Below are positions 1 through 64,000 of a DNA stretch of 64,000 bases, one piece after another (the first letter of the stretch is position 1; each line of letters starts with the position of its first letter). This stretch comes from Thermoplasmata archaeon (GTDB lineage Archaea > Thermoplasmatota > Thermoplasmata > GCA-020350865), in NCBI GenBank assembly GCA_020348445.1, contig CP070751.1, positions 125,906 through 189,905 on the forward strand, read 5' to 3'. Under the pieces are notes generated by a model. That model was not told where the DNA came from, ran no database searches, and was given only the letters and a program-made list of their open reading frames with translations. Both the position numbers and the translations under genes were made by a program.

Positions 1-1800
1 AGACGGATTGGGTCCTGCATCGTATGCGAAGTTACCATCTCCAAATGTCCAATTGTAGAATTCGATTACGCCCGAGTTGTCTGAAGAAAGAGAGCCGTCA
101 AAAAGATAGGCTGTATCGTTGTTAACAGAATCATCGGGCCCGGCATTTGCCAAAGGATCTGTTACGTCCAAAACTCTGATTGTCACGGTATCAGTTGTCC
201 AATAGTCTGATACATCGGTGACTTTCAATGTCGCGATGTAAACACCTGGTTCCGAATATACATGAGATGGACTCACACCCAGATAGTCGGGAGTTACCCA
301 ATCCACTCCGTCGCTTGCATCTATGTCCCATGCATAGGTGGCGATGCCCACATTGTCATCCGAGCCAGAGCCATCGAAGGTGTGAGATGTATCCTCATCT
401 ACAGTTGCATCGTCCCCTGCATGTGCAGTTGGAGGAGTCACGTCAAGGACAGTTATGGACAATGTGTCTGTGTCCGAGTTCCCTTCAGCATCTGTTACGT
501 TCAAGGTTACAATGTATGTGTTGGGTGTCATGTATGTGTAAATCGGATTCGGTCCTGTCCGATCAGGTGTCGCCCAATCCAATCCATCACTTGCATTCAT
601 ATCCCACGCATAGTTGAAGATTCCAACATTATCTGAGGAAGCAGAGCCGTCAAAGACAACAGGTGAACCCTCATCTGTAACATTATCAGGGCCTGCATCT
701 GCAGATGGAAATGTGATATCAATAACAGTTATCCACACGGTATCTATACCCGAATTTCCTGATAAATCCGTTACATTCAATGTAACTATATACACATCAG
801 GCTGAGCATATTCATGGGAAGGTGAAGGATCGGTTCCATTGGAATAATTTCCATCTCCAAAGTCCCAGTTGTAGAATGCAATAGAACCCGAGTTGTCGTA
901 AGAAAGAGTACCATCGAAAGTATAAGATGTATCTTCATCTACTGAATCATTTGGTCCTGCATCTGCCATAGGGGAGGTGACGTCAAATACAGTCACATTG
1001 AGAATGTCCATACCCCATCCTCCATCTGCGTCAATCACCCTCAGTGTGACCACATAATCCCCAGGTGTATCATAAGTCCAATTTACTTCCATGCCCATTT
1101 TATCTGGAGAGCCCCAGTCCAAGCCATCTGAATCATCAATATCCCACAAATAATCGGTAATCCCAAAATCGTCCCAAGAGAGGGAGCCGTTGAATACTAT
1201 GGGCAAATCCTCGTCTGTAGAATCGTCAAGCCCAGCATTAGCAATTGGGGGAAGGGAATCTGTCACCGTTATATTTACTATATCGGTGGCCCAGTTTCCA
1301 TTGGCATCTGTGCATTTAAGTGTGGCAGTATAAAGACCAGAAAATGTGTATATATGGGTAGGGGTGATATTTGTACCGTTGTCATAGAATCCGTCGCCAA
1401 AACTCCAGTTGTACCATACTATACCCACATTGTCCCATGAGCCTGAACCGTCGAACATGTAAAGTGTGTTCTTCATTATGGAGCCGTCTAAACCTGCATC
1501 TACATGGGGTGGCTCGTTGTCCTTTACAGTGATTTGGACTACATCCGTATCTGTTATAGTGTCAGTATCAGTGATTCTCAAAGTCACATTATAGACACCA
1601 GGTATTGTATATGTATATGAAGGTGATATTCCAGTCAAATCAGGGGGGCTGAAGTTCACACCATCACTATCGTCTATGTCCCATTCATAGATTGTTATGC
1701 CCTCAAAATCCCAAGAACCTGATCCATTGAAGTTGTAGGGTGTTCCTGCTGAGGCTGTATCATCAGGCCCGGCATCAGCTATGGGTAGATTGTTCTGGAC
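1..1800 (-). repeat. Tandem PKD-domain repeats (about 90 aa each, at least 7 copies, last one truncated by the edge)
   Basis: Recurring starts LPIADAGPD, PPHVDAGLD, PPIANAGLD, SPMADAGPN, FPSADAGPD, PPTAHAGDD and DPLANAGPD at about 260-280 nt spacing. Confidence 0.88.
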
Positions 1801-3912
1801 ACTGACAAGGACTGCAGAAAGCCAATTGCTGAAACCGCCGTTTGTATCCTCAAATCTCACCCTGAATTCATAAGGTCCTTCTGGTGCGCTGGCATCGGGT
1901 GTGAAATTCACCTGCCAGAATCCAGATGGAGCTGTGCCTATATATGTCTGAGTTCCGAGATAAGTTGTATTCCATACTGAGGTACCAGGCTCTTTGTACT
2001 GGAAGTATGGGATCAAATCCTCTTCACTGTCCTCAGGATCTGAGCCGTTGGCTGTTATGTTCACCACCTGGCCACGGTAGATATCCAAGGCAGTGGAGTC
2101 GATTTCATCGGCAGTGGGCGGTCCCGACAGGTAAATTATGACCTCCCTGCTCATATTCATTGTGGCATCTCCAGAGCCGAATGCTGTGCCGTTTTCTGCA
2201 TCTATATGATGAGGAGTATAGTAAGTTGTTCCACCTGCGGTCCTGTTGAATTCCTTAACCTCCAGCCATCTAATCCAACCGTTGTTTCCCACGCCAGTAC
2301 TAAGAGGTTGAGGAACTGGAGGATCAGGATTTCCGTACCAATCGTCTATCCACACATCTGCATTGTCCACACCACCTCCCATTTGCATGATTCTTACGTG
2401 GAGGTAATTTTTCACATCTAAAAACGAATCAGCGTCTTCAACCACTGCTGAAGTTGTAGAATTATCGAAGGTGGTGTTGAGGAAAAAGACTGAGGGTGGA
2501 TTACCGTAATTATCTTCGACTCTGACATCAACATCCCCTGGATTGGAGCTTTTTTCAAGGGTGCAATTTGTGATATATACATTATCGGTTGCTTCAACCC
2601 AGATATTTCTGTCATTTCTTGCTATTAAGCCACCGTCAATCAGTATCTGGCTCACCACTTCCAGATAGTACCCAGAGCCTGTATTGGCACTGTTGTGATT
2701 GTCTCTAACCTCGTTATCATAACAATAGATAAGACCAAGGGCCCACCACGAACCCACTGCGAAATGGATTCCATGCCCATCTGACGACCCTCCTCCATTG
2801 TCATAGACTACATTATCATAGACATATATGTTGTGGACCGCCGTAGCTCCAAAAATGGTATCCACGCCGAACAACCTAATTCCATCCACATTGTTGGAAT
2901 AGATTTCATTATCGTAAATAAAGATGTACCGGACAGCTGAGGGACCATTTCTTCCTTGAAGCCAGATACCGTTTTCGTTGTTCAATATTTCATTCTCATG
3001 GATATCGCACAATAGAACATTGACATCTGATATATCCCCATTTATGAAGACACCCAAATTATGATTGTCTATTGTGTTGTTGAATACATCATGCATTATC
3101 CCGCCATCGAGGGTGATTCCATAGGCATTTGGACTATCGATAACGTCATTGTAGGAGATATTGAGATAGGTACTGGCATAGAAATACATGCTGAAGTTCT
3201 GAATGTTTGATACCGTGTTGTCCATAAAATAGCAGTATGTGACATTATTCGTATACACCCCGATATTGTCGATTTTTTCTATTACATTGTTTTGAACTGT
3301 TACATTATTGGTATCCCTAACAATTATACCTCGATAGCAATCTGCAATATGATTTCCCTCGATCAATGAATACTCAGAAGCGATCATAAGACCCAAATCC
3401 CGCCAATAAGTGCCTGCGGAATATCCGCAGTAATGCAACTCGCTGTTTCTCATCTCGAATGTTGAGCTTGCACCGTAAACACCGAAGCTATACCTTAAAT
3501 TAGGATCCCAACTCGTAATGTTCGAGGCGTCATCTTTGGTTAACGGATCAAGGTCAGTATCCCGTATAATGAAAGTTCCGCCATTTTGAACCACGATTGC
3601 GAACTCACCATCGGAAGATACATTGATTTTTAATGTCACATTTATCAATGTTAAAGAGCCTGTGCCATCAACAGTCAAGTCTCCGTTAACGATAATAGTC
3701 TTGTCCTGATGAACGATAGTGTCGCCATCAACTATATCCCAAGAACCGTTGGTGTTCCATATATTATCCCCAGCTATGGGATCCATTCCAGTTCCGCCAT
3801 CCCAAGGCTCATTTGTCTCGGCCTCGGAAGGTGAGGGTATATTTACTATCCCAGCAAACAAGGCTGATATCAGTAGCAAACAAAGTATAGGGTTTGTGAT
3901 TGTCCTTTTCAT
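1..3912 (-). CDS. Giant secreted surface protein: signal peptide, right-handed parallel beta-helix, Ig-like region and at least 7 PKD domains (3'-partial, runs off the left edge)
   Basis: Absent from the ORF track because there is no stop in the window. Manual translation from ATG 3912 gives MKRTITNPILCLLLISALFAGIVNIP (signal peptide), beta-helix repeats such as EILNNENGIWLQG, and PKD motifs (P.A.AG.D...FDGS.S.D...Y.W.FGDG). Frame spot-checked at 3912, 2941, 1798 and 1. Confidence 0.9.
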   Translation of the reverse strand, partial: MKRTITNPILCLLLISALFAGIVNIPSPSEAETNEPWDGGTGMDPIAGDNIWNTNGSWDIVDGDTIVHQDKTIIVNGDLTVDGTGSLTLINVTLKINVSSDGEFAIVVQNGGTFIIRDTDLDPLTKDDASNITSWDPNLRYSFGVYGASSTFEMRNSELHYCGYSAGTYWRDLGLMIASEYSLIEGNHIADCYRGIIVRDTNNVTVQNNVIEKIDNIGVYTNNVTYCYFMDNTVSNIQNFSMYFYASTYLNISYNDVIDSPNAYGITLDGGIMHDVFNNTIDNHNLGVFINGDISDVNVLLCDIHENEILNNENGIWLQGRNGPSAVRYIFIYDNEIYSNNVDGIRLFGVDTIFGATAVHNIYVYDNVVYDNGGGSSDGHGIHFAVGSWWALGLIYCYDNEVRDNHNSANTGSGYYLEVVSQILIDGGLIARNDRNIWVEATDNVYITNCTLEKSSNPGDVDVRVEDNYGNPPSVFFLNTTFDNSTTSAVVEDADSFLDVKNYLHVRIMQMGGGVDNADVWIDDWYGNPDPPVPQPLSTGVGNNGWIRWLEVKEFNRTAGGTTYYTPHHIDAENGTAFGSGDATMNMSREVIIYLSGPPTADEIDSTALDIYRGQVVNITANGSDPEDSEEDLIPYFQYKEPGTSVWNTTYLGTQTYIGTAPSGFWQVNFTPDASAPEGPYEFRVRFEDTNGGFSNWLSAVLVSVQNNLPIADAGPDDTASAGTPYNFNGSGSWDFEGITIYEWDIDDSDGVNFSPPDLTGISPSYTYTIPGVYNVTLRITDTDTITDTDVVQITVKDNEPPHVDAGLDGSIMKNTLYMFDGSGSWDNVGIVWYNWSFGDGFYDNGTNITPTHIYTFSGLYTATLKCTDANGNWATDIVNITVTDSLPPIANAGLDDSTDEDLPIVFNGSLSWDDFGITDYLWDIDDSDGLDWGSPDKMGMEVNWTYDTPGDYVVTLRVIDADGGWGMDILNVTVFDVTSPMADAGPNDSVDEDTSYTFDGTLSYDNSGSIAFYNWDFGDGNYSNGTDPSPSHEYAQPDVYIVTLNVTDLSGNSGIDTVWITVIDITFPSADAGPDNVTDEGSPVVFDGSASSDNVGIFNYAWDMNASDGLDWATPDRTGPNPIYTYMTPNTYIVTLNVTDAEGNSDTDTLSITVLDVTPPTAHAGDDATVDEDTSHTFDGSGSDDNVGIATYAWDIDASDGVDWVTPDYLGVSPSHVYSEPGVYIATLKVTDVSDYWTTDTVTIRVLDVTDPLANAGPDDSVNNDTAYLFDGSLSSDNSGVIEFYNWTFGDGNFAYDAGPNPS

Positions 3913-4123
3913 ATCCAATCCCCTAAAGCAAATGAAATGGGGGGTATAAGAAACCTTTGATTATGGGATAACTTCTAGATAATCGAAAGTAAAGGGCAAA
4001 TCCCCCAAATTGTCCGTTCTATCGTACAATGCGAAATTGCGGGTTTTGTTAAAACTTTAAATAGAAAGGAGTTGATTCTACGTTTACTTTAGCAAGCGGA
4101 AAAATCCCGCTGGGGGAGGACAT

Positions 4124-4648
4124 TTGAAAGATTATACCTCACTATGCAGAATTGATAAAGACCAAAATGGAGTGGAGGGGATACCACTAAAACTGATCAT
4201 AGTACTTGTTATTTTGGCCATCACGCTTCCCTTAATATGGAAGGGGCTGGAAAGTTATGACCGCTCACAAACCGAAAGCAATTTGATTTCTGAGATCGAG
4301 TTCTTATCAATCAATATAAAACAGGTATATCTCAACGGAATGGGCAACGCCGTCGATGTAAATGTGGATTTCGCAAATGGTATGATGACGAAGATCGATT
4401 GGGTAAAAATCGGCGACTCCATTCAAGGTATATGGTCCAGCATTCAATACAAGCTCAGTTATAAAAGCAGTGATTATGTCCTAATCAAAGACCCTAACAT
4501 CCCCTTCGGGAACATAAGCAACAGCGTATTCGGACCTCTGAGGGTTGCATCAGGCAAGCATACCATCCATCTTGAATGTAAAGAGGGTATCGATTTCGAT
4601 TCTGATGGCACCGAGGATATGTACGTCGAAGTTTCCAGGGTGGAGTGA
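4124..4648 (+). CDS. Type IV pilin-like protein with class III-like signal peptide
   Basis: TTG start with GGAGG SD and TTTAAATA box upstream. N-terminus KDQNG-VEGIPLKLIIVLVILAITLPLIW has a short charged leader, Gly, then a hydrophobic helix. Confidence 0.65.
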   Translation: MKDYTSLCRIDKDQNGVEGIPLKLIIVLVILAITLPLIWKGLESYDRSQTESNLISEIEFLSINIKQVYLNGMGNAVDVNVDFANGMMTKIDWVKIGDSIQGIWSSIQYKLSYKSSDYVLIKDPNIPFGNISNSVFGPLRVASGKHTIHLECKEGIDFDSDGTEDMYVEVSRVE

Positions 4649-5142
4649 GATTGTTCGATTTCTTAACCTCGAAATTGGCAATGATGATTGCAGCGATTAT
4701 CATACTGGTTTCAGTTCTTGGAATTTATGCTTTCCAAAGAGAGCAGGCAAAGGATCTAGAGCTCAATAATATAGCAGATAGGATATCTGGGACCATCGAT
4801 AACTTCAACTCACTTTCTGGTGAGTCAAAGATCAATGTCACATTCGAAAGGGGAAAGGAAGGGACCTATGTCAAACCCACTGTAAATGGAGAAAGATATG
4901 AAATAGTGATCACTCGAATTAAGGTCTTCGTAACATTGGAGGAAAGAAGAGCCGTAAGCAACCTCATTGCTCCCATACATCTTTGGGCTCCCCAGTCAAA
5001 TATCTACAATCAATGGCAAATCGAGGAAAATGATGGTGATCACAAAATCCTGGAATTTATGTCTGGAGAGGATTTTAAAGTCGAAAGAAAATTACTGGAG
5101 ATAGACCAAGAAAATGAGTACAGGACCTTTGTTTATGTTTGA
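4645..5142 (+). CDS. Membrane-anchored pilin-like or pilus accessory protein
   Basis: GTGA overlap with the preceding gene. Single N-terminal hydrophobic helix (FLTSKLAMMIAAIIILVSVLGIYAF) followed by a soluble domain. Confidence 0.55.
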   Translation: MRLFDFLTSKLAMMIAAIIILVSVLGIYAFQREQAKDLELNNIADRISGTIDNFNSLSGESKINVTFERGKEGTYVKPTVNGERYEIVITRIKVFVTLEERRAVSNLIAPIHLWAPQSNIYNQWQIEENDGDHKILEFMSGEDFKVERKLLEIDQENEYRTFVYV

Positions 5143-5168
5143 ATTTTTTAATGATTGGCGTTTTTTAT

Positions 5169-6893
5169 TTACATCTCATCTGGTGCTTCAATCCCCAAGC
5201 AGAAAAGCGAATTCTTGAGCACAATCCTCCCCGCGTCCACCAATGCCAGTCTCATCTTCCTGAGGGCGTCATCCTCACATGCAAGAACAGGGCAGTCCCT
5301 GTAGAACTGGTTGAAAATGGTTGCGCAAGCGTATGCGTGTGCCGCCATGGTGTGCGGGCTTCTTCTTTCTGCACATTCTTTAACTGTCTCGGGAAATGAT
5401 GCCATCTCTTTTACAAGGGAAATCTCTGAAGGGTGCTCAGAAAGGGTGGGATCATAATTTTCATAACCCTCAATCCCTGCCTCTTTGGCCTTCCTTAAAA
5501 TGCTGCTCGCCCTTGCATGGGAGTACTGTATAAAAGGAGCGCTTGCTCCCTCGAAGTTCAAAGCGTCCTCCCATTTAAATACTATCTTCTTTTCAGCCTG
5601 GACCCTCGCTATATTGAACCTTATGGCGCCGATTGCGACTTTCTCGGCAATTTCCCTGACTTTCTCCTCAGAAAGTTCCTCTCTGCGCTTTTTTACCTCG
5701 GCTTTTGCTCTTTCTATTGCCTCATCAATAAGATCCTCGACAAAGACAACCTTGCCTTTTCTTGTGGACATCCTCCCTTCGGGAAGCGAGACAAAGGAAT
5801 AGAATATTACCTCAGGCGCCTTCTCTAAACCCATGATCTTCAGCCCCACTGCCACATACTCGGACTCCAGTTTATGATCCTCGCCTAGGATATTGATGGC
5901 ATCATCGCAGTGCTCATACTTCCAAAGATGATAGGCTATGTCCCTTGTTGCATACAATGAAGTGCCATCGCTTCTTTGGAAAAAGAACTTTCCTTCTTCT
6001 TTTCTTTCTCGAAACGGCATTAAATCAATAAAATACGCGCCCTCCTCCTCATCGCAATGCTGACTTTCTTTTAGGCCTGCAATTACCTTGTCAACACTAC
6101 CGTCAAGCACGAATTGCGATTCATAGACATACTTGTCCACAGCCACATTTATCCTGGAAAGTGAAAGAAAGATATCCTCATCCATGACCCTCGCACATGC
6201 CGATCTTACCTTGTCAGTAATCTCAGGCTCACCTTTCTCCAGCTTCTTTAGCCAATCGTCTCTTGTAGTCTCCATCTCCTTATTCTCGGAAACTGCCTTG
6301 CTTGCATACTGATACGGTCCCAGGGAATCGTCATCAGCAGGCCTTTTATCCCATATCTCTATTCCATAAGCCAGGGTAACTGCTTGCTTTCCCATGTCGT
6401 CCACATAGTACTGGGTTTCCACCGTAAATCCAGCTTTTCTTAATATTCTAGCAAGGGAGTCACCAATAATTGGGTTCCTCGCCCTTCCAATGTGGAGTTT
6501 GTCAGTAGGATTGGCGCTTGTGTGCTCTAAAATTATTTTTCTATCAACTTGCGGCAAACACCCATAATCATCCCCCAACTCCAAAACACCTTTTAACGTC
6601 ATCTCAGCCAATTTTTTCGAATTGAAATGGAAGTTAACGTATGGACCCGAGCTTTCGCATTTCTCAATTATTTCCCCGAAAGATATTTTATCGGCAATTT
6701 CCTCTGCAATCTTCTGGGGGGTCTTCTTTGCAAGGGGGGCCAAAGAAAAGCATGAAAAGGCGATATCCCCGAGGTTCTCAGGGGGAGTATCCAAGGTGAT
6801 TTTTACATCATCATAACCTAAACCCGCAAGTACCTTAGCAAGGGAGGTCATAACCTCTTCTTTGCATATCCCCAACGGGTTTAGGGTTCTCAT
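5169..6893 (-). CDS. argS: Arginine--tRNA ligase
   Basis: EHTSANPTDKLHIGRARN (HIGH-type motif), RSDGTSLYATRDIAYH, MSTRKG (KMSKS-type), FEGASAPFIQYSHARA. Confidence 0.97.
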   Translation of the reverse strand: MRTLNPLGICKEEVMTSLAKVLAGLGYDDVKITLDTPPENLGDIAFSCFSLAPLAKKTPQKIAEEIADKISFGEIIEKCESSGPYVNFHFNSKKLAEMTLKGVLELGDDYGCLPQVDRKIILEHTSANPTDKLHIGRARNPIIGDSLARILRKAGFTVETQYYVDDMGKQAVTLAYGIEIWDKRPADDDSLGPYQYASKAVSENKEMETTRDDWLKKLEKGEPEITDKVRSACARVMDEDIFLSLSRINVAVDKYVYESQFVLDGSVDKVIAGLKESQHCDEEEGAYFIDLMPFRERKEEGKFFFQRSDGTSLYATRDIAYHLWKYEHCDDAINILGEDHKLESEYVAVGLKIMGLEKAPEVIFYSFVSLPEGRMSTRKGKVVFVEDLIDEAIERAKAEVKKRREELSEEKVREIAEKVAIGAIRFNIARVQAEKKIVFKWEDALNFEGASAPFIQYSHARASSILRKAKEAGIEGYENYDPTLSEHPSEISLVKEMASFPETVKECAERRSPHTMAAHAYACATIFNQFYRDCPVLACEDDALRKMRLALVDAGRIVLKNSLFCLGIEAPDEM

Positions 6894-6939
6894 GTCCTCA
6901 CATTCAAATTATTTACGACTTTCTTATTTAAAATTTACC

Positions 6940-8175
6940 TTAAGTCATCTCCACTCTATATCTGGTTACCCCTCCAAGACCGCCGAATGCCCTAAGGAAC
7001 ATCTCTCCTTCCTCGGAATCTGAGGAGATCAACTCAACGTTGGTGCCGTAGGTCTCTGCGACCTTGATCAGTTCTTCAATAATATCTGAATTCTCCATCA
7101 CATTCAGGGAGGATTGACAATTTGGGCAGTCTTCTGATGTTACATGCTCCTCTGATGTGGTTTTTTCCTCCAGATAACCACATCTTTGACATGATACTTT
7201 TATTCTTCTTTTTCTCATGGCTTCAGAGACCAGCAAGGTATCTATTGCACCCAGTTTAAGGGCATTTAAAACCTCCTCCTCACCGTAAACAGCCAAACCT
7301 CCGTCAGGTTTTCTTATTTCGTCGATAAATCTTTTGAGCAGGTTCTTTTCTTTCATGAGTTCGATTCCTGACAATCTTTCCCTGGCCTTTTCTGTGAGCT
7401 CCTTTAGACCATACTCGTCGGTATAACCAGTGTCGAACGAGTCAACCACCTTCTTCTTAAGTTCATGATGTAGGTAATCCCGCTCCATGAAAAACACCTT
7501 GGTGGAGCCGGGGCCGCCTACCAATATTCCCTTCAAATCCTTTTCCTCTAAAAAGGAGTCGTTTGCCAGATCGCCAACCTTCTTGAAAAATTCATGGGCC
7601 GCAATCTCTATCAATCTTTCAAACCTCCTTTGGGATTGTCCTCCCCTTCCATGCTTGCTTGGAACAAGGGATTGAACGTTCTTTACAGTGATTATCCTCT
7701 TGCCCCTTAAAAAACCGATTGTGGCTTCGCTTCTGTCTATCACCAGAAGGCCGTAAACGTCCCTTTCTGCGAGCATATCCTCCAAGGGTTCGAGATAAAA
7801 CGATGAATCGCACCTGTAGAGGAATGTGTTTATCTTATCTGGAGGCTCTATGATATGACTTACCATATCAGTTTGATCCCCTGCTATGGCCGTGTGTCCC
7901 ACGAAGAACACCATGCCGTTCTCAGGTGGGCGTTTGAAGGCCTTCAGCCTGTTCATTATAGATTCGATTGCAGCCATCACGTTCTTTCTCGTGCTTTTGG
8001 ACTTTATATTTGAGGATTGGGAATACTCGTTGCGCAGGTATGAAACAACCTCATGAATCTGTCTGGTGGGCGGGATGTAAAGGGATATGAGCTCTGTAGC
8101 TCTTCCGGAATGCGAACTAAGCTCCTCGAGCTTTCGCCTGAATTCGTACCTTGCCAATGCTTCTTTTTCCACCAT
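6940..8175 (-). CDS. prf1: Peptide chain release factor aRF1
   Basis: NIKS motif, YRCD, GRGGQSQRRFER (GGQ) and a C-terminal Zn ribbon. Start moved to ATG 8175 (MVEKEAL), which has a GGAG SD. Confidence 0.97.
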   Translation of the reverse strand: MVEKEALARYEFRRKLEELSSHSGRATELISLYIPPTRQIHEVVSYLRNEYSQSSNIKSKSTRKNVMAAIESIMNRLKAFKRPPENGMVFFVGHTAIAGDQTDMVSHIIEPPDKINTFLYRCDSSFYLEPLEDMLAERDVYGLLVIDRSEATIGFLRGKRIITVKNVQSLVPSKHGRGGQSQRRFERLIEIAAHEFFKKVGDLANDSFLEEKDLKGILVGGPGSTKVFFMERDYLHHELKKKVVDSFDTGYTDEYGLKELTEKARERLSGIELMKEKNLLKRFIDEIRKPDGGLAVYGEEEVLNALKLGAIDTLLVSEAMRKRRIKVSCQRCGYLEEKTTSEEHVTSEDCPNCQSSLNVMENSDIIEELIKVAETYGTNVELISSDSEEGEMFLRAFGGLGGVTRYRVEMT

Positions 8176-8410
8176 GTTCTTTTCTCCAAATTTCAATTTA
8201 GGCTTTCGCAAGGATATTATAATACAAAACCTATAACACCCTTAGCCCTTATGTATATTGTGGATTTAACGGCAATCATGAATGGGTTAATAAAGATTTG
8301 CTATTGGAAAAAGTAGAGCCAAATTCAGAATCCCTTCCATAATTATTATGGGCGGGTGGAGGGAGGTTGGTGGTGGGCATCATATAAAAATAGGGTATTG
8401 AGGCGATCTC

Positions 8411-9091
8411 ATGGATTCGGTTGTCATATCGATAGGAGGTTCTGTGCTAGTTCCCAACGAAAACGATGCTGATTATTTGAAAACGCTTGCTGGCCTTCTT
8501 TCGCGGATCTCCTCAATTCATAAATTATATATTGTCACTGGTGGGGGAAGAATTGCACGGTATTACATCACGTCAGGCAGGGTATTGGGTGCTTCTGAGA
8601 AAAATTTAGATGAGTTTGGTATCGAGGTGACGAGATTGAATGCCAGGCTATTGAGTACAGCTCTGGGCGATCTTGCCAATCCGAAACCTGCTTTGAATAT
8701 TGACGAGGCCACTGAACTAGGCAAAAACCATCAGATCGTGGTTATGGGGGGCACGGAACCCGGCCACACAACTGATGCCGTTTCCGCGATGCTGGCTGAT
8801 AAGATTGGTGCAGCAAGGCTAGTGAATGCAACTTCTGTGGATGGAGTTTATGACTCAGATCCCAAGAAAAACAAGGACGCGAAGAGGTTCAAAAGGGTGT
8901 CCCATGAAGAGCTGGTTGCCCTGACTTCCGAAATTAAAGGCATGGCAGGACCTACTGTGATATTTGATCCAAAAGGCTCTGAGATCATCAAAAACGCCAA
9001 AATTCCCCTCTATGTATGTCATGGAAGGGACTTAGGGGCATTAGAAAATGCTGTATTGGGTAAGGATTTCGACGGTACGATAGTGGATTGA
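8411..9091 (+). CDS. pyrH: Uridylate kinase (archaeal type)
   Basis: VISIGGSVL, VTGGGRIARYYI, MGGTEPGHTTDAVSA, VDGVYDSDPKKN. Confidence 0.95.
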   Translation: MDSVVISIGGSVLVPNENDADYLKTLAGLLSRISSIHKLYIVTGGGRIARYYITSGRVLGASEKNLDEFGIEVTRLNARLLSTALGDLANPKPALNIDEATELGKNHQIVVMGGTEPGHTTDAVSAMLADKIGAARLVNATSVDGVYDSDPKKNKDAKRFKRVSHEELVALTSEIKGMAGPTVIFDPKGSEIIKNAKIPLYVCHGRDLGALENAVLGKDFDGTIVD

Positions 9092-9195
9092 GGGTTAAAT
9101 TTTCAGAAATATTTTTCTTTGGGGATCCAAAATAAACAGGTATTTATATCATTATTCTCATTTAACATCCAAAGTTGCAGAGAGGGGTAATATAT

Positions 9196-10143
9196 ATGGG
9201 AATCTGTCCCAGATGTAATATTGAGGTTATGGGTACTATTTGCCCAAGATGTGGGGGGAGTCTTGTTCAAGCAACTACTCAACCATACCCGCAACAATTA
9301 TATCAACAACCTTATCAACAGCCAGTCCCAAGACCTTTGCCTCCAAAAGGAAAAGCTGCCTTGGTGTTGGCAATTATCTCGGTGATTATGTTATTTATTA
9401 CCGGGGCAATAGGATGGTGGTCCATGTCCTATGAATATGAACGGATTCACGAGTTTATGGAGGAGGAAGATGTAACTCAAAGTAAAGTTAAAGTAGATTT
9501 CACTTTGGAAGAGATGATTGCCGAAGTAGAAACAATATCAGATGGAGAAACTGATACTATTGATGGGGATGTTGATTTATCAAGTGACATGGAGGACGTT
9601 GCTGACATTACCGGCCTTCTTTTGTTATTGGGAGCAGTGATGAGTATTCTTGTGATCATTTTAATTGGATTGATATTGGGTATAATTCAAACAAGAAGCA
9701 GAATGATGGCTATGTTTACCAAGTTATTTAAGAATCTAGCTTTATTATTTGCACTATTGGCAGTAATTTTTGTTCTGATAGCTCCTATTTACTATATGTT
9801 CACATGGCCAGAAGCAACCGAGGATCAAATGGGCACTTTATTTTTTGGTTCGGATGAGAAAATTTATGATGGCACCTTTATGGGCTCGGATAGTTTTGAG
9901 CATGAAGAAGATTGGGGAGCCACCTATAAGGGTGACATCAGTTGGGGTCCCAGTTTTGGGTGGTATCTATCATTTATTTGCGTTTTTCTATTAGTGATCA
10001 CCTTTTTCCTCGTAAAACTCGCTGGTGATGAAGCCATGATCCTAGCCCCTGCTCCACTGCCCAGATATTGGCCCCAATATACTCCGCAACCACCACAACC
10101 TAACCTGCCACCGCCGCCTCCAAATCCACCACCACCCCCATAA
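9196..10143 (+). CDS. Zinc-ribbon four-pass membrane protein with Pro/Gln-rich cytoplasmic segments (array member 1)
   Basis: MGICPRC...CPRCGG, four hydrophobic helices, WGPSFGWYL before TM4, poly-Pro C-terminus. Paralog of 10362..11279. Confidence 0.8.
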   Translation: MGICPRCNIEVMGTICPRCGGSLVQATTQPYPQQLYQQPYQQPVPRPLPPKGKAALVLAIISVIMLFITGAIGWWSMSYEYERIHEFMEEEDVTQSKVKVDFTLEEMIAEVETISDGETDTIDGDVDLSSDMEDVADITGLLLLLGAVMSILVIILIGLILGIIQTRSRMMAMFTKLFKNLALLFALLAVIFVLIAPIYYMFTWPEATEDQMGTLFFGSDEKIYDGTFMGSDSFEHEEDWGATYKGDISWGPSFGWYLSFICVFLLVITFFLVKLAGDEAMILAPAPLPRYWPQYTPQPPQPNLPPPPPNPPPPP

Positions 10144-10361
10144 TTTTAACAATATAATACGTACGGAAACATGTGAGCAAAAGACTATTTTGGATGCCCA
10201 ATTAACAAAATATGAAATCCATAATAAATAGGAAATTCTCGCCACAATAAGGGAATTTAAGGGCAAATCCTCAAAATATTTTTTAGATGCCGAAATAAAA
10301 ATCTATTTATACCTTTAGTAACATCTCCCCTCAATAAGTCGCTTGCAAGGAGGTAAAAGAT

Positions 10362-11279
10362 ATGGCAATTTGTCCTAACTGTAATGTTGAAGTACAAGGT
10401 AATTTTTGTCCGCTCTGCGGTATGAGTGTCCCCCAGGGTCCACAACCGCCTGCACAAGCCCCTGGCCAACCGCCTGCTCAGGCGCCCATGCCGGCTCCTG
10501 CACCTGCACCGTATGGACCACCACCACCAACAGCACCAGCTGGGCCAATGCCGGTAAAAGCTGTGGCGGCCTTGGTTTTAGGCATCATAGTGGTGATAAT
10601 ACTTCTTATTGCTGGAGCAATGCCATGGTTTTCTGCAAATATAAAGAATGGTGATGAGACCCAAGTTGATTTTACGTTTAAAGAGGCAATAGCTGACACT
10701 GACGGTACCGAGGACGAGAAGGATCTGGATGACATGGAAGGTGATGTTGACGATGTTGCAGGAACCACAAGTCTCCTACTCTTAGTAGGTGTCATGATGA
10801 TCTTTATTGTTATCATATTGGTGGGCCTTATTGTCGGGATGTTTTACATGAGAATGCACAAGTTCCACAAGTTATTTGGTAATTTAGCCCTCCTATTCTG
10901 TTTCCTGGCCCTGATATTCACCCTTATTGCTCCAATCTATTATATGGCTGCCTGGCCAGATGAAGTAGATAAAGCTGCTGAGGGAGAAGGATGGCCATTT
11001 AAAATCGATTCTTTTATAGGCTCGGATTCAACTGGTGGGTATAAAGCTGAATGGGGCCCCGGAGTGGGATGGATCTTGGCCATAGTCGGTTTTGTATTGA
11101 TACTGGTTACCCTTATTATTGTAAAACTTGGTAACGATGAGGTACAGAAATTGGCTCCATATGCACCACCTATACCCCAACAGCCGTACATGCCACCACC
11201 ACAGTATCCACAACAGCCCCCACAATATCCTCAGCAACCTCCACAATATCCCCAGCAACCCCCACAATATCCACAGTAA
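10362..11279 (+). CDS. Zinc-ribbon four-pass membrane protein with Pro/Gln-rich segments (array member 2)
   Basis: MAICPNC...CPLCG, four TM helices collinear with member 1 (LALLF..LA.IF.LIAPIYYM; WGPGVGWIL), PQYPQQP repeat tail. Confidence 0.82.
   Translation: MAICPNCNVEVQGNFCPLCGMSVPQGPQPPAQAPGQPPAQAPMPAPAPAPYGPPPPTAPAGPMPVKAVAALVLGIIVVIILLIAGAMPWFSANIKNGDETQVDFTFKEAIADTDGTEDEKDLDDMEGDVDDVAGTTSLLLLVGVMMIFIVIILVGLIVGMFYMRMHKFHKLFGNLALLFCFLALIFTLIAPIYYMAAWPDEVDKAAEGEGWPFKIDSFIGSDSTGGYKAEWGPGVGWILAIVGFVLILVTLIIVKLGNDEVQKLAPYAPPIPQQPYMPPPQYPQQPPQYPQQPPQYPQQPPQYPQ
11199..11276 (+). repeat. 21-nt coding tandem repeat (PQYPQQP, about 3.7 copies)
   Basis: CCACA(G/A)TATCCNCA(A/G)CA(G/A)CCY units at the 3' end of the ORF. 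Confidence 0.9.
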
Positions 11280-11480
11280 CTCCGATAATAAAGATGTGGC
11301 AAAATATGCAGTGGTCCGTCATTTGAGGACCATGTTGGATTCTACCAACTAATGACCAGAACGAAGTAAGCCAATAGATATCTGTTCAATATATTAAAGT
11401 ATTTAAGATGGGATAATATAAGATAACAAAGTCTTATATTGAATCACATAATGAAGTCGATTAAAGGAAAGGTGAGAAAA

Positions 11481-12596
11481 ATGGCGTTTTGTCAAAATTG
11501 CGGAAGTGTTGTAATGGGTGAATCTTGCCCGAATTGCGGCCAAGCAGTTGCTCAAACACCAAATCAACCACCAGCTCAACCTGCACAGCCACAAAAGCAG
11601 AACAGCAAAAAAATAGGTGTGATCATCGCAATAATCATTGTGATTGTTGTGATTCTGGCGGCCATGATCTTCGTTTTTTCAGATTCCAAGGACTCAGATA
11701 ACGGAGTCTTTACAGAGAGCCTAACAATAGAGATGAACGATACAGAGCATATGAAACTGGAGTATAAGATAGAAGGGGCTGGTAATAAAACAAAAGAAAT
11801 ACGGGATACAATCGATGATGATGAATACGGTGAAGAAGATGGAGAGGTCACATCAGATGAAGTCGAGAAAGTTGTAGAGGTATTTGAAGATCTAAAGGGA
11901 GTAACTTCATATGGCTATACGATAGATGATGAATTAGGGGAATATATTGAATTCAACGTATCATTAAAGGGTGCTGAAGGGAAAGTTGATAGTGAAAAAC
12001 CAATTACATTTACATTGACTATAGAAATCGAGTGGGATTTATCAGATAAAGACCAGGACTATTACAGGCTTGAAATACTGAGATTTCTACCTTTTGTTGG
12101 GGATTTAACATTTACATGTCCGTCAGGATATGAGGTATATGAAGTCTATGGATTGAAGGACGACATAACATCAGGCCAGACCACTATCACGGGTACCATG
12201 GAAGAGGATGCAGAATATATTAACATAATGATAAAGAAAACAGGCGTCGTAATTGGCGACGAGGAAGCAGAACCTAATGATAGTATAAGTAATGCAAATC
12301 CAATTTCCAGTGGCGTTGATATGTCAGGCAGTTTAGAAGAGGGTACCGACGAAGATGATTGGTATTATATTTACTTTGAATACGATGATACAGTAGAAAT
12401 CGATTTATCGGGACCAAGTGGCACAGATTTTGATATATTTTTATATGATTCGCTCAGTGCAGAAAAGAGTTCCAGTTCAGAATCTGGTAGCCAAGAAAAT
12501 ATCATTTATGTTGTGACTTCGTCTGAATATTATTACGTAAATGTCAAATCCGCAAGTGGAAGCGGCAGTTATACATTAAGCGTGGATATTACTTGA
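11481..12596 (+). CDS. Zinc-ribbon single-pass membrane protein with acidic extracellular domain and C-terminal PPC-like domain (array member 3)
   Basis: MAFCQNCGS..CPNCGQAV, one TM helix, YGEEDGEVTSDEV loop, EPNDSISNANPI...DEDDWY...DFDIFLYD...GSGSYTLSV (pre-peptidase C-terminal pattern). AAGGTGA SD before ATG 11481. Confidence 0.85.
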   Translation: MAFCQNCGSVVMGESCPNCGQAVAQTPNQPPAQPAQPQKQNSKKIGVIIAIIIVIVVILAAMIFVFSDSKDSDNGVFTESLTIEMNDTEHMKLEYKIEGAGNKTKEIRDTIDDDEYGEEDGEVTSDEVEKVVEVFEDLKGVTSYGYTIDDELGEYIEFNVSLKGAEGKVDSEKPITFTLTIEIEWDLSDKDQDYYRLEILRFLPFVGDLTFTCPSGYEVYEVYGLKDDITSGQTTITGTMEEDAEYINIMIKKTGVVIGDEEAEPNDSISNANPISSGVDMSGSLEEGTDEDDWYYIYFEYDDTVEIDLSGPSGTDFDIFLYDSLSAEKSSSSESGSQENIIYVVTSSEYYYVNVKSASGSGSYTLSVDIT

Positions 12597-12729
12597 ATAT
12601 TTTATACATTAAAAAGCCAGGTAATAACAAAGTTACCTGGTTCTAGGTTCTTTAAATCTCATTATAGAGGGCAAGCTATTTATATCTCAAATAACTTATA
12701 GATAATAACTTTGAGGGAAGGTGATAAAT

Positions 12730-13572
12730 ATGGCATTTTGTCAAAATTGCGGAAGCCCAGTTGTTGGGCAGTTTTGCCAGAATTGTGGTCAAGCAGTGGC
12801 TCAGACTCAAGCTCCACCTCAGCCACCACCCCAGCCTGCGCCTGGTCAAGTGGCACCTGGCCCACCTACGCCAGGCCCACCAGCGCCCGCTCCACCACCA
12901 AAGGGAGGTTTTGGAAATATGGGCATAATTATCGCTATAATAGTGGTGGTTGTTATAATCTTAGCTGCTTTGCTCTTAGTTTTTATGGGCTCTCAGAATG
13001 ATGGTAATGGAGGTGTCTCGAAGGGGCTAACAGTAGAAATGACTGATACCGATGAAATGGAATTGCATTATAAATGGGAAGAAACAGGTAATGATGCAGA
13101 AGAGATGCGAGAAGATATCGATGATGATGCATTTGGTGATGAGGATGGAAGGGTCACTTCAGAGGAAGTCGAGAATCTTGAAGAGGTGTTTGAAAACTGG
13201 GAAGGGGAATACTCGGTCATATATTTAAGTGGGAAAAAATATTTTGAATTTGGAATAGATGGATGGCGCGGAGAATTTACTGAGATTTCCGTGTCAATAA
13301 CGGGTGCTGAAGGTGATGTTGATAGCGACAGACCTATCACCATTACTATTTCTTTTAAGGTCAAATGGGATTCGTTAGATATCAATAAAGACGAATATGA
13401 ACTTTATTTATACTCACGTGGTGGAGATGGTGAGGATTTTTCTTTTACCTGTCCGTCAGGGTATGAGGTGTCTGATGCTGATGGATTGGAAGACAATATC
13501 AAATCCGGTGAGACTAGGATAAGGAGCACTATGGATGATGATACTGTTCAGATAACCATAAGCAAGAAATGA
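12730..13572 (+). CDS. Zinc-ribbon single-pass membrane protein with acidic extracellular domain (array member 4, truncated by a premature stop)
   Basis: MAFCQNCGS..CQNCGQAV, Pro-rich linker, TM helix, FGDEDGRVTSEEV loop. Homology to the paralogs continues past the TGA. Confidence 0.85.
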   Translation: MAFCQNCGSPVVGQFCQNCGQAVAQTQAPPQPPPQPAPGQVAPGPPTPGPPAPAPPPKGGFGNMGIIIAIIVVVVIILAALLLVFMGSQNDGNGGVSKGLTVEMTDTDEMELHYKWEETGNDAEEMREDIDDDAFGDEDGRVTSEEVENLEEVFENWEGEYSVIYLSGKKYFEFGIDGWRGEFTEISVSITGAEGDVDSDRPITITISFKVKWDSLDINKDEYELYLYSRGGDGEDFSFTCPSGYEVSDADGLEDNIKSGETRIRSTMDDDTVQITISKK

Positions 13573-13736
13573 TCCAAGATTAGTGCTGGGGACGAAGAAC
13601 CTAATAATAGTATAAGCCAGGCAATGAAATTACCGATAAAGATACAATATCAAGCACCATTGAAAATGATACCGGCCAAGATGACAGGCTTTGGACTCCC
13701 CAAAGACCAAATGCGGCCCATATATTTTACGGTTGA
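13573..13736 (+). pseudogene. Decayed 3' remnant of a PPC-like domain belonging to array member 4
   Basis: In frame after TGA 13570-13572 the sequence reads SKISAGDEEPNNSISQA. With one base restored it continues NEITDKDTISSTIENDTGQDD. This matches member 3 GVVIGDEEAEPNDSISNANPISSGVDMSGSLEEGTDEDD and member 5 KKGSDAGSADSEPN. Confidence 0.75.
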
Positions 13737-13841
13737 GTTATCCCGATAAAGGAGATGATATCTTAAGATATTCATATCTATGACGACAGTTTTTTATATA
13801 ACTATAGCATATCCAGATATACATTGAGGGATGGTGAAAAA

Positions 13842-15554
13842 ATGGCGTTTTGTCAAAATTGCGGAAGCCCTGTAAGCGGGGATGTATGCCAAAATTGTGG
13901 TCAAGCAGTAACTCCGGTGGAGGCTCTAACTCAGCAAGAGGCACAATCTATGCCCGGCCAAGAGCCTAAGGGAAGTGGTGGTAAAATCGCTGCCATTGTC
14001 GCTTTGGTGGTCATTATAATAGTGATATTGGCGGCAATGTTGTTCATGTTCCCTGCCTCCAAGGATTCGAATGGAGGGCCGGAAGAAAATTATGCTGTCA
14101 CGATGACAGATGTAAAAACAATGGAAGTGCATATTAGTGGAGAATTTACCGACGACACCGCAGAAGTTGTGCGGGAGGTTATCGATGAAAAATTTGGTGA
14201 TGAAGATGATAGGGTCACTTCTGATGAGATTAGGGATTTTGAAGAGGAATATGGAGACATGGAGGATGAACACTCCAAGGGATTTACCATGAATTCAGAT
14301 GAAGGGAAATATTCCGAAGTTTCAATAATATTAAGGGGTGCTCAGGGGGATACAAATAGCGAAAACACGATTCCATTCACCATAACCGCGACAATTGAAT
14401 GGAAATCATTAGAAACTGACAAGGATTTCTATTTTATTATGCTGCCATTGTATTCCATCTTTGAGAATAATATGTTTAAATACGATAATATCGAGAAATT
14501 CAAATTCACAGCCCCCTCAGGATATGATGTACACGATATCGATGGTTTGAAGGAGGATATTCAAAGCGGCCAGACTCCTGTAACTGGCACCGTGGATGAT
14601 GACTTTGAATATATATATATATCCCTATCTAAAAAAGACAGTAGTGTTAAACCAGGGGACATTACAGTCGATATGACTGGTACAGATATGATAAAGCTAT
14701 ACGTCAAAGGAGAAGAGACAGGTGATGATGCGGAAGCTGGGCGCGAGGAGATCGACAATTATTATGGTAATGGAGATGACACAGTTACTCCTGAAGAAGT
14801 GGAGAATTATATAGAATATACCGAGGAAAGACGTGTAAGTTCATATTATGATGCTTCAAGCGGTTATGAGATTGATTTCAACACAGGGGAATATTCTGAA
14901 TACAGTCTTTCATTTTTTGGTGCGGAGGGGGATGTAAAAAGCTCCCGCCCCATCGCTTATGCTATAGCTGCAACTATCGAATGGGATTCGATAAATACCA
15001 CTAAAGATTTCTATATCATAGGAATCTCGGCATCTGATCAAGGTGGAGAGCAATTTACTTATATTTCTCCATCTGGATATGAGATAGTTCGTGTTGACAA
15101 ATTAGTTGAGGATGTTGCTTCCGGTGCAACATCTGCCTCAGGAACCATAGAAGATGATGCTGTTAATGTTTATGTCACCATAGTTAAGAAAGGCAGCGAT
15201 GCCGGTTCTGCTGATAGCGAGCCCAACGGTGGAACTGACACTGCAAATTCCGTATCCAGTGGAGATGAAATATGTGGTGGCCTAGAGGAGGATAACGACG
15301 ATGATGATTATTATAAGATCGATTTGAACCACTATGATTATTTAACCGTCTATTTAAATGGACCCGATGAAGCTAACTTTGATTTGAGATTGTACAGACC
15401 GAATGGTGACGAAGTGAGATCAAGTACAGGTAGTGGAAGTTCTGAAACTGTTTGGGATTATATCTCTTCTTCAGAGCCGGAAGGGAATTATTTCATAAGG
15501 GTGGAATGCTATGAAGGAAGTGGCCCTTATACTTTAGAGATAATTGTATCTTAA
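13842..15554 (+). CDS. Zinc-ribbon single-pass membrane protein with two acidic extracellular domains and a PPC-like domain (array member 5)
   Basis: MAFCQNCGS..CQNCGQAV, TM helix, two copies of the repeat domain (FGDEDDRVTSDEI; YGNGDDTVTPEEV), EPNGGTDTANSV...DDDDYY...NFDLRLY...GSGPYTLEI. Confidence 0.87.
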   Translation: MAFCQNCGSPVSGDVCQNCGQAVTPVEALTQQEAQSMPGQEPKGSGGKIAAIVALVVIIIVILAAMLFMFPASKDSNGGPEENYAVTMTDVKTMEVHISGEFTDDTAEVVREVIDEKFGDEDDRVTSDEIRDFEEEYGDMEDEHSKGFTMNSDEGKYSEVSIILRGAQGDTNSENTIPFTITATIEWKSLETDKDFYFIMLPLYSIFENNMFKYDNIEKFKFTAPSGYDVHDIDGLKEDIQSGQTPVTGTVDDDFEYIYISLSKKDSSVKPGDITVDMTGTDMIKLYVKGEETGDDAEAGREEIDNYYGNGDDTVTPEEVENYIEYTEERRVSSYYDASSGYEIDFNTGEYSEYSLSFFGAEGDVKSSRPIAYAIAATIEWDSINTTKDFYIIGISASDQGGEQFTYISPSGYEIVRVDKLVEDVASGATSASGTIEDDAVNVYVTIVKKGSDAGSADSEPNGGTDTANSVSSGDEICGGLEEDNDDDDYYKIDLNHYDYLTVYLNGPDEANFDLRLYRPNGDEVRSSTGSGSSETVWDYISSSEPEGNYFIRVECYEGSGPYTLEIIVS

Positions 15555-15651
15555 ATGGTGATTCTTTTCTCTTGAGGAGAACGAGTATAGACAGATAGAT
15601 ATTTATATCTGTATCTCGTAATCAAACTGATTTTGAGGGAAGGTGAGAGAT

Positions 15652-16761
15652 ATGGTTTTCTGTCAAAATTGCGGAAGTCCTGTGGTAGGTGAAATTTGTC
15701 CGAATTGTGGCCAAGCAGTTGCCCAAATTCCAGAACAACAACAAGCTCAGCCTATGCCCGGTCAGCCACCAAAGAGCAATACCGTAAAAATAGTAATGAT
15801 CATTGTTGTGGTTGTTGCGGTGATTGTGATTTTAGCGGTTTTGTTTTTATTTTTACCGGGCTCGAAGGACTCCAAGGAGTCCGATGGTGATAAACCTGAA
15901 GGATATGTATTTGAAATGACAGATACAGATACTATGGAAGTTGATGCAAAAGGAGAGGTTAAAGGTAATAAAGCAAAGGAGTTCAGAGAAGTGATTGATG
16001 AAGTGTATGGTGATGATGATGGTGAGGTAAGTTCCAGTGAGGTAAACAATTATGAAAAGGAGATTAAAGACCTGTTAATTGGAAGACATTCTAGCCATGA
16101 AATAAATGACTATACAGGAAAATATACGCACTATAACGAAAAAATAACTGGTGCGGAAGGGAATATCGATAGCGATGATCCCATACAAGGGGAATTCACG
16201 GCAACTATCTTCTGGTCATACATAGATACCGATGAATATTCCTACGATATAGAACTATACGTATCATCAAATTTGACCGATGATTTCAAATTCATATCTC
16301 CACCAGGTTATGAAATAGATTATATTGATGGATTGGATGATGAAGAATATAGTGATGGTAGCACTATTGTAGAAGGTAAATTAAGTAAGGAAGTCATACA
16401 AATAACCATTGTTAAGATCGGGGAATCAAATTCCACACCTAGGGGCAGCTTGACCGCTTCAATAGACCCAACCGTCGCAAACAGATACAAGCTGAGTTTC
16501 GAGGGAAAGGTAAATAATGCCGAAATCACTATTTCCCTCTACGATGAAAGCCAAGGTGCAACAGTGATTATGGATACACCAGAGGATGGAGATAGTGTTT
16601 CGATATCAGGCGGGGCTTATCTAAACTACACAGACGTTTCTGTCCAAGGATTTCTGGACTCCAGTGACACGTTGATACTTGAGGGTGGCGGGACAGGCGA
16701 TATAATCAGGATCACTTATAATGCCACTGGTGAGACCGTTGCCGTAGTAACAATAGAGTAA
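15652..16761 (+). CDS. Zinc-ribbon single-pass membrane protein with acidic extracellular domain and a different C-terminal beta-domain (array member 6)
   Basis: MVFCQNCGS..CPNCGQAV, TM helix, YGDDDGEVSSSEV loop. The C-terminal domain (STPRGSLT...YTD...LDSSDTL...YNATGETVAVV) is unlike PPC. Confidence 0.85.
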   Translation: MVFCQNCGSPVVGEICPNCGQAVAQIPEQQQAQPMPGQPPKSNTVKIVMIIVVVVAVIVILAVLFLFLPGSKDSKESDGDKPEGYVFEMTDTDTMEVDAKGEVKGNKAKEFREVIDEVYGDDDGEVSSSEVNNYEKEIKDLLIGRHSSHEINDYTGKYTHYNEKITGAEGNIDSDDPIQGEFTATIFWSYIDTDEYSYDIELYVSSNLTDDFKFISPPGYEIDYIDGLDDEEYSDGSTIVEGKLSKEVIQITIVKIGESNSTPRGSLTASIDPTVANRYKLSFEGKVNNAEITISLYDESQGATVIMDTPEDGDSVSISGGAYLNYTDVSVQGFLDSSDTLILEGGGTGDIIRITYNATGETVAVVTIE

Positions 16762-16855
16762 GGGATTTTTTCCATAGTTTTTTATATTTTCCAGCCTCCC
16801 CCACAAAACTTATATGTATCCAAACCACAATATCAAATAAACTGGAGAAGAAATA

Positions 16856-17758
16856 ATGAGAAAGATAAAAAGTGGTGTTGTGGGATTGGATTCTCTGGTG
16901 GACGGGGGCATCAACGAGAACTCCACAACCGTGGTCATTGGCACCTCTGGCGCCGGGAAAACCACATTTGCCACCCAGTTTCTAAGAAGGGGCTTGGAAA
17001 GGGGAAACGACGCTCTCTTCGTGAGCCTGGACGAGAACCAGGAACAGATCATCAAAGAGGCCGTGGAAATGGGATGGCCAGACATCTATGGCTATCTTGA
17101 GGATGGCTCCTTGGTGTTCATCGATGCAAGTGGAAAGAAATTCTCAAAGTTCATAAGACACGAGCTGCCGACATTCGTGGATGAATGGAAGGGCTCTGAA
17201 TCTAGAATAGCTGTAGATCCCCTTACACCTGTTATTTGGTCTACAGAAGGAAGGTACGAACAGCGCGAACTTCTAATGCTGCTTTTAAAAGAGACAAAAA
17301 AAATCGGCACTGTTGTATGTACCTTGGAGGAGCACGGGACAAGAGGGGATCTTTCAGGGAACGAGATCGTCATCCCGATGTATCTGGCGGATACCGTAGT
17401 TCATCTCAAATACACTCGGAAGGAAGGCGCCATTTCCAGAATTCTAGAGATCGTGAAATGCAGAAACTCAAGGCACAGCAAACTGTCCCATCCCTATACC
17501 ATAGCAAAAGGATTTGGGTTGCTGGTGCAGGGAAGAACCAGCCCTGAAACCAAAACAAACAAGGCTCCAGAGGAGTTAAAAAGAAAGTTGAAGAATTACG
17601 AGAAATCTTTCTCGAAAAGGGTATGGGATAACATTTTAACGTCTTTGGACAATCTTAATGACTCGGATTTTGCAGATGTGGATCTCGACCAACTGATAAA
17701 CGACCTTGTCATGACATACAGTGAGGAAAAGGATCTGGATGCCAAGAAGAATGGTTGA
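16856..17758 (+). CDS. KaiC/RAD55-like single-domain RecA-superfamily ATPase
   Basis: KIKSGVVGLDSLVDGGI, Walker A GTSGAGKTT, FVSLDE, RIAVDPL (Walker B), YLADTVVHL, RILEIVKCRNSRH. Confidence 0.9.
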   Translation: MRKIKSGVVGLDSLVDGGINENSTTVVIGTSGAGKTTFATQFLRRGLERGNDALFVSLDENQEQIIKEAVEMGWPDIYGYLEDGSLVFIDASGKKFSKFIRHELPTFVDEWKGSESRIAVDPLTPVIWSTEGRYEQRELLMLLLKETKKIGTVVCTLEEHGTRGDLSGNEIVIPMYLADTVVHLKYTRKEGAISRILEIVKCRNSRHSKLSHPYTIAKGFGLLVQGRTSPETKTNKAPEELKRKLKNYEKSFSKRVWDNILTSLDNLNDSDFADVDLDQLINDLVMTYSEEKDLDAKKNG

Positions 17759-18461
17759 TGCCTTTAAAAAGGAGATCGAGGAGGATAAAGAGGCCCCGAA
17801 AGGCCCTGCCGAACCTATAAAAGAAACTCTGACAATGAATCCAAGAAGGCAGGAGATTCTGCAATACCTGTGTAGATATCCATGTTCCCGGCTTTCCAAG
17901 ATAGCCAAGGACCTGGAATTGAGCAACGCAGCAACAAAATGGCATCTCGAAAGACTCTCTGAAAAGGATTTTATCACAAAGGAAGTTGTGAATAAAGATA
18001 CAGTATTTTATCCAACGAACTTGATAGATCAAAGAGATGTGGTGACCTTTTCTGCCATGAATCATGAACGTGCAATTCCTATCCTGCGAAGAATTATTTC
18101 CAACTCAGGTATCACACAAAAGGTTCTTCTGGAAGATGTACAGTTGAACCAGAGGACGGTGGTTCGGCATGCATCTGAATTGGAGAAAGTGGGTTTGATA
18201 GAGATCATTCAGGATGGTAAATTCAGAAGGTATTACCCCACCGAACTCATCGATATGATGGAGATAGATTATAGAAAACGGGTAAAGAAGTTCAGAAAGC
18301 AAATACTCAAAATGTTGAAGAATGATGGAGTCAATCCAAAGGTGGTAAGAGCCACGGATTCTGCCCTGCACGTGAAAATCACATCAGGTGAGAAAACAAA
18401 TGTTTTGGAGCTGGGCACCCAGCCTTTTACTTCTGTTTTGGAGACATATAAGGGGCTATAG
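17739..18461 (+). CDS. Double winged-helix transcriptional regulator (ArsR/MarR-like)
   Basis: Two wHTH units (RRQEILQYLCRYPCSRLSKIAKDLELSNAATKWHLERL; ILRRIISNSGITQKVL...VVRHASELEKVGLI). Overlaps the ATPase stop. The start is uncertain (17739 or 17751). Confidence 0.82.
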   Translation: MPRRMVDAFKKEIEEDKEAPKGPAEPIKETLTMNPRRQEILQYLCRYPCSRLSKIAKDLELSNAATKWHLERLSEKDFITKEVVNKDTVFYPTNLIDQRDVVTFSAMNHERAIPILRRIISNSGITQKVLLEDVQLNQRTVVRHASELEKVGLIEIIQDGKFRRYYPTELIDMMEIDYRKRVKKFRKQILKMLKNDGVNPKVVRATDSALHVKITSGEKTNVLELGTQPFTSVLETYKGL

Positions 18462-18543
18462 ATGGTTTGAAAGGGGAAAATCATCCAGATTCTTCACCAA
18501 AAACTAAAAATATCCAGACCCTTATTTATATTAAGGTGATTCA

Positions 18544-20247
18544 ATGGGGGCCTATAATAGGATTCTTGTATTCACAGCTGTTTTCATCTTGATTCTGTCA
18601 GTGATACCCATGAGCCTCGGGGAGGAAGGCGAAGGTGCCTTGGCCCAATGGACATTCATGGTCTATCTGGACTGCGATAATAATTTGGAACAAGCTGGAA
18701 TAGAGGATATAAATGAGATGGAAGCAGTGGGTTCCACAGATGATGTGAACATCATTGTTCAAATGGACCGTTGCGCCACAGACGGATACGATGAATCCAA
18801 TGGTGACTGGACAGGAGCAAAGAGGTTCTATGTGACAAAGGATGAGGATGAAAATACAATCGGCTCTGATGAAATCGAGGATCTAGATGAGGTCAATATG
18901 GGAGATCCGCAAACCCTGGTACAATTTGTAAAATGGACAATTGACAACTACCCTGCAGAAAAATACGCGTTGGTGCTGTGGAACCACGGGGGCGCTTTTT
19001 GGGGTGTGTGCTGGGACGAGGATGATGATGAAGATTGTTTGACTATGCCCGAATTGAAATGCGCCTTGGAAAATATAGAGGATTACCTGGGAAGGGATCT
19101 TGACCTAATTGGCTTTGATGCCTGTCTTATGGCACAGATGGCTGTGATGTACCAGATAAGAAACAGCGTGGATTATGCTGTCGCATCGGGTTACACTGAG
19201 CCTAACGATGGCTGGCCGTATAAAAAAATCCTTCCATATTTGGTATCGAATCCCCAGATGGGCCCTGTAGAATTGGGCACTGTCATAGCAAATGAGTATG
19301 TGGAGTCTTACACTGATTGGGAATCAGATCCTGAAGATACTTTAGCAATTACACAGGCAGTTTTCGACCTGGAAAAATTTGATGAGCTGGCATATCAGAT
19401 CAATTTCCTTTCCATGGTCCTTTCCACGAAAGCAGGTTACGCCTTCGAAGGCGGTCATAATGGGCAGATATGGCTTGCAAGGGATGATACCAATAGTTAT
19501 GATTACGGCACACAGTACCTACCAGGAAACAATGCCCCAATTGATCCCACTGGGTATTGTATGTACGACGTTATTCACCTTATGGAAAACCTACCAGAGA
19601 AAATTCTCCTTGACTCGGAAATACGGTCAGCTGCAGAGGCTGTAAAAACAGTTGCAAATGAAGCCATCGTTTACTTTGCTGTGGATGAGCCTCATGAACA
19701 AAAAGGCGCCCATGGATTGACCATATATTTCCCAGATGGAGAATACACCTTTTACGATGGTGATTTCGATGAATTGGATTTTGCCCAGGATATCTACTGG
19801 GATGATTTTCTCCATTACTTTCATAATACCGAAAATGCCCAAGATACACCACCTGGAGTTTTCATCACAACACCAGTGGATGACGATGTTATTGATCTTG
19901 GCAAAAATAACAAAATCAGGATACAGGGAACAGCCTTTGACGTGCAGGACCAGGTTTCCCTCATTGAAATAAAAATCGACGATGGGGAATGGATACCTGT
20001 GGGGGCCTCGACGCAGTGGAACCACGAGCTCTCATCTTCTGGATTGGAAAACGGAAACCACATCATTTATGCAAGATCCTTTGATGGAAAGGAATATTCT
20101 GCAGAGGATAGTGTAGAATTTTCTATAATAGGCAGTGGATCCAAATCTGATGAAACCTTATCCCCGCTGATTATTCTTTTATTGATAGTGATTGCAATCG
20201 CGGTATTATCGGGCCTCTTCTTTTATAAAAAACGAAAATCCAGTTAG
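18544..20247 (+). CDS. Clostripain-family (C11) cysteine peptidase with Ig-like domain and C-terminal membrane anchor
   Basis: Signal peptide, WTFMVYLDCDNNLE, LVLWNHGGAF (catalytic His), IGFDACLMA (catalytic Cys), C-terminal TM followed by KKRK. Confidence 0.9.
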   Translation: MGAYNRILVFTAVFILILSVIPMSLGEEGEGALAQWTFMVYLDCDNNLEQAGIEDINEMEAVGSTDDVNIIVQMDRCATDGYDESNGDWTGAKRFYVTKDEDENTIGSDEIEDLDEVNMGDPQTLVQFVKWTIDNYPAEKYALVLWNHGGAFWGVCWDEDDDEDCLTMPELKCALENIEDYLGRDLDLIGFDACLMAQMAVMYQIRNSVDYAVASGYTEPNDGWPYKKILPYLVSNPQMGPVELGTVIANEYVESYTDWESDPEDTLAITQAVFDLEKFDELAYQINFLSMVLSTKAGYAFEGGHNGQIWLARDDTNSYDYGTQYLPGNNAPIDPTGYCMYDVIHLMENLPEKILLDSEIRSAAEAVKTVANEAIVYFAVDEPHEQKGAHGLTIYFPDGEYTFYDGDFDELDFAQDIYWDDFLHYFHNTENAQDTPPGVFITTPVDDDVIDLGKNNKIRIQGTAFDVQDQVSLIEIKIDDGEWIPVGASTQWNHELSSSGLENGNHIIYARSFDGKEYSAEDSVEFSIIGSGSKSDETLSPLIILLLIVIAIAVLSGLFFYKKRKSS

Positions 20248-20248
20248 C

Positions 20249-20839
20249 TCATTTTGTGATCTCAGTATCCTCGGGAATGCTGTCTGAGAACGCTATCCCG
20301 AACCATTCGAACTCACCGTCAGGTGTTGGTTCATAGTACGTGTAGAGCACGTTCTTATCTATAAGATATGATAGAGATTCAGTTATCTTTGTCCTATCGA
20401 GTTTAATATCCTGGCGAATTTTATCAGCCATGTCATCCAAGCCCTTTTCCCTCTGGTTCTTGTGAGCCGAGACGCGGTACTTCCCATGAATCAACTGGCT
20501 CGCTATATATTGACCGATTCTCAAATGGGTGGTATCATAGTATATATTGTTACCTTTTCTTAGGAAATTTCCATAGTAAAATCCACATGCAGGGCATCTG
20601 TAAAGAGGCGGCTTTCCTTCATCACTCACGTTCTCCAATTCTGCATTGCTGCACATCTCACATTGAATTTTCTGTGTTTCTTTTTCAACCAGCTCAACTG
20701 TTACCTCCTCTGGCAAGGTCTCGTCTATCATTTTGGGGGTATCTCCCTCAGTTGGTACCTTGCTATCCTGTTTGGCTCCGCATTTTTCGCAGAAGTTCGC
20801 CTCGTCTGATATATCGGCACCGCAGTTGGAACAAAACAT
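20249..20839 (-). CDS. Zinc-ribbon domain protein (soluble; two further CxxC motifs, possible C-terminal winged helix)
   Basis: MFCSNCGADISDEANFCEKCG, then CEMC...CPACG, no TM helix. Confidence 0.72.
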   Translation of the reverse strand: MFCSNCGADISDEANFCEKCGAKQDSKVPTEGDTPKMIDETLPEEVTVELVEKETQKIQCEMCSNAELENVSDEGKPPLYRCPACGFYYGNFLRKGNNIYYDTTHLRIGQYIASQLIHGKYRVSAHKNQREKGLDDMADKIRQDIKLDRTKITESLSYLIDKNVLYTYYEPTPDGEFEWFGIAFSDSIPEDTEITK

Positions 20840-20938
20840 ATTATCAGCTTCCTTATCATGTCTTAATCATTTCAGATTTATATCAGGTGGGTGAATGGCA
20901 TTTTTAGGATAAGAATATTGTTACCGAACACCATCTAC

Positions 20939-21940
20939 TCAATTTCTTAAACTCGATATATCCTCTGCAGTTATGATCCCTTTTTCAGTGATATAGCCAG
21001 TTACATATTTTTTGGGTGTGACATCAAAGGCAGGATTTCTGGCCCTTGTTTGGTCAGGAGCGATGTTCCTTTGGCCGATTATCAACACTTCTTCTTGTCC
21101 TCTTTCTTCTATTGGGATATCCTTTCCGTTTTCTAAAGAAAAGTCGAAAGTTGTGATGGGGGCTGCAACATAGAAAGGGATGTTGTTCTCGTGTGCCAAA
21201 ACCGCTTTCTCATACGTCCCGATCTTGTTGGCGAAATCACCGTTATTTGTTATTCTATCGGCACCTACGATCACCAGGTTTATTTCACCTTTTTGCATGA
21301 AATGGCCTGCTGCATTGTCCGCGATCAAAGCATGTGGTATACCCTCGTTTTGCAGTTCCCAGGCAGTAAGTCTGGCACCCTGCAATCTCGGTCTTGTTTC
21401 ATCAACGAAGACAAATATCTTTTTACCGTTTTGGTGAGCCAATCTTATGGGTGATAAGGCGGTTCCAAAATCCACTGTGGCCAGAGCCCCGGCATTGCAG
21501 TGTGTAAGAATTTTATTTTCATTTTTAATCAATTTTTCGCCGTGCTCGCCGATTTTTTGGCACTTATTGAGAATCGAATTAACGTACTCCTCTGCCGAAT
21601 TTTTTAATTTTGCTCCCTTGCTTATCTCACCCAACATATAATCCACAGCTGTAAAAAGATCCTGGGCCGTGGGTCTTGTGGCCTTCAGTTGTGATGCAGC
21701 CTCATTTAAATCCATCTCAAGCAAACTGGCCTGTGCCATGCCGTATGCAGCTGCGGCTCCTATTGCAGGTGCGCCCCTTACCACCATGTCCTTGATTGCG
21801 TATGCCACATCCTCAAGGGCCTGCGCCAAGAAGAATTCGAGCTTGAGGGGGAGCTGTCGCTGGTCAATAAACATGATTTTGGTTTCCTCCATCCAGACGG
21901 AGCGCATGTCCTTGGTTTCACCATTAATGTTTACCTTCAT
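20939..21940 (-). CDS. mtnA: S-methyl-5-thioribose-1-phosphate isomerase (eIF-2B-like family)
   Basis: FIDQRQLP, MVVRGAPAIG, TRPTA, THCNAGALATVDFGTAL, DETRPRLQGARLTAWEL, ANKIGTY, NPAFDVTP. Start moved to MKVNING. Confidence 0.88.
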   Translation of the reverse strand: MKVNINGETKDMRSVWMEETKIMFIDQRQLPLKLEFFLAQALEDVAYAIKDMVVRGAPAIGAAAAYGMAQASLLEMDLNEAASQLKATRPTAQDLFTAVDYMLGEISKGAKLKNSAEEYVNSILNKCQKIGEHGEKLIKNENKILTHCNAGALATVDFGTALSPIRLAHQNGKKIFVFVDETRPRLQGARLTAWELQNEGIPHALIADNAAGHFMQKGEINLVIVGADRITNNGDFANKIGTYEKAVLAHENNIPFYVAAPITTFDFSLENGKDIPIEERGQEEVLIIGQRNIAPDQTRARNPAFDVTPKKYVTGYITEKGIITAEDISSLRN

Positions 21941-22089
21941 GGGGCCACCGAATGCCGCAATCTCTAGTGTAAACAATGTTTCCAGTTTTAAGTGTTATGA
22001 TATTGGGGAGTTTAGCAAATAACCAGGATTCCCAAAAAATAGATATACTATACTTTTCTTCTAATGCGTGAAAGTAATGGGGGACATAT

Positions 22090-22839
22090 ATGACTGAGAT
22101 AAAAGATAAAATCGCGTTAATCACTGGTTCTTCAAGGGGTATAGGTAGAGCAACCGCTTTAGAACTTGCAAGGGAAAAGGCCAAAGTCGTGGTAAATTAT
22201 GTGAAAAACAAAGAAAAGGCCGAGGAAGTTGTTTCTTTAATCAAAAATGAAGGCGGGGAAGCCATTGCAGTTTACGCAGATGTCTCAAACCCCCAAGATG
22301 TGGAAAATATGAAGGCCACCATAGGCCAGCTGATGGGAGAGGTGAACATACTCGTTAACAATGCTGGGATTCACCAGCATCTCAAAAGCTGGGAGCTTTC
22401 ATCAGATGACTGGAACAGGGTAATAGGAGTCAATCTCACAGGGGTTTTCAACTGCTCAAAGACCTTTTCAAAGGACATGATCTCAAGGAAATGGGGCAGA
22501 ATCGTGAACATCTCCTCCATCATAGCAGATATCGGGACAGACCATGAAGTCCATTACGCTGCCTCAAAGGGAGGGGTACTCTCAGCTACCAAATCCCTTG
22601 CACTGGAATTGGCACCTTACAACATCACAGTGAATGCTGTCTCCCCTGGCTATATAAAAACTGACATGACCAAGTTCTCCAGTGAGGAAGAAAAACTATA
22701 CTATCTCGGGAAGATACCATTAAAAAGACTTGGGCATCCATCCGAGATCGCGGATTCTGTGGTGTTCCTGTGCTCAGATAAGGCCTCTTATATAACAGGG
22801 CAGGTTTTGCATGTGAACGGGGGATTGGCGTTCCCTTAA
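22090..22839 (+). CDS. fabG: Short-chain dehydrogenase/reductase, 3-oxoacyl-[ACP] reductase-like
   Basis: TGSSRGIG, NNAGI, YAASK catalytic motif, VNAVSPGYIKTDM, YITGQVLHVNGG. The substrate is not determinable from sequence. Confidence 0.75.
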   Translation: MTEIKDKIALITGSSRGIGRATALELAREKAKVVVNYVKNKEKAEEVVSLIKNEGGEAIAVYADVSNPQDVENMKATIGQLMGEVNILVNNAGIHQHLKSWELSSDDWNRVIGVNLTGVFNCSKTFSKDMISRKWGRIVNISSIIADIGTDHEVHYAASKGGVLSATKSLALELAPYNITVNAVSPGYIKTDMTKFSSEEEKLYYLGKIPLKRLGHPSEIADSVVFLCSDKASYITGQVLHVNGGLAFP

Positions 22840-22997
22840 TTGCTATTTCGAGAGGGGGAGATGGACTAATGGGGGAAAAATACCAAAAAATACTTAAGAA
22901 CCAAGACTATTGTATCTTGAAAGAAATATGCAGTTCAAAGGTAAAAATTAGACTATAAAATAACAAGGGGGAGTAGGGTTTGGTATCTATAGAAATC

Positions 22998-23693
22998 ATG
23001 GAAAATATCGACCTGGAAGAGGGAAAGATCCGAATAAAGGGGAAGTGGTTAACGGAGGACGAGATCAGATATGCTATTAAGATGAAGGTCTCCTCTGATG
23101 ACTACAATGTCGCCGATTTGGCAGTAGCCTTACAAACTCTAATAACCGAGATGAACAAAAGCACTGTTCTAAAGGTGAGAGTGCCAAAGACATTGGCCGA
23201 GGAATTCGAGAATATCGGCAAAGAAAGGGATGAGACGGTAGAGACGGTGCTTAGAAACATACTCATGGATTATATCAGCGGAGAGGGGGAAGAATCCGAG
23301 AACCCCTATGAGGAGGAAGAAACAGAAGTCTACGAAGAGGTTGAAGTTGAACCATCCAGTGAGATAGTCCGGGGTGTTGTCGTTGATGAGGTGGTTGAGA
23401 GCGAGCCAGAAGAATACATATCTGATGATAGGGACGAGGAAATCGAAATCGGAATCGATGAAGATGAAAGGGACGAGGAGCTTTTACATTTAGAGAATAC
23501 GGATGAAGATACCGAATTAGAGGATATCGATATAGAAGAGGATTTGGGGGTTGAAGATCTCCCAGAGTTCCAATCTACTCAAAATAAGGCAAAAGAGAAA
23601 ATGGATGAGGTAGTTGGAAGTCAAAAGAAAAAGAAAGCAGCCAAGAAAAAAACCATTATCAGAAGAAAAAAACTGAGACAAAAAATACGCTGA
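22998..23693 (+). CDS. Hypothetical protein with a possible ribbon-helix-helix domain, long acidic tract and basic tail
   Basis: VLKVRVPKTLAEEFENIG...VETVLRNILMDYI resembles RHH, followed by a D/E-rich region and a K/R-rich end. Confidence 0.65.
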   Translation: MENIDLEEGKIRIKGKWLTEDEIRYAIKMKVSSDDYNVADLAVALQTLITEMNKSTVLKVRVPKTLAEEFENIGKERDETVETVLRNILMDYISGEGEESENPYEEEETEVYEEVEVEPSSEIVRGVVVDEVVESEPEEYISDDRDEEIEIGIDEDERDEELLHLENTDEDTELEDIDIEEDLGVEDLPEFQSTQNKAKEKMDEVVGSQKKKKAAKKKTIIRRKKLRQKIR

Positions 23694-23719
23694 TGCTCTA
23701 GAATCTATTGGTTGATATT

Positions 23720-24208
23720 ATGCCCATCCGCCTGAAGAAAAGGCACAGGCTCAGAAAAAAAGAAATTAAAGCAATATCTGAGCATTTTGTCTCGATTTTT
23801 TTAAAACCGTGCATATCAGTATACGAAACCGTGGATAGGGCTGATGTTGGGAAATTCGATGTGATTCTAGTAAATGGTGAAATCCTGGGTATGGTCCTAA
23901 ACGACATGCCTTTTTTAACGGTGAAAGGGCTTTTAAAGTACCATCCTGAAAAACTTTATGTAACTGTGGACATGGGCGCCGTTAAATTCGTTTACAACGG
24001 AGCTGATGTAATGGCACCAGGCATCGTGGATGCGGATTCTGGCATCTCATCTGGCGATCTTGTATGGATAAGGGATGAAAAAAATTTAAAGCCCCTAGCT
24101 GTAGGCAAAGCATTGATGGATGGTTCTGAAATGATTCATTCAAACAAAGGTAAAGCTGTCATATCCATCCACCATGTGGGTGACGACATATGGAACCATG
24201 AAACCTGA
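23720..24208 (+). CDS. PUA-domain RNA-binding protein (archaeal DUF1947+PUA type)
   Basis: PFLTVKGLL, VTVDMGAVKFVYNGADVMAPGIVDAD, KGKAVISIHHVGDDIW. Confidence 0.9.
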   Translation: MPIRLKKRHRLRKKEIKAISEHFVSIFLKPCISVYETVDRADVGKFDVILVNGEILGMVLNDMPFLTVKGLLKYHPEKLYVTVDMGAVKFVYNGADVMAPGIVDADSGISSGDLVWIRDEKNLKPLAVGKALMDGSEMIHSNKGKAVISIHHVGDDIWNHET

Positions 24209-24285
24209 ATCTTGCATTTTTTAACCTGGGTACATTAATCATAATGATAATAAAAAAAATTGGGGATGTTCGATGCTGATTGTTA

Positions 24286-24663
24286 TTAATACGGTCCCTT
24301 GATCTTTGCCCTATCGATTTTCACTCCCTCAGGCGTAACGATAAGAAGATTCTTACTTACACCTGCAAGATCTCCCCCTACATCCCGTGAGACAGCCTTC
24401 AGTTCATTGGTTATCCGCCTTAGTGCAAGGTTATCTTTGGCTATGGGAGTAAAATCCAAAAGTAGGATGTTACCGCCGTAAACATACGATGTAAGGTCAC
24501 CCAAATCTTCATATCTATGTAATTCCGCGACTTTCACGTTCATTTTTGCGGGGAAAGCTCCAATATCCTCCCCTTCCATGTACAATTCACCTAGGTCTAT
24601 ATACTTCTCAGGTTCACCTGGTGGTGCCTCGCTTTTAAACTTTTTAAATGGTCTCTTTACCAC
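24286..24663 (-). CDS. sepF: Cell division protein SepF
   Basis: EKYIDLG, VKVAEL, VYGGNILLLDFT, GGDLAGVSKNLLIVTPEGVKIDR. GTG start about 6 nt after a GAGGTG SD. Confidence 0.88.
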   Translation of the reverse strand: MVKRPFKKFKSEAPPGEPEKYIDLGELYMEGEDIGAFPAKMNVKVAELHRYEDLGDLTSYVYGGNILLLDFTPIAKDNLALRRITNELKAVSRDVGGDLAGVSKNLLIVTPEGVKIDRAKIKGPY

Positions 24664-24894
24664 GTACAACACCTCTTCTTGCTCTCTGTATCGGTAACCA
24701 TTTATATAAATATAAGCTTTTTTGATGGTTCTTTGGGAAACTGAACTACATGAAAATTACAAATTAAGATATTTGTATTGTCCCAAATAAATACCTATTA
24801 AACACCAAGTTATCACCCTCAGAATAAATAAAATAAGGTCATTAAATGTAGGAAAGGTTTATAATCGATGTTACAAATAATGGTCCTCGGTTGA

Positions 24895-25113
24895 ATGGCA
24901 GAAGAGAATCTAAGGGAGCTAGATATGAGAGTATATCAGTACATAAAGCTCAACGATTTCGAGACTAACAAATGGTCCACATCTGAGGCAGCTAAATCTT
25001 TGGGTGTTGACGAGAGTGAGATATACGAATCGCTGGCCAATTTATCGAAGCACATGAAGGACAAGGTTTGGATATATTATAAGGACGGTGGGTTGAGGAT
25101 CGCGGCGGAGTGA
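24895..25113 (+). CDS. Small helix-turn-helix-like hypothetical protein
   Basis: TTTATAAT box upstream. STSEAAKSLGVDESEIYESLANL resembles an HTH. Ends 6 nt before tRNA-iMet. Confidence 0.7.
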   Translation: MAEENLRELDMRVYQYIKLNDFETNKWSTSEAAKSLGVDESEIYESLANLSKHMKDKVWIYYKDGGLRIAAE

Positions 25114-25119
25114 TCTTGT

Positions 25120-25247
25120 AGCGGGGTGGGGTAGCCAGGAAATCCCGAGGCATCTACCATAACCTCTTCGTATCATGCCTTGAGGCCTGATATCCCGACG
25201 GGCTCATAACCCGTAGATCGATAGTTCAAATCTATCCCCCGCTACCA
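25120..25247 (+). tRNA. tRNA-Met(CAT), initiator, with a 50-nt D-loop intron and encoded CCA
   Basis: Spliced form: acceptor AGCGGGG/CCCCGCT (A1-U72), D arm GGGT-AGCCAGGAAA-TCCC, anticodon stem ACGGG/CCCGT with three G-C pairs, loop CTCATAA (CAT at 25205-25207), T arm GATAG-TTCAAAT-CTATC, then ACCA. Confidence 0.93.
25142..25191 (+). other. Non-canonical tRNA intron (position about 20a/21) with a relaxed bulge-helix-bulge motif
   Basis: Central helix CAGG 25136-39 / CCTG 25186-89, bulges AAA and ATA, inner helix 25143-53 / 25175-85 (10 of 11 pairs). Cutting after the second nucleotide of each bulge restores GGAAATCCCG. Confidence 0.85.
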
Positions 25248-25366
25248 ATTATTTATTTCTTATAATCATCCTGTTTCTAATGAAATGTTGTTGGAAGACA
25301 AAATAATTTCTTAAACTTTGAAGGGATGAAAGGCAATTTTAAATCACCCATATTCTCCTTTCATCC

Positions 25367-25433
25367 GAGTGCGAAGTTATAATTAGACGTCGAATGGTTC
25401 TTAAGCTTCGCACTCCCCCGCTACTATAATCAT
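25367..25433 (+). repeat. tRNA-3'-end-fused hairpin element M1
   Basis: GAGTGCGAAG / CTTCGCACTC arms, 29-nt spacer TTATAATT...GGTTCTTAAG, then a copy of the tRNA-iMet 3' end TCCCCCGCTA and CTATAATCAT. Confidence 0.8.
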
Positions 25434-25450
25434 TATATAATTAGAATCGC

Positions 25451-25513
25451 AGCGTGTCAGTCGATGTTAAGTTGGTACGTTAGTTGATTCTTAAGCATCG
25501 ACATCCCCCGCTA
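25451..25513 (+). repeat. tRNA-3'-end-fused hairpin element M2
   Basis: GTCGATG (25460-66) / CATCGAC (25496-502) arms, 29-nt spacer TTAAG...GATTCTTAAG, then ATCCCCCGCTA. Confidence 0.8.
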
Positions 25514-25524
25514 TCTTCAATAAT

Positions 25525-25560
25525 TTCTTAAGATTCACGATCCTCCTCTACTATAATCAT
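25525..25560 (+). repeat. Degenerate right half of the hairpin element (M3)
   Basis: TTCTTAAG, 8 nt, TCCTCCTCTA, CTATAATCAT. Same spacing as M1 but with no left arm. Confidence 0.6.
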
Positions 25561-25952
25561 TAAAACTGATTGGTATCAAGATTTAATGATTCGTCATCTG
25601 GGTCGATTCTGTGAAGTACGTTTTTCCATACAATTTCAGATACGATCTCTGGTTTCAAATTTCCACTGGCCCAGCGCTCAATATCTTCTAAAGGAGGCTT
25701 GTACCCATAATATTTCTCTGCAACGTGAATCAGATCATTGAGCATTTGGTTCACAAAAAACTCACTGGTAATCACGATTTCGCATTCTGAAAGCATCTCA
25801 ATGGGCGGTTTTCCCTTTTCCCGGGGGACGGAAGTTGCCAAACTCTCAAATAAAAATCTAATCCTGCCTTTTTCAAAGGTGCTGACCTTAACAGCCGAAG
25901 GATATATTACCCTAAAGATAGGACTTCTTTTTGTATCCAATTTTATCTCCAT
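25560..25952 (-). CDS. Hypothetical protein
   Basis: 130-aa ORF with an AGGTGA SD and protein-like composition. No motif confidently recognised. Confidence 0.65.
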   Translation of the reverse strand: MEIKLDTKRSPIFRVIYPSAVKVSTFEKGRIRFLFESLATSVPREKGKPPIEMLSECEIVITSEFFVNQMLNDLIHVAEKYYGYKPPLEDIERWASGNLKPEIVSEIVWKNVLHRIDPDDESLNLDTNQF

Positions 25953-25995
25953 TAAATCACCTACTCCACATTCTTTTATCGCTTTATGTATGTTT

Positions 25996-26199
25996 CTATC
26001 TTGGTCTATACTTCTCCATCCTATTAAGTAATATTCTAAGATCGGTTTTTAAGGGTGTGTCTGATTTGGCCATCAAATCATTTACAGCCACAACCAATCC
26101 TTCTATACTATTTTCCTTATGCCCATCCAGGAATTCCTTGATCGTCTTCGGATCGGAAAGATAGGGTAAAACCTCTTCATACAAATCATCTACGTTCAT
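25996..26199 (-). CDS. Small helical hypothetical protein
   Basis: ORF downstream of and co-oriented with the aminopeptidase. Start moved to MNVDDLYEEV. Confidence 0.6.
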   Translation of the reverse strand: MNVDDLYEEVLPYLSDPKTIKEFLDGHKENSIEGLVVAVNDLMAKSDTPLKTDLRILLNRMEKYRPR

Positions 26200-26244
26200 G
26201 ACACCCACAACCAACCCGATTTACCTTGCCAGACTTCCTTTAAA

Positions 26245-27672
26245 TCAACTCCCATAGAATGCATTATATCCCTGGTGAGTTGCATACAAATCGGCCTTGC
26301 TCGCGATCTCAAATGGGGCATGGAGGCTGAGCACGGCAGGACCGCAGTCCACTACCTCCATGTTGTGCTCTGCCAGGAATTTCGCGATGGTTCCACCACC
26401 ACCCTCGTCTACCTTTCCCAGCTCTCCGGTTTGCCACGGAACCTTTTTCTTGTTGAAAAGGCGCCTTATCTCGCTGATATATTCTGCGTTGGCATCGTTT
26501 GACATGTATTTCCCTCCAGAACCAGTGAATTTCGTAATAACAAGGCCATAGCCAACTTTGGGCGCGTTTTTGATCTCATGGACATCCTTGTAATTGGGAT
26601 TCACACCCCCGGTAACATCTGAGGACAGGGCTTTGGATTTGGACAGGGCCTTTCTAAGCATACTGTATCTATAATCGGGATCTTTCAATTCCATGAGTTC
26701 ACCGATTAGGGTTTCCAAAAATCGGGAACGAACAGCGGTATTGCCTTCGCTTCCTATCTCCTCCTTGTCAAAGAAAAGAGCTATTGCTGTCCTCTTCGGC
26801 TTCTTTTGTGCAGCTATTGCGGTCATGGAAGCATAGGCACAGATTCGGTCATCCTGGCCATAAGCTCCGATCATGCTTTCATCGAAGCCGATATCTCTGG
26901 GTCTTCCTGCTGGTACGATTTCCAACTCTGCGGTTGTGAAATCCTCTTCAACGATTCCGTATTTCTTGTTAAGATGATCAAGCACCCACAATTTGATCTT
27001 CGATTTTGCTTTATCATCCTTTACAGGAACGCTTCCTACGAGCACGTTCAGTTCCTCTCCTTTTATCCCTTCCGACAGTCTTCTTTTGGCCTGTTTCCCT
27101 CGATAAAGATGCGGTTCCAAGTCTGTTATTGTAAAGGCTGGTTCATCTGGATCTTCACCGATTATTATATCCACTGCCTTGCCATTCCCCTTTACAATAT
27201 GACCGTGCACAGCCAAAGGCTGATTGACCCATTGATATTTTTTTATGCCGCCGTAGTAATGGGTTTTAAATAAAGCCAGCTTCGTGTCATCATCCTCATA
27301 TAGAGGATTCTGTTTAAGGTCCAGGCGAGGTGCGTCGATATGAGAGGCTATGATGTTAATGCCGTCTTCTATGGGCTCGGAACCCAAAACAATTAACGCG
27401 ATGTTCTTGTTGCGGTTGGTGATGTAGATCTTGGTTCTTGGTTTGGAGCCTTTGATCTCATCAATGCTCTTAAAACCGTTTTTTTCGGCGAATTTTATGA
27501 TCTCTGCCACGGCCTCCCTTTCGGTTTTAGCCTTGGCAAGAAAATCCTTATAGCCTTTTGAAAACTCGAAAACTGTTTTCTTCTCCTTCTGGCTGAGTTT
27601 GTCCCACACCAGCTCATGTTTTCTGGTCAGCTTCTCCTCTAACTTGGATTTTTTATCGTTCTTTTTAGCCAT
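26245..27672 (-). CDS. M18-family aminopeptidase (aspartyl aminopeptidase/aminopeptidase I-like)
   Basis: IASHIDAPRLDLK, KTHYYGGIKKYQW, YGQDDRICAY, FDKEEIGSEG, SSDVT, DCGPAVLSLHAPFEIASK. Confidence 0.92.
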   Translation of the reverse strand: MAKKNDKKSKLEEKLTRKHELVWDKLSQKEKKTVFEFSKGYKDFLAKAKTEREAVAEIIKFAEKNGFKSIDEIKGSKPRTKIYITNRNKNIALIVLGSEPIEDGINIIASHIDAPRLDLKQNPLYEDDDTKLALFKTHYYGGIKKYQWVNQPLAVHGHIVKGNGKAVDIIIGEDPDEPAFTITDLEPHLYRGKQAKRRLSEGIKGEELNVLVGSVPVKDDKAKSKIKLWVLDHLNKKYGIVEEDFTTAELEIVPAGRPRDIGFDESMIGAYGQDDRICAYASMTAIAAQKKPKRTAIALFFDKEEIGSEGNTAVRSRFLETLIGELMELKDPDYRYSMLRKALSKSKALSSDVTGGVNPNYKDVHEIKNAPKVGYGLVITKFTGSGGKYMSNDANAEYISEIRRLFNKKKVPWQTGELGKVDEGGGGTIAKFLAEHNMEVVDCGPAVLSLHAPFEIASKADLYATHQGYNAFYGS

Positions 27673-27810
27673 TTTTGCCCCCCTTGGTGCTAAGGGCAAA
27701 AGTTGTTGGATATTAAGTAATTTTCTATATTGTTATCCAGAAAGATGGTGAGGACTTGCCAAGTACAAATCTTTAAAAAAGCGGATAGCAATTACCTTTG
27801 GGGTTTTAAA

Positions 27811-27993
27811 ATGAAAAAGATTGCATTGGGTGAAACGTTGCCCATTGAGATTACCGAGGTTACGGAGGTTGAGGGAAAAGATAAGTTCAAGGTCGTATTC
27901 CAAGATGATGATGGTTTTGAGGGGACTCTTTATCTCGATGTGGAACTCCCTATAGGTGCGGCCGAGCTTAAGATCGTCCATAAGGAAGAGTGA
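27811..27993 (+). CDS. Small acidic beta-rich hypothetical protein (60 aa)
   Basis: MKKIALGETLPIEITEVTEVEGKDKFKVVFQDDDGFEGTLYLDVELPIGAAELKIVHKEE. Start moved from 27730. Confidence 0.55.
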   Translation: MKKIALGETLPIEITEVTEVEGKDKFKVVFQDDDGFEGTLYLDVELPIGAAELKIVHKEE

Positions 27994-28057
27994 TTCAAGG
28001 AAAGGGTGGTGAAAAGAAAGATTTAAAAGTCCCTATGGCTATAATAAGGTGATAAAT

Positions 28058-28225
28058 ATGGCTGATAGCGAATTCACAGGTAAGATCTTGATTAACGATG
28101 GTAAAAAGACGGTGACTGTCAATATAACTGGAAAATCAGAGGAAGAGCTTTACGAAATCTTCACATTCATGAGAAAGATGAAAAAAGATCCAGGAAACTA
28201 CTCGATAAATCTTAAAATCGATTGA
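28058..28225 (+). CDS. Small hypothetical protein (55 aa, below the ORF-track cutoff)
   Basis: AGGTGA SD at 28047-52, then ATG. MADSEFTGKILINDGKKTVTVNITGKSEEELYEIFTFMRKMKKDPGNYSINLKID followed by TGA. Confidence 0.6.
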   Translation: MADSEFTGKILINDGKKTVTVNITGKSEEELYEIFTFMRKMKKDPGNYSINLKID

Positions 28226-28320
28226 TATCAGAGCTTGTTTAAAGCTCACACTGTTTTGAAAAGTTTTATCTATCATATTAGATATCATGCTGGATACGAA
28301 ACTTGTTTGATTCATATAGA

Positions 28321-28438
28321 GTCGCACATTTGCTATGTAGCAATGTGTGATAATCGCAAATGTGTCCTACCGTGGCAGGCAAGCTGCCACTTAGTCGCAT
28401 AATTGCTATGCGATAATATGATATAATCGCAATTATGC
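28321..28438. promoter_or_regulatory. Two related inverted repeats (10-bp arms, 22-nt spacers) plus an intervening hairpin upstream of tRNA-Glu
   Basis: GCACATTTGC 28324-33 / GCAAATGTGT 28356-65; GCATAATTGC 28397-406 / GCAATTATGC 28429-38; GTGGCAG-GCAAG-CTGCCAC 28372-90. Confidence 0.6.
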
Positions 28439-28531
28439 TCCCGTAGTGTAGCCCGGCCAATCATTTTGGCCTCTCGCGGTCTTTTCGGCTGGAGAAAGCC
28501 AAGGACACGGGTTCAAATCCCGTCGGGAGCA
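28437..28531 (+). tRNA. tRNA-Glu(CTC) with a 20-nt canonical 37/38 intron (28477-28496); CCA not encoded
   Basis: Acceptor GCTCCCG/CGGGAGC, anticodon stem TTGGC/GCCAA, CTC at 28473-75, T arm ACGGG-TTCAAAT-CCCGT. BHB: CTCT/GGAG helix with CGC and AAA bulges and inner stem GGTC/GGCT. Confidence 0.92.
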
Positions 28532-28556
28532 CTTATATTTAATTTTGATTTGATAC

Positions 28557-28629
28557 GTGCTCCCGTCTCGTGTTTGAGTTATAATTTCATAATGCTGAGT
28601 TCTTAAGCTCAAACACCCGTCGGGAGCAC
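28557..28629 (+). repeat. tRNA-3'-end-fused hairpin element G1 (also mimics the tRNA-Glu acceptor stem)
   Basis: GTGTTTGAG 28570-78 / CTCAAACAC 28608-16, 29-nt spacer TTATAATT...GAGTTCTTAAG, then CCGTCGGGAGCAC. Outer arms GTGCTCCCG / CGGGAGCAC. Confidence 0.82.
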
Positions 28630-28830
28630 CCTATATTATGTAATTTTCGAGCGGGCGTAGGGGAGGTTTCTTTTTAACCCATTTTTTTCTTTGCCGACCC
28701 GAAGCCATCGTGGTGGACAGGAATTAAATTTAAGAGATACCTGTCCTCCACTAGGTAGTGGAAAACATTTATAATATCAAGGGGAATGTTTCCACAACAG
28801 CGAAGAAAATTACCTCAAAGAAAAAAACGG

Positions 28831-28862
28831 AGCTCAAACACCCGTCGGAAGCACTTATATTT
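28831..28862 (+). repeat. Right-half copy of element G1 (G2), a direct repeat of 28606-28629
   Basis: AGCTCAAACACCCGTCGGAAGCAC is 23/24 identical to G1 and is followed by TTATATTT, as is the real tRNA-Glu gene. Confidence 0.8.
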
Positions 28863-29022
28863 TCTTCAAAGAAGAAAGCAAAATTTATATCACAAACAAT
28901 AAAAAAATCGCACCACAACTGCTTTATATAATGCCAGACAATATAAATTAATTAATTAATAGGTAGGTAATTATAAAAATATAGACCCCAAAATTGCATA
29001 TTAGGAGGGGGGAACTGACACA

Positions 29023-32000
29023 ATGTGGGCTAAAAAGTCAATTTACGTGTCCAACCAATCAATGAAAATTCGGAAAAAAAGTGCTTTAAGACCATCAAAA
29101 AAGAGAACAAATTTTAAACATCGAATTTTTTCAATATTCACTATACTGGCCCTGATGTTGGGGGGAATGGCCTCTATTTTCCCGATTCTCATCCCGGAAA
29201 GCCTGCCAAGCGCAAGTGGTACGATCATCAGAAGTATCTTTTTCGACGATATGGAGGCAGGAGGCCCAGCGGCCCTAGGACAATGGCGCACTCAAGATGC
29301 ACTTCTTGTGAGGCCTTCTCAACCAAGTGCAAGCCAATGGGAACTGGGAACACCAACGCCACCACCTAATGCCTATTCACCTACAATTTGCTGGGGTACC
29401 GAATTGGGAGGGGCGTATTATAGTCCTTCTGAATATCTATTAATAACTCCAACCATCGATTTGACTACAGAAGCAATATTGAGTGCACAATTATCCTTCT
29501 GGCATACCTATTCCTTCTTCCAAAATGATGGAGGTTGGGTAGAAGTAAACCCTATGGGCTTCATGGTCGGAGATATCATCCATCCTGAGGGTGGTTACCC
29601 TGGTCACGTTTTCAGTCCACTAGGGATGGGGGGCTCAGGATATAACGGTTCAAATAGTGGATGGGAGCAAGCCATATTTGATCTATCAGAATATATAGGC
29701 CAAACGATAAGAATTGGATTTAGATTCTGTGGCTATAGCGGAGATATGATTTCCCGAGGATGGTACATCGATGATGTATCAGTGGATAATGAGTGGTTCG
29801 ACGGACCAAAGATTGGGCCAGATCAAACCAAAGCCGGATTTGGAGGAGATACCCTATCATACACCCTTACAGTCACCAATTACAACATTGTAGACGACTA
29901 TATTGATACCCATTACACGGACACAAATAATTGGCAGGTACGTATACTCAATGCCACAACCCTTCTTCCACTACAGGATAAGGGGGGTACACTTGGATTG
30001 CCTGACGTATATCTATCTCCCATGGAATCAGAGAATATAATTGTACAAGTTACGATTCCAGCAACCATAGATGATTGGGATATATCTGATACGACCATAA
30101 TATATGCTATTTCATTTGATAATCCCATGAACCAGGACACAGCAGAACTGATCACCAAAACTCCATGGCCCGATGTTGGTATCAGCAAAATCGCATTACC
30201 CAGTATAAAAAAAGTTGGCGATACGATAAACATCATCGTCACAGTAAAAAACTATGGGGATTGGACAACTTCTTTCAATGTTGAGGGTTTACTATCTGCC
30301 ATGCTGATCACTCCACCCTCCACGCAAGAACCTACATTACAATACATATCAAATCTCAAACCCAACGAGACCATTGATTTACAATGGAGTTTTATACCTA
30401 CTGTCTCATGTGAGTACACATTTTCCGCAACAACGTTACTTGACATCGATCAATTTGTTTATAATAACAAATCCGTAAAAAGCATACTGGTTCAAGAGAT
30501 GCTGTGGATGGATGACATGGAAAGTGGGGGAGATGCCGCCAATGGATTATGGACCCACTTCATCGATTCCGGCTCTTCCTCCACAACGGATTGGGAATTG
30601 GGAGTACCGACATGGCTCTCTGGCCCCTCTCCCAGCAGTGTGCCCTCACTGCCGAATTGCTGGGGCACCGATCTTAGCTATGCATATGCGGAGGATACTG
30701 ATTGCTACCTATTCACCCCTGCATCGTCAGCATTCGATTTTAGAGGATTTGACGAGATAGTCTTGGCTTTCTCTCACTGGTGGAGCCTACAATCCACCAC
30801 CACTCACGGTGAAGATGTTGGAATGATCGTTTATACATTCGATGCAGATCCAATTTCCACCATGTACATCACAGGAATTGAATTTAATACGAATTCAAAT
30901 GATTGGGAGCGCGAGGAAATCGATATGACACCTTTTGTAAAGGATGAACCATATGTGAGATTCGGCTGGAGACTTTTCGAAGATATAGGGGGTAATAAAT
31001 TCGAGCATGGGATATGGCCTGGATGGTATATGGATGATGTTGCGGTATGGGCCAAGCCTGCCAGGCCTGAAATCATTATTACCGAATTAATGGACAGCGG
31101 AGGTAATGAATATTTAGAGGTTTTCAATTGCGGATCCCAACCTGCAATTCTTAGTGAGTACGGTATAACTCTTGATATGGGTAGCACATGGTTGTCCTCA
31201 GGCACTTGGGGTGCTCCTTTTCTTTCACCTAATGGCCACACTTACTACAATATTCCTGCAGGTCTCGATGATCTCGATAATCAAGGTGAGACAATCAGCA
31301 TAGTAAATAGATCCATTATTGAAGGATTGATAACTGACCAGATATCATACGGTCAGAAGGGCACCGTTCCTGATCCATTACCAGGGGAAAGTGCGGCAAG
31401 ATATTGGGACGGAAGTAAGTACAAGAACGAGTGGGCCAGGGATAGCTCCCCAACCATTGGTTTTCAGAACGATGGGCAGGGCGAGGTTGACTTCAAATAT
31501 GTCGTTCTAAACGAGGTTCTCTATAATCCCGGGATAATTGAGGCTTTCATTGAATTAAGATATGTGGGTTATCCAGGAAATGAACCTGATATCGATGTTT
31601 CTGACTGGATTTTAGTTGTGGGTGATTCTGTATTTACAATACCTGCTAGTCCATTCAGTACGATACTCAACTTAAAGAATCCATTTTATGTGGTGAACGA
31701 AGGTATGTTCCCGGGTTTATTTGGTACTACTGATGTCGATGGCGACAACATTTATCTTTACACTGACTCAGGTTTATTTGTAGACGAGGTTGGATGGAAC
31801 CTCCCGCATGCACCTGATACTTCCATCTCAAGGGTCCCTGACGGATTTGGCGTGAAGCTGGGTTTTAAACAACATGGCCTCATGGGATATGACGATCCAA
31901 GTTCCATTGCAGCAGGTTGGCAATTCGGAAGGACACCCAGCATGTCTATAGTTGCAATCGAGGCAGATCAAAATGGAGTGGGAGATGCAGAATGGACCGT

Positions 32001-34437
32001 GATTTATGATCTAAACGTCACCAACCATCAGGATGTTGCTGATTATATAGATCTAATTTTCACACCCCCAAGTCCCGGTTGGATCATTGAGTTCTATGCT
32101 GCAGACAATGTTACATTACTGTTAGACAATGATGGGGATGGGGTAATAGACACTGGCCTTCTTCCCGCGAACTCAATTATGTGGATCAAGGTAAAGATAA
32201 CACTCCCTGCTGAGCATATCGGTGATTTTGAAAAAACTGTAATCACGGCACGATCATCACAGAACCTAAATGGTTGGGATACAGTTACCCTTATCACTGA
32301 AACTTATCCCCATATCGAGGTAAATAAATCATCAAGCAGAAATGAAATTTGGCTTAATGGAACGGGTATGTTTCCACAATCTACAACAATCGAGCTTGAA
32401 ATCAGGGGTTCGGGACTTGCCCAATCTATTACGTTTCCCCAGGATGTCGTCTTCTGTATTGACAGTTCCGGCAGTATGGCCCAGAACGACCCAAAAGATT
32501 TACGCAAAGATGCCGCCAAGTCCTATGTGGATGATATGAGAATTCCTGATAGAGGTGCTGTGGTTGATTTCGATGATAATGCTATATTGGTAGGAAACGA
32601 CCATTTGGATTCTAATTACGTTCAAATAAAGAACAACATAGATAAAATCGATTCCGTAGGTGGGACAGCCATTGGTGCTGCTTTGAAGCTGGCAAATGAT
32701 GAGCTCATAGCAAATGGTGATCCCACACATATCTGGATTATTATTCTCATCACAGATGGTTTAACTGGGGATGAGGCCCTATGTTACGCAGAAGCGGATA
32801 GAGCAGCTGAAAATAACATAAAGATATACACCATCGGTTTGGGGAATATGGTGGACGAAGACCTCCTTACGGACATCGCTGAAATCACTGGGGGTAAGTA
32901 TTATCCCGCACCTACTCCTGAGTACCTTGCGGGCATATACTACGACATTAGAACCCAAACATTGAACATTGCGGGAAAAGACTTGGTTGCTGGTGATAAC
33001 GTCTATTTTGTTAGGGATGTACTACCTCCATGGATAGATCTTATTCCTGGAACCTTCAATGTCGTTCCAGATAACATTACCGTTGATACAAATGGGTATA
33101 CTATAATGGAGTGGGAGGTGGAAAGGGTTTTTATTGGCGATACCCTGACCTACAGTTTTGAGGTGGTATCCAACCTCCCAGGTCTTGTGCAAACCAACTT
33201 CGTTTCAGGTTCAAGGGTTAGGTATGTCAAATGGACTGGTTCCGAAGTTGAGGAACTTTTCCCTGAGGTTTTGGTGAATGTTTTGCTGGGACCAGCAATG
33301 CCACCTCGGCTTTCTGCAAGGGCGCAGGGAGATGATGTTCAGCTTTATTGGATTCCTCCACAGACAACTGGAATCCATCATTATCTCATCTATAAGAGTC
33401 CAACACAAACCGGCTTTGATTTCTCAGATGTTTGGGTGAACACATTACAACTTGATGATAATGGCATAATACCCACCCGAACCACCTGGAACATTACGAA
33501 TGCAACACGAGGACTTTACCCAAAAGAGGAGTACTACATCATAAGAGCTGTAAACCAAATAGGAGAAAAGAGTGTGACAAGTAATACCGCGGGAAAATGG
33601 ACAAAAACATTCTACCAGGGAGTGAACACATTCTCATTGCCTTTAGAGCCATCCGAGATTAAAACAACGGAGTGGTATACAAATAATATTCCAAATTGCA
33701 AATACATTAAATGGATGGATGAAACCACACATACTTGGATCAAACACGATCTTGGAGAGGGATTAGGTATAGATGACTCTGAAATTGTTGTGGGGAAAGG
33801 TTATGAAATCTCTGTAGCATCAAATAGTGTATATACATTTTGTGGATACCCAGGCGCTCATATTAGGTATACCGAGGAGGAGCTTCCTGCTCCATCCAAT
33901 TTTGCAGTAAATGTAATCAACGATTTTGGAGATGTAGAACTTACATGGGATCCAGTACCTGATGCTGATCATTACATCATTTACAAATCAGGCACCAGGA
34001 ATGGGCTAAATGATCTTACCCTATTTCCTTTATGGGAGACCACATACGGCGATCCAATGGATACCTCTTTTATAGATTATAATGCCGCCTACTTCGCAGG
34101 GACCAGTTATTATTATTTCGTAGTTGCTGTTGATGACCCAAGTGTCCATGTAGGATTCAATAGTTCATACAGTGTTGGTGTATGGACAGCAAAGTGTCTT
34201 GTTGAGTATGACACCTTGGCTCTACCCCTAAAATTAAGCAATTGTAAAACTGCTGATTGGTATTGTGATGATATAGAGAATGTAGTTGGGATAAACTATT
34301 ATATACACGGTGAACAACGATGGTCCTGGCACTCAACAAGGATGCCTGCCGGGGTATATGATCCAGATATAGTAATGGCTGAGGGATATCAAATATCCAC
34401 TATTGGCAATGCAAAGTACAATTTCATTGGAATCTAA
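29023..34437 (+). CDS. Giant secreted multidomain surface protein A (MAM/jelly-roll-like domains, CARDB-like, lamin-tail-like, vWA, FN3-like, conserved C-terminal module)
   Basis: Signal/TM segment, FFDDMEAGG..WELGTP repeats, IIITELMDSGGNEYLEVFN, vWA MIDAS DVVFCIDSSGSM...ILITDG, ending EGYQIST...YNFIGI. Domain names are by motif recall. Confidence 0.88.
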   Translation: MWAKKSIYVSNQSMKIRKKSALRPSKKRTNFKHRIFSIFTILALMLGGMASIFPILIPESLPSASGTIIRSIFFDDMEAGGPAALGQWRTQDALLVRPSQPSASQWELGTPTPPPNAYSPTICWGTELGGAYYSPSEYLLITPTIDLTTEAILSAQLSFWHTYSFFQNDGGWVEVNPMGFMVGDIIHPEGGYPGHVFSPLGMGGSGYNGSNSGWEQAIFDLSEYIGQTIRIGFRFCGYSGDMISRGWYIDDVSVDNEWFDGPKIGPDQTKAGFGGDTLSYTLTVTNYNIVDDYIDTHYTDTNNWQVRILNATTLLPLQDKGGTLGLPDVYLSPMESENIIVQVTIPATIDDWDISDTTIIYAISFDNPMNQDTAELITKTPWPDVGISKIALPSIKKVGDTINIIVTVKNYGDWTTSFNVEGLLSAMLITPPSTQEPTLQYISNLKPNETIDLQWSFIPTVSCEYTFSATTLLDIDQFVYNNKSVKSILVQEMLWMDDMESGGDAANGLWTHFIDSGSSSTTDWELGVPTWLSGPSPSSVPSLPNCWGTDLSYAYAEDTDCYLFTPASSAFDFRGFDEIVLAFSHWWSLQSTTTHGEDVGMIVYTFDADPISTMYITGIEFNTNSNDWEREEIDMTPFVKDEPYVRFGWRLFEDIGGNKFEHGIWPGWYMDDVAVWAKPARPEIIITELMDSGGNEYLEVFNCGSQPAILSEYGITLDMGSTWLSSGTWGAPFLSPNGHTYYNIPAGLDDLDNQGETISIVNRSIIEGLITDQISYGQKGTVPDPLPGESAARYWDGSKYKNEWARDSSPTIGFQNDGQGEVDFKYVVLNEVLYNPGIIEAFIELRYVGYPGNEPDIDVSDWILVVGDSVFTIPASPFSTILNLKNPFYVVNEGMFPGLFGTTDVDGDNIYLYTDSGLFVDEVGWNLPHAPDTSISRVPDGFGVKLGFKQHGLMGYDDPSSIAAGWQFGRTPSMSIVAIEADQNGVGDAEWTVIYDLNVTNHQDVADYIDLIFTPPSPGWIIEFYAADNVTLLLDNDGDGVIDTGLLPANSIMWIKVKITLPAEHIGDFEKTVITARSSQNLNGWDTVTLITETYPHIEVNKSSSRNEIWLNGTGMFPQSTTIELEIRGSGLAQSITFPQDVVFCIDSSGSMAQNDPKDLRKDAAKSYVDDMRIPDRGAVVDFDDNAILVGNDHLDSNYVQIKNNIDKIDSVGGTAIGAALKLANDELIANGDPTHIWIIILITDGLTGDEALCYAEADRAAENNIKIYTIGLGNMVDEDLLTDIAEITGGKYYPAPTPEYLAGIYYDIRTQTLNIAGKDLVAGDNVYFVRDVLPPWIDLIPGTFNVVPDNITVDTNGYTIMEWEVERVFIGDTLTYSFEVVSNLPGLVQTNFVSGSRVRYVKWTGSEVEELFPEVLVNVLLGPAMPPRLSARAQGDDVQLYWIPPQTTGIHHYLIYKSPTQTGFDFSDVWVNTLQLDDNGIIPTRTTWNITNATRGLYPKEEYYIIRAVNQIGEKSVTSNTAGKWTKTFYQGVNTFSLPLEPSEIKTTEWYTNNIPNCKYIKWMDETTHTWIKHDLGEGLGIDDSEIVVGKGYEISVASNSVYTFCGYPGAHIRYTEEELPAPSNFAVNVINDFGDVELTWDPVPDADHYIIYKSGTRNGLNDLTLFPLWETTYGDPMDTSFIDYNAAYFAGTSYYYFVVAVDDPSVHVGFNSSYSVGVWTAKCLVEYDTLALPLKLSNCKTADWYCDDIENVVGINYYIHGEQRWSWHSTRMPAGVYDPDIVMAEGYQISTIGNAKYNFIGI

Positions 34438-34492
34438 GATAAGATCAATATGATAATTCCAGGGCAAAACAAGGAGAAATCGTCCAGCGGGA

Positions 34493-37400
34493 ATGAACAT
34501 GAAAAAATCTAATATGGCGAAAAAAGGGGGGCTTTATAAACGATTCTCATCTGTGTTCATGATTATCATTGTTATTTTTAGTGGTACTTTAACTTTGTTT
34601 CCAGTCCTTTATGATGATGCAATTCAAAATGCAGAAGGTATAGCAATTGATAATATTTTCTTTGACGACATGGAACCTGGAGGACCTGCATATTCGGGTC
34701 AGTGGACAGTAATGGATGCTGTTCCGGGCCTACCTCCTCCCCCCAGTGCAAGCCAATGGGAATTAGGAACTCCGATGCCTCCTCCCAATGCCTACTCCCC
34801 ATCTAATGTCTGGGGTACCGAGTTAATGGGTCCTTATCAAACAATGTCCGAGTGCATATTAATTACTCCAACTATCGATTTATCATACATAGATCCCAAA
34901 GCCATATTAGGAGTCAAATTAACTTTTTTCCACTGGTACAATTTCAGTAAAATGGATGGTGGTTGGGTTGAGGTAAATCCCACTCAATTTAATTTGGAAC
35001 CAGATCCTCTTGAACCAGAAGGAGGTTATCCAGGCATGGTGCTTAGCTGGCGTGGATCTACAATATCTGGCTATGCGGGCAGCAACGGTGACTGGGAACT
35101 TGCTACTTTTGATTTGTCTGATTACATTGGGCAGTCCATCACAATAGGTTTTCATTTCTGCGGGTACTATGGAGACATGACGACACGAGGGTGGTATATT
35201 GATGATGTACTAGTTGAAATTGAACGTATAGATGGACCTTTTATCGAGTCTGATCAGGAAAAGGTAGGAATGCCGGGAGATACACTATCATATATTCTTA
35301 CAGTTACAAATTTTAATTCCTCTGCAGATTTCATTGATCTTCGGTATTTTAATATAGAGGGATGGTACGTGGAAATTCTCAATTCTACAACCTACCTGCC
35401 CCTTGAAAGTATAGGAGGGGATCCCAGGTACCCTGATGTTTACCTTTTGCCCAATGCCTCAATTGATATAGTTGTGAACATCACTATACCAACATGGATT
35501 TCTGGATGGGATGTGTCTGATACCACCACCATTTATGCAATATTATCATCTGCGCCATACAAATTGGATACTGTTGAGCTTATCGCAAGAACTCCCTTCC
35601 CCGATGTGGCAATCTTGGATATCTCCTCACCCTCACCAATTCAAACAGGAAACACAGTCACTGTTGTTGTTACGGTAATAAATAATGACGATTGGCCCTA
35701 TAGCTTCTATGTAGAGGGCGAAGTTTCGGGCCCAATGATCAACCCACCAAGTACCTTGGAGCCGCAAATGCAGTTTATAGCAGACCTTCTTCCCAAAAGC
35801 ACAACCACACTGATTTGGAATTTTATCCCTGATATTTCATGTCGTTATAATTTCACAGCTACAACATTACTTGACATCGACCAGGTTGAATACAATAATA
35901 AGTCATCCTTGAACATAGACGTCCTTGAAATTGAATGGAGCGATGATATGGAGGCAGGAGGTGATGCTTCCTTCGGACTTTGGGACAACACGACTTTCGG
36001 TGGTCCACAGACAAAATGGGAATTAGGGACCCCCTCATGGTCTAGTTTTCCACCTGATGGCCCTCCTGCAGGGAGCCTACCATCACCTGACAATTGTTGG
36101 GGAACAGACCTAGACGCCGCCTATCAGGTTGGAACTGATTGCTATCTATTCACTCCTGCCTCCTCTGCATTTGATTTTTCCGGAAGATACCTCATCTATT
36201 TAACATTCTATCATTGGTTGAAGCTGAATAATATCTCGAAAGGAGATTATGTGGAGATCGTCTACACACTTGATCCTGCTATCACGACGATTTATTCCAC
36301 AGGAATTAAATTTGAGGGTGTCTCAAATGGCTGGGAACTAATAAGCCTTGATCTATCAGAATTTGTAAAAAATGAGCCTTATGTTAGGTTCGGTTGGCGA
36401 CTTCGTCAGGGAGCAAGTGGTCTTGTAATTGGAATATGGCCTGGATGGTATATCGATGATGTGGCTGTCTGGTCGACTCCTCCCAGAGCAGATCTAATAA
36501 TTACCGAGATCGTGGATAGTGGAGGTGATGAGTACATCGAGGTTTTCAATAGAGGAAAATTACCTGCATATCTTTTAGATTATGGAATTACACTTGATCG
36601 GGGCTCATCCTATCTTAACTCTGGGGACTGGGCGACCCCAATGGTTATGCCAGGTGGATATACCTACTATTCTATCCCCTCAGGTATGGATGAACTTAAC
36701 GACCAAGGGGAGACAATATATATCGTTAATACATCCACGACACAGGAATTAATAACTGATCAATTATCATATGGCCAGAACGGTTGGGTTCCTGACCCGA
36801 TCCCTGGGGAGAGTGTGGCTAGGTATTGGGACGGAGGTGGATATGCAGACATCTGGGCCAGGGATCCCTTTTCTACAATAGGCTCACAAAATGACGCTCC
36901 TGGTGAGGTGAGCCCAAAGTATGTGGTGCTAAACGAAGTTCTTTATAATCCCACATACCCATCTGATGGTTTCATCGAATTGATTTATGTTGGAGAGGAA
37001 GGCGATCCAAATGTGGATGTCCTGAATTGGCTCCTTGTTGTTGGGGACTCTGTGATTCCTATACCTTCGGGAACATATAGCACCATTCTTAATCCCTCTA
37101 ATCCGTTTTACATAATAGATGCCGTTATGATTCCTGGATTATTTGGTTCCATAGATGTGAACGGTGACAATATATATCTGTATACAGATTCGGGAGAATT
37201 TGTGGATGAGGTGGGTTGGAACTTACCACACATACCTGATACTTCCATGTCAAGGGTACCTGACGGCTTTGGTATATCATTAAATGGTAAACCCTTTGGA
37301 TTGATGGGTTATGACGATTTAAGCAGTATAGCTGCAGGATGGGTATTCGAAAGACTCCCTACCATTCCCTACATCCTCGTTGGCCCCGATTCGGAAGGTC

Positions 37401-39940
37401 GGAATTTCCCTGGTGAATATGCCAATATAAACCTTACAGTTGAGAATCGGCAGTTTGTGGGTGATCTAATTGAAATATTCAATTTCACAGAAAATGGTTT
37501 CTTTGTTGAGATCTATGATGCCACAAACACGATTAAACTTTCAGATAGCGACGGAGATGGCACTCCCGATCTTTGGCTCGATGGTCAAAACTCCATAAAC
37601 ATCACAATCCGTGTTCATATTCCAGAAACATTTCCCATACCTGATGAAAACAACGTTACCATTTATATTCAATCAGATACAAATGAATTCATCGGAGACT
37701 TCGCATTTCTTAAGGTTATACTGTATCCATATTTAGAACCCCAGAAATCCATTGCCCCATCGTCTATATTTGTGGAAGGGACCGGTTATGGTGAAGAAGC
37801 GCAAATAAGATTGGGAATTAAAGGATCCGGTTCAGTTATTCCCGGCGTAATGCGAAATGCTGCTGATATAGTATTTGTTGTGGATGACACAGGATCAATG
37901 GGAGATGATATTGACCAGGTAAAGGAGGACATCGACTATATAGTGGATCGTATTCTTGAGAATATAACCAGTGTTCGATTTGGTTTGGTCACATATAAAG
38001 ATAAAAACGATATCGATTATGACGTCCCCTTGACTTTCGATGTTGATGAATTCAAGCAGGGTGTTTGGGATATGGTAGCAGAAGGGGGAGGAGATTACGA
38101 GGAGGCTGTAAAAGATGCCCTAAAAACAGCAAGAGATGATTCTGACTGGCGGGATGATCCTGTGGTGAGAATGATGATCCTAATGGGTGATGCTGATCCC
38201 CATGATCCAGATGGAGCCTGCGCGGTAGCGGATGATGCATACACAAACCACGGTATATACACAAATGTCATGGATGCAAGTCCCCTCGGCTTACAATCCT
38301 TTATAGATATCGCAGAGGCTGGACGGGGAGTTTACGAACATGTTGGTAACAGTCAGGAGATGGCCGATGCCATCATTAATGCCATACTGTATCTTGTTCC
38401 ACCCGTAGATATTGCGGGATTCGATATAAATCAAGATGACTCGGATTACATGGTTCAGGATGTATTACCTGATTACATAAACTATGTCCCAGGTAGTTTC
38501 TCTATTGAGCCTGACAATATCATTAATGATGCCCAGGGTCGAACCATTCTTCAATGGAATATCGAGAGAATCCGAATCGGAGAGAAATGGTCCGTAACTT
38601 TCAGTATCACAGCAACAGCACTTGGCCTAGTGGATTCTAATGACTTCTTCTTATCCCGTGTCAATTATACGAGGTGGGATAACAGCTCAAAAACTTCCTT
38701 ATTCCCGAGAACCCAAGTTCTAGTAAAATTAACTGAACCCAGTCCACCTGAACTCTATATCGATGTGGTGGATGATTTTGGAAACCTCGACGGAAAAGGC
38801 AACAATATTAGGCTTAGATGGGATCCCCCTGACTCATTATTTACCGCATATTACTTAATCTACCGCTCCGAGAATCAGACAGATTTCAATTTCTCCACAC
38901 CCTGGGTGAGAACTGATGTGAATTATGATAATGGAATTTGCGCGTTGCGTACGACATTTAATGATACCAATGTCTCAGATATTGTCGATTCCAACTACCA
39001 TCAGCAAATGTACTATACCATAAGGGCCGTTAACATTGCTAAAATGGTGAGCCAAACAAGTAGAACAGTTGGTAAATGGACAAAGACATTTGAGCAGGGA
39101 GTATCTACCTTCTCCTTACCACTTGAACCCTTACAACCCATGCAAACAGACGATTACACAAATGATATGAATGCAGAGTATATCAAATACATTGACGATA
39201 CTAGCCACATTTGGAAAAAACATAATTATGGGGATGGAACAGCGAACAACGTGCAAATGAATTTGGGAAAGGGCTTTGAAGTGAAGTTCGCATGCCCTAC
39301 AAAATATACATTCTGTGGTATGCCCGGTGCGATGATCCAGTATGACAATGCATCCTTCGTAGGATTTGATCATAACTCAGATGCCAAGAACCTAACTGCA
39401 AGAGTGGATGGTACAACCGGCGATATAATTCTGAATTGGGCCCGCCCTTTTGGTATGAGTGTAGGAGTCGATTTCTATTTTGTCTATTATTCCGATACCA
39501 GAGACGGATTCTGGGGCCTATTGGGTACCAATTATAAGATACTTGGAAAAGGTGTCATATATGCAGGGACAGAGACGGCCATTCATACAGGAGCCGCCCA
39601 GGCAGGCACTCAATTCTACTACATGGTTGTGCCAGTTTTATTAAATGGATTGCAGTTTGGTGCAAGCAGTTACAGTATTGGTGTATGGACAGGCAAGTAC
39701 AGTATGGGTTACGATACATTGGGAATACCGTTAAAACCAGATTGTACCCATACAACAGATTGGTATTGTGATGCCATTCCCAATGTATGGGGAATGAACT
39801 ACTATAATGTCCCAGGGCAACGATGGATGTGGCATAAAACCATTATGCCAAAGGGAGCATATGATGTTGATGTGGTCATGACAGAAGGATATCAGATATC
39901 CACCATAAACACCACAAAATACACATTTATAGGATTATGA
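34493..39940 (+). CDS. Giant secreted multidomain surface protein B, collinear paralog of A with a different vWA domain
   Basis: Same domain order as A, with stretches such as LYTDSG.FVDEVGWNLPH.PDTS.SRVPDGFG shared. vWA is DIVFVVDDTGSM...EGGGDYEE...GDADPH. Ends YTFIGL. Confidence 0.88.
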   Translation: MNMKKSNMAKKGGLYKRFSSVFMIIIVIFSGTLTLFPVLYDDAIQNAEGIAIDNIFFDDMEPGGPAYSGQWTVMDAVPGLPPPPSASQWELGTPMPPPNAYSPSNVWGTELMGPYQTMSECILITPTIDLSYIDPKAILGVKLTFFHWYNFSKMDGGWVEVNPTQFNLEPDPLEPEGGYPGMVLSWRGSTISGYAGSNGDWELATFDLSDYIGQSITIGFHFCGYYGDMTTRGWYIDDVLVEIERIDGPFIESDQEKVGMPGDTLSYILTVTNFNSSADFIDLRYFNIEGWYVEILNSTTYLPLESIGGDPRYPDVYLLPNASIDIVVNITIPTWISGWDVSDTTTIYAILSSAPYKLDTVELIARTPFPDVAILDISSPSPIQTGNTVTVVVTVINNDDWPYSFYVEGEVSGPMINPPSTLEPQMQFIADLLPKSTTTLIWNFIPDISCRYNFTATTLLDIDQVEYNNKSSLNIDVLEIEWSDDMEAGGDASFGLWDNTTFGGPQTKWELGTPSWSSFPPDGPPAGSLPSPDNCWGTDLDAAYQVGTDCYLFTPASSAFDFSGRYLIYLTFYHWLKLNNISKGDYVEIVYTLDPAITTIYSTGIKFEGVSNGWELISLDLSEFVKNEPYVRFGWRLRQGASGLVIGIWPGWYIDDVAVWSTPPRADLIITEIVDSGGDEYIEVFNRGKLPAYLLDYGITLDRGSSYLNSGDWATPMVMPGGYTYYSIPSGMDELNDQGETIYIVNTSTTQELITDQLSYGQNGWVPDPIPGESVARYWDGGGYADIWARDPFSTIGSQNDAPGEVSPKYVVLNEVLYNPTYPSDGFIELIYVGEEGDPNVDVLNWLLVVGDSVIPIPSGTYSTILNPSNPFYIIDAVMIPGLFGSIDVNGDNIYLYTDSGEFVDEVGWNLPHIPDTSMSRVPDGFGISLNGKPFGLMGYDDLSSIAAGWVFERLPTIPYILVGPDSEGRNFPGEYANINLTVENRQFVGDLIEIFNFTENGFFVEIYDATNTIKLSDSDGDGTPDLWLDGQNSINITIRVHIPETFPIPDENNVTIYIQSDTNEFIGDFAFLKVILYPYLEPQKSIAPSSIFVEGTGYGEEAQIRLGIKGSGSVIPGVMRNAADIVFVVDDTGSMGDDIDQVKEDIDYIVDRILENITSVRFGLVTYKDKNDIDYDVPLTFDVDEFKQGVWDMVAEGGGDYEEAVKDALKTARDDSDWRDDPVVRMMILMGDADPHDPDGACAVADDAYTNHGIYTNVMDASPLGLQSFIDIAEAGRGVYEHVGNSQEMADAIINAILYLVPPVDIAGFDINQDDSDYMVQDVLPDYINYVPGSFSIEPDNIINDAQGRTILQWNIERIRIGEKWSVTFSITATALGLVDSNDFFLSRVNYTRWDNSSKTSLFPRTQVLVKLTEPSPPELYIDVVDDFGNLDGKGNNIRLRWDPPDSLFTAYYLIYRSENQTDFNFSTPWVRTDVNYDNGICALRTTFNDTNVSDIVDSNYHQQMYYTIRAVNIAKMVSQTSRTVGKWTKTFEQGVSTFSLPLEPLQPMQTDDYTNDMNAEYIKYIDDTSHIWKKHNYGDGTANNVQMNLGKGFEVKFACPTKYTFCGMPGAMIQYDNASFVGFDHNSDAKNLTARVDGTTGDIILNWARPFGMSVGVDFYFVYYSDTRDGFWGLLGTNYKILGKGVIYAGTETAIHTGAAQAGTQFYYMVVPVLLNGLQFGASSYSIGVWTGKYSMGYDTLGIPLKPDCTHTTDWYCDAIPNVWGMNYYNVPGQRWMWHKTIMPKGAYDVDVVMTEGYQISTINTTKYTFIGL

Positions 39941-40041
39941 CGTTTAGGGAAGCAAGATTCAGTTCCAGAAACAGACACAAAACAGACCATACAAATTTAA
40001 ATTGAATGTGTCCAGCGATATAAAATGATTGAAGTGAGACC

Positions 40042-43000
40042 GTGAATACATTAGACTACAAAAGAGGGAAAATCCTTCGCAAAACATCCATATTTTTAAT
40101 CCTGATCTTAATTACAGGAAGTGCGTTTCCAACCTATAATCTAAAACAAAAACAAAATATTGGTGGATCTGATATCATGGACTTCCCAGTAGAAGAACCT
40201 TTTCCTCCCGCAAGAGGTACCCGGGCCAGCCAGGAGTTCTGGACCTATGTTTACACAATGGATCAGATCACTTTATTCAGTTACAAAAACGGAACCACAA
40301 TCACTTTGTATGATGATCTAGGTGCAATCAGATGGTATGGAATACTTGACAAGGGAGAGTATGGAGAAGCACAAAACCTGATGCCTGGGGTATACGACGC
40401 CAGGGGTTCTGAAAAGTTCTCAGTTCTGACCATGTCATGGGATGACCCCCTTGTTGCGGGCTTTTATGCAAAGGATGAGAATGGATTTGGCCTGAGTACC
40501 GAATTATATACTTATGTCCCTGCAGTATGGAACGGATATGAAAAGTTCATTATCTTTTCTTATGAAGACAATACGATGATCAACTTGACATATATCGACG
40601 GAACACCCATCTGGTCGGGAACCCTCGATGATGGGGAGCATTATGAAATTTCCACACTTAGCAATGCATACCTGTGTGTTTCAAGTTCCAAACCTGTCTC
40701 TGCTCTTTCATACTATGACCAAGGCTACGAGGTGCCTTCAAGGAATAAATCCTTTACAGGGACAGAGTTTTACACATACGCAGGCAGAGTGGGTAACTGG
40801 ACAAATGATGTGAATGTATTCGCGTTTGAGGATAATACCGAAATATGGATAAAGAGAACCAGTGATGGCACAGTATTCTGGAACGGGATTTTGAACTATG
40901 GGGAGATATATACAGAATTCTTTGCGTCAACTGAAGAATACCTTACAATAGAAAGCACCAAAAATATCGGTGTCACTGTGATTGCTACTGAATCCTATGA
41001 AGGTTATTATTGCATGAGTCACTTTCCAGACGAAACAGGCTACGGAATCGGTAATAATTTCATTACAACAACCCTTTCTGATATGTGGAGCCTAGGTTAT
41101 ATGTATATCACCGCATTTGAAGACAACACAACTGTAAATGTTGATTTCGATTCGTTTGACAAACCTTCATTGGATTCCAATGATATCTATTTTCTAGCAA
41201 ATGCCAGCGATTTTGTCCAGGCAAATAAAGGCTGGGGGCTCAACCTCATAACAAGTGACAAGAAAATTTCTGTCTTGTCAGGATATGAAACAGCACATGC
41301 CTCATTTGTTCCTCTACAGTTCGGATTGGAATATCCGGATTTGATTCCAGAAAATGTTAGCGTTGATAGTGTGTTGTATTCCTCACCTGTACTTGTAAAT
41401 CCGGGTCAGGAAATTTCCATATCTGCTTGTGCAAAAAACAATGAAAGTGTTGTCATGACCACTTTCTTTCCAATAATATTTTATAATGATTCTTCAGGAG
41501 CTTTACCATTTTACATAAACAATCTCATGCCCCTTGGTGGTTACGAGTCATCCTCAAGCCAGATTTCATCCTGGACAGCCCCCCAAACAAGTGGGATTTA
41601 TTATATTAATATCTCAGTTGACCCCGATGATGTTATTGTCGAAACCATTGAAGGAAATAATATTTTCACAATTGAAATATGGGTCCGGGGAATGCCAGAC
41701 TCGCCCATATTCTACAACAAGGTCAAGGATGGAACCGAGGATATACTGCTTTATTGGACACCACCAAAAACACCCTTTACTCATCATTATCTAATATACC
41801 GTACTGAAAGTCAAACTGGTTTTAATTTTTCAGATGTATGGATGGATACCTCAGTTGATAATGACAATGGTATCATACCCCTGAGAACTACATGGAACCA
41901 TACAAATGCTGCATCACCTAGTGCACCTCAAGAGTACTATTACTGCATAAGAACTGTAAGCCATTTTGGAGACATCAGTGTCACAAGCAACACAGTTGGT
42001 AAGTGGACAAAGCATTTTGAAGGCCCCCAAGCCAATGGAATTTTGGATTATACGCAGGTTATGGATTATAATGAGATACAAGGTACATTAACTGGATTTT
42101 CAAATATGCAGAATTGGGGAGACTGTGGTGCAAGTGCAGTTCTTACTGAAGATGGAATTTTGGGATTTAAAACCGGTGACGTAATAACAAATGGTGCATT
42201 TACAGAGGGTTTGGATTGGTATGTACCTGGATGGGATGAGACACAGACATTTGGAACTGGTTACACACAATATGATGATATGGAAAATGCACCGGGAGGT
42301 TCAGGGGGATCGTTAATAGCACGAACAAGAGTAAGTATCACAATACCTGGGGGATATACAGCGTCAAGGACACAGACCATAACTGAAACCATACCGACAT
42401 CATCCTTTGGCAACCTGAGCTTCTGGTGGAAGAAGGAGTACAACGATGATTCTCCAACAACAAGTACAATGCAAATCAACCTCATTAAACCCGATGATTC
42501 TTCGGTTGTACTCTGGCAAAATAATGGGGCAATATGGGATATCTGGACTTTTGAATCGGTATCACTTGCTTCTTCGGTTTTCGATCAGACTGGAACCTAT
42601 AAAATCGAAGTGTCTTGGACTTTCATAAACATGATACTTCTTTTGGGGGATGTAGCAGGCTGGTTCGACGAAATAGAGCTGAATCTAACCATGCCCCAAA
42701 CCTATTATCAAATGGATATAAATACTGATATTACAGGAATTCCTGTTAATAAAGGCAACGATCTGGAGATCTTTGGGAAGACCTCGGGTGAAGCCTTTGA
42801 AGTTCAAATCTACAATGGCAGTGCTTGGAATACCAGATTGGTAATTGCAGACACCTATCCGCGACTTTACAGGTATCAGCTTAATCCTATGATTGAGATC
42901 ATAGGTGGAAATGTATATACCCGTTTCGTGCATACAGATAATCGTTCGAAGATTCAAGATACTCTCACCATTGATTACCAGAGGGTAGCAAGTTACAATG

Positions 43001-43800
43001 GCGCAACTTCCACGTTTTCACTACCACTTAAGCCATATACTGCAAACACAGTGGATTGGTATGCAGATCAGATTCATAGGGCAATCTCCATCAAATGGGT
43101 GAATCATACCGGATATTGGGTGGAGCATCGTACAATAGATGCTCTGGGCGAAAGAGATGCTGATGTTGAGATTGGAAAGGGGTATGAGATATACACTGGA
43201 GATTGTTATTTTACATTTTGCGGAAGTCCTGCGGCAAATATAAGATATCTTGAAGATCAGCTACCGCAACCTGAGAATTTCGATTTAGAAGTGGATCAGG
43301 AAACTGGGGTTGTTACCCTAACCTGGGATCATGTAAATACCAGTGACTTGGATCGGTATTTGATTTACAAAACATCATCGAGGCTCGGACTGCGAGATTT
43401 GTCACTTTTTGAGTACGATTTTACCACATTTAATACTTGGATTGATCCGACACCCATATCTGAGGGGGAGAAATGGTTCTATGCCATTTCCGCGCAAAAC
43501 GCCTCTTCAACTGTTGGTTACAACACCACCTACAGCATAGGTGTGACACTGATTTCTTGGAACAAAGGCTATGACTCCTTTGGTTTGCCAAATAAGCCAT
43601 TTTCAATTAACTCCATAGATTGGTACTGTGACGAAATATCTGATAATTTGGGTATGAATTACTTTATAAACAGCGAGCAGCGTTGGAATTGGCACAAAAC
43701 CATCATGCCAAAGGGAGCATATGATACTGATGTTGTAATGTCAGAGGGATATCAAATTTCAACTACTGACAATACAAAATACAGCTTTGTAGGGATTTAA
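40042..43800 (+). CDS. Large secreted protein C (IgGFc-binding-like N-terminal repeats, CARDB-like domain, C-terminal module shared with A and B)
   Basis: GTG start, signal peptide, repeated IFSYEDNT.I / VFAFEDNTEI / ITAFEDNTTV units, DPDDVIVETIEGNN (CARDB-like), ends EGYQIST...YSFVGI. Confidence 0.85.
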   Translation: MNTLDYKRGKILRKTSIFLILILITGSAFPTYNLKQKQNIGGSDIMDFPVEEPFPPARGTRASQEFWTYVYTMDQITLFSYKNGTTITLYDDLGAIRWYGILDKGEYGEAQNLMPGVYDARGSEKFSVLTMSWDDPLVAGFYAKDENGFGLSTELYTYVPAVWNGYEKFIIFSYEDNTMINLTYIDGTPIWSGTLDDGEHYEISTLSNAYLCVSSSKPVSALSYYDQGYEVPSRNKSFTGTEFYTYAGRVGNWTNDVNVFAFEDNTEIWIKRTSDGTVFWNGILNYGEIYTEFFASTEEYLTIESTKNIGVTVIATESYEGYYCMSHFPDETGYGIGNNFITTTLSDMWSLGYMYITAFEDNTTVNVDFDSFDKPSLDSNDIYFLANASDFVQANKGWGLNLITSDKKISVLSGYETAHASFVPLQFGLEYPDLIPENVSVDSVLYSSPVLVNPGQEISISACAKNNESVVMTTFFPIIFYNDSSGALPFYINNLMPLGGYESSSSQISSWTAPQTSGIYYINISVDPDDVIVETIEGNNIFTIEIWVRGMPDSPIFYNKVKDGTEDILLYWTPPKTPFTHHYLIYRTESQTGFNFSDVWMDTSVDNDNGIIPLRTTWNHTNAASPSAPQEYYYCIRTVSHFGDISVTSNTVGKWTKHFEGPQANGILDYTQVMDYNEIQGTLTGFSNMQNWGDCGASAVLTEDGILGFKTGDVITNGAFTEGLDWYVPGWDETQTFGTGYTQYDDMENAPGGSGGSLIARTRVSITIPGGYTASRTQTITETIPTSSFGNLSFWWKKEYNDDSPTTSTMQINLIKPDDSSVVLWQNNGAIWDIWTFESVSLASSVFDQTGTYKIEVSWTFINMILLLGDVAGWFDEIELNLTMPQTYYQMDINTDITGIPVNKGNDLEIFGKTSGEAFEVQIYNGSAWNTRLVIADTYPRLYRYQLNPMIEIIGGNVYTRFVHTDNRSKIQDTLTIDYQRVASYNGATSTFSLPLKPYTANTVDWYADQIHRAISIKWVNHTGYWVEHRTIDALGERDADVEIGKGYEIYTGDCYFTFCGSPAANIRYLEDQLPQPENFDLEVDQETGVVTLTWDHVNTSDLDRYLIYKTSSRLGLRDLSLFEYDFTTFNTWIDPTPISEGEKWFYAISAQNASSTVGYNTTYSIGVTLISWNKGYDSFGLPNKPFSINSIDWYCDEISDNLGMNYFINSEQRWNWHKTIMPKGAYDTDVVMSEGYQISTTDNTKYSFVGI

Positions 43801-43849
43801 AAATCAATTTGGTATTTGCACTGGTCTGTGAGTTTATAAAGTGATCTTC

Positions 43850-44038
43850 TTACCACCAATTGAATGCACCGGTAAGAAAGGCTATGAGTTCCACAACGAC
43901 AACAGTGGCGATACATATTGCTATAATCAATCTAGGATCTATCTTTAGGGCGCTCTCCTCCTCGGAGTCAAAATACCTGATCAAACCCGCGGCTGAGTGG
44001 AATCCTTCAGATTTTTTGCCTTTTTTAGGTGGTGCCAT
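43850..44038 (-). CDS. secG: Preprotein translocase subunit Sec61beta
   Basis: GFHSAAGLIRYFDSEE...KIDPRLII followed by a single TM helix. Confidence 0.9.
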   Translation of the reverse strand: MAPPKKGKKSEGFHSAAGLIRYFDSEEESALKIDPRLIIAICIATVVVVELIAFLTGAFNWW

Positions 44039-44319
44039 TAACTCTCTCCCAGTTTTCGTAATTATTGGAGGTTGTATTTATAGGTTGCTCTTTAGTTCAT
44101 TATAATCAAAATAGATGGTATTCCTCAAAAAAGGCCAAATGCTCAATACTTTCACCTCTCAGTTTGCCTATTATATAGGATTCTGGCTAAAATCCAATGC
44201 TCTTTATTCTTTTCACAAAACCCCCCTCTTCAACCTTATATAAAGCCCAAACAATAGAGTTCCACAGTCCAAATGCGGAGTATTTCCAACAAAGAAGAAA
44301 AACGGTTGGACGTGAAAAT

Positions 44320-44481
44320 ATGAGCAAACGCAAATATAAAATACGTTATACGAAAAAGGATGATGAATGGAAAAAAATGTGTGAAGATTGTGATATTTTA
44401 AGTGAGTTTGGTGATTGCGCCTTTGGATGTGAACTCATTATCGATTCACAAAAAAGAAAAACAAAAAAATCTCAAAGATAG
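44320..44481 (+). CDS. Small Cys-rich hypothetical protein (53 aa), possible metal-binding
   Basis: MSKRKYKIRYTKKDDEWKKMCEDCDILSEFGDCAFGCELII has four Cys. Start moved from 44197. Confidence 0.45.
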   Translation: MSKRKYKIRYTKKDDEWKKMCEDCDILSEFGDCAFGCELIIDSQKRKTKKSQR

Positions 44482-44490
44482 AACAAAAGG

Positions 44491-46242
44491 CTATGTCTCA
44501 GGCGCAACAGGAACGGGTTGATTTTTACCACCTTTGTTCCTTATTAGGAACAGATAGGCCAGGGCTGCGACACCGAGAATCAGAACCAATATCAACAGGA
44601 TCAAGAGCGGGTTGAACTCAGTCCTTCTTTTCTCAACAACCACGTCTTGGGAGGTCTTATTTCCAAGACCGTCTTTATTAATAACCCTCAGAGTAACCTC
44701 GTATTCCCCACTTTTATTGTATTCGTGCTCCGCAGTTTCGCCCGTTCCGTTTGTACCGTCCCCAAAGTCCCATATGTACTCGTCGATACCTTTACCGTTG
44801 AGATCAATTGATTCGGATCCATCCACAAATACCTTCAAGCCCTTTGTTTCATACGTGAAGTTTGCAATTGGACCCATATTTTCAAGCAAAAATGGACCAT
44901 CGATTTGTTCTCCGAACATCACTGCTGCCTGATACTGGTTGGCTCCATCATCCCCGTCCTTACCGAATGTTAGGACCATTCGACCCATTGAATCCACATC
45001 ATTTGTAAAGAAGTCTCCAAGGTCTCTATCAGCGGGCTGATCCGAAGCTCCCGTGGTTTTAATTGTGCCAGTGTGAACATTTTCCATTATAGTGGTGATA
45101 AGAAATGTTCTGTTCTCTGAAAGTGCATCAATGCATAACGCGCCTTTGACATCCCATGTGGCATTATCCATCTCCTCGCTAACGTCCGAGTCCCCTTCAG
45201 TTGCGCTTTCATACCAGGTTATTCCAATCCTTCCCGCATCCCCTCCGACTATCCATGGAAGAACCCTGGATCCAATAGTATCTGTTACCTGGGATATCTC
45301 CCAATTTTCTGCCCTATCCTGTGAAACTGCCATAAAGACATTGTATTTGTCTGTCCATGTAAGATAGACATTACCTGCGTTGTCCACGTCCGTTACCACG
45401 AATATGTTCTGGATATCGTCAATAGTTTCAAGCACTTCGTGCCTGCTAAAGGAATTGGCACCATCATCTGAAACATACACAACAAGGGACCCTCCTTCGT
45501 TGTTTGGCAGATACAGAGTGCCGTCGTTTCTATCCACGATGAAATAATCCCTGGATCCGGTTGATGTGGTAATGGGCAGCCCTGCGTTTCCAGGTATCCA
45601 GCCAAGTCCAGCTGCAGTGAACTGAGATTTCTGAATGTAAAATCCCCTGATGGGGCCAAAGGAATTGTAGGTTAAATAAAGTGTCTGGGGATCCCCTGTG
45701 CCAACGGTGGGGCCTATCTCGAACCATTGCCTGTCATCGAGCCAAGGAATCGAGGCCAAAGGATTTTGAACCCAGGTATCCCCACCGTTAAAAGATGTAT
45801 CGGCAGTGACTGTAAAGCCATATAAATCAGTGTACACGATGGTTCCATCTGAAAAGACAGCTGTATATGAATCCCCAGAGCCTCCCCAATTTGTGGGAGG
45901 ACGCCCTGTCTGCTTGAACTCCCACGTATCTCCGCCGTCCTTGGATATCCAAAGATTTCCTGAAAGTCCGCTTCCCAATCCTGTGGGCGAGTCGATATAT
46001 AGCCATTCCTCGCCATCGATACCCGGACCCACTAGGATATGGGGCTCGAAGCCCTCACCAACAGAATCCGGAATCTCCAATACAAAGAATTCTATTTCAT
46101 CCTCTTCTGTCTTGGATTTCGAATTTATGTAATCAGTTGAGCTGGATGGGGCTGAAAAAGTGCTGAATAAAAGTAATAAACTTACTACGGTAATAGCCTT
46201 CAATACAGAGGATTGATTTGATGAAGAGTTTCTTTGATTCAT
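44491..46242 (-). CDS. Secreted Asp-box (BNR)/sialidase-like beta-propeller protein with PKD domain and C-terminal membrane anchor
   Basis: Asp-boxes WISKDGGDTW, TSFNGGDTW, VSDDGANSF and VSQDRAENW; PKD YIWDFGDGT; C-terminal TM followed by RNK. Confidence 0.85.
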   Translation of the reverse strand: MNQRNSSSNQSSVLKAITVVSLLLLFSTFSAPSSSTDYINSKSKTEEDEIEFFVLEIPDSVGEGFEPHILVGPGIDGEEWLYIDSPTGLGSGLSGNLWISKDGGDTWEFKQTGRPPTNWGGSGDSYTAVFSDGTIVYTDLYGFTVTADTSFNGGDTWVQNPLASIPWLDDRQWFEIGPTVGTGDPQTLYLTYNSFGPIRGFYIQKSQFTAAGLGWIPGNAGLPITTSTGSRDYFIVDRNDGTLYLPNNEGGSLVVYVSDDGANSFSRHEVLETIDDIQNIFVVTDVDNAGNVYLTWTDKYNVFMAVSQDRAENWEISQVTDTIGSRVLPWIVGGDAGRIGITWYESATEGDSDVSEEMDNATWDVKGALCIDALSENRTFLITTIMENVHTGTIKTTGASDQPADRDLGDFFTNDVDSMGRMVLTFGKDGDDGANQYQAAVMFGEQIDGPFLLENMGPIANFTYETKGLKVFVDGSESIDLNGKGIDEYIWDFGDGTNGTGETAEHEYNKSGEYEVTLRVINKDGLGNKTSQDVVVEKRRTEFNPLLILLILVLILGVAALAYLFLIRNKGGKNQPVPVAPET

Positions 46243-46355
46243 GCTTTAACTCGAACGTTTATTCGATTAGATACTCTTTAATTTTTTGGAGAAAAACGGG
46301 TAATCTTCACGCGTATACACTATAAATAGGAAAAAAAATACGTAGCCCAAGCTAT

Positions 46356-48101
46356 TTACTCACCGCCGAAGAACCCACGTAGCACGGGATGCATCTCGAT
46401 AAGCTGCTCGCGACCTATGTCCTCGTACATACGGATCAAGATACCTACGGTTAGCAGGACACCGGTTCCGCTGGTATTTCCCACCGTCCCCACCATATCC
46501 GCCAATGCCGCTAATCCGCCCACGAAGGCGCCGCTGATGATAGTTACCACTGGTATGTATCGCTCCAGCACCTTCTTAAGCACCCTTGGATCCCGCCTGA
46601 AACCAGGAATCTGCATACCACTTGATTGAATCTGCTTTGCCACATCCTCGGGACCCATGTTCGTTGTCTCTATCCAGAACTTAGCAAATATTATGGAGCC
46701 AATGACCATGACAGCGAGATAGATTATGGTGTGGGCTGCCACCTGCCAGTATTCGTGACCCCGCATGTAGGCACCGTACCTCTCTGGATTCATAAGTGGC
46801 AGGAACCATTCACCAAGGCCGTTCACTCTGGAAACATAGTAAGCCCCACCCATGGTGGGCTGAGTAGGATTCTGAGGATCAGTAAAACCACCTATCCACC
46901 ACTGATGTCCAATCAGAGGAATCTTACTCGCCGTGGGATGGGACCATAAAAGAAGCGAGAACATGTTCACATTGGCAAGCACCGCTGCCATCAATATAAC
47001 TGGAATGTTGGATGCGTAGATCAGCCTAATGGGATATCTTCCCCTGGCACCTCTTACCCTTCCATGAGCCAAAGGTAGCTCCACCCGGGTGGATTCTGCA
47101 TAGGCCACAACCAAGAATATCACTATGGTGCCCACAAGGGCTATCACAGGATTGGGCGGCCCAAGCAATATGGTTTCGAACCTACCTTGACTAAGCTGTG
47201 CCAGGTTCGAATTAGTCAGCAGATAAAAAGTCTTTGGGACAGCGCCGCTAGGTGCAGCACCTGCACCTGCGATGTTGTATCTTTCCGATGCCGAGGTGGG
47301 CATCCAACTTATGGTACCTGTGAATATAGCCTGGGATACACCTGCGGCAATGAAAAGGGAAATCCCGCTGCCTATTCCCCACTTGGACACGACCTCGTCC
47401 ATGAAGAAAACCAGGTAGCTTCCGATAAACAGCTGAAGAACGATTATGAACTTTGACAATAGATCCCCATAGCCTGGAGCCATGGATTCCAACTTGGCTA
47501 CGAAAAGATTGTCAGGCTTAAGATAACCATATACCTGGGGAACGGCCTCAACAACTATCATCACGATGACCAGTAATTTCTGGGTTCCCTGATAGACAGC
47601 CTTATCCTCGGGTTTTGTCAGGTCCAACTTTATGATCTTCGCACCTGTGAACAGCTGCATGATGATGGAGCCTGTAACGATTGGACCTATACCGAGATGC
47701 ATGAGCGAGCCCGAGGCCCCTGCCATTATTGCTCTGTACTCTGAAAACAGATCCAGGGTATCCTCCTTGGAGAGACCGTAGATGAACACATTGGTCATGA
47801 TGAAGTAGATTATCAGAACCAAAAGTGTCCACATCATTTTGGTTTTAAAAGCCACATGACCTTCAGGTTTTTTTACGGCGGGAAGTCTATCGGTAACGGG
47901 CTTTAGACCGATTAATCTACTTCCCTCACCTCTGTATGAAAACATGAGGTATATCAGCCCAAACAAAGGGCCTGTTATGATAGCAGTAAGAAAAATAACC
48001 ACGGGATCGAATTGTGATGACATTGCATAAAAGGCCACTATTATCATCCAGATGATGATAACTGGTATTGCCACCGCCTTGTTTCGTGGTTCGTCCGCCA
48101 T
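46356..48101 (-). CDS. secY: Protein translocase subunit SecY with an N-terminal two-helix membrane extension
   Basis: LPAVKKPEGHV.FKTK, GSLMHLGIGPIVT, SKWGIGSGISLFIAA, YPIRLIYASNIP, SGMQIPGFRRDPR, SGTGVLLTVGI. Confidence 0.97.
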   Translation of the reverse strand: MADEPRNKAVAIPVIIIWMIIVAFYAMSSQFDPVVIFLTAIITGPLFGLIYLMFSYRGEGSRLIGLKPVTDRLPAVKKPEGHVAFKTKMMWTLLVLIIYFIMTNVFIYGLSKEDTLDLFSEYRAIMAGASGSLMHLGIGPIVTGSIIMQLFTGAKIIKLDLTKPEDKAVYQGTQKLLVIVMIVVEAVPQVYGYLKPDNLFVAKLESMAPGYGDLLSKFIIVLQLFIGSYLVFFMDEVVSKWGIGSGISLFIAAGVSQAIFTGTISWMPTSASERYNIAGAGAAPSGAVPKTFYLLTNSNLAQLSQGRFETILLGPPNPVIALVGTIVIFLVVAYAESTRVELPLAHGRVRGARGRYPIRLIYASNIPVILMAAVLANVNMFSLLLWSHPTASKIPLIGHQWWIGGFTDPQNPTQPTMGGAYYVSRVNGLGEWFLPLMNPERYGAYMRGHEYWQVAAHTIIYLAVMVIGSIIFAKFWIETTNMGPEDVAKQIQSSGMQIPGFRRDPRVLKKVLERYIPVVTIISGAFVGGLAALADMVGTVGNTSGTGVLLTVGILIRMYEDIGREQLIEMHPVLRGFFGGE

Positions 48102-48103
48102 GA

Positions 48104-48568
48104 TCACTCAGCCTCTGAGGTTTTCTCCTCTCTCACCTCATCTTCCGAAAGTAGCAAAGATCCTCCTGCACTTTCAACCTTGGATTTTGCCAGTTTAGAT
48201 GCATGCATCACCTTGATTTTCAGGGGTTTTTTTAATTTTCCAGCTCCCAATAATTTGTCAATGCCAGCAGAACTCAGATCAACTTCGATTGTGCTGCCCA
48301 CTTTTTTGGCAAATCCTTTTTTAAGAAAGCTTCCCATGCGATCCTCCAATTGACCCACATTGATGGTGGATCGCTCTCTTTCACTGGGAGGCCTCGGCCT
48401 TTTGAATCCGTACCTGCCGAAATGTTTTGGATCGTTTTTAACTGTAGTAATGTACTTGTGCTTATGGAGGCCTGCATTTCCCCTTCCACCGCGTTTGCCT
48501 GCACCTCTGCCTGCCTTCTTACCTCTTCCATAGGTCCGGCTTCCGCGATGTTTTTCTGTTCTGCCCAT
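48104..48568 (-). CDS. rpl15: 50S ribosomal protein L15 (uL15)
   Basis: RGSRTYGRG...RGGRGNAGLHKHK, KLLGAG, operon position. Confidence 0.96.
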   Translation of the reverse strand: MGRTEKHRGSRTYGRGKKAGRGAGKRGGRGNAGLHKHKYITTVKNDPKHFGRYGFKRPRPPSERERSTINVGQLEDRMGSFLKKGFAKKVGSTIEVDLSSAGIDKLLGAGKLKKPLKIKVMHASKLAKSKVESAGGSLLLSEDEVREEKTSEAE

Positions 48569-48577
48569 ATTATCCCC

Positions 48578-49042
48578 TCAGATCATTCTGTCTATAAGGA
48601 TATTGATGTCTTCCCCTCGATATCCAAGAGCTCCACCTGTCTTAAAGCTCTTTTTCACCCCTTCATACCCCTTCCTTGGAGGATGCAACCTGATCACTGG
48701 CTTTATATCCTTTATGTCCTGGTATCTTGTCTCTCCCTTTGATACAGCCTTAGCAAATGACATAACAGATTTGTAATTCGAATTCTTTTTAATGTAATTG
48801 TCTGTGATTTTATTATCACCGATAAGTTTCCCCCTACGAATGATCATCTTCGCTAAAATTTCAGGTGTGATCTCTCCCCACGTAACGTAATCCTTTACCT
48901 TTTGAAGCATACCAGAATAACTCTTCGTTATGGGTAAAATAACGCAGTGATTGACCCTATTTAATCTCAGCATCTTCAAGGTGTCCTTGATTTCTGATCT
49001 GACGTTCACGGAGCCTCTCACCCTTATCACAGCGTAAGTCAT
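48578..49042 (-). CDS. rpl30: 50S ribosomal protein L30 (uL30, archaeal long form)
   Basis: [44 protein letters not shown]. Confidence 0.96.
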
Positions 49043-49884
49043 TTCTCACCCTCCTTTTTCGAGGGTTTTGCCTCTTTTGTTTCTTTCTTCTTTATTGATT
49101 CCTCTTTCTTCACTTCACCGACTTTTTGTTCACCTTTGCCTTCTTGTTTGGAATCTTCGATTTTCACCTGTTCTTTTTTCTCTGCTTCACTTCCTTTCTC
49201 CTCTTCGGCCTCGGACTCAACCATTACCCTTTCTGTTTCTGTCCCAGGAATTATTCCAGATATGATGTCCATCTTGTCCTCCTGGTATTTCATGACCCTC
49301 ATCTCTGCCGTCTTCTTCAGGGCCTCGAAGGCCGCTTGTGCATAATTGGCCGTGGTCTTAGTGTGGCCTTTTGTAAATGCCCATGCATCCTTTATTCCAG
49401 CCAATCTCAGAACAGGTTTTGCTACATCACCAACAGCTAAAGCGATTCCCCTTGGTGCAGGCTTGAAGGTAACCCGAACAGATCCTTTCTTTCCAAAAAC
49501 GTCGAAGGGCAGCGAATGAGGTTTTCCGCATCCACATTCCCAAGAACCGCATCCTCTTCTCACCTCTATTATGTTCAGTTTCGCGTTGTCTATGGCCTTT
49601 CTTATTGTGGGCCCCACCTCCTTTCCCTTTGCCTTCCCCAGACCCACATATCCATTGGAGTTGCCCACAACTGTGGTAATTGCGAATCTGACCCTTCTAC
49701 CAGAATCGGTCATCCTTTGAACCATATTTACATCAAGCACCTCATCTTCCAAATCAGGCAGAAGAATGTCCACGATTTCGGGCTCCCTGAGGGGAAGTCG
49801 GGTTTCCAGTGCCTCGGCCATGGTTTTGATATCTCCCTTCTCCACCTTTATTCCCAGTCTTGTCTTTGGAACCCAGTACATCAT
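49039..49884 (-). CDS. rps5: 30S ribosomal protein S5 (uS5) with a K/E-rich C-terminal extension
   Basis: [37 protein letters not shown]. Confidence 0.97.
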
Positions 49885-50384
49885 TTCTCCCCCTCTAATT
49901 TGGCTTTTACCGCATCAAATTGATTTTTCATATCTTCACCTAAGTGTTCACCCCTGATCCTTTCCTCCGATGGCAATATCTCTTTATCATGGGGTAGATC
50001 TATCCCAGCATCGAGCAATCCCGAAAGTGAGGCAAATACCCTCGAGCCTTTTGTTGGTGTGTGAAGGCCTATGTCCAGTACAGCCTTCTCTATCCCTGCG
50101 TTTTTGGCTCTTTTCCCTGCAAGATATCCCGTGAGATATGCAGCTGTTGTGTTGGATGTTGTGCTTTTCCAGCCAAAACCTTCGAGATCGAAGCCACTTG
50201 CGGTACAAATAACCTTATCACCCCTTGGATCGTACTCGATGAACTGAACATTTATGTTTCTTGTGGATTTTCTTATCACGGCACGAGGTAGCCCTGATTT
50301 TAGGTGCCTTATTCTCTTTCTATAGTCGGTTTTACCTTCTCTTCTCCTTCTTCTTGCAACCCTGTATCTTGGACCATGTGCCAT
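49881..50384 (-). CDS. rpl18: 50S ribosomal protein L18 (uL18)
   Basis: [37 protein letters not shown]. Confidence 0.96.
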
Positions 50385-50390
50385 TAACAA

Positions 50391-50846
50391 TCACCTATTC
50401 TTTTTTAAAAGACCTTCACTTTTCATATGAGCCTCGAGTCTTGCCTTGCTCCTGTACATCCCACCTTTAGCACGCTTGTAGAGTTTGCGATATGTTGCGG
50501 TGTCGATCATTTCCTGTCTTTTGTAATACATCAATTGGGCGCGAATAGGGCGTATTGTGTTTATCCATGCCCTTTTTTTGGGAGTTCTTGCCTTCTTGCT
50601 GCCCTTTCTTGAGCCGTGTCCTTTTCTCTTACCCTTTTTCTTCTGGCCCTGCTGATATCTGGCTCGTCCGCGGGATACACCTTTTTTCTGTTTGGCCTTG
50701 ATGGCCTTGGAATCGATCAGCCTACGCACATCGCCTCTTGTTATAGCTTCTGAGACATCCTCCATACGTGTCGGGTCTATCCATACCCTGTTCACCCCGC
50801 AATCGAGTATCTCGGCTGCAAGTCTTCTCTGATTTTTCAGGTCCAT
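50391..50846 (-). CDS. rpl19e: 50S ribosomal protein L19e (eL19)
   Basis: MDLKNQRRLAAEILDCGVNRVWIDP, RKGHGSRKG, LYKRAKGG. Start moved to 50846. Confidence 0.96.
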   Translation of the reverse strand: MDLKNQRRLAAEILDCGVNRVWIDPTRMEDVSEAITRGDVRRLIDSKAIKAKQKKGVSRGRARYQQGQKKKGKRKGHGSRKGSKKARTPKKRAWINTIRPIRAQLMYYKRQEMIDTATYRKLYKRAKGGMYRSKARLEAHMKSEGLLKKNR

Positions 50847-50847
50847 A

Positions 50848-51786
50848 TTAAAACCTCCTTGGATTGAGCACTCTAATGCCCTTCTCCTCTGCGGCATCTT
50901 CTATCTCTATCCTTTTTCTGGTTCCCACACTGTGCCCTACCCTTGCAGCCTGGATTTTTGGATCGATCTTCTCCAAATCTCCAACATTATAGACCATCAC
51001 CTCCTGAAAGCCGGACGGATGTAGGTATCTGGTGTCTTTCGGAGCGCCGAAACCTATGGACACAACATTTTGTCTGTATCCCTTGTGCGTCCGCATCTTG
51101 GAGTGAAGGCCTCTTGGTCTCCTCCAAGCCGTGCCGAGACGATGGTACCTAAACCATTCCTGGCGTCTAAAGTGAGGGGTCTTTTTCTTTATTTGATTTC
51201 GAATTTTGAGTTTCTGTTTCAACTCCTTGGTAAGTTCTGGTTTGATCTTAACCTTGTATTCCTCTTCCTCTTCCACTATCTCTATTTCCTCTTCTTCCCC
51301 CTCTTCTCCCTCAGCTTTTTCCTCTTCTTCCTCCTCTTCTTCCGTCACTTCTCCCTCTTCTTCTACTTCCTCTTTTTCAACCTTTTCTTTCTTCTTCTCC
51401 AACTTCTTCTTTATTTCTTCTTCCTCTTTGGTTTGTACCTTTTTCTTTACAACTTTCTTCTTGGGTTTTATGGCTTCTTCCTTTTCGGTTTGTACCTTTT
51501 TCTTTACAACTTTTTTCTTTGGTTTCTTGGCCTCTTCCTTCTCAGAAGGCTTCTCTTTCTCCTTAGTCTCAACCTTATCCTTGATCTTATCCTTTACCAT
51601 CTCTTCTTTTCTTACAGGCTCCTCCTTCTTCTCTTTTTCCTCCTTTTTGGGGGCCTCGGTTTTGGGCCTCATCTTCCTCACTTTTTTTAACTTCTTAGGC
51701 TTGTCTTCTGTATTTTCCTTTTTATCTGGGGTGTCTTTTTCTTCATTTGATTTTATCTTCTTATCCTCATCATCCGCCATCATCAT
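50848..51786 (-). CDS. rpl32e: 50S ribosomal protein L32e (eL32) with an about 180-aa K/E-rich N-terminal extension
   Basis: C-terminal core KKKTPHFRRQEWFRYHRLGTAWRRPRGLHSKMR...LHPSGF. The exact start lies among three consecutive ATGs (51780-51786). Confidence 0.93.
   Translation of the reverse strand: MMMADDEDKKIKSNEEKDTPDKKENTEDKPKKLKKVRKMRPKTEAPKKEEKEKKEEPVRKEEMVKDKIKDKVETKEKEKPSEKEEAKKPKKKVVKKKVQTEKEEAIKPKKKVVKKKVQTKEEEEIKKKLEKKKEKVEKEEVEEEGEVTEEEEEEEEKAEGEEGEEEEIEIVEEEEEYKVKIKPELTKELKQKLKIRNQIKKKTPHFRRQEWFRYHRLGTAWRRPRGLHSKMRTHKGYRQNVVSIGFGAPKDTRYLHPSGFQEVMVYNVGDLEKIDPKIQAARVGHSVGTRKRIEIEDAAEEKGIRVLNPRRF
51412..51525 (-). repeat. 57-nt tandem duplication within the eL32 extension
   Basis: KPKKKVVKKKVQTEKEEAI / KPKKKVVKKKVQTKEEEEI. 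DNA GGTTTGTACCTTTTTCTTTACAACTTT recurs at 51430 and 51487. Confidence 0.88.
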
Positions 51787-52340
51787 TCACCCCCTTCTTC
51801 GTAGGTTCCCTTCTCGATCATGTAAATCCCATCCTGAAATACCCTTGGATCGTAGTTTTGAATCTTCGTCGCAAGCTCTATATTGGCCGCGGATTGGCTC
51901 ACATGCTCCAGGTTTATGCCGGTGAGAGTGATCGTATCGCCCTTGATATCCACTTTTGTATCTCCCAGTATACTGGCTCTTCTTGGGTGAGATTCACCAA
52001 GGAAATTTTCTATTATGAATTCATCCCCTTTCAGCAAAGTTTTCACAGGAAAATGGGAATACACCACCTTCATCGTGTATTTGAATCCTTTTGTCACACC
52101 CATTACCATGTTCCCTATATGGGCTTCCCAGGTTCCAACCAGTGCGCTTTCTTTCTTTTTCGGCATTATGCTCTCTACCACCACCTTATCCTTTAAGACA
52201 TTAATAGAAATCCTGGGATGAGAGAAATCTCTTTTTAAGGTACCTTTAGGCCCAGAGATCGAAAGGGTATTTACATTGAGTTTGACCTTGACATCGGAAG
52301 GTATGGTCACGGTTCTTGTAACTTTTGGTGCCACTGGCAT
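51783..52340 (-). CDS. rpl6: 50S ribosomal protein L6 (uL6)
   Basis: ISGPKGTLKR, GVTKGFKY.MKVVYSHFP, IENFLGE, DPRVFQDGIY. Start moved to MPVAPK, which has a GGAGG SD. Confidence 0.96.
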   Translation of the reverse strand: MPVAPKVTRTVTIPSDVKVKLNVNTLSISGPKGTLKRDFSHPRISINVLKDKVVVESIMPKKKESALVGTWEAHIGNMVMGVTKGFKYTMKVVYSHFPVKTLLKGDEFIIENFLGESHPRRASILGDTKVDIKGDTITLTGINLEHVSQSAANIELATKIQNYDPRVFQDGIYMIEKGTYEEGGE

Positions 52341-52354
52341 TTCACATTCCTCCA

Positions 52355-52744
52355 TCAATACACATAGGCAAGCAGCTTTCCTCCTACACCCAGCTTTTTT
52401 GCCTCGTCATGGGAGACAACGCCTCTTGTTGTGGTGAGTATGAGCACCCCGTAATCCTGGGCCGGAAGGTAACGGGCCTCGAACTTTCCAACGTCTCTCC
52501 TTTTTACAGCATACCTCGGTTTTATAACACCGCAATTGTTGATATTACCGTTGAGTTCAACCTTGAACATTCCTGCTTTTCCATCTTCGATATATTCGAA
52601 TTGTCTGATGTAATCGTTGTCCTGCATGACCTTGAGTATTCTTCCTATAAGCTTTGAAGATGGTTTTAAAATGCAGACCCTCTTCCCTACCATCTCAGCA
52701 TTCTTTATCGTCGACATGGCATCGTTTAATGGATCATGCTGCAA
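52355..52744 (-). CDS. rps8: 30S ribosomal protein S8 (uS8)
   Basis: TTG start after GAGGTGA; [43 protein letters not shown]. Confidence 0.96.
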
Positions 52745-52754
52745 TCTATCACCT

Positions 52755-52901
52755 CTATGAATACCTCTTAAATCCCAGCTCAGGAGCCATCTCTCTGAAG
52801 CACTGTCTGCATAGGTGCATCCCATATCGTCTGATTATTCCTCTTTTTCTTCCGCAACGTCTGCACCCTGTCTTCCGTCCGAATTGCTTTTTTGGTTTCA
52901 T
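52755..52901 (-). CDS. rps14: 30S ribosomal protein S14 (uS14, Zn-binding; 48 aa, missing from the ORF track)
   Basis: Manual translation [53 protein letters not shown] overlap with rpl5. Confidence 0.95.
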
Positions 52902-53410
52902 TACCCCACCACCTCCACATTGAGTTTTGCTTTTACGAATCTCTTGGACTCCTCTGGTGTAATCTTGTGACTCATCGGGATTTTACTTCGGGTCCGTTTC
53001 CTTTTTTTTACCCTTAGACCTGGTCTTTTTAAGGTAACACATATATCAAGTCCGAAGATACCTATATCAGGATCGTATTTCTGTTCCTTAAAATCCGTAT
53101 AGTCAGCAACCCCGAAGGAGAAGTTACCCTCTGGATCAAATGAGTAATCCGCTATCTTGTTGTCCTTTACCCAAAAGGCTTCTGTTAGGAACTTCAATGT
53201 ATCCTCACCCCGCAGAGTTACCTTGCATCCAATTGGCATTCCTTTCCTTATTCCTAGGTCCTTGTTGGTGGTCCTGGACAATGTCCTAATGGGTTTGCGT
53301 CCAGTGATAAGTTCAAGCACCTTCTCAGCTTTGATGAGCTTTTCTCCTGCCTCGCCCACCCCGATGTTTACAACCACCTTGTCTATTTGAATATCACGCA
53401 TGCTATTCAA
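52901..53410 (-). CDS. rpl5: 50S ribosomal protein L5 (uL5)
   Basis: [50 protein letters not shown]. Confidence 0.97.
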
Positions 53411-53452
53411 TCCACCACCCCCCTTTCTGTTTCAATTTGAACAAAACAGGTC

Positions 53453-54163
53453 TCATACCACGCTCACCTCAGGCACTGTGATCTCTGGAGATTTTTTACC
53501 AACCACAAAAACATGATCATTTATCGTTGAGAATCCCTCTTTGAACTCCACGATGTTTGGCTTCGGGCTCCTGACCACGTTATAGTTTTTAATGGTAGCT
53601 ATCTGTCCTGAATGCTTTCCTCCGATGATCATGGCAACATTCCCACTCTCCAATGCAAAGGTATCAAGGATTTTCTGGGAGGGAAGTTCTATCTTGAGCA
53701 CGTCCTGGGTCTTGTACTTCTTCTTATCAGTCAAAATATTTCTACCATCGTGTAAGTTCAGTTGTGTCTTGCCACCCTTTATTGTTGTGATGTTTTCGAT
53801 TCTGACGAGTTTCCATCTGGCTCTTTCCTTTGAAATTCTAATGGGTCTTATTTTACCCCTCATGTCCAAAAGAGCCCGAAAGTTCTCTTTGGCTTTTAGA
53901 ATGGTGAGTACATCCATAAATCCCACTGGCATCTTATAGTTGGTCACAATCCTACCGTCTATAAGTATGTTCCGCTCCCCGATTATCCGCCTACCTTCCC
54001 TTGCAGTATCGCAGTAACCGAGCATATCCCGCACCATTATAAGTAGTGGAATGCTTCTTTCGATTGGGTGCGGACCAGGAGATTGTTTTACTGTCCATAT
54101 ATGGCTCTTCTTTGGAATGGTCCAAACCCTTGGCGATGCCAGTCGCTTCATATGCTTGCTCAT
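53453..54163 (-). CDS. rps4e: 30S ribosomal protein S4e (eS4)
   Basis: HMKRLASP, PGPH, PVGFMDV, QLNLHDGRNI, GGKHSG. Confidence 0.97.
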   Translation of the reverse strand: MSKHMKRLASPRVWTIPKKSHIWTVKQSPGPHPIERSIPLLIMVRDMLGYCDTAREGRRIIGERNILIDGRIVTNYKMPVGFMDVLTILKAKENFRALLDMRGKIRPIRISKERARWKLVRIENITTIKGGKTQLNLHDGRNILTDKKKYKTQDVLKIELPSQKILDTFALESGNVAMIIGGKHSGQIATIKNYNVVRSPKPNIVEFKEGFSTINDHVFVVGKKSPEITVPEVSVV

Positions 54164-54169
54164 GAATTT

Positions 54170-54544
54170 TCACTCCTTAGACAGTTCCTCGAACTTTCTC
54201 TTTCTCTTTGGGTCGGAAAGATCCAGTTTCGTGATAATTACATTGGAGGGGTGTATCTTTGCTGCAATCTGTGTCCCATCCGCTTTTGCAACCGTTGCCC
54301 CGTCAATCGTGATCCTCATACTCCTCGTATCCACAGATTCGACCTTACCCATATGTCCATCGAAGGTGCCGCGCACTACCTTGACCGTATCTCCTTTCCT
54401 TACCACAGCCGAGCGGGGGTAGTATCTCTTAGCGTCCTCCAGATACTTTGAACTAAGATGAGAGGATATCATCTTTCTTTTTCGATGTAGGGGGGCACTG
54501 TACACGGCCCTCCGTTGTTTTCTTGGTTTTTTGGATTTTGTCAT
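54170..54544 (-). CDS. rpl24: 50S ribosomal protein L24 (uL24)
   Basis: SKKPRKQRRAVYSAPLH, VRKGDTVKVVRG, IHPSNVIITKL. Confidence 0.96.
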   Translation of the reverse strand: MTKSKKPRKQRRAVYSAPLHRKRKMISSHLSSKYLEDAKRYYPRSAVVRKGDTVKVVRGTFDGHMGKVESVDTRSMRITIDGATVAKADGTQIAAKIHPSNVIITKLDLSDPKRKRKFEELSKE

Positions 54545-54563
54545 TGATATCACCTATCTCTCT

Positions 54564-54962
54564 TCACACTATCATGGATGCAATTGCAGCTATTCTCGGC
54601 CATCTTTCCGCAGCTTCTCTTGCAACTGGACCCTTTATATCAGAGCCTTTCGTTTCACCGGCAGGTGTGGTGATGACCGCGGCATTGTCCTCGAATTCTA
54701 CCACCACTCCATTTGGCCTTCTATACGGTCTTCTCTGCCTTACAATCACGGCGGGAAGAAGCTGTTTTCTCATTTCTGGTGTTCCCTTTTTAACTGATAC
54801 AACTATCAAGTCACCTATACCGGCCGCGGGCAGTCTTCTGTGCACGCCATGGTACTTCATTACGCTCACAATCTGCACTATTTTTGCACCCGTGTTGTCA
54901 ACGCACTTTATCTTTGCGCCCACGGGCAGTCCTCTGCTCTGTTTTCCTGGCAAGCCTTTCAT
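54564..54962 (-). CDS. rpl14: 50S ribosomal protein L14 (uL14)
   Basis: [49 protein letters not shown]. Confidence 0.98.
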
Positions 54963-54978
54963 CTTTCTCTCTCCGGTT

Positions 54979-55398
54979 TCATTTGGTTTTCTGTTCTATC
55001 ACTACAAAGGCCTTTGTTTTTGAAAGCGGCCTACATTCCATTATCTTAACCTTCGCACCAGTTCTTGCATTTATACAGGGCGGATTGTGTGCCATATATC
55101 TACCAGTTCGCAATTCATATCGTTCATATTTTGGTATATACCTTCTATAATTCTTCTCTACAATGACCGTTCTTTGCATTTTATCTGAAATAACTTCACC
55201 TTCTATCATCTGTCCTCTTACAGACAGGGTACCGTGAAATGGACAGTTTCTATCGTCGCAACGCTTCTTGGGAACGATTATGTCAACTCCGATATCACGA
55301 TAGCCCTTTGCTTTGACCTTTTCCTTGTCCTTTTTCGGTTTCTTGACCATTTTGGTCCTCTTTGTGGTCTTTTTCTTTTTCTCGCTGTCTGCGACCAT
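54979..55398 (-). CDS. rps17: 30S ribosomal protein S17 (uS17) with a Lys-rich N-terminal extension
   Basis: DIGVDI..P...[30 protein letters not shown]. Confidence 0.96.
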
Positions 55399-55401
55399 TT
55401 A

Positions 55402-55683
55402 CTACACCGCCCTTTTTTTAATCTTTTTAATTCTGTCCTCAGGTCGAAATCTCAGCTTTGAAGCATCCACTGCAACCTCGTCGCAACCGATTTTCATGGA
55501 TAATACGGTGCCATATTTTTGTATGGTTTTTTCTGTATCAGCTGTTTTTAGCTTAAACGTGTTTTTGGTTTCATCTACGATTGTACCCGATAATCCGATG
55601 CATCCTTTATCTGAAGAATCGATAATCTGGGCGTAAAGACCTATGAATTCGTGTTTGTGAATGTTATGTTTTGTTATACTCAT
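55402..55683 (-). CDS. rnp1: Ribonuclease P protein component 1 (Rpp29/POP4)
   Basis: [29 protein letters not shown], conserved position between SUI1 and uS17. Confidence 0.93.
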
Positions 55684-55979
55684 CTCATCTCCACCAGAAA
55701 ACCCATCTCATTCAAAACCTGTTCAACTTTCTTCTTATGAGCTCCTTGTAGCTCGATCTTACCGTCCTTTACCGTTCCTCCTGCTGCACACCTGGTCTTT
55801 AGGGTTCTTGCCAATTCATCTAAATCGATATCGCTTGAATCTATACCTTCTATTATCGTTACGATTTTGCCGTAACGTCTCTTCATCGAGTAAATCTTGA
55901 TTTGCTGTTGCTCTCTTGCGATTTCTTCGCACATGCACAATTCTTCAGGCAGACCGCATATTGGGCATATTCCGGCCAT
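55680..55979 (-). CDS. sui1: Translation initiation factor SUI1 (aIF1)
   Basis: [52 protein letters not shown]. Confidence 0.95.
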
Positions 55980-56179
55980 TATTCTTCTTCCTCCCTCATT
56001 ATTGTGAGCATTCGAGCCACATTGGTCCTAAGGGCTCTGATCTTACCTGGATTGGGTGGAGCGCCTCCCATTGCAGCTACTCCTCTCTCATGCATAAGTT
56101 CATTTCTGAGTTCCTTGAGTTTAGCTGCCCTTTCTCCCTGGCTCATCTCTCTAATTTCCTTACTTCTTAACAGGCTCAT
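55979..56179 (-). CDS. rpl29: 50S ribosomal protein L29 (uL29)
   Basis: [30 protein letters not shown]. Confidence 0.95.
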
Positions 56180-57047
56180 TGCTCTTCACTTCCTCTTTTT
56201 CTTCTTTTTCACTTTCTTTCTTTGCTTCTTCCTTTTCTTCCTCAGGTAAATCCTCTTGGGTTTCTTCTGAAACCTCCAGCTCCACCAGTTCCTCTTCTGA
56301 CAATTTGTGTTTTGTCTTCTCCTTCTTCAGTTTCTTTTCCAATTTCTTTTTGTCAATGTGGGGTTTTTTCTCCGTTTTTTCTTCTTTTTTTGGCTCTGTT
56401 TTTACCTTCTCTTCTTTCTTAACCTCAGGCTTTTCTTCCTCCACCACCTCTTCCATAACCACGATTTCCACATCGTCGGGAAGTTTGGCATCAGGATCCA
56501 TTATTTGAACTTTAACACCGATTACTCCCAATTTCCTTTTTGCAACGGCAAAGCCTTCGTGCATCCATTGGATCGCGGGCTCGCCACAGAATTTTATGTG
56601 GCCTTCCTTGAACTTCTCGACCCGATGCCTTTGGCCTGTGAGCTTTCCGGATATGACTATCTGACACCCTTTGGCACCGGCATCCATGATTCTTCGAACC
56701 GTTGAATGCCCTGCTCTTCTAAAATGCCAGCCTCTCTCAAGCGCTGAAGCGAGCTTCTCAGCCATAATCTGCGCGTTTAAACTGGGATTGCTCACTTCCT
56801 GAACCTCTATCTTAGGATTATCGAAGTTAAAATCTCTTTCCACTGAGCCCTCTAAAAACTTAATAGAGCCGCCCTTTCTCCCAATAACCAACCCCGGTCT
56901 TTCAATTGTAAGAGTAACCCTTGTACCCATTGGGGTGCGCTGTATATCTAAACCTCCGAAGCCTGCCCTTTTTGTTTCCTTCATCAGGTATTCTTTAAGA
57001 AGGTATCTTCTGATATTCTCCATAACGAACTTGCGCTCGGAGGTCAT
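56160..57047 (-). CDS. rps3: 30S ribosomal protein S3 (uS3) with a K/E-rich C-terminal extension
   Basis: RAGFGGLDIQRTPMGT, RPGLVIGRKG, LERGWHFRRAG, GAKGCQIVISGKL. Confidence 0.97.
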   Translation of the reverse strand: MTSERKFVMENIRRYLLKEYLMKETKRAGFGGLDIQRTPMGTRVTLTIERPGLVIGRKGGSIKFLEGSVERDFNFDNPKIEVQEVSNPSLNAQIMAEKLASALERGWHFRRAGHSTVRRIMDAGAKGCQIVISGKLTGQRHRVEKFKEGHIKFCGEPAIQWMHEGFAVAKRKLGVIGVKVQIMDPDAKLPDDVEIVVMEEVVEEEKPEVKKEEKVKTEPKKEEKTEKKPHIDKKKLEKKLKKEKTKHKLSEEELVELEVSEETQEDLPEEEKEEAKKESEKEEKEEVKSNEPVKK

Positions 57048-57505
57048 TCTCCAACCACCTCCAACACAACCTCAATATTGGCTGTCTCATGGTTAAAAGG
57101 TGTTGACCTGCCGTGTGCCCGAGGAGTAAAGCCTTCAACTGTCATACCTCTGTTTGATGATATATGAATTATCTTCATGTTATCCGAATCCAGACCTTTG
57201 TATTCTGCATTATGCTGTGCATGCCTTATAACATCCAGAATTGCCTTGGCCGTCTTCTTTGGATATCTCCCTGGACCGAACTTTTTACCCTTTCTATGTC
57301 CAACTTGCTTGTTGAACCTATGATACCTTACAGGGCGTTTTAAGGCGATGATGTCCTCGAGGTAATGAACCGCATCCTCCACCATCATGCCCTTTACCTC
57401 CCTGCAAACCTCAACTGATGCCTTTGGAGATATTTTCAGCTCTCGACCAATGGCCTTGGCAGTCCCTTCTGGATCTGCTTTGATGCTATAACCTAATTTT
57501 CTCAT
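57044..57505 (-). CDS. rpl22: 50S ribosomal protein L22 (uL22)
   Basis: ISPKASVEVC, GRYPKK, NAEYKGLD, PRAHGRSTP. Confidence 0.97.
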   Translation of the reverse strand: MRKLGYSIKADPEGTAKAIGRELKISPKASVEVCREVKGMMVEDAVHYLEDIIALKRPVRYHRFNKQVGHRKGKKFGPGRYPKKTAKAILDVIRHAQHNAEYKGLDSDNMKIIHISSNRGMTVEGFTPRAHGRSTPFNHETANIEVVLEVVGE

Positions 57506-57582
57506 TGATACACCTTTTTATGCATTCGTTGGGAACCGAGTATTCATATTCAAATTCCATGGCAACTTACACCTCTTGATTC

Positions 57583-58038
57583 TCATTTCAATGGCATGTA
57601 CTTCGAAGAACGTGTGGCACCGACCCCAGGGCCCGAGTGTTTCTCGAACCTCCTGGTGAGGGCGAACTCGCCTAAATAGTGACCTATCATCTCAGGGATG
57701 ACCTCGATGACCTTGAACTCCTTGCCATCATGCACAGCGACCTTCTTTCCGACGAAATCAGGCAAAACTACTATGTCCCTTTGATGGGTCCGAAGAATAT
57801 CCTTTTTGTTGCTTCTCAATCTCTCAATGAACCTCTGTTGCTCACGATTTAGCCCCCGTTTGAATGAGCGTCTTGCCCTGGCAGGTAAAAGCGGTATCAA
57901 TTCAGGGAGAGTCATTGCTTGTAGTTCTTCTAATGTATATCCTCTGTATGTGAACTCTCTTTTCCTTCTCGCCCCGATCTTCCCGGCTCTCTTTCTCGCC
58001 TTTCTTCTGGCAGCTTTACTTGCTGGTGCCTTCACCAT
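57583..58038 (-). CDS. rps19: 30S ribosomal protein S19 (uS19)
   Basis: EFTYRGYTLEEL, RTHQRDIVVLP, EMIGHYLGEFALTR, HSGPGVGATRSSK. Confidence 0.97.
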   Translation of the reverse strand: MVKAPASKAARRKARKRAGKIGARRKREFTYRGYTLEELQAMTLPELIPLLPARARRSFKRGLNREQQRFIERLRSNKKDILRTHQRDIVVLPDFVGKKVAVHDGKEFKVIEVIPEMIGHYLGEFALTRRFEKHSGPGVGATRSSKYMPLK

Positions 58039-58045
58039 GATCTTT

Positions 58046-58753
58046 TCACCTCTTTTTCTTCTTCCTTCCTTTTCTAGAGGACAACCTGCCTACCTTTTTC
58101 CCAGGCGGAGCGTTTTTCGAAACAGTGCTTGGTCTTCCCACATGAGGATGGCCTCCTCCGCCATGGGGATGATTGACAGGATTCATAGAAACGCCCTTCA
58201 CAATTGGAAAGCGCTTCGGTTTGCTTCGATAAATGTTATATTTCTTACCAGCCTTGGCCAAGGGTTTTTCCTTGTGACCGCCACCGGCAACGATTCCTAT
58301 ACTCGCTCTACATTTTGGATTGAGTGTTTTAAATCTGCCTGAAGGGAGTTGAATAACTGTTTTACTTCCTTGGCTCACTACCAAGGCGCTTGTTCCCGCA
58401 GCTCTAACCAATTTTCCCCCGTCGCCAGGTTTCAGCTCTATGTTATGTATCATGGTCCCCTCTGGAATCCGTTCTAAGGGTAGAATATTGCCAACTTTCA
58501 ATGTGGCCTCTGATCCAACCTCGATTTTCTGATCCTCAGAAAGGTCCAGTGGAGCTATGATCATTCCTTTTTGGTTGTCGTCGTATTTTACCTTCGCAAC
58601 AGGGGCTGTTCGTGCTGGATCATGGGCTATAGTCTCTACTTTCCCGCTTCCGCTTTTCAACTTCGGATGAGAGGCCTTCCCTTTATACTTGTGACTTGGA
58701 GAGGAATATATTCCCCCTTTCCCTTTTCTTTGAGCTCTTATTCGCTTTCCCAT
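58046..58753 (-). CDS. rpl2: 50S ribosomal protein L2 (uL2)
   Basis: MGKRIRAQRKG, HDPARTAP, PGDGGKLVRAAG, MNPVNHPHGGG. Confidence 0.98.
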   Translation of the reverse strand: MGKRIRAQRKGKGGIYSSPSHKYKGKASHPKLKSGSGKVETIAHDPARTAPVAKVKYDDNQKGMIIAPLDLSEDQKIEVGSEATLKVGNILPLERIPEGTMIHNIELKPGDGGKLVRAAGTSALVVSQGSKTVIQLPSGRFKTLNPKCRASIGIVAGGGHKEKPLAKAGKKYNIYRSKPKRFPIVKGVSMNPVNHPHGGGGHPHVGRPSTVSKNAPPGKKVGRLSSRKGRKKKKR

Positions 58754-58781
58754 TTCAATCACATCGAATTTCTTTCACACA

Positions 58782-59036
58782 TTAGAATATCCCTATTCTC
58801 ATGCCTACATCTTCTGCTGAGTAGTCACCGGTGAGCTTTATCACCGCTCTTTTCCCATGTCTGGTATTTTTAGTTTTTATACTCTCAACTTTCACCTCGA
58901 ACAGCTCCTCGAATGCAGCTTTTATCTCCTTTTTTGTGGCACCTTTTCTCACCACGAATTCAAGTTTATTCTCGTCCTCCATCTGGAACATGGTTTTTTC
59001 GGTAACATACGGGTGAAATAGTACCTTGTGCGGCAT
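58782..59036 (-). CDS. rpl23: 50S ribosomal protein L23 (uL23)
   Basis: HPYVTEK, NKLEFVV, A.DVGMRIGIF. Confidence 0.96.
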   Translation of the reverse strand: MPHKVLFHPYVTEKTMFQMEDENKLEFVVRKGATKKEIKAAFEELFEVKVESIKTKNTRHGKRAVIKLTGDYSAEDVGMRIGIF

Positions 59037-59037
59037 T

Positions 59038-59976
59038 CTACCACCTCGAAAGTTCCTTCAATGCGTCCTCGGTGAAGACCGCAAGACGGCCCGGCATTCC
59101 GCCTGGTGCTAAAAGTTCGATGGAAAGATGATCAGGTGTCGTCACATCCACACCCACCAGGTTGCCAAAGCCTCTTTTAGCCCTCTTTTGATCTGTGACA
59201 ACCAAAAGCAAGCTTTTTGGCCTGCGATATCTCCTTCCCCTCATTTTGCCTCTCCCTGACCTTATATGGGTGCCGCTTTTCGCCCGTTCTATGTCATCCA
59301 TTACTCCCAGTTTTTCCAATGTGCTTATGGCCTCTTTTGTTGTCTTGATTTTCTCAATGGAATTCTCCACGATAATAGGTAATGTAATGGATTCATCAAA
59401 TCTGTGACCTCTTTGGGCCACCAATGTAGTCTCCTTGGTGGCGCTCAATGCAGACCTTGTGGCAAGTCCCCTCTCCTTCTTATTGATCTTTTTAGACCAG
59501 TTTTTTATGGGTCTTGGCGGATGCGCCCTTCTCCCTCCTATATTACCAGGGGATTCAACTGCTGTCCTACCCTGGGATAGTCTCTGAACCCTGGCAACTC
59601 CTCTTCCCTTCCCCCATGTGGACACTGAGTGCATCATACCCGCCGTTGAGGTGGGGCCGTAGGGCTGGCGTCTGTTTGCCTGGGCAGCCACCACTGCCCT
59701 TTTAATAATATCGTTTCTGACATCTTGGAAGAACACCTTTGGCAGGTCTATCTTACGCTTTGCCTTGCCCTCTATAGAGTAAAGATTCACCTTCTCCACC
59801 TTCCTCAGTTTGGGCTTTCCCTTCTTCTTGGTGGGGGGGAGCTTCTTGGGCTTTTTCTTTGGTATTTTCTTGACAGTAGGGCTCTTTTTTGGTTTTTCCT
59901 TCTCCTCCTTTGTTACTGTTTTTGGAGCCTCGGTCTTTTTCACCTTCTTGGTTTCTTCTTTCTCTTTCTCAGCCAT
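59038..59976 (-). CDS. rpl4: 50S ribosomal protein L4 (uL4) with a Lys-rich N-terminal extension
   Basis: NRRQPYG, WGKGRGVARVQR, GGRRAHPP, GRGKMRGRRY, LAPGGMPGRL. Confidence 0.97.
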   Translation of the reverse strand: MAEKEKEETKKVKKTEAPKTVTKEEKEKPKKSPTVKKIPKKKPKKLPPTKKKGKPKLRKVEKVNLYSIEGKAKRKIDLPKVFFQDVRNDIIKRAVVAAQANRRQPYGPTSTAGMMHSVSTWGKGRGVARVQRLSQGRTAVESPGNIGGRRAHPPRPIKNWSKKINKKERGLATRSALSATKETTLVAQRGHRFDESITLPIIVENSIEKIKTTKEAISTLEKLGVMDDIERAKSGTHIRSGRGKMRGRRYRRPKSLLLVVTDQKRAKRGFGNLVGVDVTTPDHLSIELLAPGGMPGRLAVFTEDALKELSRW

Positions 59977-59991
59977 CTCCTTTACCTTCCG

Positions 59992-60990
59992 TTATGCACC
60001 TTGCTTTGATTCGGTGGATATATAGGTTATCTCGGGTTTTTCCACCTTAGAACCGTGAAATCTTGTAGCGTCTCGAAGACGAACCAGTCTTTTGGCAGGT
60101 CCTGGTATCGAGCCGTGAACCACCATGTATTCGTTTCTCACTGACCCGTATCTAATAAATCCTCCATTAGGGGTTATCTCCTCGCCTTTTTCTCCGATCT
60201 TTAAAACCCGTTTGTTGTATTCTGTTCTTTGATGGTAACCCATCTGGCCAGCCTGGGGAACATTTGGACCGACGTAATGAGGATTCCATGGCCCCAATGT
60301 ACCGATCATCCTTCTGTGCTTGCGGTTCTTGCGGGTGAGAAGTTTTACTCCCCATCGCTGCACATGCCCCTGAAAACCTTTGCCCTTGGTTATGGATGCT
60401 ACATCCAGCATCTCGCCTTCATCTGTGAATTCCTTGATTTTGAGGTCCTTACCGAGCTTACCTCTGGCATATCTGAGCCTTTCCTCAATGGTTCCACCGC
60501 CAACTCTAACCTCCATGAGCTCAGGAGTTTTCTTAGGAACACCGCTTACCTTTTTCGGCTGGGTGTAAATTAGTAGCCTTATATCGTCAATACTCTTTTT
60601 ATCGATCTTTTTCCAGGCCTCTTTTGGGTCGTATTTCTTGGGAATTGGCAGTCTTCTCTCAAGCTCCTTTTCCAATTTGCCAGCCCAAACCTCGCCCATG
60701 GTTTTTAATCCGTATGGAGTGTGTTCATAGAGGCGAACAGCCGCAACCTTCATGGGCGGTACTTCTAAAACAGTAACAGGTACCCTCACCTCTTGTTTAG
60801 CAGTTGTGCTGGTGGGCCTGTAATCGATAATAAAAGCATGGGTCATTCCTGCCTTGTACCCGGCAAAACCCTGTACCTTGGGCTCTCCTTCCCTCTCGGG
60901 CCAGGATTTGAATCTGGGTATCTCACTTTTGGCCCTTTTTCTAGGCGAGTATCCCTTTGAGCCTCTTTTTGGATGGTGTCTATCTGGCAT
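59992..60990 (-). CDS. rpl3: 50S ribosomal protein L3 (uL3)
   Basis: HPKRGSKGYSPRKRA, GFAGYKAGMTH, TKGKGFQG.V.RWG, PQAGQMGYHQRTEYNKR. GGAGGT SD before ATG 60990. Confidence 0.98.
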   Translation of the reverse strand: MPDRHHPKRGSKGYSPRKRAKSEIPRFKSWPEREGEPKVQGFAGYKAGMTHAFIIDYRPTSTTAKQEVRVPVTVLEVPPMKVAAVRLYEHTPYGLKTMGEVWAGKLEKELERRLPIPKKYDPKEAWKKIDKKSIDDIRLLIYTQPKKVSGVPKKTPELMEVRVGGGTIEERLRYARGKLGKDLKIKEFTDEGEMLDVASITKGKGFQGHVQRWGVKLLTRKNRKHRRMIGTLGPWNPHYVGPNVPQAGQMGYHQRTEYNKRVLKIGEKGEEITPNGGFIRYGSVRNEYMVVHGSIPGPAKRLVRLRDATRFHGSKVEKPEITYISTESKQGA

Positions 60991-61022
60991 GTCATACCTC
61001 CAAATTATCATGAGGTTTTTGT

Positions 61023-61275
61023 TTCAGGTAGATGGGATTAACTCCCATACCCCTATATCGAATACAAAAGCGGTCCGCAACAAGGAAACCGCTTTGTTTT
61101 TGCCATCTTAATTCAAGATGATTTGACCGTGACGTTTTGCCGCATCACAAAACAGATGGGGATTGCGAACGCGGATGTGGGACACTTTCCCAAGACGTCT
61201 GGTCGTGTTTTCAAGTTTATGTCTTGAAATGAATGAAAGGGGGGGTTTTACCCCCATCCATTCCTGAAGGTGACG
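61023..61275 (-). ncRNA. Candidate highly structured 5' leader RNA of the rpl3-secY operon
   Basis: Seven local hairpins, nested long-range helices and a closing helix that joins both ends (TTCAGG/CCTGAA). It lies between a TATA box at 61294-61301 and the rpl3 SD. No credible ORF. Confidence 0.65.
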
Positions 61276-61293
61276 CCCACATTGGGGTTTTGG

Positions 61294-61301
61294 TATTAAA
61301 A
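61294..61301 (-). promoter_or_regulatory. TATA box of the ribosomal protein operon
   Basis: Minus strand AAAAC-TTTTTAATA about 25 nt upstream of where the structured leader begins. Confidence 0.55.
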
Positions 61302-61429
61302 AGTTTTGTTTTGTTCTGGATTTTCAGATATTCATCCACATCGGGGACCAAGAAATGAGTAGAAGCTATGTCCCTGTGACTGTATTATCGACAATAATTT
61401 AATATATCTTAATCGGGCATTATAGAATC

Positions 61430-62194
61430 ATGAAAGTGAAAATCCAAATCGTGCTGGTTGTGATCCTGCTTCAAATTATTGTCATGACAAATGCAGGATG
61501 CTTTGATTCGGAATCTAAACCCGCTGTTCTAGGAGACTACGCAAAGCACTATCTTCAGGATTCAAAATATCCTAAATTACTGATAGAAATCGATTACGTT
61601 CAAGGAAATTCACCTTCTAACCAGGCCATAAACATTTTAGAAGATAAAATAAACAAACATTGCGATAAACAGCAGATATTGATTGACAAGGATTCCTTTT
61701 CCTCATCAAAATCCACATACTCTGATGAAGATATCAGAGAACTCGAAGATGAGCACAGGGACAACTTCAATGGCAATGAAATCATAGTCGCTTATATTCT
61801 TTATGTGAATGGAAGATATTCAGAGAATGAAGACGTTCTTGGCATAGCATACGGCCCATCCTCTATTGTCATCTTCATAGAGCAGATCAATGGTATCAAT
61901 ATCCCCTGGTGGGCCACTACCTTCATCGACCATACAGATTATGAGAAATCGGTTTTGGTACACGAATTCGGCCATCTCTTGGCCATGGTAAACATAGGAT
62001 ATCAAAGTGAAAGAGCCCATGAAAGTGCAAGCCCCTATGAGAACCACTGTATCCACGAGGATTGTGTCATGTATCATTCCATTGAGACCGTATCAATCGT
62101 AAATCTGATAAGCCGGGATGATCCTATTCCGCCGTATGATTTTTACCATGATTGCGAGGATGATTTGAAGAAGTTAAAAAGCGGGGATTATTGA
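61430..62194 (+). CDS. Zinc-dependent metalloprotease-like lipoprotein
   Basis: Signal peptide ending in a lipobox-like NAGC; HEFGHLLAMVN (HExxH); HCIHEDCVMYHS (third ligand region and Met-turn-like motif). Confidence 0.78.
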   Translation: MKVKIQIVLVVILLQIIVMTNAGCFDSESKPAVLGDYAKHYLQDSKYPKLLIEIDYVQGNSPSNQAINILEDKINKHCDKQQILIDKDSFSSSKSTYSDEDIRELEDEHRDNFNGNEIIVAYILYVNGRYSENEDVLGIAYGPSSIVIFIEQINGINIPWWATTFIDHTDYEKSVLVHEFGHLLAMVNIGYQSERAHESASPYENHCIHEDCVMYHSIETVSIVNLISRDDPIPPYDFYHDCEDDLKKLKSGDY

Positions 62195-62209
62195 GCTCTT
62201 TTTGCTTTT

Positions 62210-62908
62210 TTAGGTATCGTACGATATTTCGTATGATATGTTTACCTCATCTGCTTTCTTTGGTTTTTCCTCCCTCAATTCACTTAATCTGATCACCTCG
62301 ACATCTGATGGCTCCAGAAGTCTTCTTATCCCCTCCACATGGCCGTCTCCAACCACAGCCACGATGTTTTCGTGCTCCTCGTTGATTTTCTTTATGGATT
62401 TGGCCATATGGATGTTCCTATCATCTATTAAAACGCGCTTTGCCGCTGGAAACTCCTTGCCAAAACTTTCGATATAGTACTCATTGTTCTCCTCGAAGCG
62501 TTTGAGCTCCTTTTCTATCCTCTTCTTTCTAATGAATACGCTGGTTAAAAGGGCGATGATGAACTTCATTCTCTCTGAAAATGACATGGATCTCCAGAAA
62601 TTCGAAAAAATCCTAGACGCATCCATATCTATGAAAGCCAATTTTGCATTGAGCAGTTTCGCGGTTTCTATGGCAGTGAGCATCTCGCTCCCCACCTGAG
62701 TGCCGTACTTTTTTGCTATATTCTCCTGCATTCCCGCAAGCATTTTATACACAATGGGTGAGTCTCTACTTGGACCTTTCGAATATAAAGCATTGTACCT
62801 TGCAGGATCCAGCTCAACACAAACCACCTGCGGATTGCGCTCTATGATCGCGTTCTCGAGGCTCTTGCTTATGTCGAATACATGGGCTACTCCTATTAAA
62901 GTGATCAT
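62210..62908 (-). CDS. TraB/PrgY/GumN-family protein
   Basis: ITLIGVAHV, VCVELDPAR, GSEMLTAI, LIDDRNIHMA, VAVVGDGHVEGI. Confidence 0.88.
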   Translation of the reverse strand: MITLIGVAHVFDISKSLENAIIERNPQVVCVELDPARYNALYSKGPSRDSPIVYKMLAGMQENIAKKYGTQVGSEMLTAIETAKLLNAKLAFIDMDASRIFSNFWRSMSFSERMKFIIALLTSVFIRKKRIEKELKRFEENNEYYIESFGKEFPAAKRVLIDDRNIHMAKSIKKINEEHENIVAVVGDGHVEGIRRLLEPSDVEVIRLSELREEKPKKADEVNISYEISYDT

Positions 62909-63016
62909 TGGAAAATATATATGCTAGAAGGAAATTTAAATGTTGTGGAAAAAATATCTTTTGTGTATATAAGGATAAATAATTGATACAGATTTGGAAC
63001 ACTATATTTTTATTGT

Positions 63017-64000
63017 TTATATTGGAATATCCCAAACCTTTGTGACCTTGGAGTGAATATAGTATCCTCTTCCGACCTCGAAATAATCAAACGGACCCAT
63101 TCTCTCCCACCTCTGTTGCGCGGAATTATAGGTCCAGATTGCATCCACCTCATTGGGAAAATCGATATTGTTCAAAGCTGAGGTTCTGTCCCTATTGTTC
63201 TGTGAGGGATAGCCAACCATGTTCCAACCTGGGTGAAGAGTAATGCTCTGATTCTCGGTTAGCCGAGTGCCATTATAGAAGAATATCGTATCTCCAGGTT
63301 GAGTGATATGAATCCAAAAGCCCATGGTCTCGTTTAACTCGCTCAGATCGTTTCCATAGGGTTTACCTACTTTATAGTGCTTCCAGGGATCTTTTTCGTC
63401 TGTGATATTATACCATTGGACAGCATCATACAAGCCATCAATGGATTCCAATACTTTTATGAGGTTTTGCTCCTCTAGAATAAGAGGAATGGAAATTAAG
63501 TTCCAGCCCTGCTTTAAAATCATAAAATTCTTGTTGGGATCGATAAGAGGGTAATTATCCCGGGAATCCGAATCGATTACATAAGGATTCTTACCTCCAC
63601 CTCCAATGGTCCCGTTATCAACTATGCCATCGCTACCTCCTATATCCTGACCTTCTCCATTGTACTCATCATATGCTCCTTCACTTGACTCATCAAAATC
63701 AGACCAGTAATTGCCACCTGACGGATAGCCATCATCCCATCGGTTCCCATTATTGGTGCCATCGTAAGCTTGATTTGTATTGTTTATGATATTGTTATGG
63801 TAAATACTGTTATTTGACGAGTTGTTTAAATATATACCGTAGTTGCCGTTCGAGAAGACGGTATTACCTATAATGCCATTCCAGTCGGACGAAGAGAGTA
63901 AGCGGATGCCATCATGATTGTTTAAAGAAACGTTGTTGCCTGATATTTTATTGTCGTCTGATGATGAGGATACATTTATACCTTCTAAATTGTCTGAAAT
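63017..64000 (-). CDS. NosD/CASH-type parallel beta-helix secreted protein with a duplicated GWN-P C-terminal module (5'-partial)
   Basis: The frame is open to the right edge: ISDNLEGINVSSSSDDNKISGNN...GIYLNNSSNNSIYHNNI...GGNYWSDF...DNYPL, then GWNLISIPL and GWNMVGYP repeats. The ORF track shows only the part from 63523. Confidence 0.87.
   Translation of the reverse strand: MSDNLEGINVSSSSDDNKISGNNVSLNNHDGIRLLSSSDWNGIIGNTVFSNGNYGIYLNNSSNNSIYHNNIINNTNQAYDGTNNGNRWDDGYPSGGNYWSDFDESSEGAYDEYNGEGQDIGGSDGIVDNGTIGGGGKNPYVIDSDSRDNYPLIDPNKNFMILKQGWNLISIPLILEEQNLIKVLESIDGLYDAVQWYNITDEKDPWKHYKVGKPYGNDLSELNETMGFWIHITQPGDTIFFYNGTRLTENQSITLHPGWNMVGYPSQNNRDRTSALNNIDFPNEVDAIWTYNSAQQRWERMGPFDYFEVGRGYYIHSKVTKVWDIPI

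What the first reader, a model, noticed from the sequence alone, without database searches (positions are those of the whole stretch)
25120..25247. Initiator tRNA-Met interrupted by a non-canonical D-loop intron with a relaxed BHB motif
Seen: a 50-nt insert (25142-25191) splits the D-loop. It forms a perfect 4-bp central helix (CAGG/CCTG), two 3-nt bulge positions (AAA, ATA) and an inner helix with 10 of 11 pairs. Standard cleavage after the second nucleotide of each bulge restores a normal initiator tRNA. There is no outer helix directly beside the 3' site, so the motif is relaxed. The intron's first 6 nt (ATCCCG) duplicate the first 6 nt of exon 2. Established: non-canonical intron positions and relaxed motifs are typical of lineages with broad-specificity (alpha-beta)2 or epsilon2 endonucleases, such as Thermoproteota and ARMAN. 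Most euryarchaeal-type homodimeric or homotetrameric EndA enzymes handle canonical 37/38 BHB introns. Inference: this Thermoplasmatota-like organism may have an EndA with broadened specificity or may have recently gained the intron. Standard tRNA finders could miss or mis-call this gene.
Basis: partly seen in the sequence, partly recalled or inferred. Interest (0 to 1): 0.72.

Follow-up and report, generated by a model that had tools for sequence, protein, structure and literature searches.

The report
Initiator tRNA gene with D-loop intron
This is the archaeon's only detectable start-codon (initiator) tRNA gene, split by a 50-base protein-spliced intron in an unusual place; over a hundred related Thermoplasmata species have an intron at the same site, although their single splicing enzyme lacks the loops said to be needed for such introns.

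Summary
Window 25120-25247 (+) is an archaeal initiator tRNA-Met gene split by a 50-nt insert (25142-25191) just 5' of A21 in the D-loop. The insert forms a relaxed HBh' splice motif: 4-bp helix CAGG/CCUG, 3-nt bulge AAA, 10/11-bp inner helix, and a 3' site in an internal loop with no adjacent outer helix.

Removing the insert gives a sequence identical (75/75) to the intron-less gene at the same locus in a congener. That gene scores 60.8 bits as tRNA.

The intron is not recent. It is present in 4 of 5 species of the genus, in at least 119 species genomes, and in 8 of 35 families sampled in the class. Covariation keeps the splice motif: 93% of cells paired against 79% when shuffled.

No other archaeal initiator tRNA was found, including in a closed genome of the genus. 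A second "fMet" tRNA lies on a bacterial contaminant contig.

Each genome checked has one two-unit (alpha'2-like) EndA without the CSL/ASL loops. The closest PDB match is the loop-less Methanopyrus kandleri enzyme, whose host has a D-loop HBh' intron at 20b/21.

No RNA data exist, so splicing is inferred. Earlier notes of this scan report similar non-canonical tRNA introns in this and other Thermoplasmata genomes.

The parts
25120..25141 (+). Exon 1 of initiator tRNA-Met: positions 1 to 20a (acceptor 5' strand, D-stem 5' strand, D-loop up to A20a).
   Evidence: Sequence. Identical to the first 22 nt of the intron-less G004 gene.
25142..25191 (+). 50-nt BHB-type intron at 20a/21, immediately 5' of A21. 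Single copy in the genome.
   Evidence: Homologous 48-nt and 30-nt introns in G001-G003. No other copy in G000. Logan contigs of two DNA runs cover exon 1, intron and exon 2 without a difference.
25192..25247 (+). Exon 2: A21 to the encoded CCA end. It holds the D-stem 3' strand, the anticodon arm with CAU and three G:C pairs (29-31:39-41), the T arm, and the acceptor 3' strand (A1:U72).
25136..25139 (+). 5' strand of the central 4-bp helix H (C17 A17a G18 G19). It pairs with 25186-25189.
   Evidence: 98.8% of cells paired in 105 distinct relatives, with a C:G to U:A double change.
25186..25189 (+). 3' strand of the central helix H (CCUG), intronic.
25140..25142 (+). 5' bulge AAA. Inferred cut between 25141 and 25142.
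   Evidence: AAA in 101 of 105 distinct sequences. The cutting rule was checked on tRNA-Glu in this window.
25190..25192 (+). 3' splice-site nucleotides AUA. Inferred cut between 25191 and 25192. They lie in an internal loop, not a clean bulge.
   Evidence: AAA 98, AUA 4, AGA 3 of 105. Positions 14-16 cannot form a helix with 22-24.
25143..25185 (+). Intron hairpin h': stem 25143-25153 with 25175-25185 (10 of 11 pairs) and a 21-nt apical part.
   Evidence: In relatives, all of the first 8 pairs show changes on both sides and 90.4% of cells are paired.
24895..25113 (+). Conserved 72-aa ORF that ends 6 nt before the tRNA. The tRNA promoter must lie inside it, or the two are co-transcribed (not tested).

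Best explanation
This is the functional, probably sole, initiator tRNA-Met gene of a sediment Thermoplasmata archaeon. It carries an old, lineage-typical protein-spliced intron between positions 20a and 21 of the D-loop.

Proposed mechanism:
1. In the precursor, the intron's last nucleotides (CCUG) pair with D-loop nucleotides C17-A17a-G18-G19 to form the 4-bp central helix.
2. On the 5' side a 3-nt bulge (AAA) and the intron hairpin complete a proper bulge-helix unit. The 3' site lies in an internal loop next to the D stem. This is an HBh' motif.
3. The genome's single two-unit splicing endonuclease (EndA, 362 aa) cuts after the second nucleotide on each side.
4. RtcB joins the exons and releases G18-G19 for the tRNA elbow.

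Shown here: the gene, the motif, its conservation and covariation, identity of the predicted product with an intron-less orthologue, one EndA gene and one RtcB gene.

Inferred: that splicing happens, the exact cut sites, and that EndA makes both cuts unaided.
For: - Removing 25142-25191 gives a sequence identical (75/75) to the intron-less gene at the syntenic locus in congener G004. ARAGORN calls that gene tRNA-Met(CAT), and Rfam scores it 60.8 bits.
- The product has initiator features readable in the sequence: A1:U72, G29-31:C39-41, CAU.
- Homologous introns are present in G001 (closed 3.2-Mb genome), G002 and G003.
- In an even sample of the class, 75 of 401 genomes carry it, in 8 of 35 families. 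Three of the 75 (G097, G301, G211) are unpublished genomes; the conclusion does not depend on them.
- Covariation on 105 distinct sequences: 93.2% of cells paired against 79.2% in shuffles (0 of 500 reach it). Nine of 12 pairs have changes on both sides. Slid controls reach at most 46%.
- No second archaeal initiator tRNA in G000, and only one match in the closed G001 genome.
- The other CAU tRNA is of bacterial initiator type, on a 9-kb contig with a sigma-54 activator.
- One EndA gene with two full units in G000, G001-G004 and six other families that carry the intron. The catalytic Tyr/His/Lys align with M. jannaschii EndA.
- RtcB is present.
- tRNA-Val(UAC) of the same genome has an intron at the same 20a/21 site with the same layout (parsed by hand).
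Against: - There is no RNA evidence: no RNA run holds this DNA.
- The 3' site lacks the adjacent outer helix. In published assays an alpha'2 enzyme (A. fulgidus) did not remove the comparable M. kandleri D-loop HBh' intron, and the loop-less M. kandleri enzyme did so only in traces (PMC5829648).
- The EndA here lacks the CSL/L1 and ASL/L2 inserts and the ARMAN-type insert between the catalytic Tyr and His.
- G000 is an 82%-complete, contaminated bin, so absence of a second gene in G000 alone is weak. The closed G001 genome carries most of that argument.
Confidence: 0.85

Rival explanations
1. Disrupted pseudo-tRNA: an insertion has inactivated the gene, and initiation relies on another initiator tRNA.
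For: Standard finders do not call the gene. A second CAU tRNA with an initiator-like anticodon stem exists in the bin. The bin is incomplete.
Against: - That second tRNA is bacterial in type (C1xU72, A11:U24) and lies on a contig with a sigma-54 enhancer-binding protein.
- The closed genome G001 has only the interrupted gene.
- The exons are perfectly conserved while the insert evolves with compensatory changes that keep the splice motif.
- More than 100 species keep the insert.
Confidence: 0.03
2. The insert is not spliced by EndA. It either stays as an expanded D-loop or is removed by another nuclease.
For: The motif is relaxed at the 3' site. The EndA lacks all known broad-specificity loops. 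Loop-less and alpha'2 enzymes perform poorly on a similar substrate in vitro (PMC5829648).
Against: - The conserved geometry is exactly that of an EndA substrate: a 3-nt bulge, a 4-bp helix and a helix directly after the bulge. All are kept by covariation.
- The insert sequesters G18-G19, which a working tRNA needs.
- Insert length varies from 27 to 50 nt with no conserved apical sequence.
Confidence: 0.04
3. EndA cuts the clean 5' bulge by itself but needs help at the 3' site: an accessory protein, the folded tRNA body, or a modification.
For: [quoted passage not shown] The 3' loop nucleotides (A14, G15, Y16 and A, A/U, A21) are nearly invariant across families. This could reflect a recognised structure as well as tRNA function.
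Against: Nothing here points to a specific helper. Only one gene with EndA domains is found in the closed genome. The invariant nucleotides are mostly exon positions that are conserved in all tRNAs anyway.
Confidence: 0.15
4. Recent gain in this organism by insertion with target-site duplication. The ATCCCGA repeat would be the footprint.
For: A 7-nt direct repeat lies at the intron start and the exon 2 start. Congener G004 lacks the intron at the same locus. The sister family in the same order (G005) lacks it.
Against: - G001-G003 carry homologous introns without the perfect repeat. The intron therefore predates the species, and the repeat arose from a single C-to-U difference.
- The five species are about equally distant (71-76% identity in the upstream flank, unresolved tree), so a precise loss in G004 is at least as likely as a gain.
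- The same site is occupied in 7 other families.
- The intron has no other copy in the genome.
Confidence: 0.05

Closest known systems
Methanopyrus kandleri pre-tRNA-Glu(UUC): relaxed HBh' intron at 20b/21 in the D-loop, processed by a loop-less EndA (Kaneta et al. 2018, PMC5829648; PDB 5X89)
   Same: - The intron lies in the D-loop immediately 5' of A21.
- The motif class is HBh', with the clean bulge on the 5' side.
- The host is a euryarchaeon.
- The host EndA lacks the CSL/ASL loops.
- The G000 EndA's best PDB match is this very enzyme, as its fused beta-alpha construct (E = 4.8e-39, residues 10-353).
   Different: - Here the gene is the initiator tRNA.
- The intron is conserved in over 100 species rather than being a single case.
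- The enzyme is one polypeptide with two units, not two subunits.
- The organism is a mesophilic sediment archaeon.
- Splicing here has not been shown; in M. kandleri the mature tRNA was seen by RNA-seq.
Non-canonical and multiple tRNA introns of Thermoproteales/Crenarchaeota with (alpha-beta)2 EndA carrying the Crenarchaea-specific loop (PMC3241643, PMC4090602)
   Same: BHB-type introns outside 37/38, relaxed HBh'/hBH motifs, and several introns per gene. Relatives of this archaeon have two or three introns in the initiator tRNA gene.
   Different: That enzyme has two subunits and carries the CSL with its conserved lysine. Here there is a single two-unit gene, and the roughly 10-residue CSL is absent in alignment to A. 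pernix 3P1Z_B and S. tokodaii 2CV8.
ARMAN-2 (Candidatus Micrarchaeum) epsilon2 EndA and its non-canonical introns (PMC3239211, PMC3488258)
   Same: A lineage outside the TACK group with non-canonical introns and a single-gene EndA.
   Different: Epsilon2 has three units and the ASL loop. Here there are two units, and the ARMAN inserts are absent in the alignment to 4FZ2. The ARMAN introns studied sit in the T-loop (59/60).
Euryarchaeal alpha'2 EndA (Archaeoglobus fulgidus 1RLV/2GJW, Thermoplasma acidophilum 2OHC)
   Same: One polypeptide with two tandem units, only the C-terminal one catalytic, expected to form a homodimer.
   Different: - The protein here is longer (362 aa against 289-305). 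Both units are full-length, each with a strong Pfam N-domain and C-domain match.
- T. acidophilum EndA aligns only over the last 85 residues.
- The literature describes alpha'2 enzymes as strict for canonical hBHBh' introns (PMC3239211, PMC5829648).

Membership tests
Archaeal initiator tRNA-Met | CAU anticodon, with three consecutive G:C pairs (29-31:39-41) closing the anticodon stem | tested here: met
   Exon 2 reads ACGGGCUCAUAACCCGU.
Archaeal initiator tRNA-Met | A1:U72 pair at the top of the acceptor stem (archaeal/eukaryal initiator type) | tested here: met
   The 5' end is AGCGGGG and the 3' end is CCCCGCU-A-CCA. The contaminant tRNA instead has C1xU72 and A11:U24, the bacterial type.
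Archaeal initiator tRNA-Met | The spliced product folds as a standard cloverleaf tRNA | tested here: met
   The product is identical (75/75) to G004's uninterrupted gene. That gene is called tRNA-Met(CAT) by ARAGORN and scores 60.8 bits with Rfam RF00005.
Archaeal initiator tRNA-Met | Used for initiation (aminoacylated, bound by aIF2) | not testable with these tools
   This needs biochemistry.
Strict hBHBh' splice motif | Two 3-nt bulges on opposite strands separated by a 4-bp helix | tested here: inconclusive
   The 4-bp helix and the 5' bulge are present. The three 3' nucleotides (AUA) are unpaired, but they face unpaired A14-G15-C16, which makes an internal loop rather than a bulge.
Strict hBHBh' splice motif | Outer helix h directly adjoining the 3' bulge and the central helix | tested here: not met
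   Position 16 against 22 is Y.U, 15 against 23 is G:C, and 14 against 24 is A.C, in all 105 sequences.
Relaxed HBh' splice motif (non-canonical archaeal tRNA intron) | One intact bulge flanked by the central 4-bp helix H and an inner helix h', with the other bulge disrupted | tested here: met
   H is 98.8% paired and h' is 90.4% paired, with double changes at all 8 counted pairs.
Relaxed HBh' splice motif (non-canonical archaeal tRNA intron) | Excision at the motif restores the mature tRNA exactly | tested here: met
Relaxed HBh' splice motif (non-canonical archaeal tRNA intron) | Actually cleaved by EndA and ligated in vivo | not testable with these tools
   No RNA run is listed for this DNA. 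This needs tRNA-seq or an in vitro assay.
EndA alpha'2 type (of the host, outside the window: G000 548,0xx-549,1xx, minus strand) | A single gene encoding two tandem endonuclease units | tested here: met
   One 362-aa ORF with two PF02778 and two PF01974 matches. One such gene also in the closed genome G001 and in 10 other genomes.
EndA (alpha-beta)2 type | Separate catalytic alpha and structural beta genes | tested here: not met
   No second gene with an EndA domain at E <= 1 in G000 or G001.
EndA epsilon2 type | Three units in one polypeptide | tested here: not met
   Only two units are present. The alignment to 4FZ2 covers two of its parts.
Broad-specificity EndA as defined in the literature | Specific loop with a conserved lysine in the catalytic unit: CSL/L1 or ASL/L2, or the L3 insert | tested here: not met
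   The C-unit is colinear with M. jannaschii 1A79. There are gaps of about 10 residues against A. pernix 3P1Z_B and S. tokodaii 2CV8 at the CSL, and gaps against the ARMAN-2 4FZ2 inserts. No indel separates intron-bearing from intron-free families that have the two-unit enzyme.

The most novel reading that the evidence does not exclude
A large radiation of Thermoplasmata routinely splices relaxed, non-canonical tRNA introns, including one in the sole initiator tRNA. It does so with a single two-unit EndA that has none of the loops (CSL, ASL, L3) currently held to be required. Broad substrate specificity would then have arisen by a third, unrecognised route. One candidate is the conserved Lys-rich PRGGxPxKxPSK loop of the non-catalytic unit. 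Another is recognition of the tRNA body. If so, the rule 'euryarchaeal alpha'2/alpha4 EndA means only canonical introns' fails for a whole class.
Probability: 0.5. Interest if true: 0.72.

Novelty: new member of a known kind. Interest (0 to 1): 0.55.

Why it matters
Every protein made by this organism depends on removing this intron, so the relaxed D-loop motif must be a good in vivo substrate. The published model links intron diversity to enzyme architecture and specific loops. Under that model, (alpha-beta)2 and epsilon2 enzymes with CSL/ASL cut relaxed motifs, while alpha4 and alpha'2 enzymes are strict. The model does not predict the case found here.

The intron is conserved, shows covariation and has a defined site in more than 100 species. 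Each genome checked has a single 360-aa enzyme. Together these give a clean, testable substrate-enzyme pair for asking what really sets EndA specificity.

There is also a practical consequence. Annotation pipelines will report these genomes as lacking an initiator tRNA, which distorts tRNA-based completeness checks of MAGs.

Tried and rejected
- RNA evidence: the look-up of sequencing runs listed no RNA holder, only six DNA sediment-metagenome runs. Expression and splicing could not be examined.
- Read laying on two DNA runs (probably the source samples, so not independent) showed only that contigs cover exon 1, intron and exon 2 without differences.
- Second initiator tRNA: regex and BLAST searches of G000 found only the bacterial-type tRNA on contig 266. 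It was rejected as contamination.
- Mobile intron: BLAST of the 50-nt intron against the genome found no other copy.
- C/D-box guide RNA in the intron: there is no C box. The relatives' 28-nt introns are too short.
- Rooting gain against loss within the genus: a tree of the 760-nt upstream flank was unresolved, with star-like branching and 34/13 support.
- EndA indel that correlates with the intron: none was found among 15 EndAs.
- Literature: four full-text searches found no paper that describes D-loop introns in Thermoplasmata or in initiator tRNA. The library holds open-access papers and preprints only, so this is not proof of absence.
- tRNAscan-SE and SPLITS were not available.
- Structure prediction of EndA was not run.

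Full report
**The sequence**

Window 25120-25247 (+) reads as an archaeal initiator tRNA-Met with a 50-nt insert.
- Exon 1 (25120-25141) ends ...GGGUAGCCAGGAA.
- The insert runs from 25142 to 25191.
- Exon 2 (25192-25247) starts AUCCCGACGGGCUCAUAACCCG and ends with an encoded CCA.
- The joined exons have A1:U72, three G:C pairs closing the anticodon stem, a CAU anticodon and a normal D-loop (AGCCAGGAAA).
- The insert therefore lies between A20a and A21.

ARAGORN in default mode does not report the gene. With introns allowed it calls a tRNA-Gly(ACC) at exactly these bounds. Rfam's tRNA model reaches only 28.7 bits, below its 29-bit cut-off, by mis-using intron bases as an acceptor strand.

**The splice motif**

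The precursor folds far better than shuffled sequence: -50.1 kcal/mol, z = -4.35, 0 of 200 shuffles as good.
- D-loop bases C17-A17a-G18-G19 (25136-25139) pair with the intron's CCUG (25186-25189).
- Three A's follow on the 5' strand (25140-25142).
- The intron hairpin then starts at once: 25143-25153 with 25175-25185, 10 of 11 pairs.
- After CCUG come A-U-A (25190-25192) and then the D-stem 3' strand.
- Opposite them, A14-G15-C16 cannot form a helix with U22-C23-C24.
- The 3' site therefore sits in an internal loop.

In the nomenclature used in PMC5829648 and PMC3239211 this is an HBh' motif.

Cutting after the second nucleotide on each side is the rule I verified on the canonical-intron tRNA-Glu(CUC) at 28437-28531. 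Applied here, it gives a 75-nt product.

The terminal direct repeat is 7 nt (ATCCCGA), so eight deletion registers give the same product.

**Is it a live gene?**

The strongest single result comes from a congener. G004 has, at the syntenic locus (72-79% identical flanks), an uninterrupted gene identical base for base to the predicted spliced product (75/75). ARAGORN calls that gene tRNA-Met(CAT), and Rfam scores it 60.8 bits.

Three other congeners carry homologous D-loop introns:
- 48 nt in G001.
- 48 nt in G002, plus a canonical 37/38 intron.
- 30 nt in G003.

Their exons are identical to those of G000.

G001 is a closed 3.2-Mb genome. By sequence identity of the locus it appears to be CP070739.1, 'Methanomassiliicoccales archaeon bin396'. 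It has only this one match to the initiator tRNA.

In G000 the only other candidate is a tRNA nearly identical to bacterial tRNA-fMet (C1xU72, A11:U24). It lies 3 nt from the end of a 9.2-kb contig that encodes a sigma-54-dependent activator. This is bacterial contamination of the bin.

G000 itself is a bin of 354 contigs, 82% complete and 3.8% contaminated.

**How widespread is it?**

I ran one pattern scan of species-representative genomes. It asked for 22-52 extra bases between G18-G19 and AUCCC of an initiator tRNA.
- Almost all are labelled Thermoplasmata MAGs from soil, peat and sediment.
- A few are labelled Methanomassiliicoccales or Lutacidiplasmatales.
- One contig is evidently mis-binned and labelled Acidobacteriaceae.

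Insert lengths run from 27 to 50 nt. The commonest is 28 nt, and G000's is the longest.

In an even sample of the class, 75 of 401 genomes matched, in 13 of 105 genera and 8 of 35 families:

| Family | Genomes with the intron |
|---|---|
| f1 | 3/4 |
| f9 | 3/13 |
| f11 | 47/59 |
| f20 | 5/6 |
| f21 | 2/2 |
| f22 | 10/11 |
| f23 | 2/2 |
| f25 | 2/33 |

Three of the 75 genomes (G097, G301, G211) are unpublished.

Some relatives have two or three introns in this gene: D-loop plus 59/60, or D-loop plus 37/38 plus T-loop.

**Covariation**

On 105 distinct sequences (alignment A1) I counted the 12 pairs of the central helix and of the first 8 bp of the intron hairpin.
- 93.2% of cells are paired, against 79.2% in shuffles (0 of 500 reach it). 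The slid controls reach at most 46%.
- Nine pairs show changes on both sides.
- The central helix switches C:G to U:A together with the exon base.
- The 5' bulge is AAA in 101 of 105 sequences.
- The 3' trio is AAA (98), AUA (4, this genus) or AGA (3).

The apical part of the intron is not conserved. This is the signature of selection on the splice motif, not on an intron product. The intron has no other copy in G000.

**History**

'Recently gained' is not supported. The intron predates the split of four species whose flanks are only 71-76% identical. The perfect 7-nt repeat exists only in G000, where it comes from one C-to-U difference relative to G001.

Is G004's intron-less state a precise loss or the ancestral state? 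I could not settle this, because the flank tree is a star. The only other family sampled in the order (G005) lacks the D-loop intron but has a 37/38 intron. Loss in G004 is my preferred reading, by inference.

**The enzyme**

G000 has one EndA gene (locus L150:1459-2547, minus strand, 362 aa), outside the window on a 112-kb contig.
- It has two full units. Each has a Pfam N-domain and C-domain match over cut-off.
- Its best PDB match is 5X89, the fused beta-alpha construct of M. kandleri EndA (E = 4.8e-39 over residues 10-353).
- The catalytic C-unit is colinear with M. jannaschii EndA.
- It shows gaps where A. pernix and S. tokodaii carry the Crenarchaea-specific loop, and where ARMAN-2 carries its inserts.

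One such gene, and no other EndA-domain gene, is found in each of the following:
- the closed G001 genome;
- G002-G004;
- six further families that carry the intron.

Families without the iMet D-loop intron fall into two groups. Some have the same two-unit enzyme (f4, f6, f16). Others have a shorter T. acidophilum-like one (f14, f18).

An alignment of 15 EndAs shows no indel that separates intron-bearing from intron-free lineages.

RtcB ligase is present.

**Comparison with the literature**

PMC4090602, PMC3239211 and PMC5829648 state two things. First, Euryarchaeota with alpha4 or alpha'2 enzymes have single canonical introns. Second, only (alpha-beta)2 and epsilon2 enzymes with a specific loop cut relaxed motifs.

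The one published close parallel is M. kandleri pre-tRNA-Glu(UUC), which has an HBh' intron at 20b/21. In vitro, A. pernix EndA removed it. A. fulgidus alpha'2 EndA did not visibly do so. The loop-less M. kandleri enzyme did so only in traces, although mature tRNA exists in vivo (PMC5829648, section 12).

The present case matches that one in site, motif class and loop-less enzyme. It differs in that the gene is essential and single-copy, and the intron is kept across a large radiation.

tRNA-Val(UAC) of G000 has an intron at the same 20a/21 site with the same layout (parsed by hand), so the initiator tRNA is not an isolated case. Earlier notes of this scan report further multi-intron tRNA genes in this genome and similar findings in other Thermoplasmata genomes. 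I used them as leads only.

**Verdict**

- This is a real, functional, intron-containing initiator tRNA gene (confidence 0.85).
- As an object it is a new member of a known kind: the HBh' non-canonical archaeal tRNA intron.
- The more interesting implication is that a plain-looking two-unit EndA without known specificity loops handles relaxed motifs throughout a euryarchaeal class. This is well motivated but needs RNA and enzyme data.

Noticed in passing
window 25246-25550: Downstream of the gene there are three further copies of its last 11 nt. ATCCCCCGCTA lies at 25234-25244 in the gene, with copies at 25413-25423, 25503-25513 and a degenerate one at 25540-25550. Each copy is preceded by a hairpin and the motif TTCTTAAGC..AC. 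The same small element, always ending in a copy of the neighbouring tRNA's 3' end, follows tRNA-Glu (about window 28600) and several other tRNA genes of G000 (near 368940, 668187, 3315332, 3933502).
   Followed up: partly
G000 2403626-2412826 (contig 266, outside the window): A bacterial contaminant contig in the bin. It holds a sigma-54-dependent activator, an aminotransferase and a bacterial-type tRNA-fMet (C1xU72, A11:U24) at its very end. An automatic count could mistake this tRNA for the archaeon's initiator tRNA.
   Followed up: yes
G000 4640570-4643566 (contig 347, outside the window): A dense array of about 29 tRNA genes within 3 kb. Several have introns and some have odd anticodon loops. 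It may belong to a virus or mobile element.
   Followed up: no
window 28437-28531: tRNA-Glu(CUC) with a canonical strict hBHBh' intron of about 20 nt at 37/38. ARAGORN mis-calls it (anticodon 'ctcg', or Ser(aga) in intron mode).
   Followed up: yes
G000 2191956-2192084 (outside the window): tRNA-Val(UAC) with two introns. One is a 22-nt intron at the same 20a/21 D-loop site: helix GGGG/CCUC, bulges UUA and AGA, with hairpin GCGGG/CCUGC.
   Followed up: partly
L041, L067, L078, L102, L108, L123, L134, L003 (relatives' initiator tRNA genes): Initiator tRNA genes of other Thermoplasmata carry two or three introns: D-loop plus T-loop 59/60, D-loop plus 37/38, or all three in L134.
   Followed up: partly
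L026 1372-1500 (genome G036): A fragment that repeats exon 1 of the initiator tRNA, then about 100 unrelated nucleotides and an anticodon-loop piece. It lies just upstream of the real gene and may be a remnant of a rearrangement or integration.
   Followed up: no
L150 (G000 EndA), residues about 118-132 of the 362-aa protein: The non-catalytic N-unit has a Lys-rich loop, PRGGKPSKNPSK, conserved in most of the two-unit Thermoplasmata EndAs aligned (degenerate in f6). It is about 5 residues longer than in M. kandleri beta. It is a candidate RNA-contact element and has not been tested.
   Followed up: partly
window 24895-25113: A conserved 72-aa ORF ends 6 nt before the tRNA in all five species of the genus. 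The tRNA promoter would lie inside its coding sequence (a TATA-like ATATATTATAA sits 36-46 nt upstream), or the two are co-transcribed.
   Followed up: partly
L061 (JASIAO010000353.1): A 3-kb contig filed under an Acidobacteriaceae MAG carries an archaeal initiator tRNA with the D-loop intron. It is a mis-binned archaeal contig.
   Followed up: no

Follow-up and report, generated by a model that had tools for sequence, protein, structure and literature searches.

Hairpin units behind two tRNA genes

In the window analysed here, a 64,000-nucleotide stretch of contig CP070751.1, hairpin-forming units lie on the forward strand downstream of two tRNA genes. The gene for initiator tRNA-Met (25120-25247; A1:U72 pair, anticodon CAT, CCA encoded) is host to two complete units, M1 and M2, and that for tRNA-Glu(CUC) (28437-28531; 48.1 bits), which has an intron in its anticodon loop, is host to a third, G1. 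The initiator gene contains a 50-nt intron in its D-arm region (25142-25191), and contigs of other organisms from the same sediments join 25141 to 25192 in an intron-less version of the gene. Protein-coding neighbours of the units are ordinary, encoding SepF, a PUA-domain protein, an M18 peptidase and a large VWA protein.

The initial annotation had described M1, M2 and G1 as sharing one geometry with different arm sequences, and upon re-reading the sequence their coordinates, letters and shared geometry are exactly as it claimed. M1 (25367-25423; 59.3 bits under the covariance model described below) has perfect 10-bp arms at 25367-25376 and 25406-25415 around a loop at 25377-25405, M2 (25448-25513; 52.9 bits) has perfect 7-bp arms at 25460-25466 and 25496-25502 around a loop at 25467-25495, and G1 (28570-28629; 69.7 bits) has perfect 9-bp arms at 28570-28578 and 28608-28616 around a loop at 28579-28607. 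All three loops are 29 nt long, start with TTA and end with TTCTTAAG. The right arms run, as had been reported, into direct copies of the 3' end of the local tRNA, at 25414-25423 and 25504-25513 for initiator tRNA-Met and at 28617-28629 for tRNA-Glu. In the DNA folds of lowest energy, the arms pair and so do TTA and TAA (three pairs), leaving a single G unpaired; z-scores range from -2 to -4 for hairpins taken singly and from -4.7 to -6.8 for complete modules.

While the hairpin and the direct tRNA-end copy had been recognized, the full repeated unit is larger, and the part at 28532-28565 had been missed. Between the tRNA-Glu gene and the G1 hairpin lie an AT-rich spacer of 24-25 nt (S, 28532-28556), which forms the loop of a first hairpin, followed at 28557-28569 by a segment that we term X' (GTGCTCCCG) and a 4-nt pyrimidine link, TCTC. 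X' agrees at every position with the reverse complement of the tRNA-Glu 3' end, through the discriminator base and one base beyond. G1 is the only unit in the window with all parts of the module (28532-28629). The X' of M2 has decayed (CGCAGCG, approximately 25448-25454), and M1 is preceded by, and abuts, a hairpin of a second type (H2, 25323-25366: GGGATGAAAGG, a 23-nt loop, CCTTTCATCC) that takes the place of S and the inverted tRNA-end copy. H2 is almost unchanged at the orthologous initiator tRNA-Met position in genomes G001 and G003. The third Met unit (25525-25562), noted earlier as degenerate, does retain TTCTTAAG, a 10-nt right arm, a decayed tRNA-end copy (CTCCTCTA) and the CTATAATCATTA tail also found after M1, but its 5' side has been cut away and it scores under the model threshold; it is a relic.

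In two samples, independently obtained contigs match 25216-28454 and 28504-28724 at every position, so that the units in the window are not assembly artefacts. Beyond G1, the sequence at 28630-28700 (TATATTATGTAATTTTCGAGCGGGCGTAGGGGAGG...) is conserved in a metagenome locus (L061) and resembles a longer module (CGAGCAGGTGAAGGCGAG ...) that stands behind several tRNA genes of G001 and ends in another tRNA-end copy.

A family found across the genome behind tRNA genes

The genome of the window (G000; 5.16 Mb, single contig, 41.5% GC) contains 228 TTCTTAAG sites, seven of which have perfect arms of at least 7 bp at the 29-nt spacing, and all seven lie beside a tRNA gene. With a covariance model based on 18 copies, approximately 50 copies are found in the genome; some 26-28 tRNA genes have approximately 40 of them no more than 400 nt past their 3' ends, where chance is estimated to place well under one. 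Taken together, these two counts exclude chance, and the expectation of the initial annotation that the motif would be commoner near tRNA genes than elsewhere, with matches concentrated on their 3' side and each carrying the end of its own tRNA, is borne out. Several seemingly orphan units in fact follow multi-intron tRNAs that had been overlooked by tRNA finders. In arrays, which reach six units behind tRNA-Phe and arise by tandem duplication, units are spaced 60-150 nt apart with neither open reading frames nor genes between them. A tight, one-strand cluster of some 25 tRNA genes (4640570-4643566) is without modules and is possibly of foreign (viral or mobile-element) origin.

Model matches are present in all five genomes of one Methanomassiliicoccales-related genus of sediment archaea, including CP070739.1 ('Methanomassiliicoccales archaeon bin396'), at 15-42 copies each depending on the threshold, and there are none in 146 other genomes of the class. 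Sediment metagenomes add a dozen further units; 3 of 15 metagenome loci were set aside as loop-only chance matches at 11% GC. Literature searches found no published description, and we are apparently dealing with an undescribed family of non-coding DNA modules of about 100 bases behind tRNA genes. Such modules have a practical cost in metagenome-assembled genomes, in that they hide tRNA genes and mislead tRNA, repeat and att-site finders.

In being short, gene-less, multi-copy, lineage-restricted hairpins the modules resemble REP/BIME/REPIN sequences, MITEs and Rickettsia palindromic elements, and they share with REP-type repeats an intergenic position after genes, occurrence singly or in tandem and in both orientations, and frequent conservation in place. 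REP sequences, however, have a common stem sequence and a tie to a RAYT gene, whereas the stems of the modules vary and covary, only the loop is conserved and no linked enzyme was found; nor are REP sequences specific to tRNA gene ends or furnished with an inverted and a direct copy of the local target. A further likeness is to the rtT region of the Escherichia coli tyrT (tRNA-Tyr) locus, where tandem 178-bp repeats each end in the 3' terminal bases of the tRNA. These too are tandem repeats with tRNA-end copies behind a tRNA gene, but at a single locus, and without a shared hairpin core, an inverted copy or a genome-wide family.

Anatomy of the module

A complete module reads, in order, tRNA end (X), S (24 nt, AT-rich), X', link, arm, loop, arm' and a second, direct copy of X. 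At well-preserved loci X' exactly complements, in reverse, the final 8-12 nt of the gene together with 1-4 bases of its trailer; 3-4 nt of pyrimidine form the link, the arm has 9 bp, and the 29-nt loop has invariant ends and leaves one base unpaired. After arm' come two C's and then the direct X copy, which begins near tRNA position 59-61. The geometry is constant, with X' at +24, the loop at +47 and the distal X at about +87. Direct repeats of the tRNA end, 10-16 nt long, stand some 75-100 bp apart. The module is thus a miniature direct-inverted-direct triplication of the tRNA end around a hairpin core that is common to all loci, and can form either a pair of neighbouring hairpins (X:X' and arm:arm') or a single long, nested one. 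X' pairs with trailer bases, and with CCA where it is encoded, and at tRNA-Ala it has an A opposite U70 where the tRNA's own 5' strand has G. X' tracks the genomic sequence and was therefore templated on the local DNA strand and not on the mature tRNA or the tRNA 5' strand.

Arm and loop statistics were taken over 48 distinct copies from six genomes. The fixed 29-nt spacer of M1, M2 and G1 is found in 41 of the 48, while the remaining seven have 28 nt. Similarly, an extrahelical base between TAA and arm' is present in every copy, but is not always the G that had been proposed (G in 37, or 77%, A in 6 and T in 5). No variation is seen in the closing G-C pair, in TTAT at the start of the loop or in CTTAA near its end, so that the apical letters read G|TTAT ... 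CTTAA(N)|C, with an outer stem that is tRNA-specific or variable. In an alignment fitted to the structure, 95.5% of the cells of the 12-bp stem are paired, and 96 are doubly changed, against 27 +/- 4 when shuffled (0 of 500 shuffles as high); slid controls collapse. The earlier proposal of one family, with arms covarying around a fixed core as under selection, holds up on this larger set.

Three other ideas about these parts fared poorly. An inner loop helix (TAATTG/CAATTA), suggested by the fold at tRNA-Ala, is 63% paired with almost no double changes. The loop-end palindromes TTATAA and CTTAAG are not avoided in the genome (observed/expected 1.00 and 1.15), contrary to what a restriction-site idea would have it. 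The arms do resemble a T-loop (GTTCGA / TCGAA), but as copies of the host's own variant they do not hold, with TTCGAAT and TTCAAAT hosts being uncorrelated with CGAA and CAAA arms.

Conservation in place

Gene-rich DNA flanking the two tRNA genes is 72-77% identical between members of the genus, against 81-89% column identity for modules at orthologous tRNA genes with S and link included, a comparison in which the flanks are dominated by coding sequence. In most orthologue comparisons the similarity ends right after the module. S is conserved among tRNA loci as well as among species, and that of G1 matches its G001 orthologue at 22 of 25 positions. Loop centres, on the other hand, are locus-specific and common to orthologues, so copies have not been homogenised among loci. 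Changes in the arms preserve pairing: M2 has GTCGATG/CATCGAC in G000 and in G003 and GTGGATG/CATCCAC in G001, and orthologues at Ala-UGC show a compensatory CGAG/CTCG to CAAG/CTTG. The G004 orthologue of M1 has arms GTTGCGAAG/CTTCGCAAC. The two tRNA-end copies differ in their upkeep. Of 21 first units, 16 have an X' that is complementary without a mismatch over 8-12 nt, but in the distal X 42 of 164 positions are mismatched. The hairpin of tRNA end and X' is maintained, and the distal X decays as a target duplication would.

Units have nevertheless come and gone. Comparison of orthologous tRNA loci, as suggested in the initial annotation, did reveal the variation in unit number that it anticipated (0, 1, 1, 1-2 and 2-3 units at the initiator tRNA-Met locus of five species, G002 being the one with no module there), but not cargo between units. 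A module at Ala-GGC in G000 has no counterpart in G001. Given orthology and conservation across species whose flanks have diverged by about 25%, the modules are old residents and not recent insertions, and since units at different loci are never near-identical, nothing points to recent activity and any mobility belongs to the past.

DNA or RNA

The main rival to an origin as DNA elements is a role in RNA. Transcription would either run on from the pre-tRNA, making the module a structured 3' trailer, or be driven from a TATA-like stretch in S. The hairpins would then have a part in processing of the tRNA 3' end, in termination or in protection, or would give each tRNA its own small RNA resembling an acceptor stem. 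We regard this as unlikely, though with a good deal in its favour. The distance from the tRNA end is fixed, S, X', arms and loop ends are conserved among species, and X' stays complementary to its own tRNA 3' end and trailer; S contains T-runs and TTTATAT-like motifs similar to the TATA boxes upstream of some tRNA genes here, and in one species a related module (H3 plus X) serves as an intron plus 3' exon.

Several features of the fold are nonetheless awkward for an RNA. Mismatches in the arms comprise nine G.T and twelve A.C, 21 in all and some of them from decaying copies, so the excess of wobble pairs that is typical of RNA helices is missing, which fits DNA pairing of the sort known from attC sites and HUH-enzyme substrates. 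Moreover, the loop is inverted relative to the tRNA at five or six loci with its sequence retained, and Leu-GAG orthologues in G000 and G001 have opposite loop orientations. The lack of a G.T excess and the tolerance of loop inversion lead us to favour pairing and recognition at the level of DNA; the mismatch counts are small, however, and in part come from decaying copies, so that an RNA role keeps its standing. In a tRNA minihelix the stem does not close over the discriminator base as it does here, an X:X' helix of 10-13 bp would be in competition with the acceptor stem of 7 bp, the distal X that an acceptor mimic would require is the part that decays, and the inner loop helix mentioned above is poorly paired and scarcely covaries. 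Nor is there a matching Rfam family: a search of 24000-30000 at E <= 1 returned only the two tRNAs and a sub-threshold match to permuted tmRNA, which spans the tRNA T-arm and 3' end, the spacer and the start of a unit. No C/D boxes were seen in the units by eye.

Mobile elements and the search for an enzyme

The initial annotation had interpreted the units as recombination sites or scars of a tRNA-targeting mini-element or cassette system, whether attC-like, integrase att sites or the ends of casposons or HUH transposons, recombined as folded single strands by an enzyme encoded elsewhere. Much about the units invites this comparison: direct repeats of the tRNA 3' end flank them in the manner of a target duplication, variable arms surround a conserved core with one extrahelical base, pairing seems to be at the DNA level, and array length differs between species. 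Like attC sites, the modules would be expected to function as folded single strands whose structure is kept while sequence is poorly kept. The conserved part is at the wrong end, however. In attC the basal R''/R' boxes (RYYYAAC / GTTRRRY) are conserved and the top is variable, whereas in the modules it is the apical loop that is conserved. An attC site also needs a gene cassette, IntI and attI, while here cassettes are absent, the search gave no IntI-like gene, and the units are orthologous across species rather than polymorphic insertions.

Neither did the enzymes named in that proposal turn up in a suitable form. No match to Cas1 came from the genome, whose completeness by marker genes is 82%. 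A search with PF00589 for tyrosine integrases gave two matches, but both are C-terminal fragments (1864225-1864380 beside tRNA-Leu(UAA), and 2412539-2412649 beside a tRNA-Met that adjoins masked (N) sequence); this is the pattern left by SSV-type integration, and neither tRNA gene has modules. Five Y1 (HUH) transposase genes (Y1_Tnp) are present, as the proposal would have it, but no model match lies next to any of them, and IS200/IS605 is rejected as mobiliser by comparison with the one Y1 element with definable ends, a 661-bp IS200 copy whose GC-rich, short-loop end hairpins are unlike the units. The casposon comparison, too, finds module ends that are not inverted repeats of each other, and as MITEs the modules would have the direct target repeats of 10-16 nt but termini that are not inverted repeats and stems that vary among copies. 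We know of no parent transposon. A viral origin was also rejected, the sole match of the loop pattern on a viral contig being an armless chance match inside a coding region. Finally, a read joint that skips 28525-28566, considered as a possible trace of excision, is better explained by ambiguous short contigs of relatives (19-23-nt sides, 85% likeness).

SSV-type integrases, those of the pNOB8/pTN3 type and the Aciduliprofundum casposon do, like the modules, target tRNA 3' ends, leave the tRNA intact and generate direct end repeats. Such elements are nevertheless kilobases long, encode their own enzyme and use one fixed site for one tRNA (the casposon with a Cas1 casposase, terminal inverted repeats and a 14-15-bp target duplication), whereas the modules are of about 100 bp, occupy some 25 tRNA loci with a copy tailored to each, and add an inverted copy.

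Cargo is found between tRNA-end repeats at two other genes and counts in favour of recombination. At tRNA-Lys(CUU) (2798337-2800906; L059) 2.4 kb with an AbiEi/AbiEii toxin-antitoxin pair and small open reading frames ends at an 18-nt direct repeat of the tRNA-Lys 3' end, but this cassette has no hairpin unit, and it has no integrase. At tRNA-Val(GAC) (1266097-1270330; L058) a 3.8-kb segment with a MacB-type ABC transporter has at its far end a complex module composed of a tRNA-end copy, spacer, inverted copy, two hairpins and a 12-nt tRNA-end copy; the region is bracketed by a repeat of about 120 nt, and a paralogous module is located at 3.595 Mb. Between units there is no cargo in any array examined. 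Age, orthology and the lack of cargo in most arrays argue against an active attC-like cassette system, and on the reading that we favour the modules are neither such a system nor currently active recombination sites; that they are sites or scars of one whose enzyme lies elsewhere seems to us quite improbable.

Whole modules have, on the other hand, moved in the past. Four copies away from tRNA genes (at 70953, 1385636, 2191815 and 4053188) are 78-84% identical over a repeat of about 130 nt with sharp ends, which is taken as evidence of that movement. They lie in C/T-rich intergenic DNA and contain spacer, inverted copy, hairpin and partial direct copy, together with their own pseudo-target (CCCCACCGTCGTGGCCTAT), which matches no tRNA of the genome. 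The surroundings of the four have no genes in common, the shared part being the repeat only.

A proposed foldback element that copies its target

It may be asked whether an element is needed at all. Template switching of the kind that yields tandem inversion duplications or ODIRA triplications, acting repeatedly where strongly transcribed tRNA genes have their palindromic T-arm and trailer, would leave direct-inverted-direct copies of the tRNA end as a neutral by-product, with no function. The order of the X copies is the one expected, junctions capable of forming hairpins are common to both, the arms resemble the T-loop as noted above, and small loop inversions are a known mutational behaviour of hairpins. 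In two metagenome loci (L072 and L074) an H2-type hairpin sits between exact inverted copies of the local T-loop and tRNA 3' end, and there are analogous units, made from tRNA 5' ends, upstream of tRNA genes. The junctions of tandem inversion duplications and ODIRA products are, however, local and unrelated, whereas the module junction loops (S and the 29-nt loop) are one family, homologous across some 25 tRNA loci, which independent local events cannot produce. The copied segment is also only 10-20 nt, unlike in those rearrangements, arm variants do not track the T-loop variant of the host, no loop end varies among 48 copies, and the modules are better conserved between species than the DNA around them. 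We therefore consider a purely mutational origin very improbable.

The loop and S shared at some 25 tRNA genes require common descent of the core, for which purely local template-switch accidents are insufficient, and the locus-specific X' and X require that the local target was copied, for which integrase recombination at a fixed attachment site is insufficient. Our tentative reading, held at a little under an even chance, is that the modules descend from a foldback DNA element, old and non-autonomous, which copied the target at each site and has since been conserved where it stands. By the same reading, and with the same reserve, M1, M2 and G1 would be genus-restricted, non-coding foldback (palindromic) modules fixed at the 3' boundary of tRNA genes. 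The core would have spread in the ancestor of the genus, as a non-autonomous element, to some 25 tRNA genes and a few other sites; each insertion would have drawn its copy of local DNA from the tRNA gene end through copy-choice or fold-back synthesis and not through integrase-type recombination. Thereafter the modules would have been inherited vertically, multiplied by unequal crossing-over between X copies, occasionally been flipped in place and sometimes lost. Purifying selection, possibly aided by hairpin-templated correction, would keep S, X', arms and loop ends, of which the last are probably a binding site for a protein, while the distal X would decay like a target-site duplication. What is seen today may be domesticated or self-maintaining DNA-structure elements located where tRNA transcription units end. 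We infer both the insertion chemistry and the present function, the mechanism being read from the anatomy of the modules alone.

Several points weigh against the foldback reading. To our knowledge there is no enzyme or precedent for an insertion that copies its target in both orientations. The strong conservation of S and of the loop ends, which are not palindromic, argues for a host function. The existence of tRNA genes without modules, and of an initiator tRNA-Met locus without one in G002, means that any function of the modules is dispensable.

If the foldback reading is right, most tRNA genes of one archaeal genus have had their flanks rebuilt by small hairpin modules bearing copies of the genes' own ends, short repeats would have a new, integrase-free route by which to home in on tRNA genes, and there would be a natural case of DNA hairpins conserved over the long term. 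A bolder version, which we think unlikely but worth stating, is that the modules are the products, and perhaps still the substrates, of an undescribed kind of mobile DNA, in which a core of about 50 nt would be recognised as a folded single strand by a putative protein and inserted at tRNA ends by target-templated synthesis, each copy being tailored with inverted and direct copies of the host end. As a side effect, spare 3' ends would turn downstream DNA into T-loop introns.

Spare tRNA ends and sequences upstream of tRNA genes

This last idea has a concrete example in a tRNA-Glu gene of G000 (668240-668395; L002:331-596), the T-loop of which is interrupted by a 49-nt hairpin intron. In G001 the orthologous gene (L057:510-800) is uninterrupted, and nearly the same 49-nt element, together with a perfect spare 3' end, is located downstream after a hairpin unit. 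Members of the same T-loop intron family are also present in tRNA-SeC and in a tRNA gene at 2.8798 Mb. From this arrangement it appears that downstream spare tRNA ends may give rise to T-loop introns, making the modules a plausible source of these unusual tRNA introns.

The DNA upstream of tRNA genes has palindromes as well. At 28320-28441, ahead of the tRNA-Glu gene of the window, are two 49-nt repeats, each with a 10-bp palindrome, and the palindromes differ yet stay paired (GCACATTTGC/GCAAATGTG and GCATAATTGC/GCAATTATGC); the second repeat runs into the first bases of the tRNA. Between the two repeats is a leader hairpin, CGTGGCAG-GCAA-CTGCCAC (28371-28390), and similar CGTGG...CCAC hairpins precede many tRNA genes across the genome.
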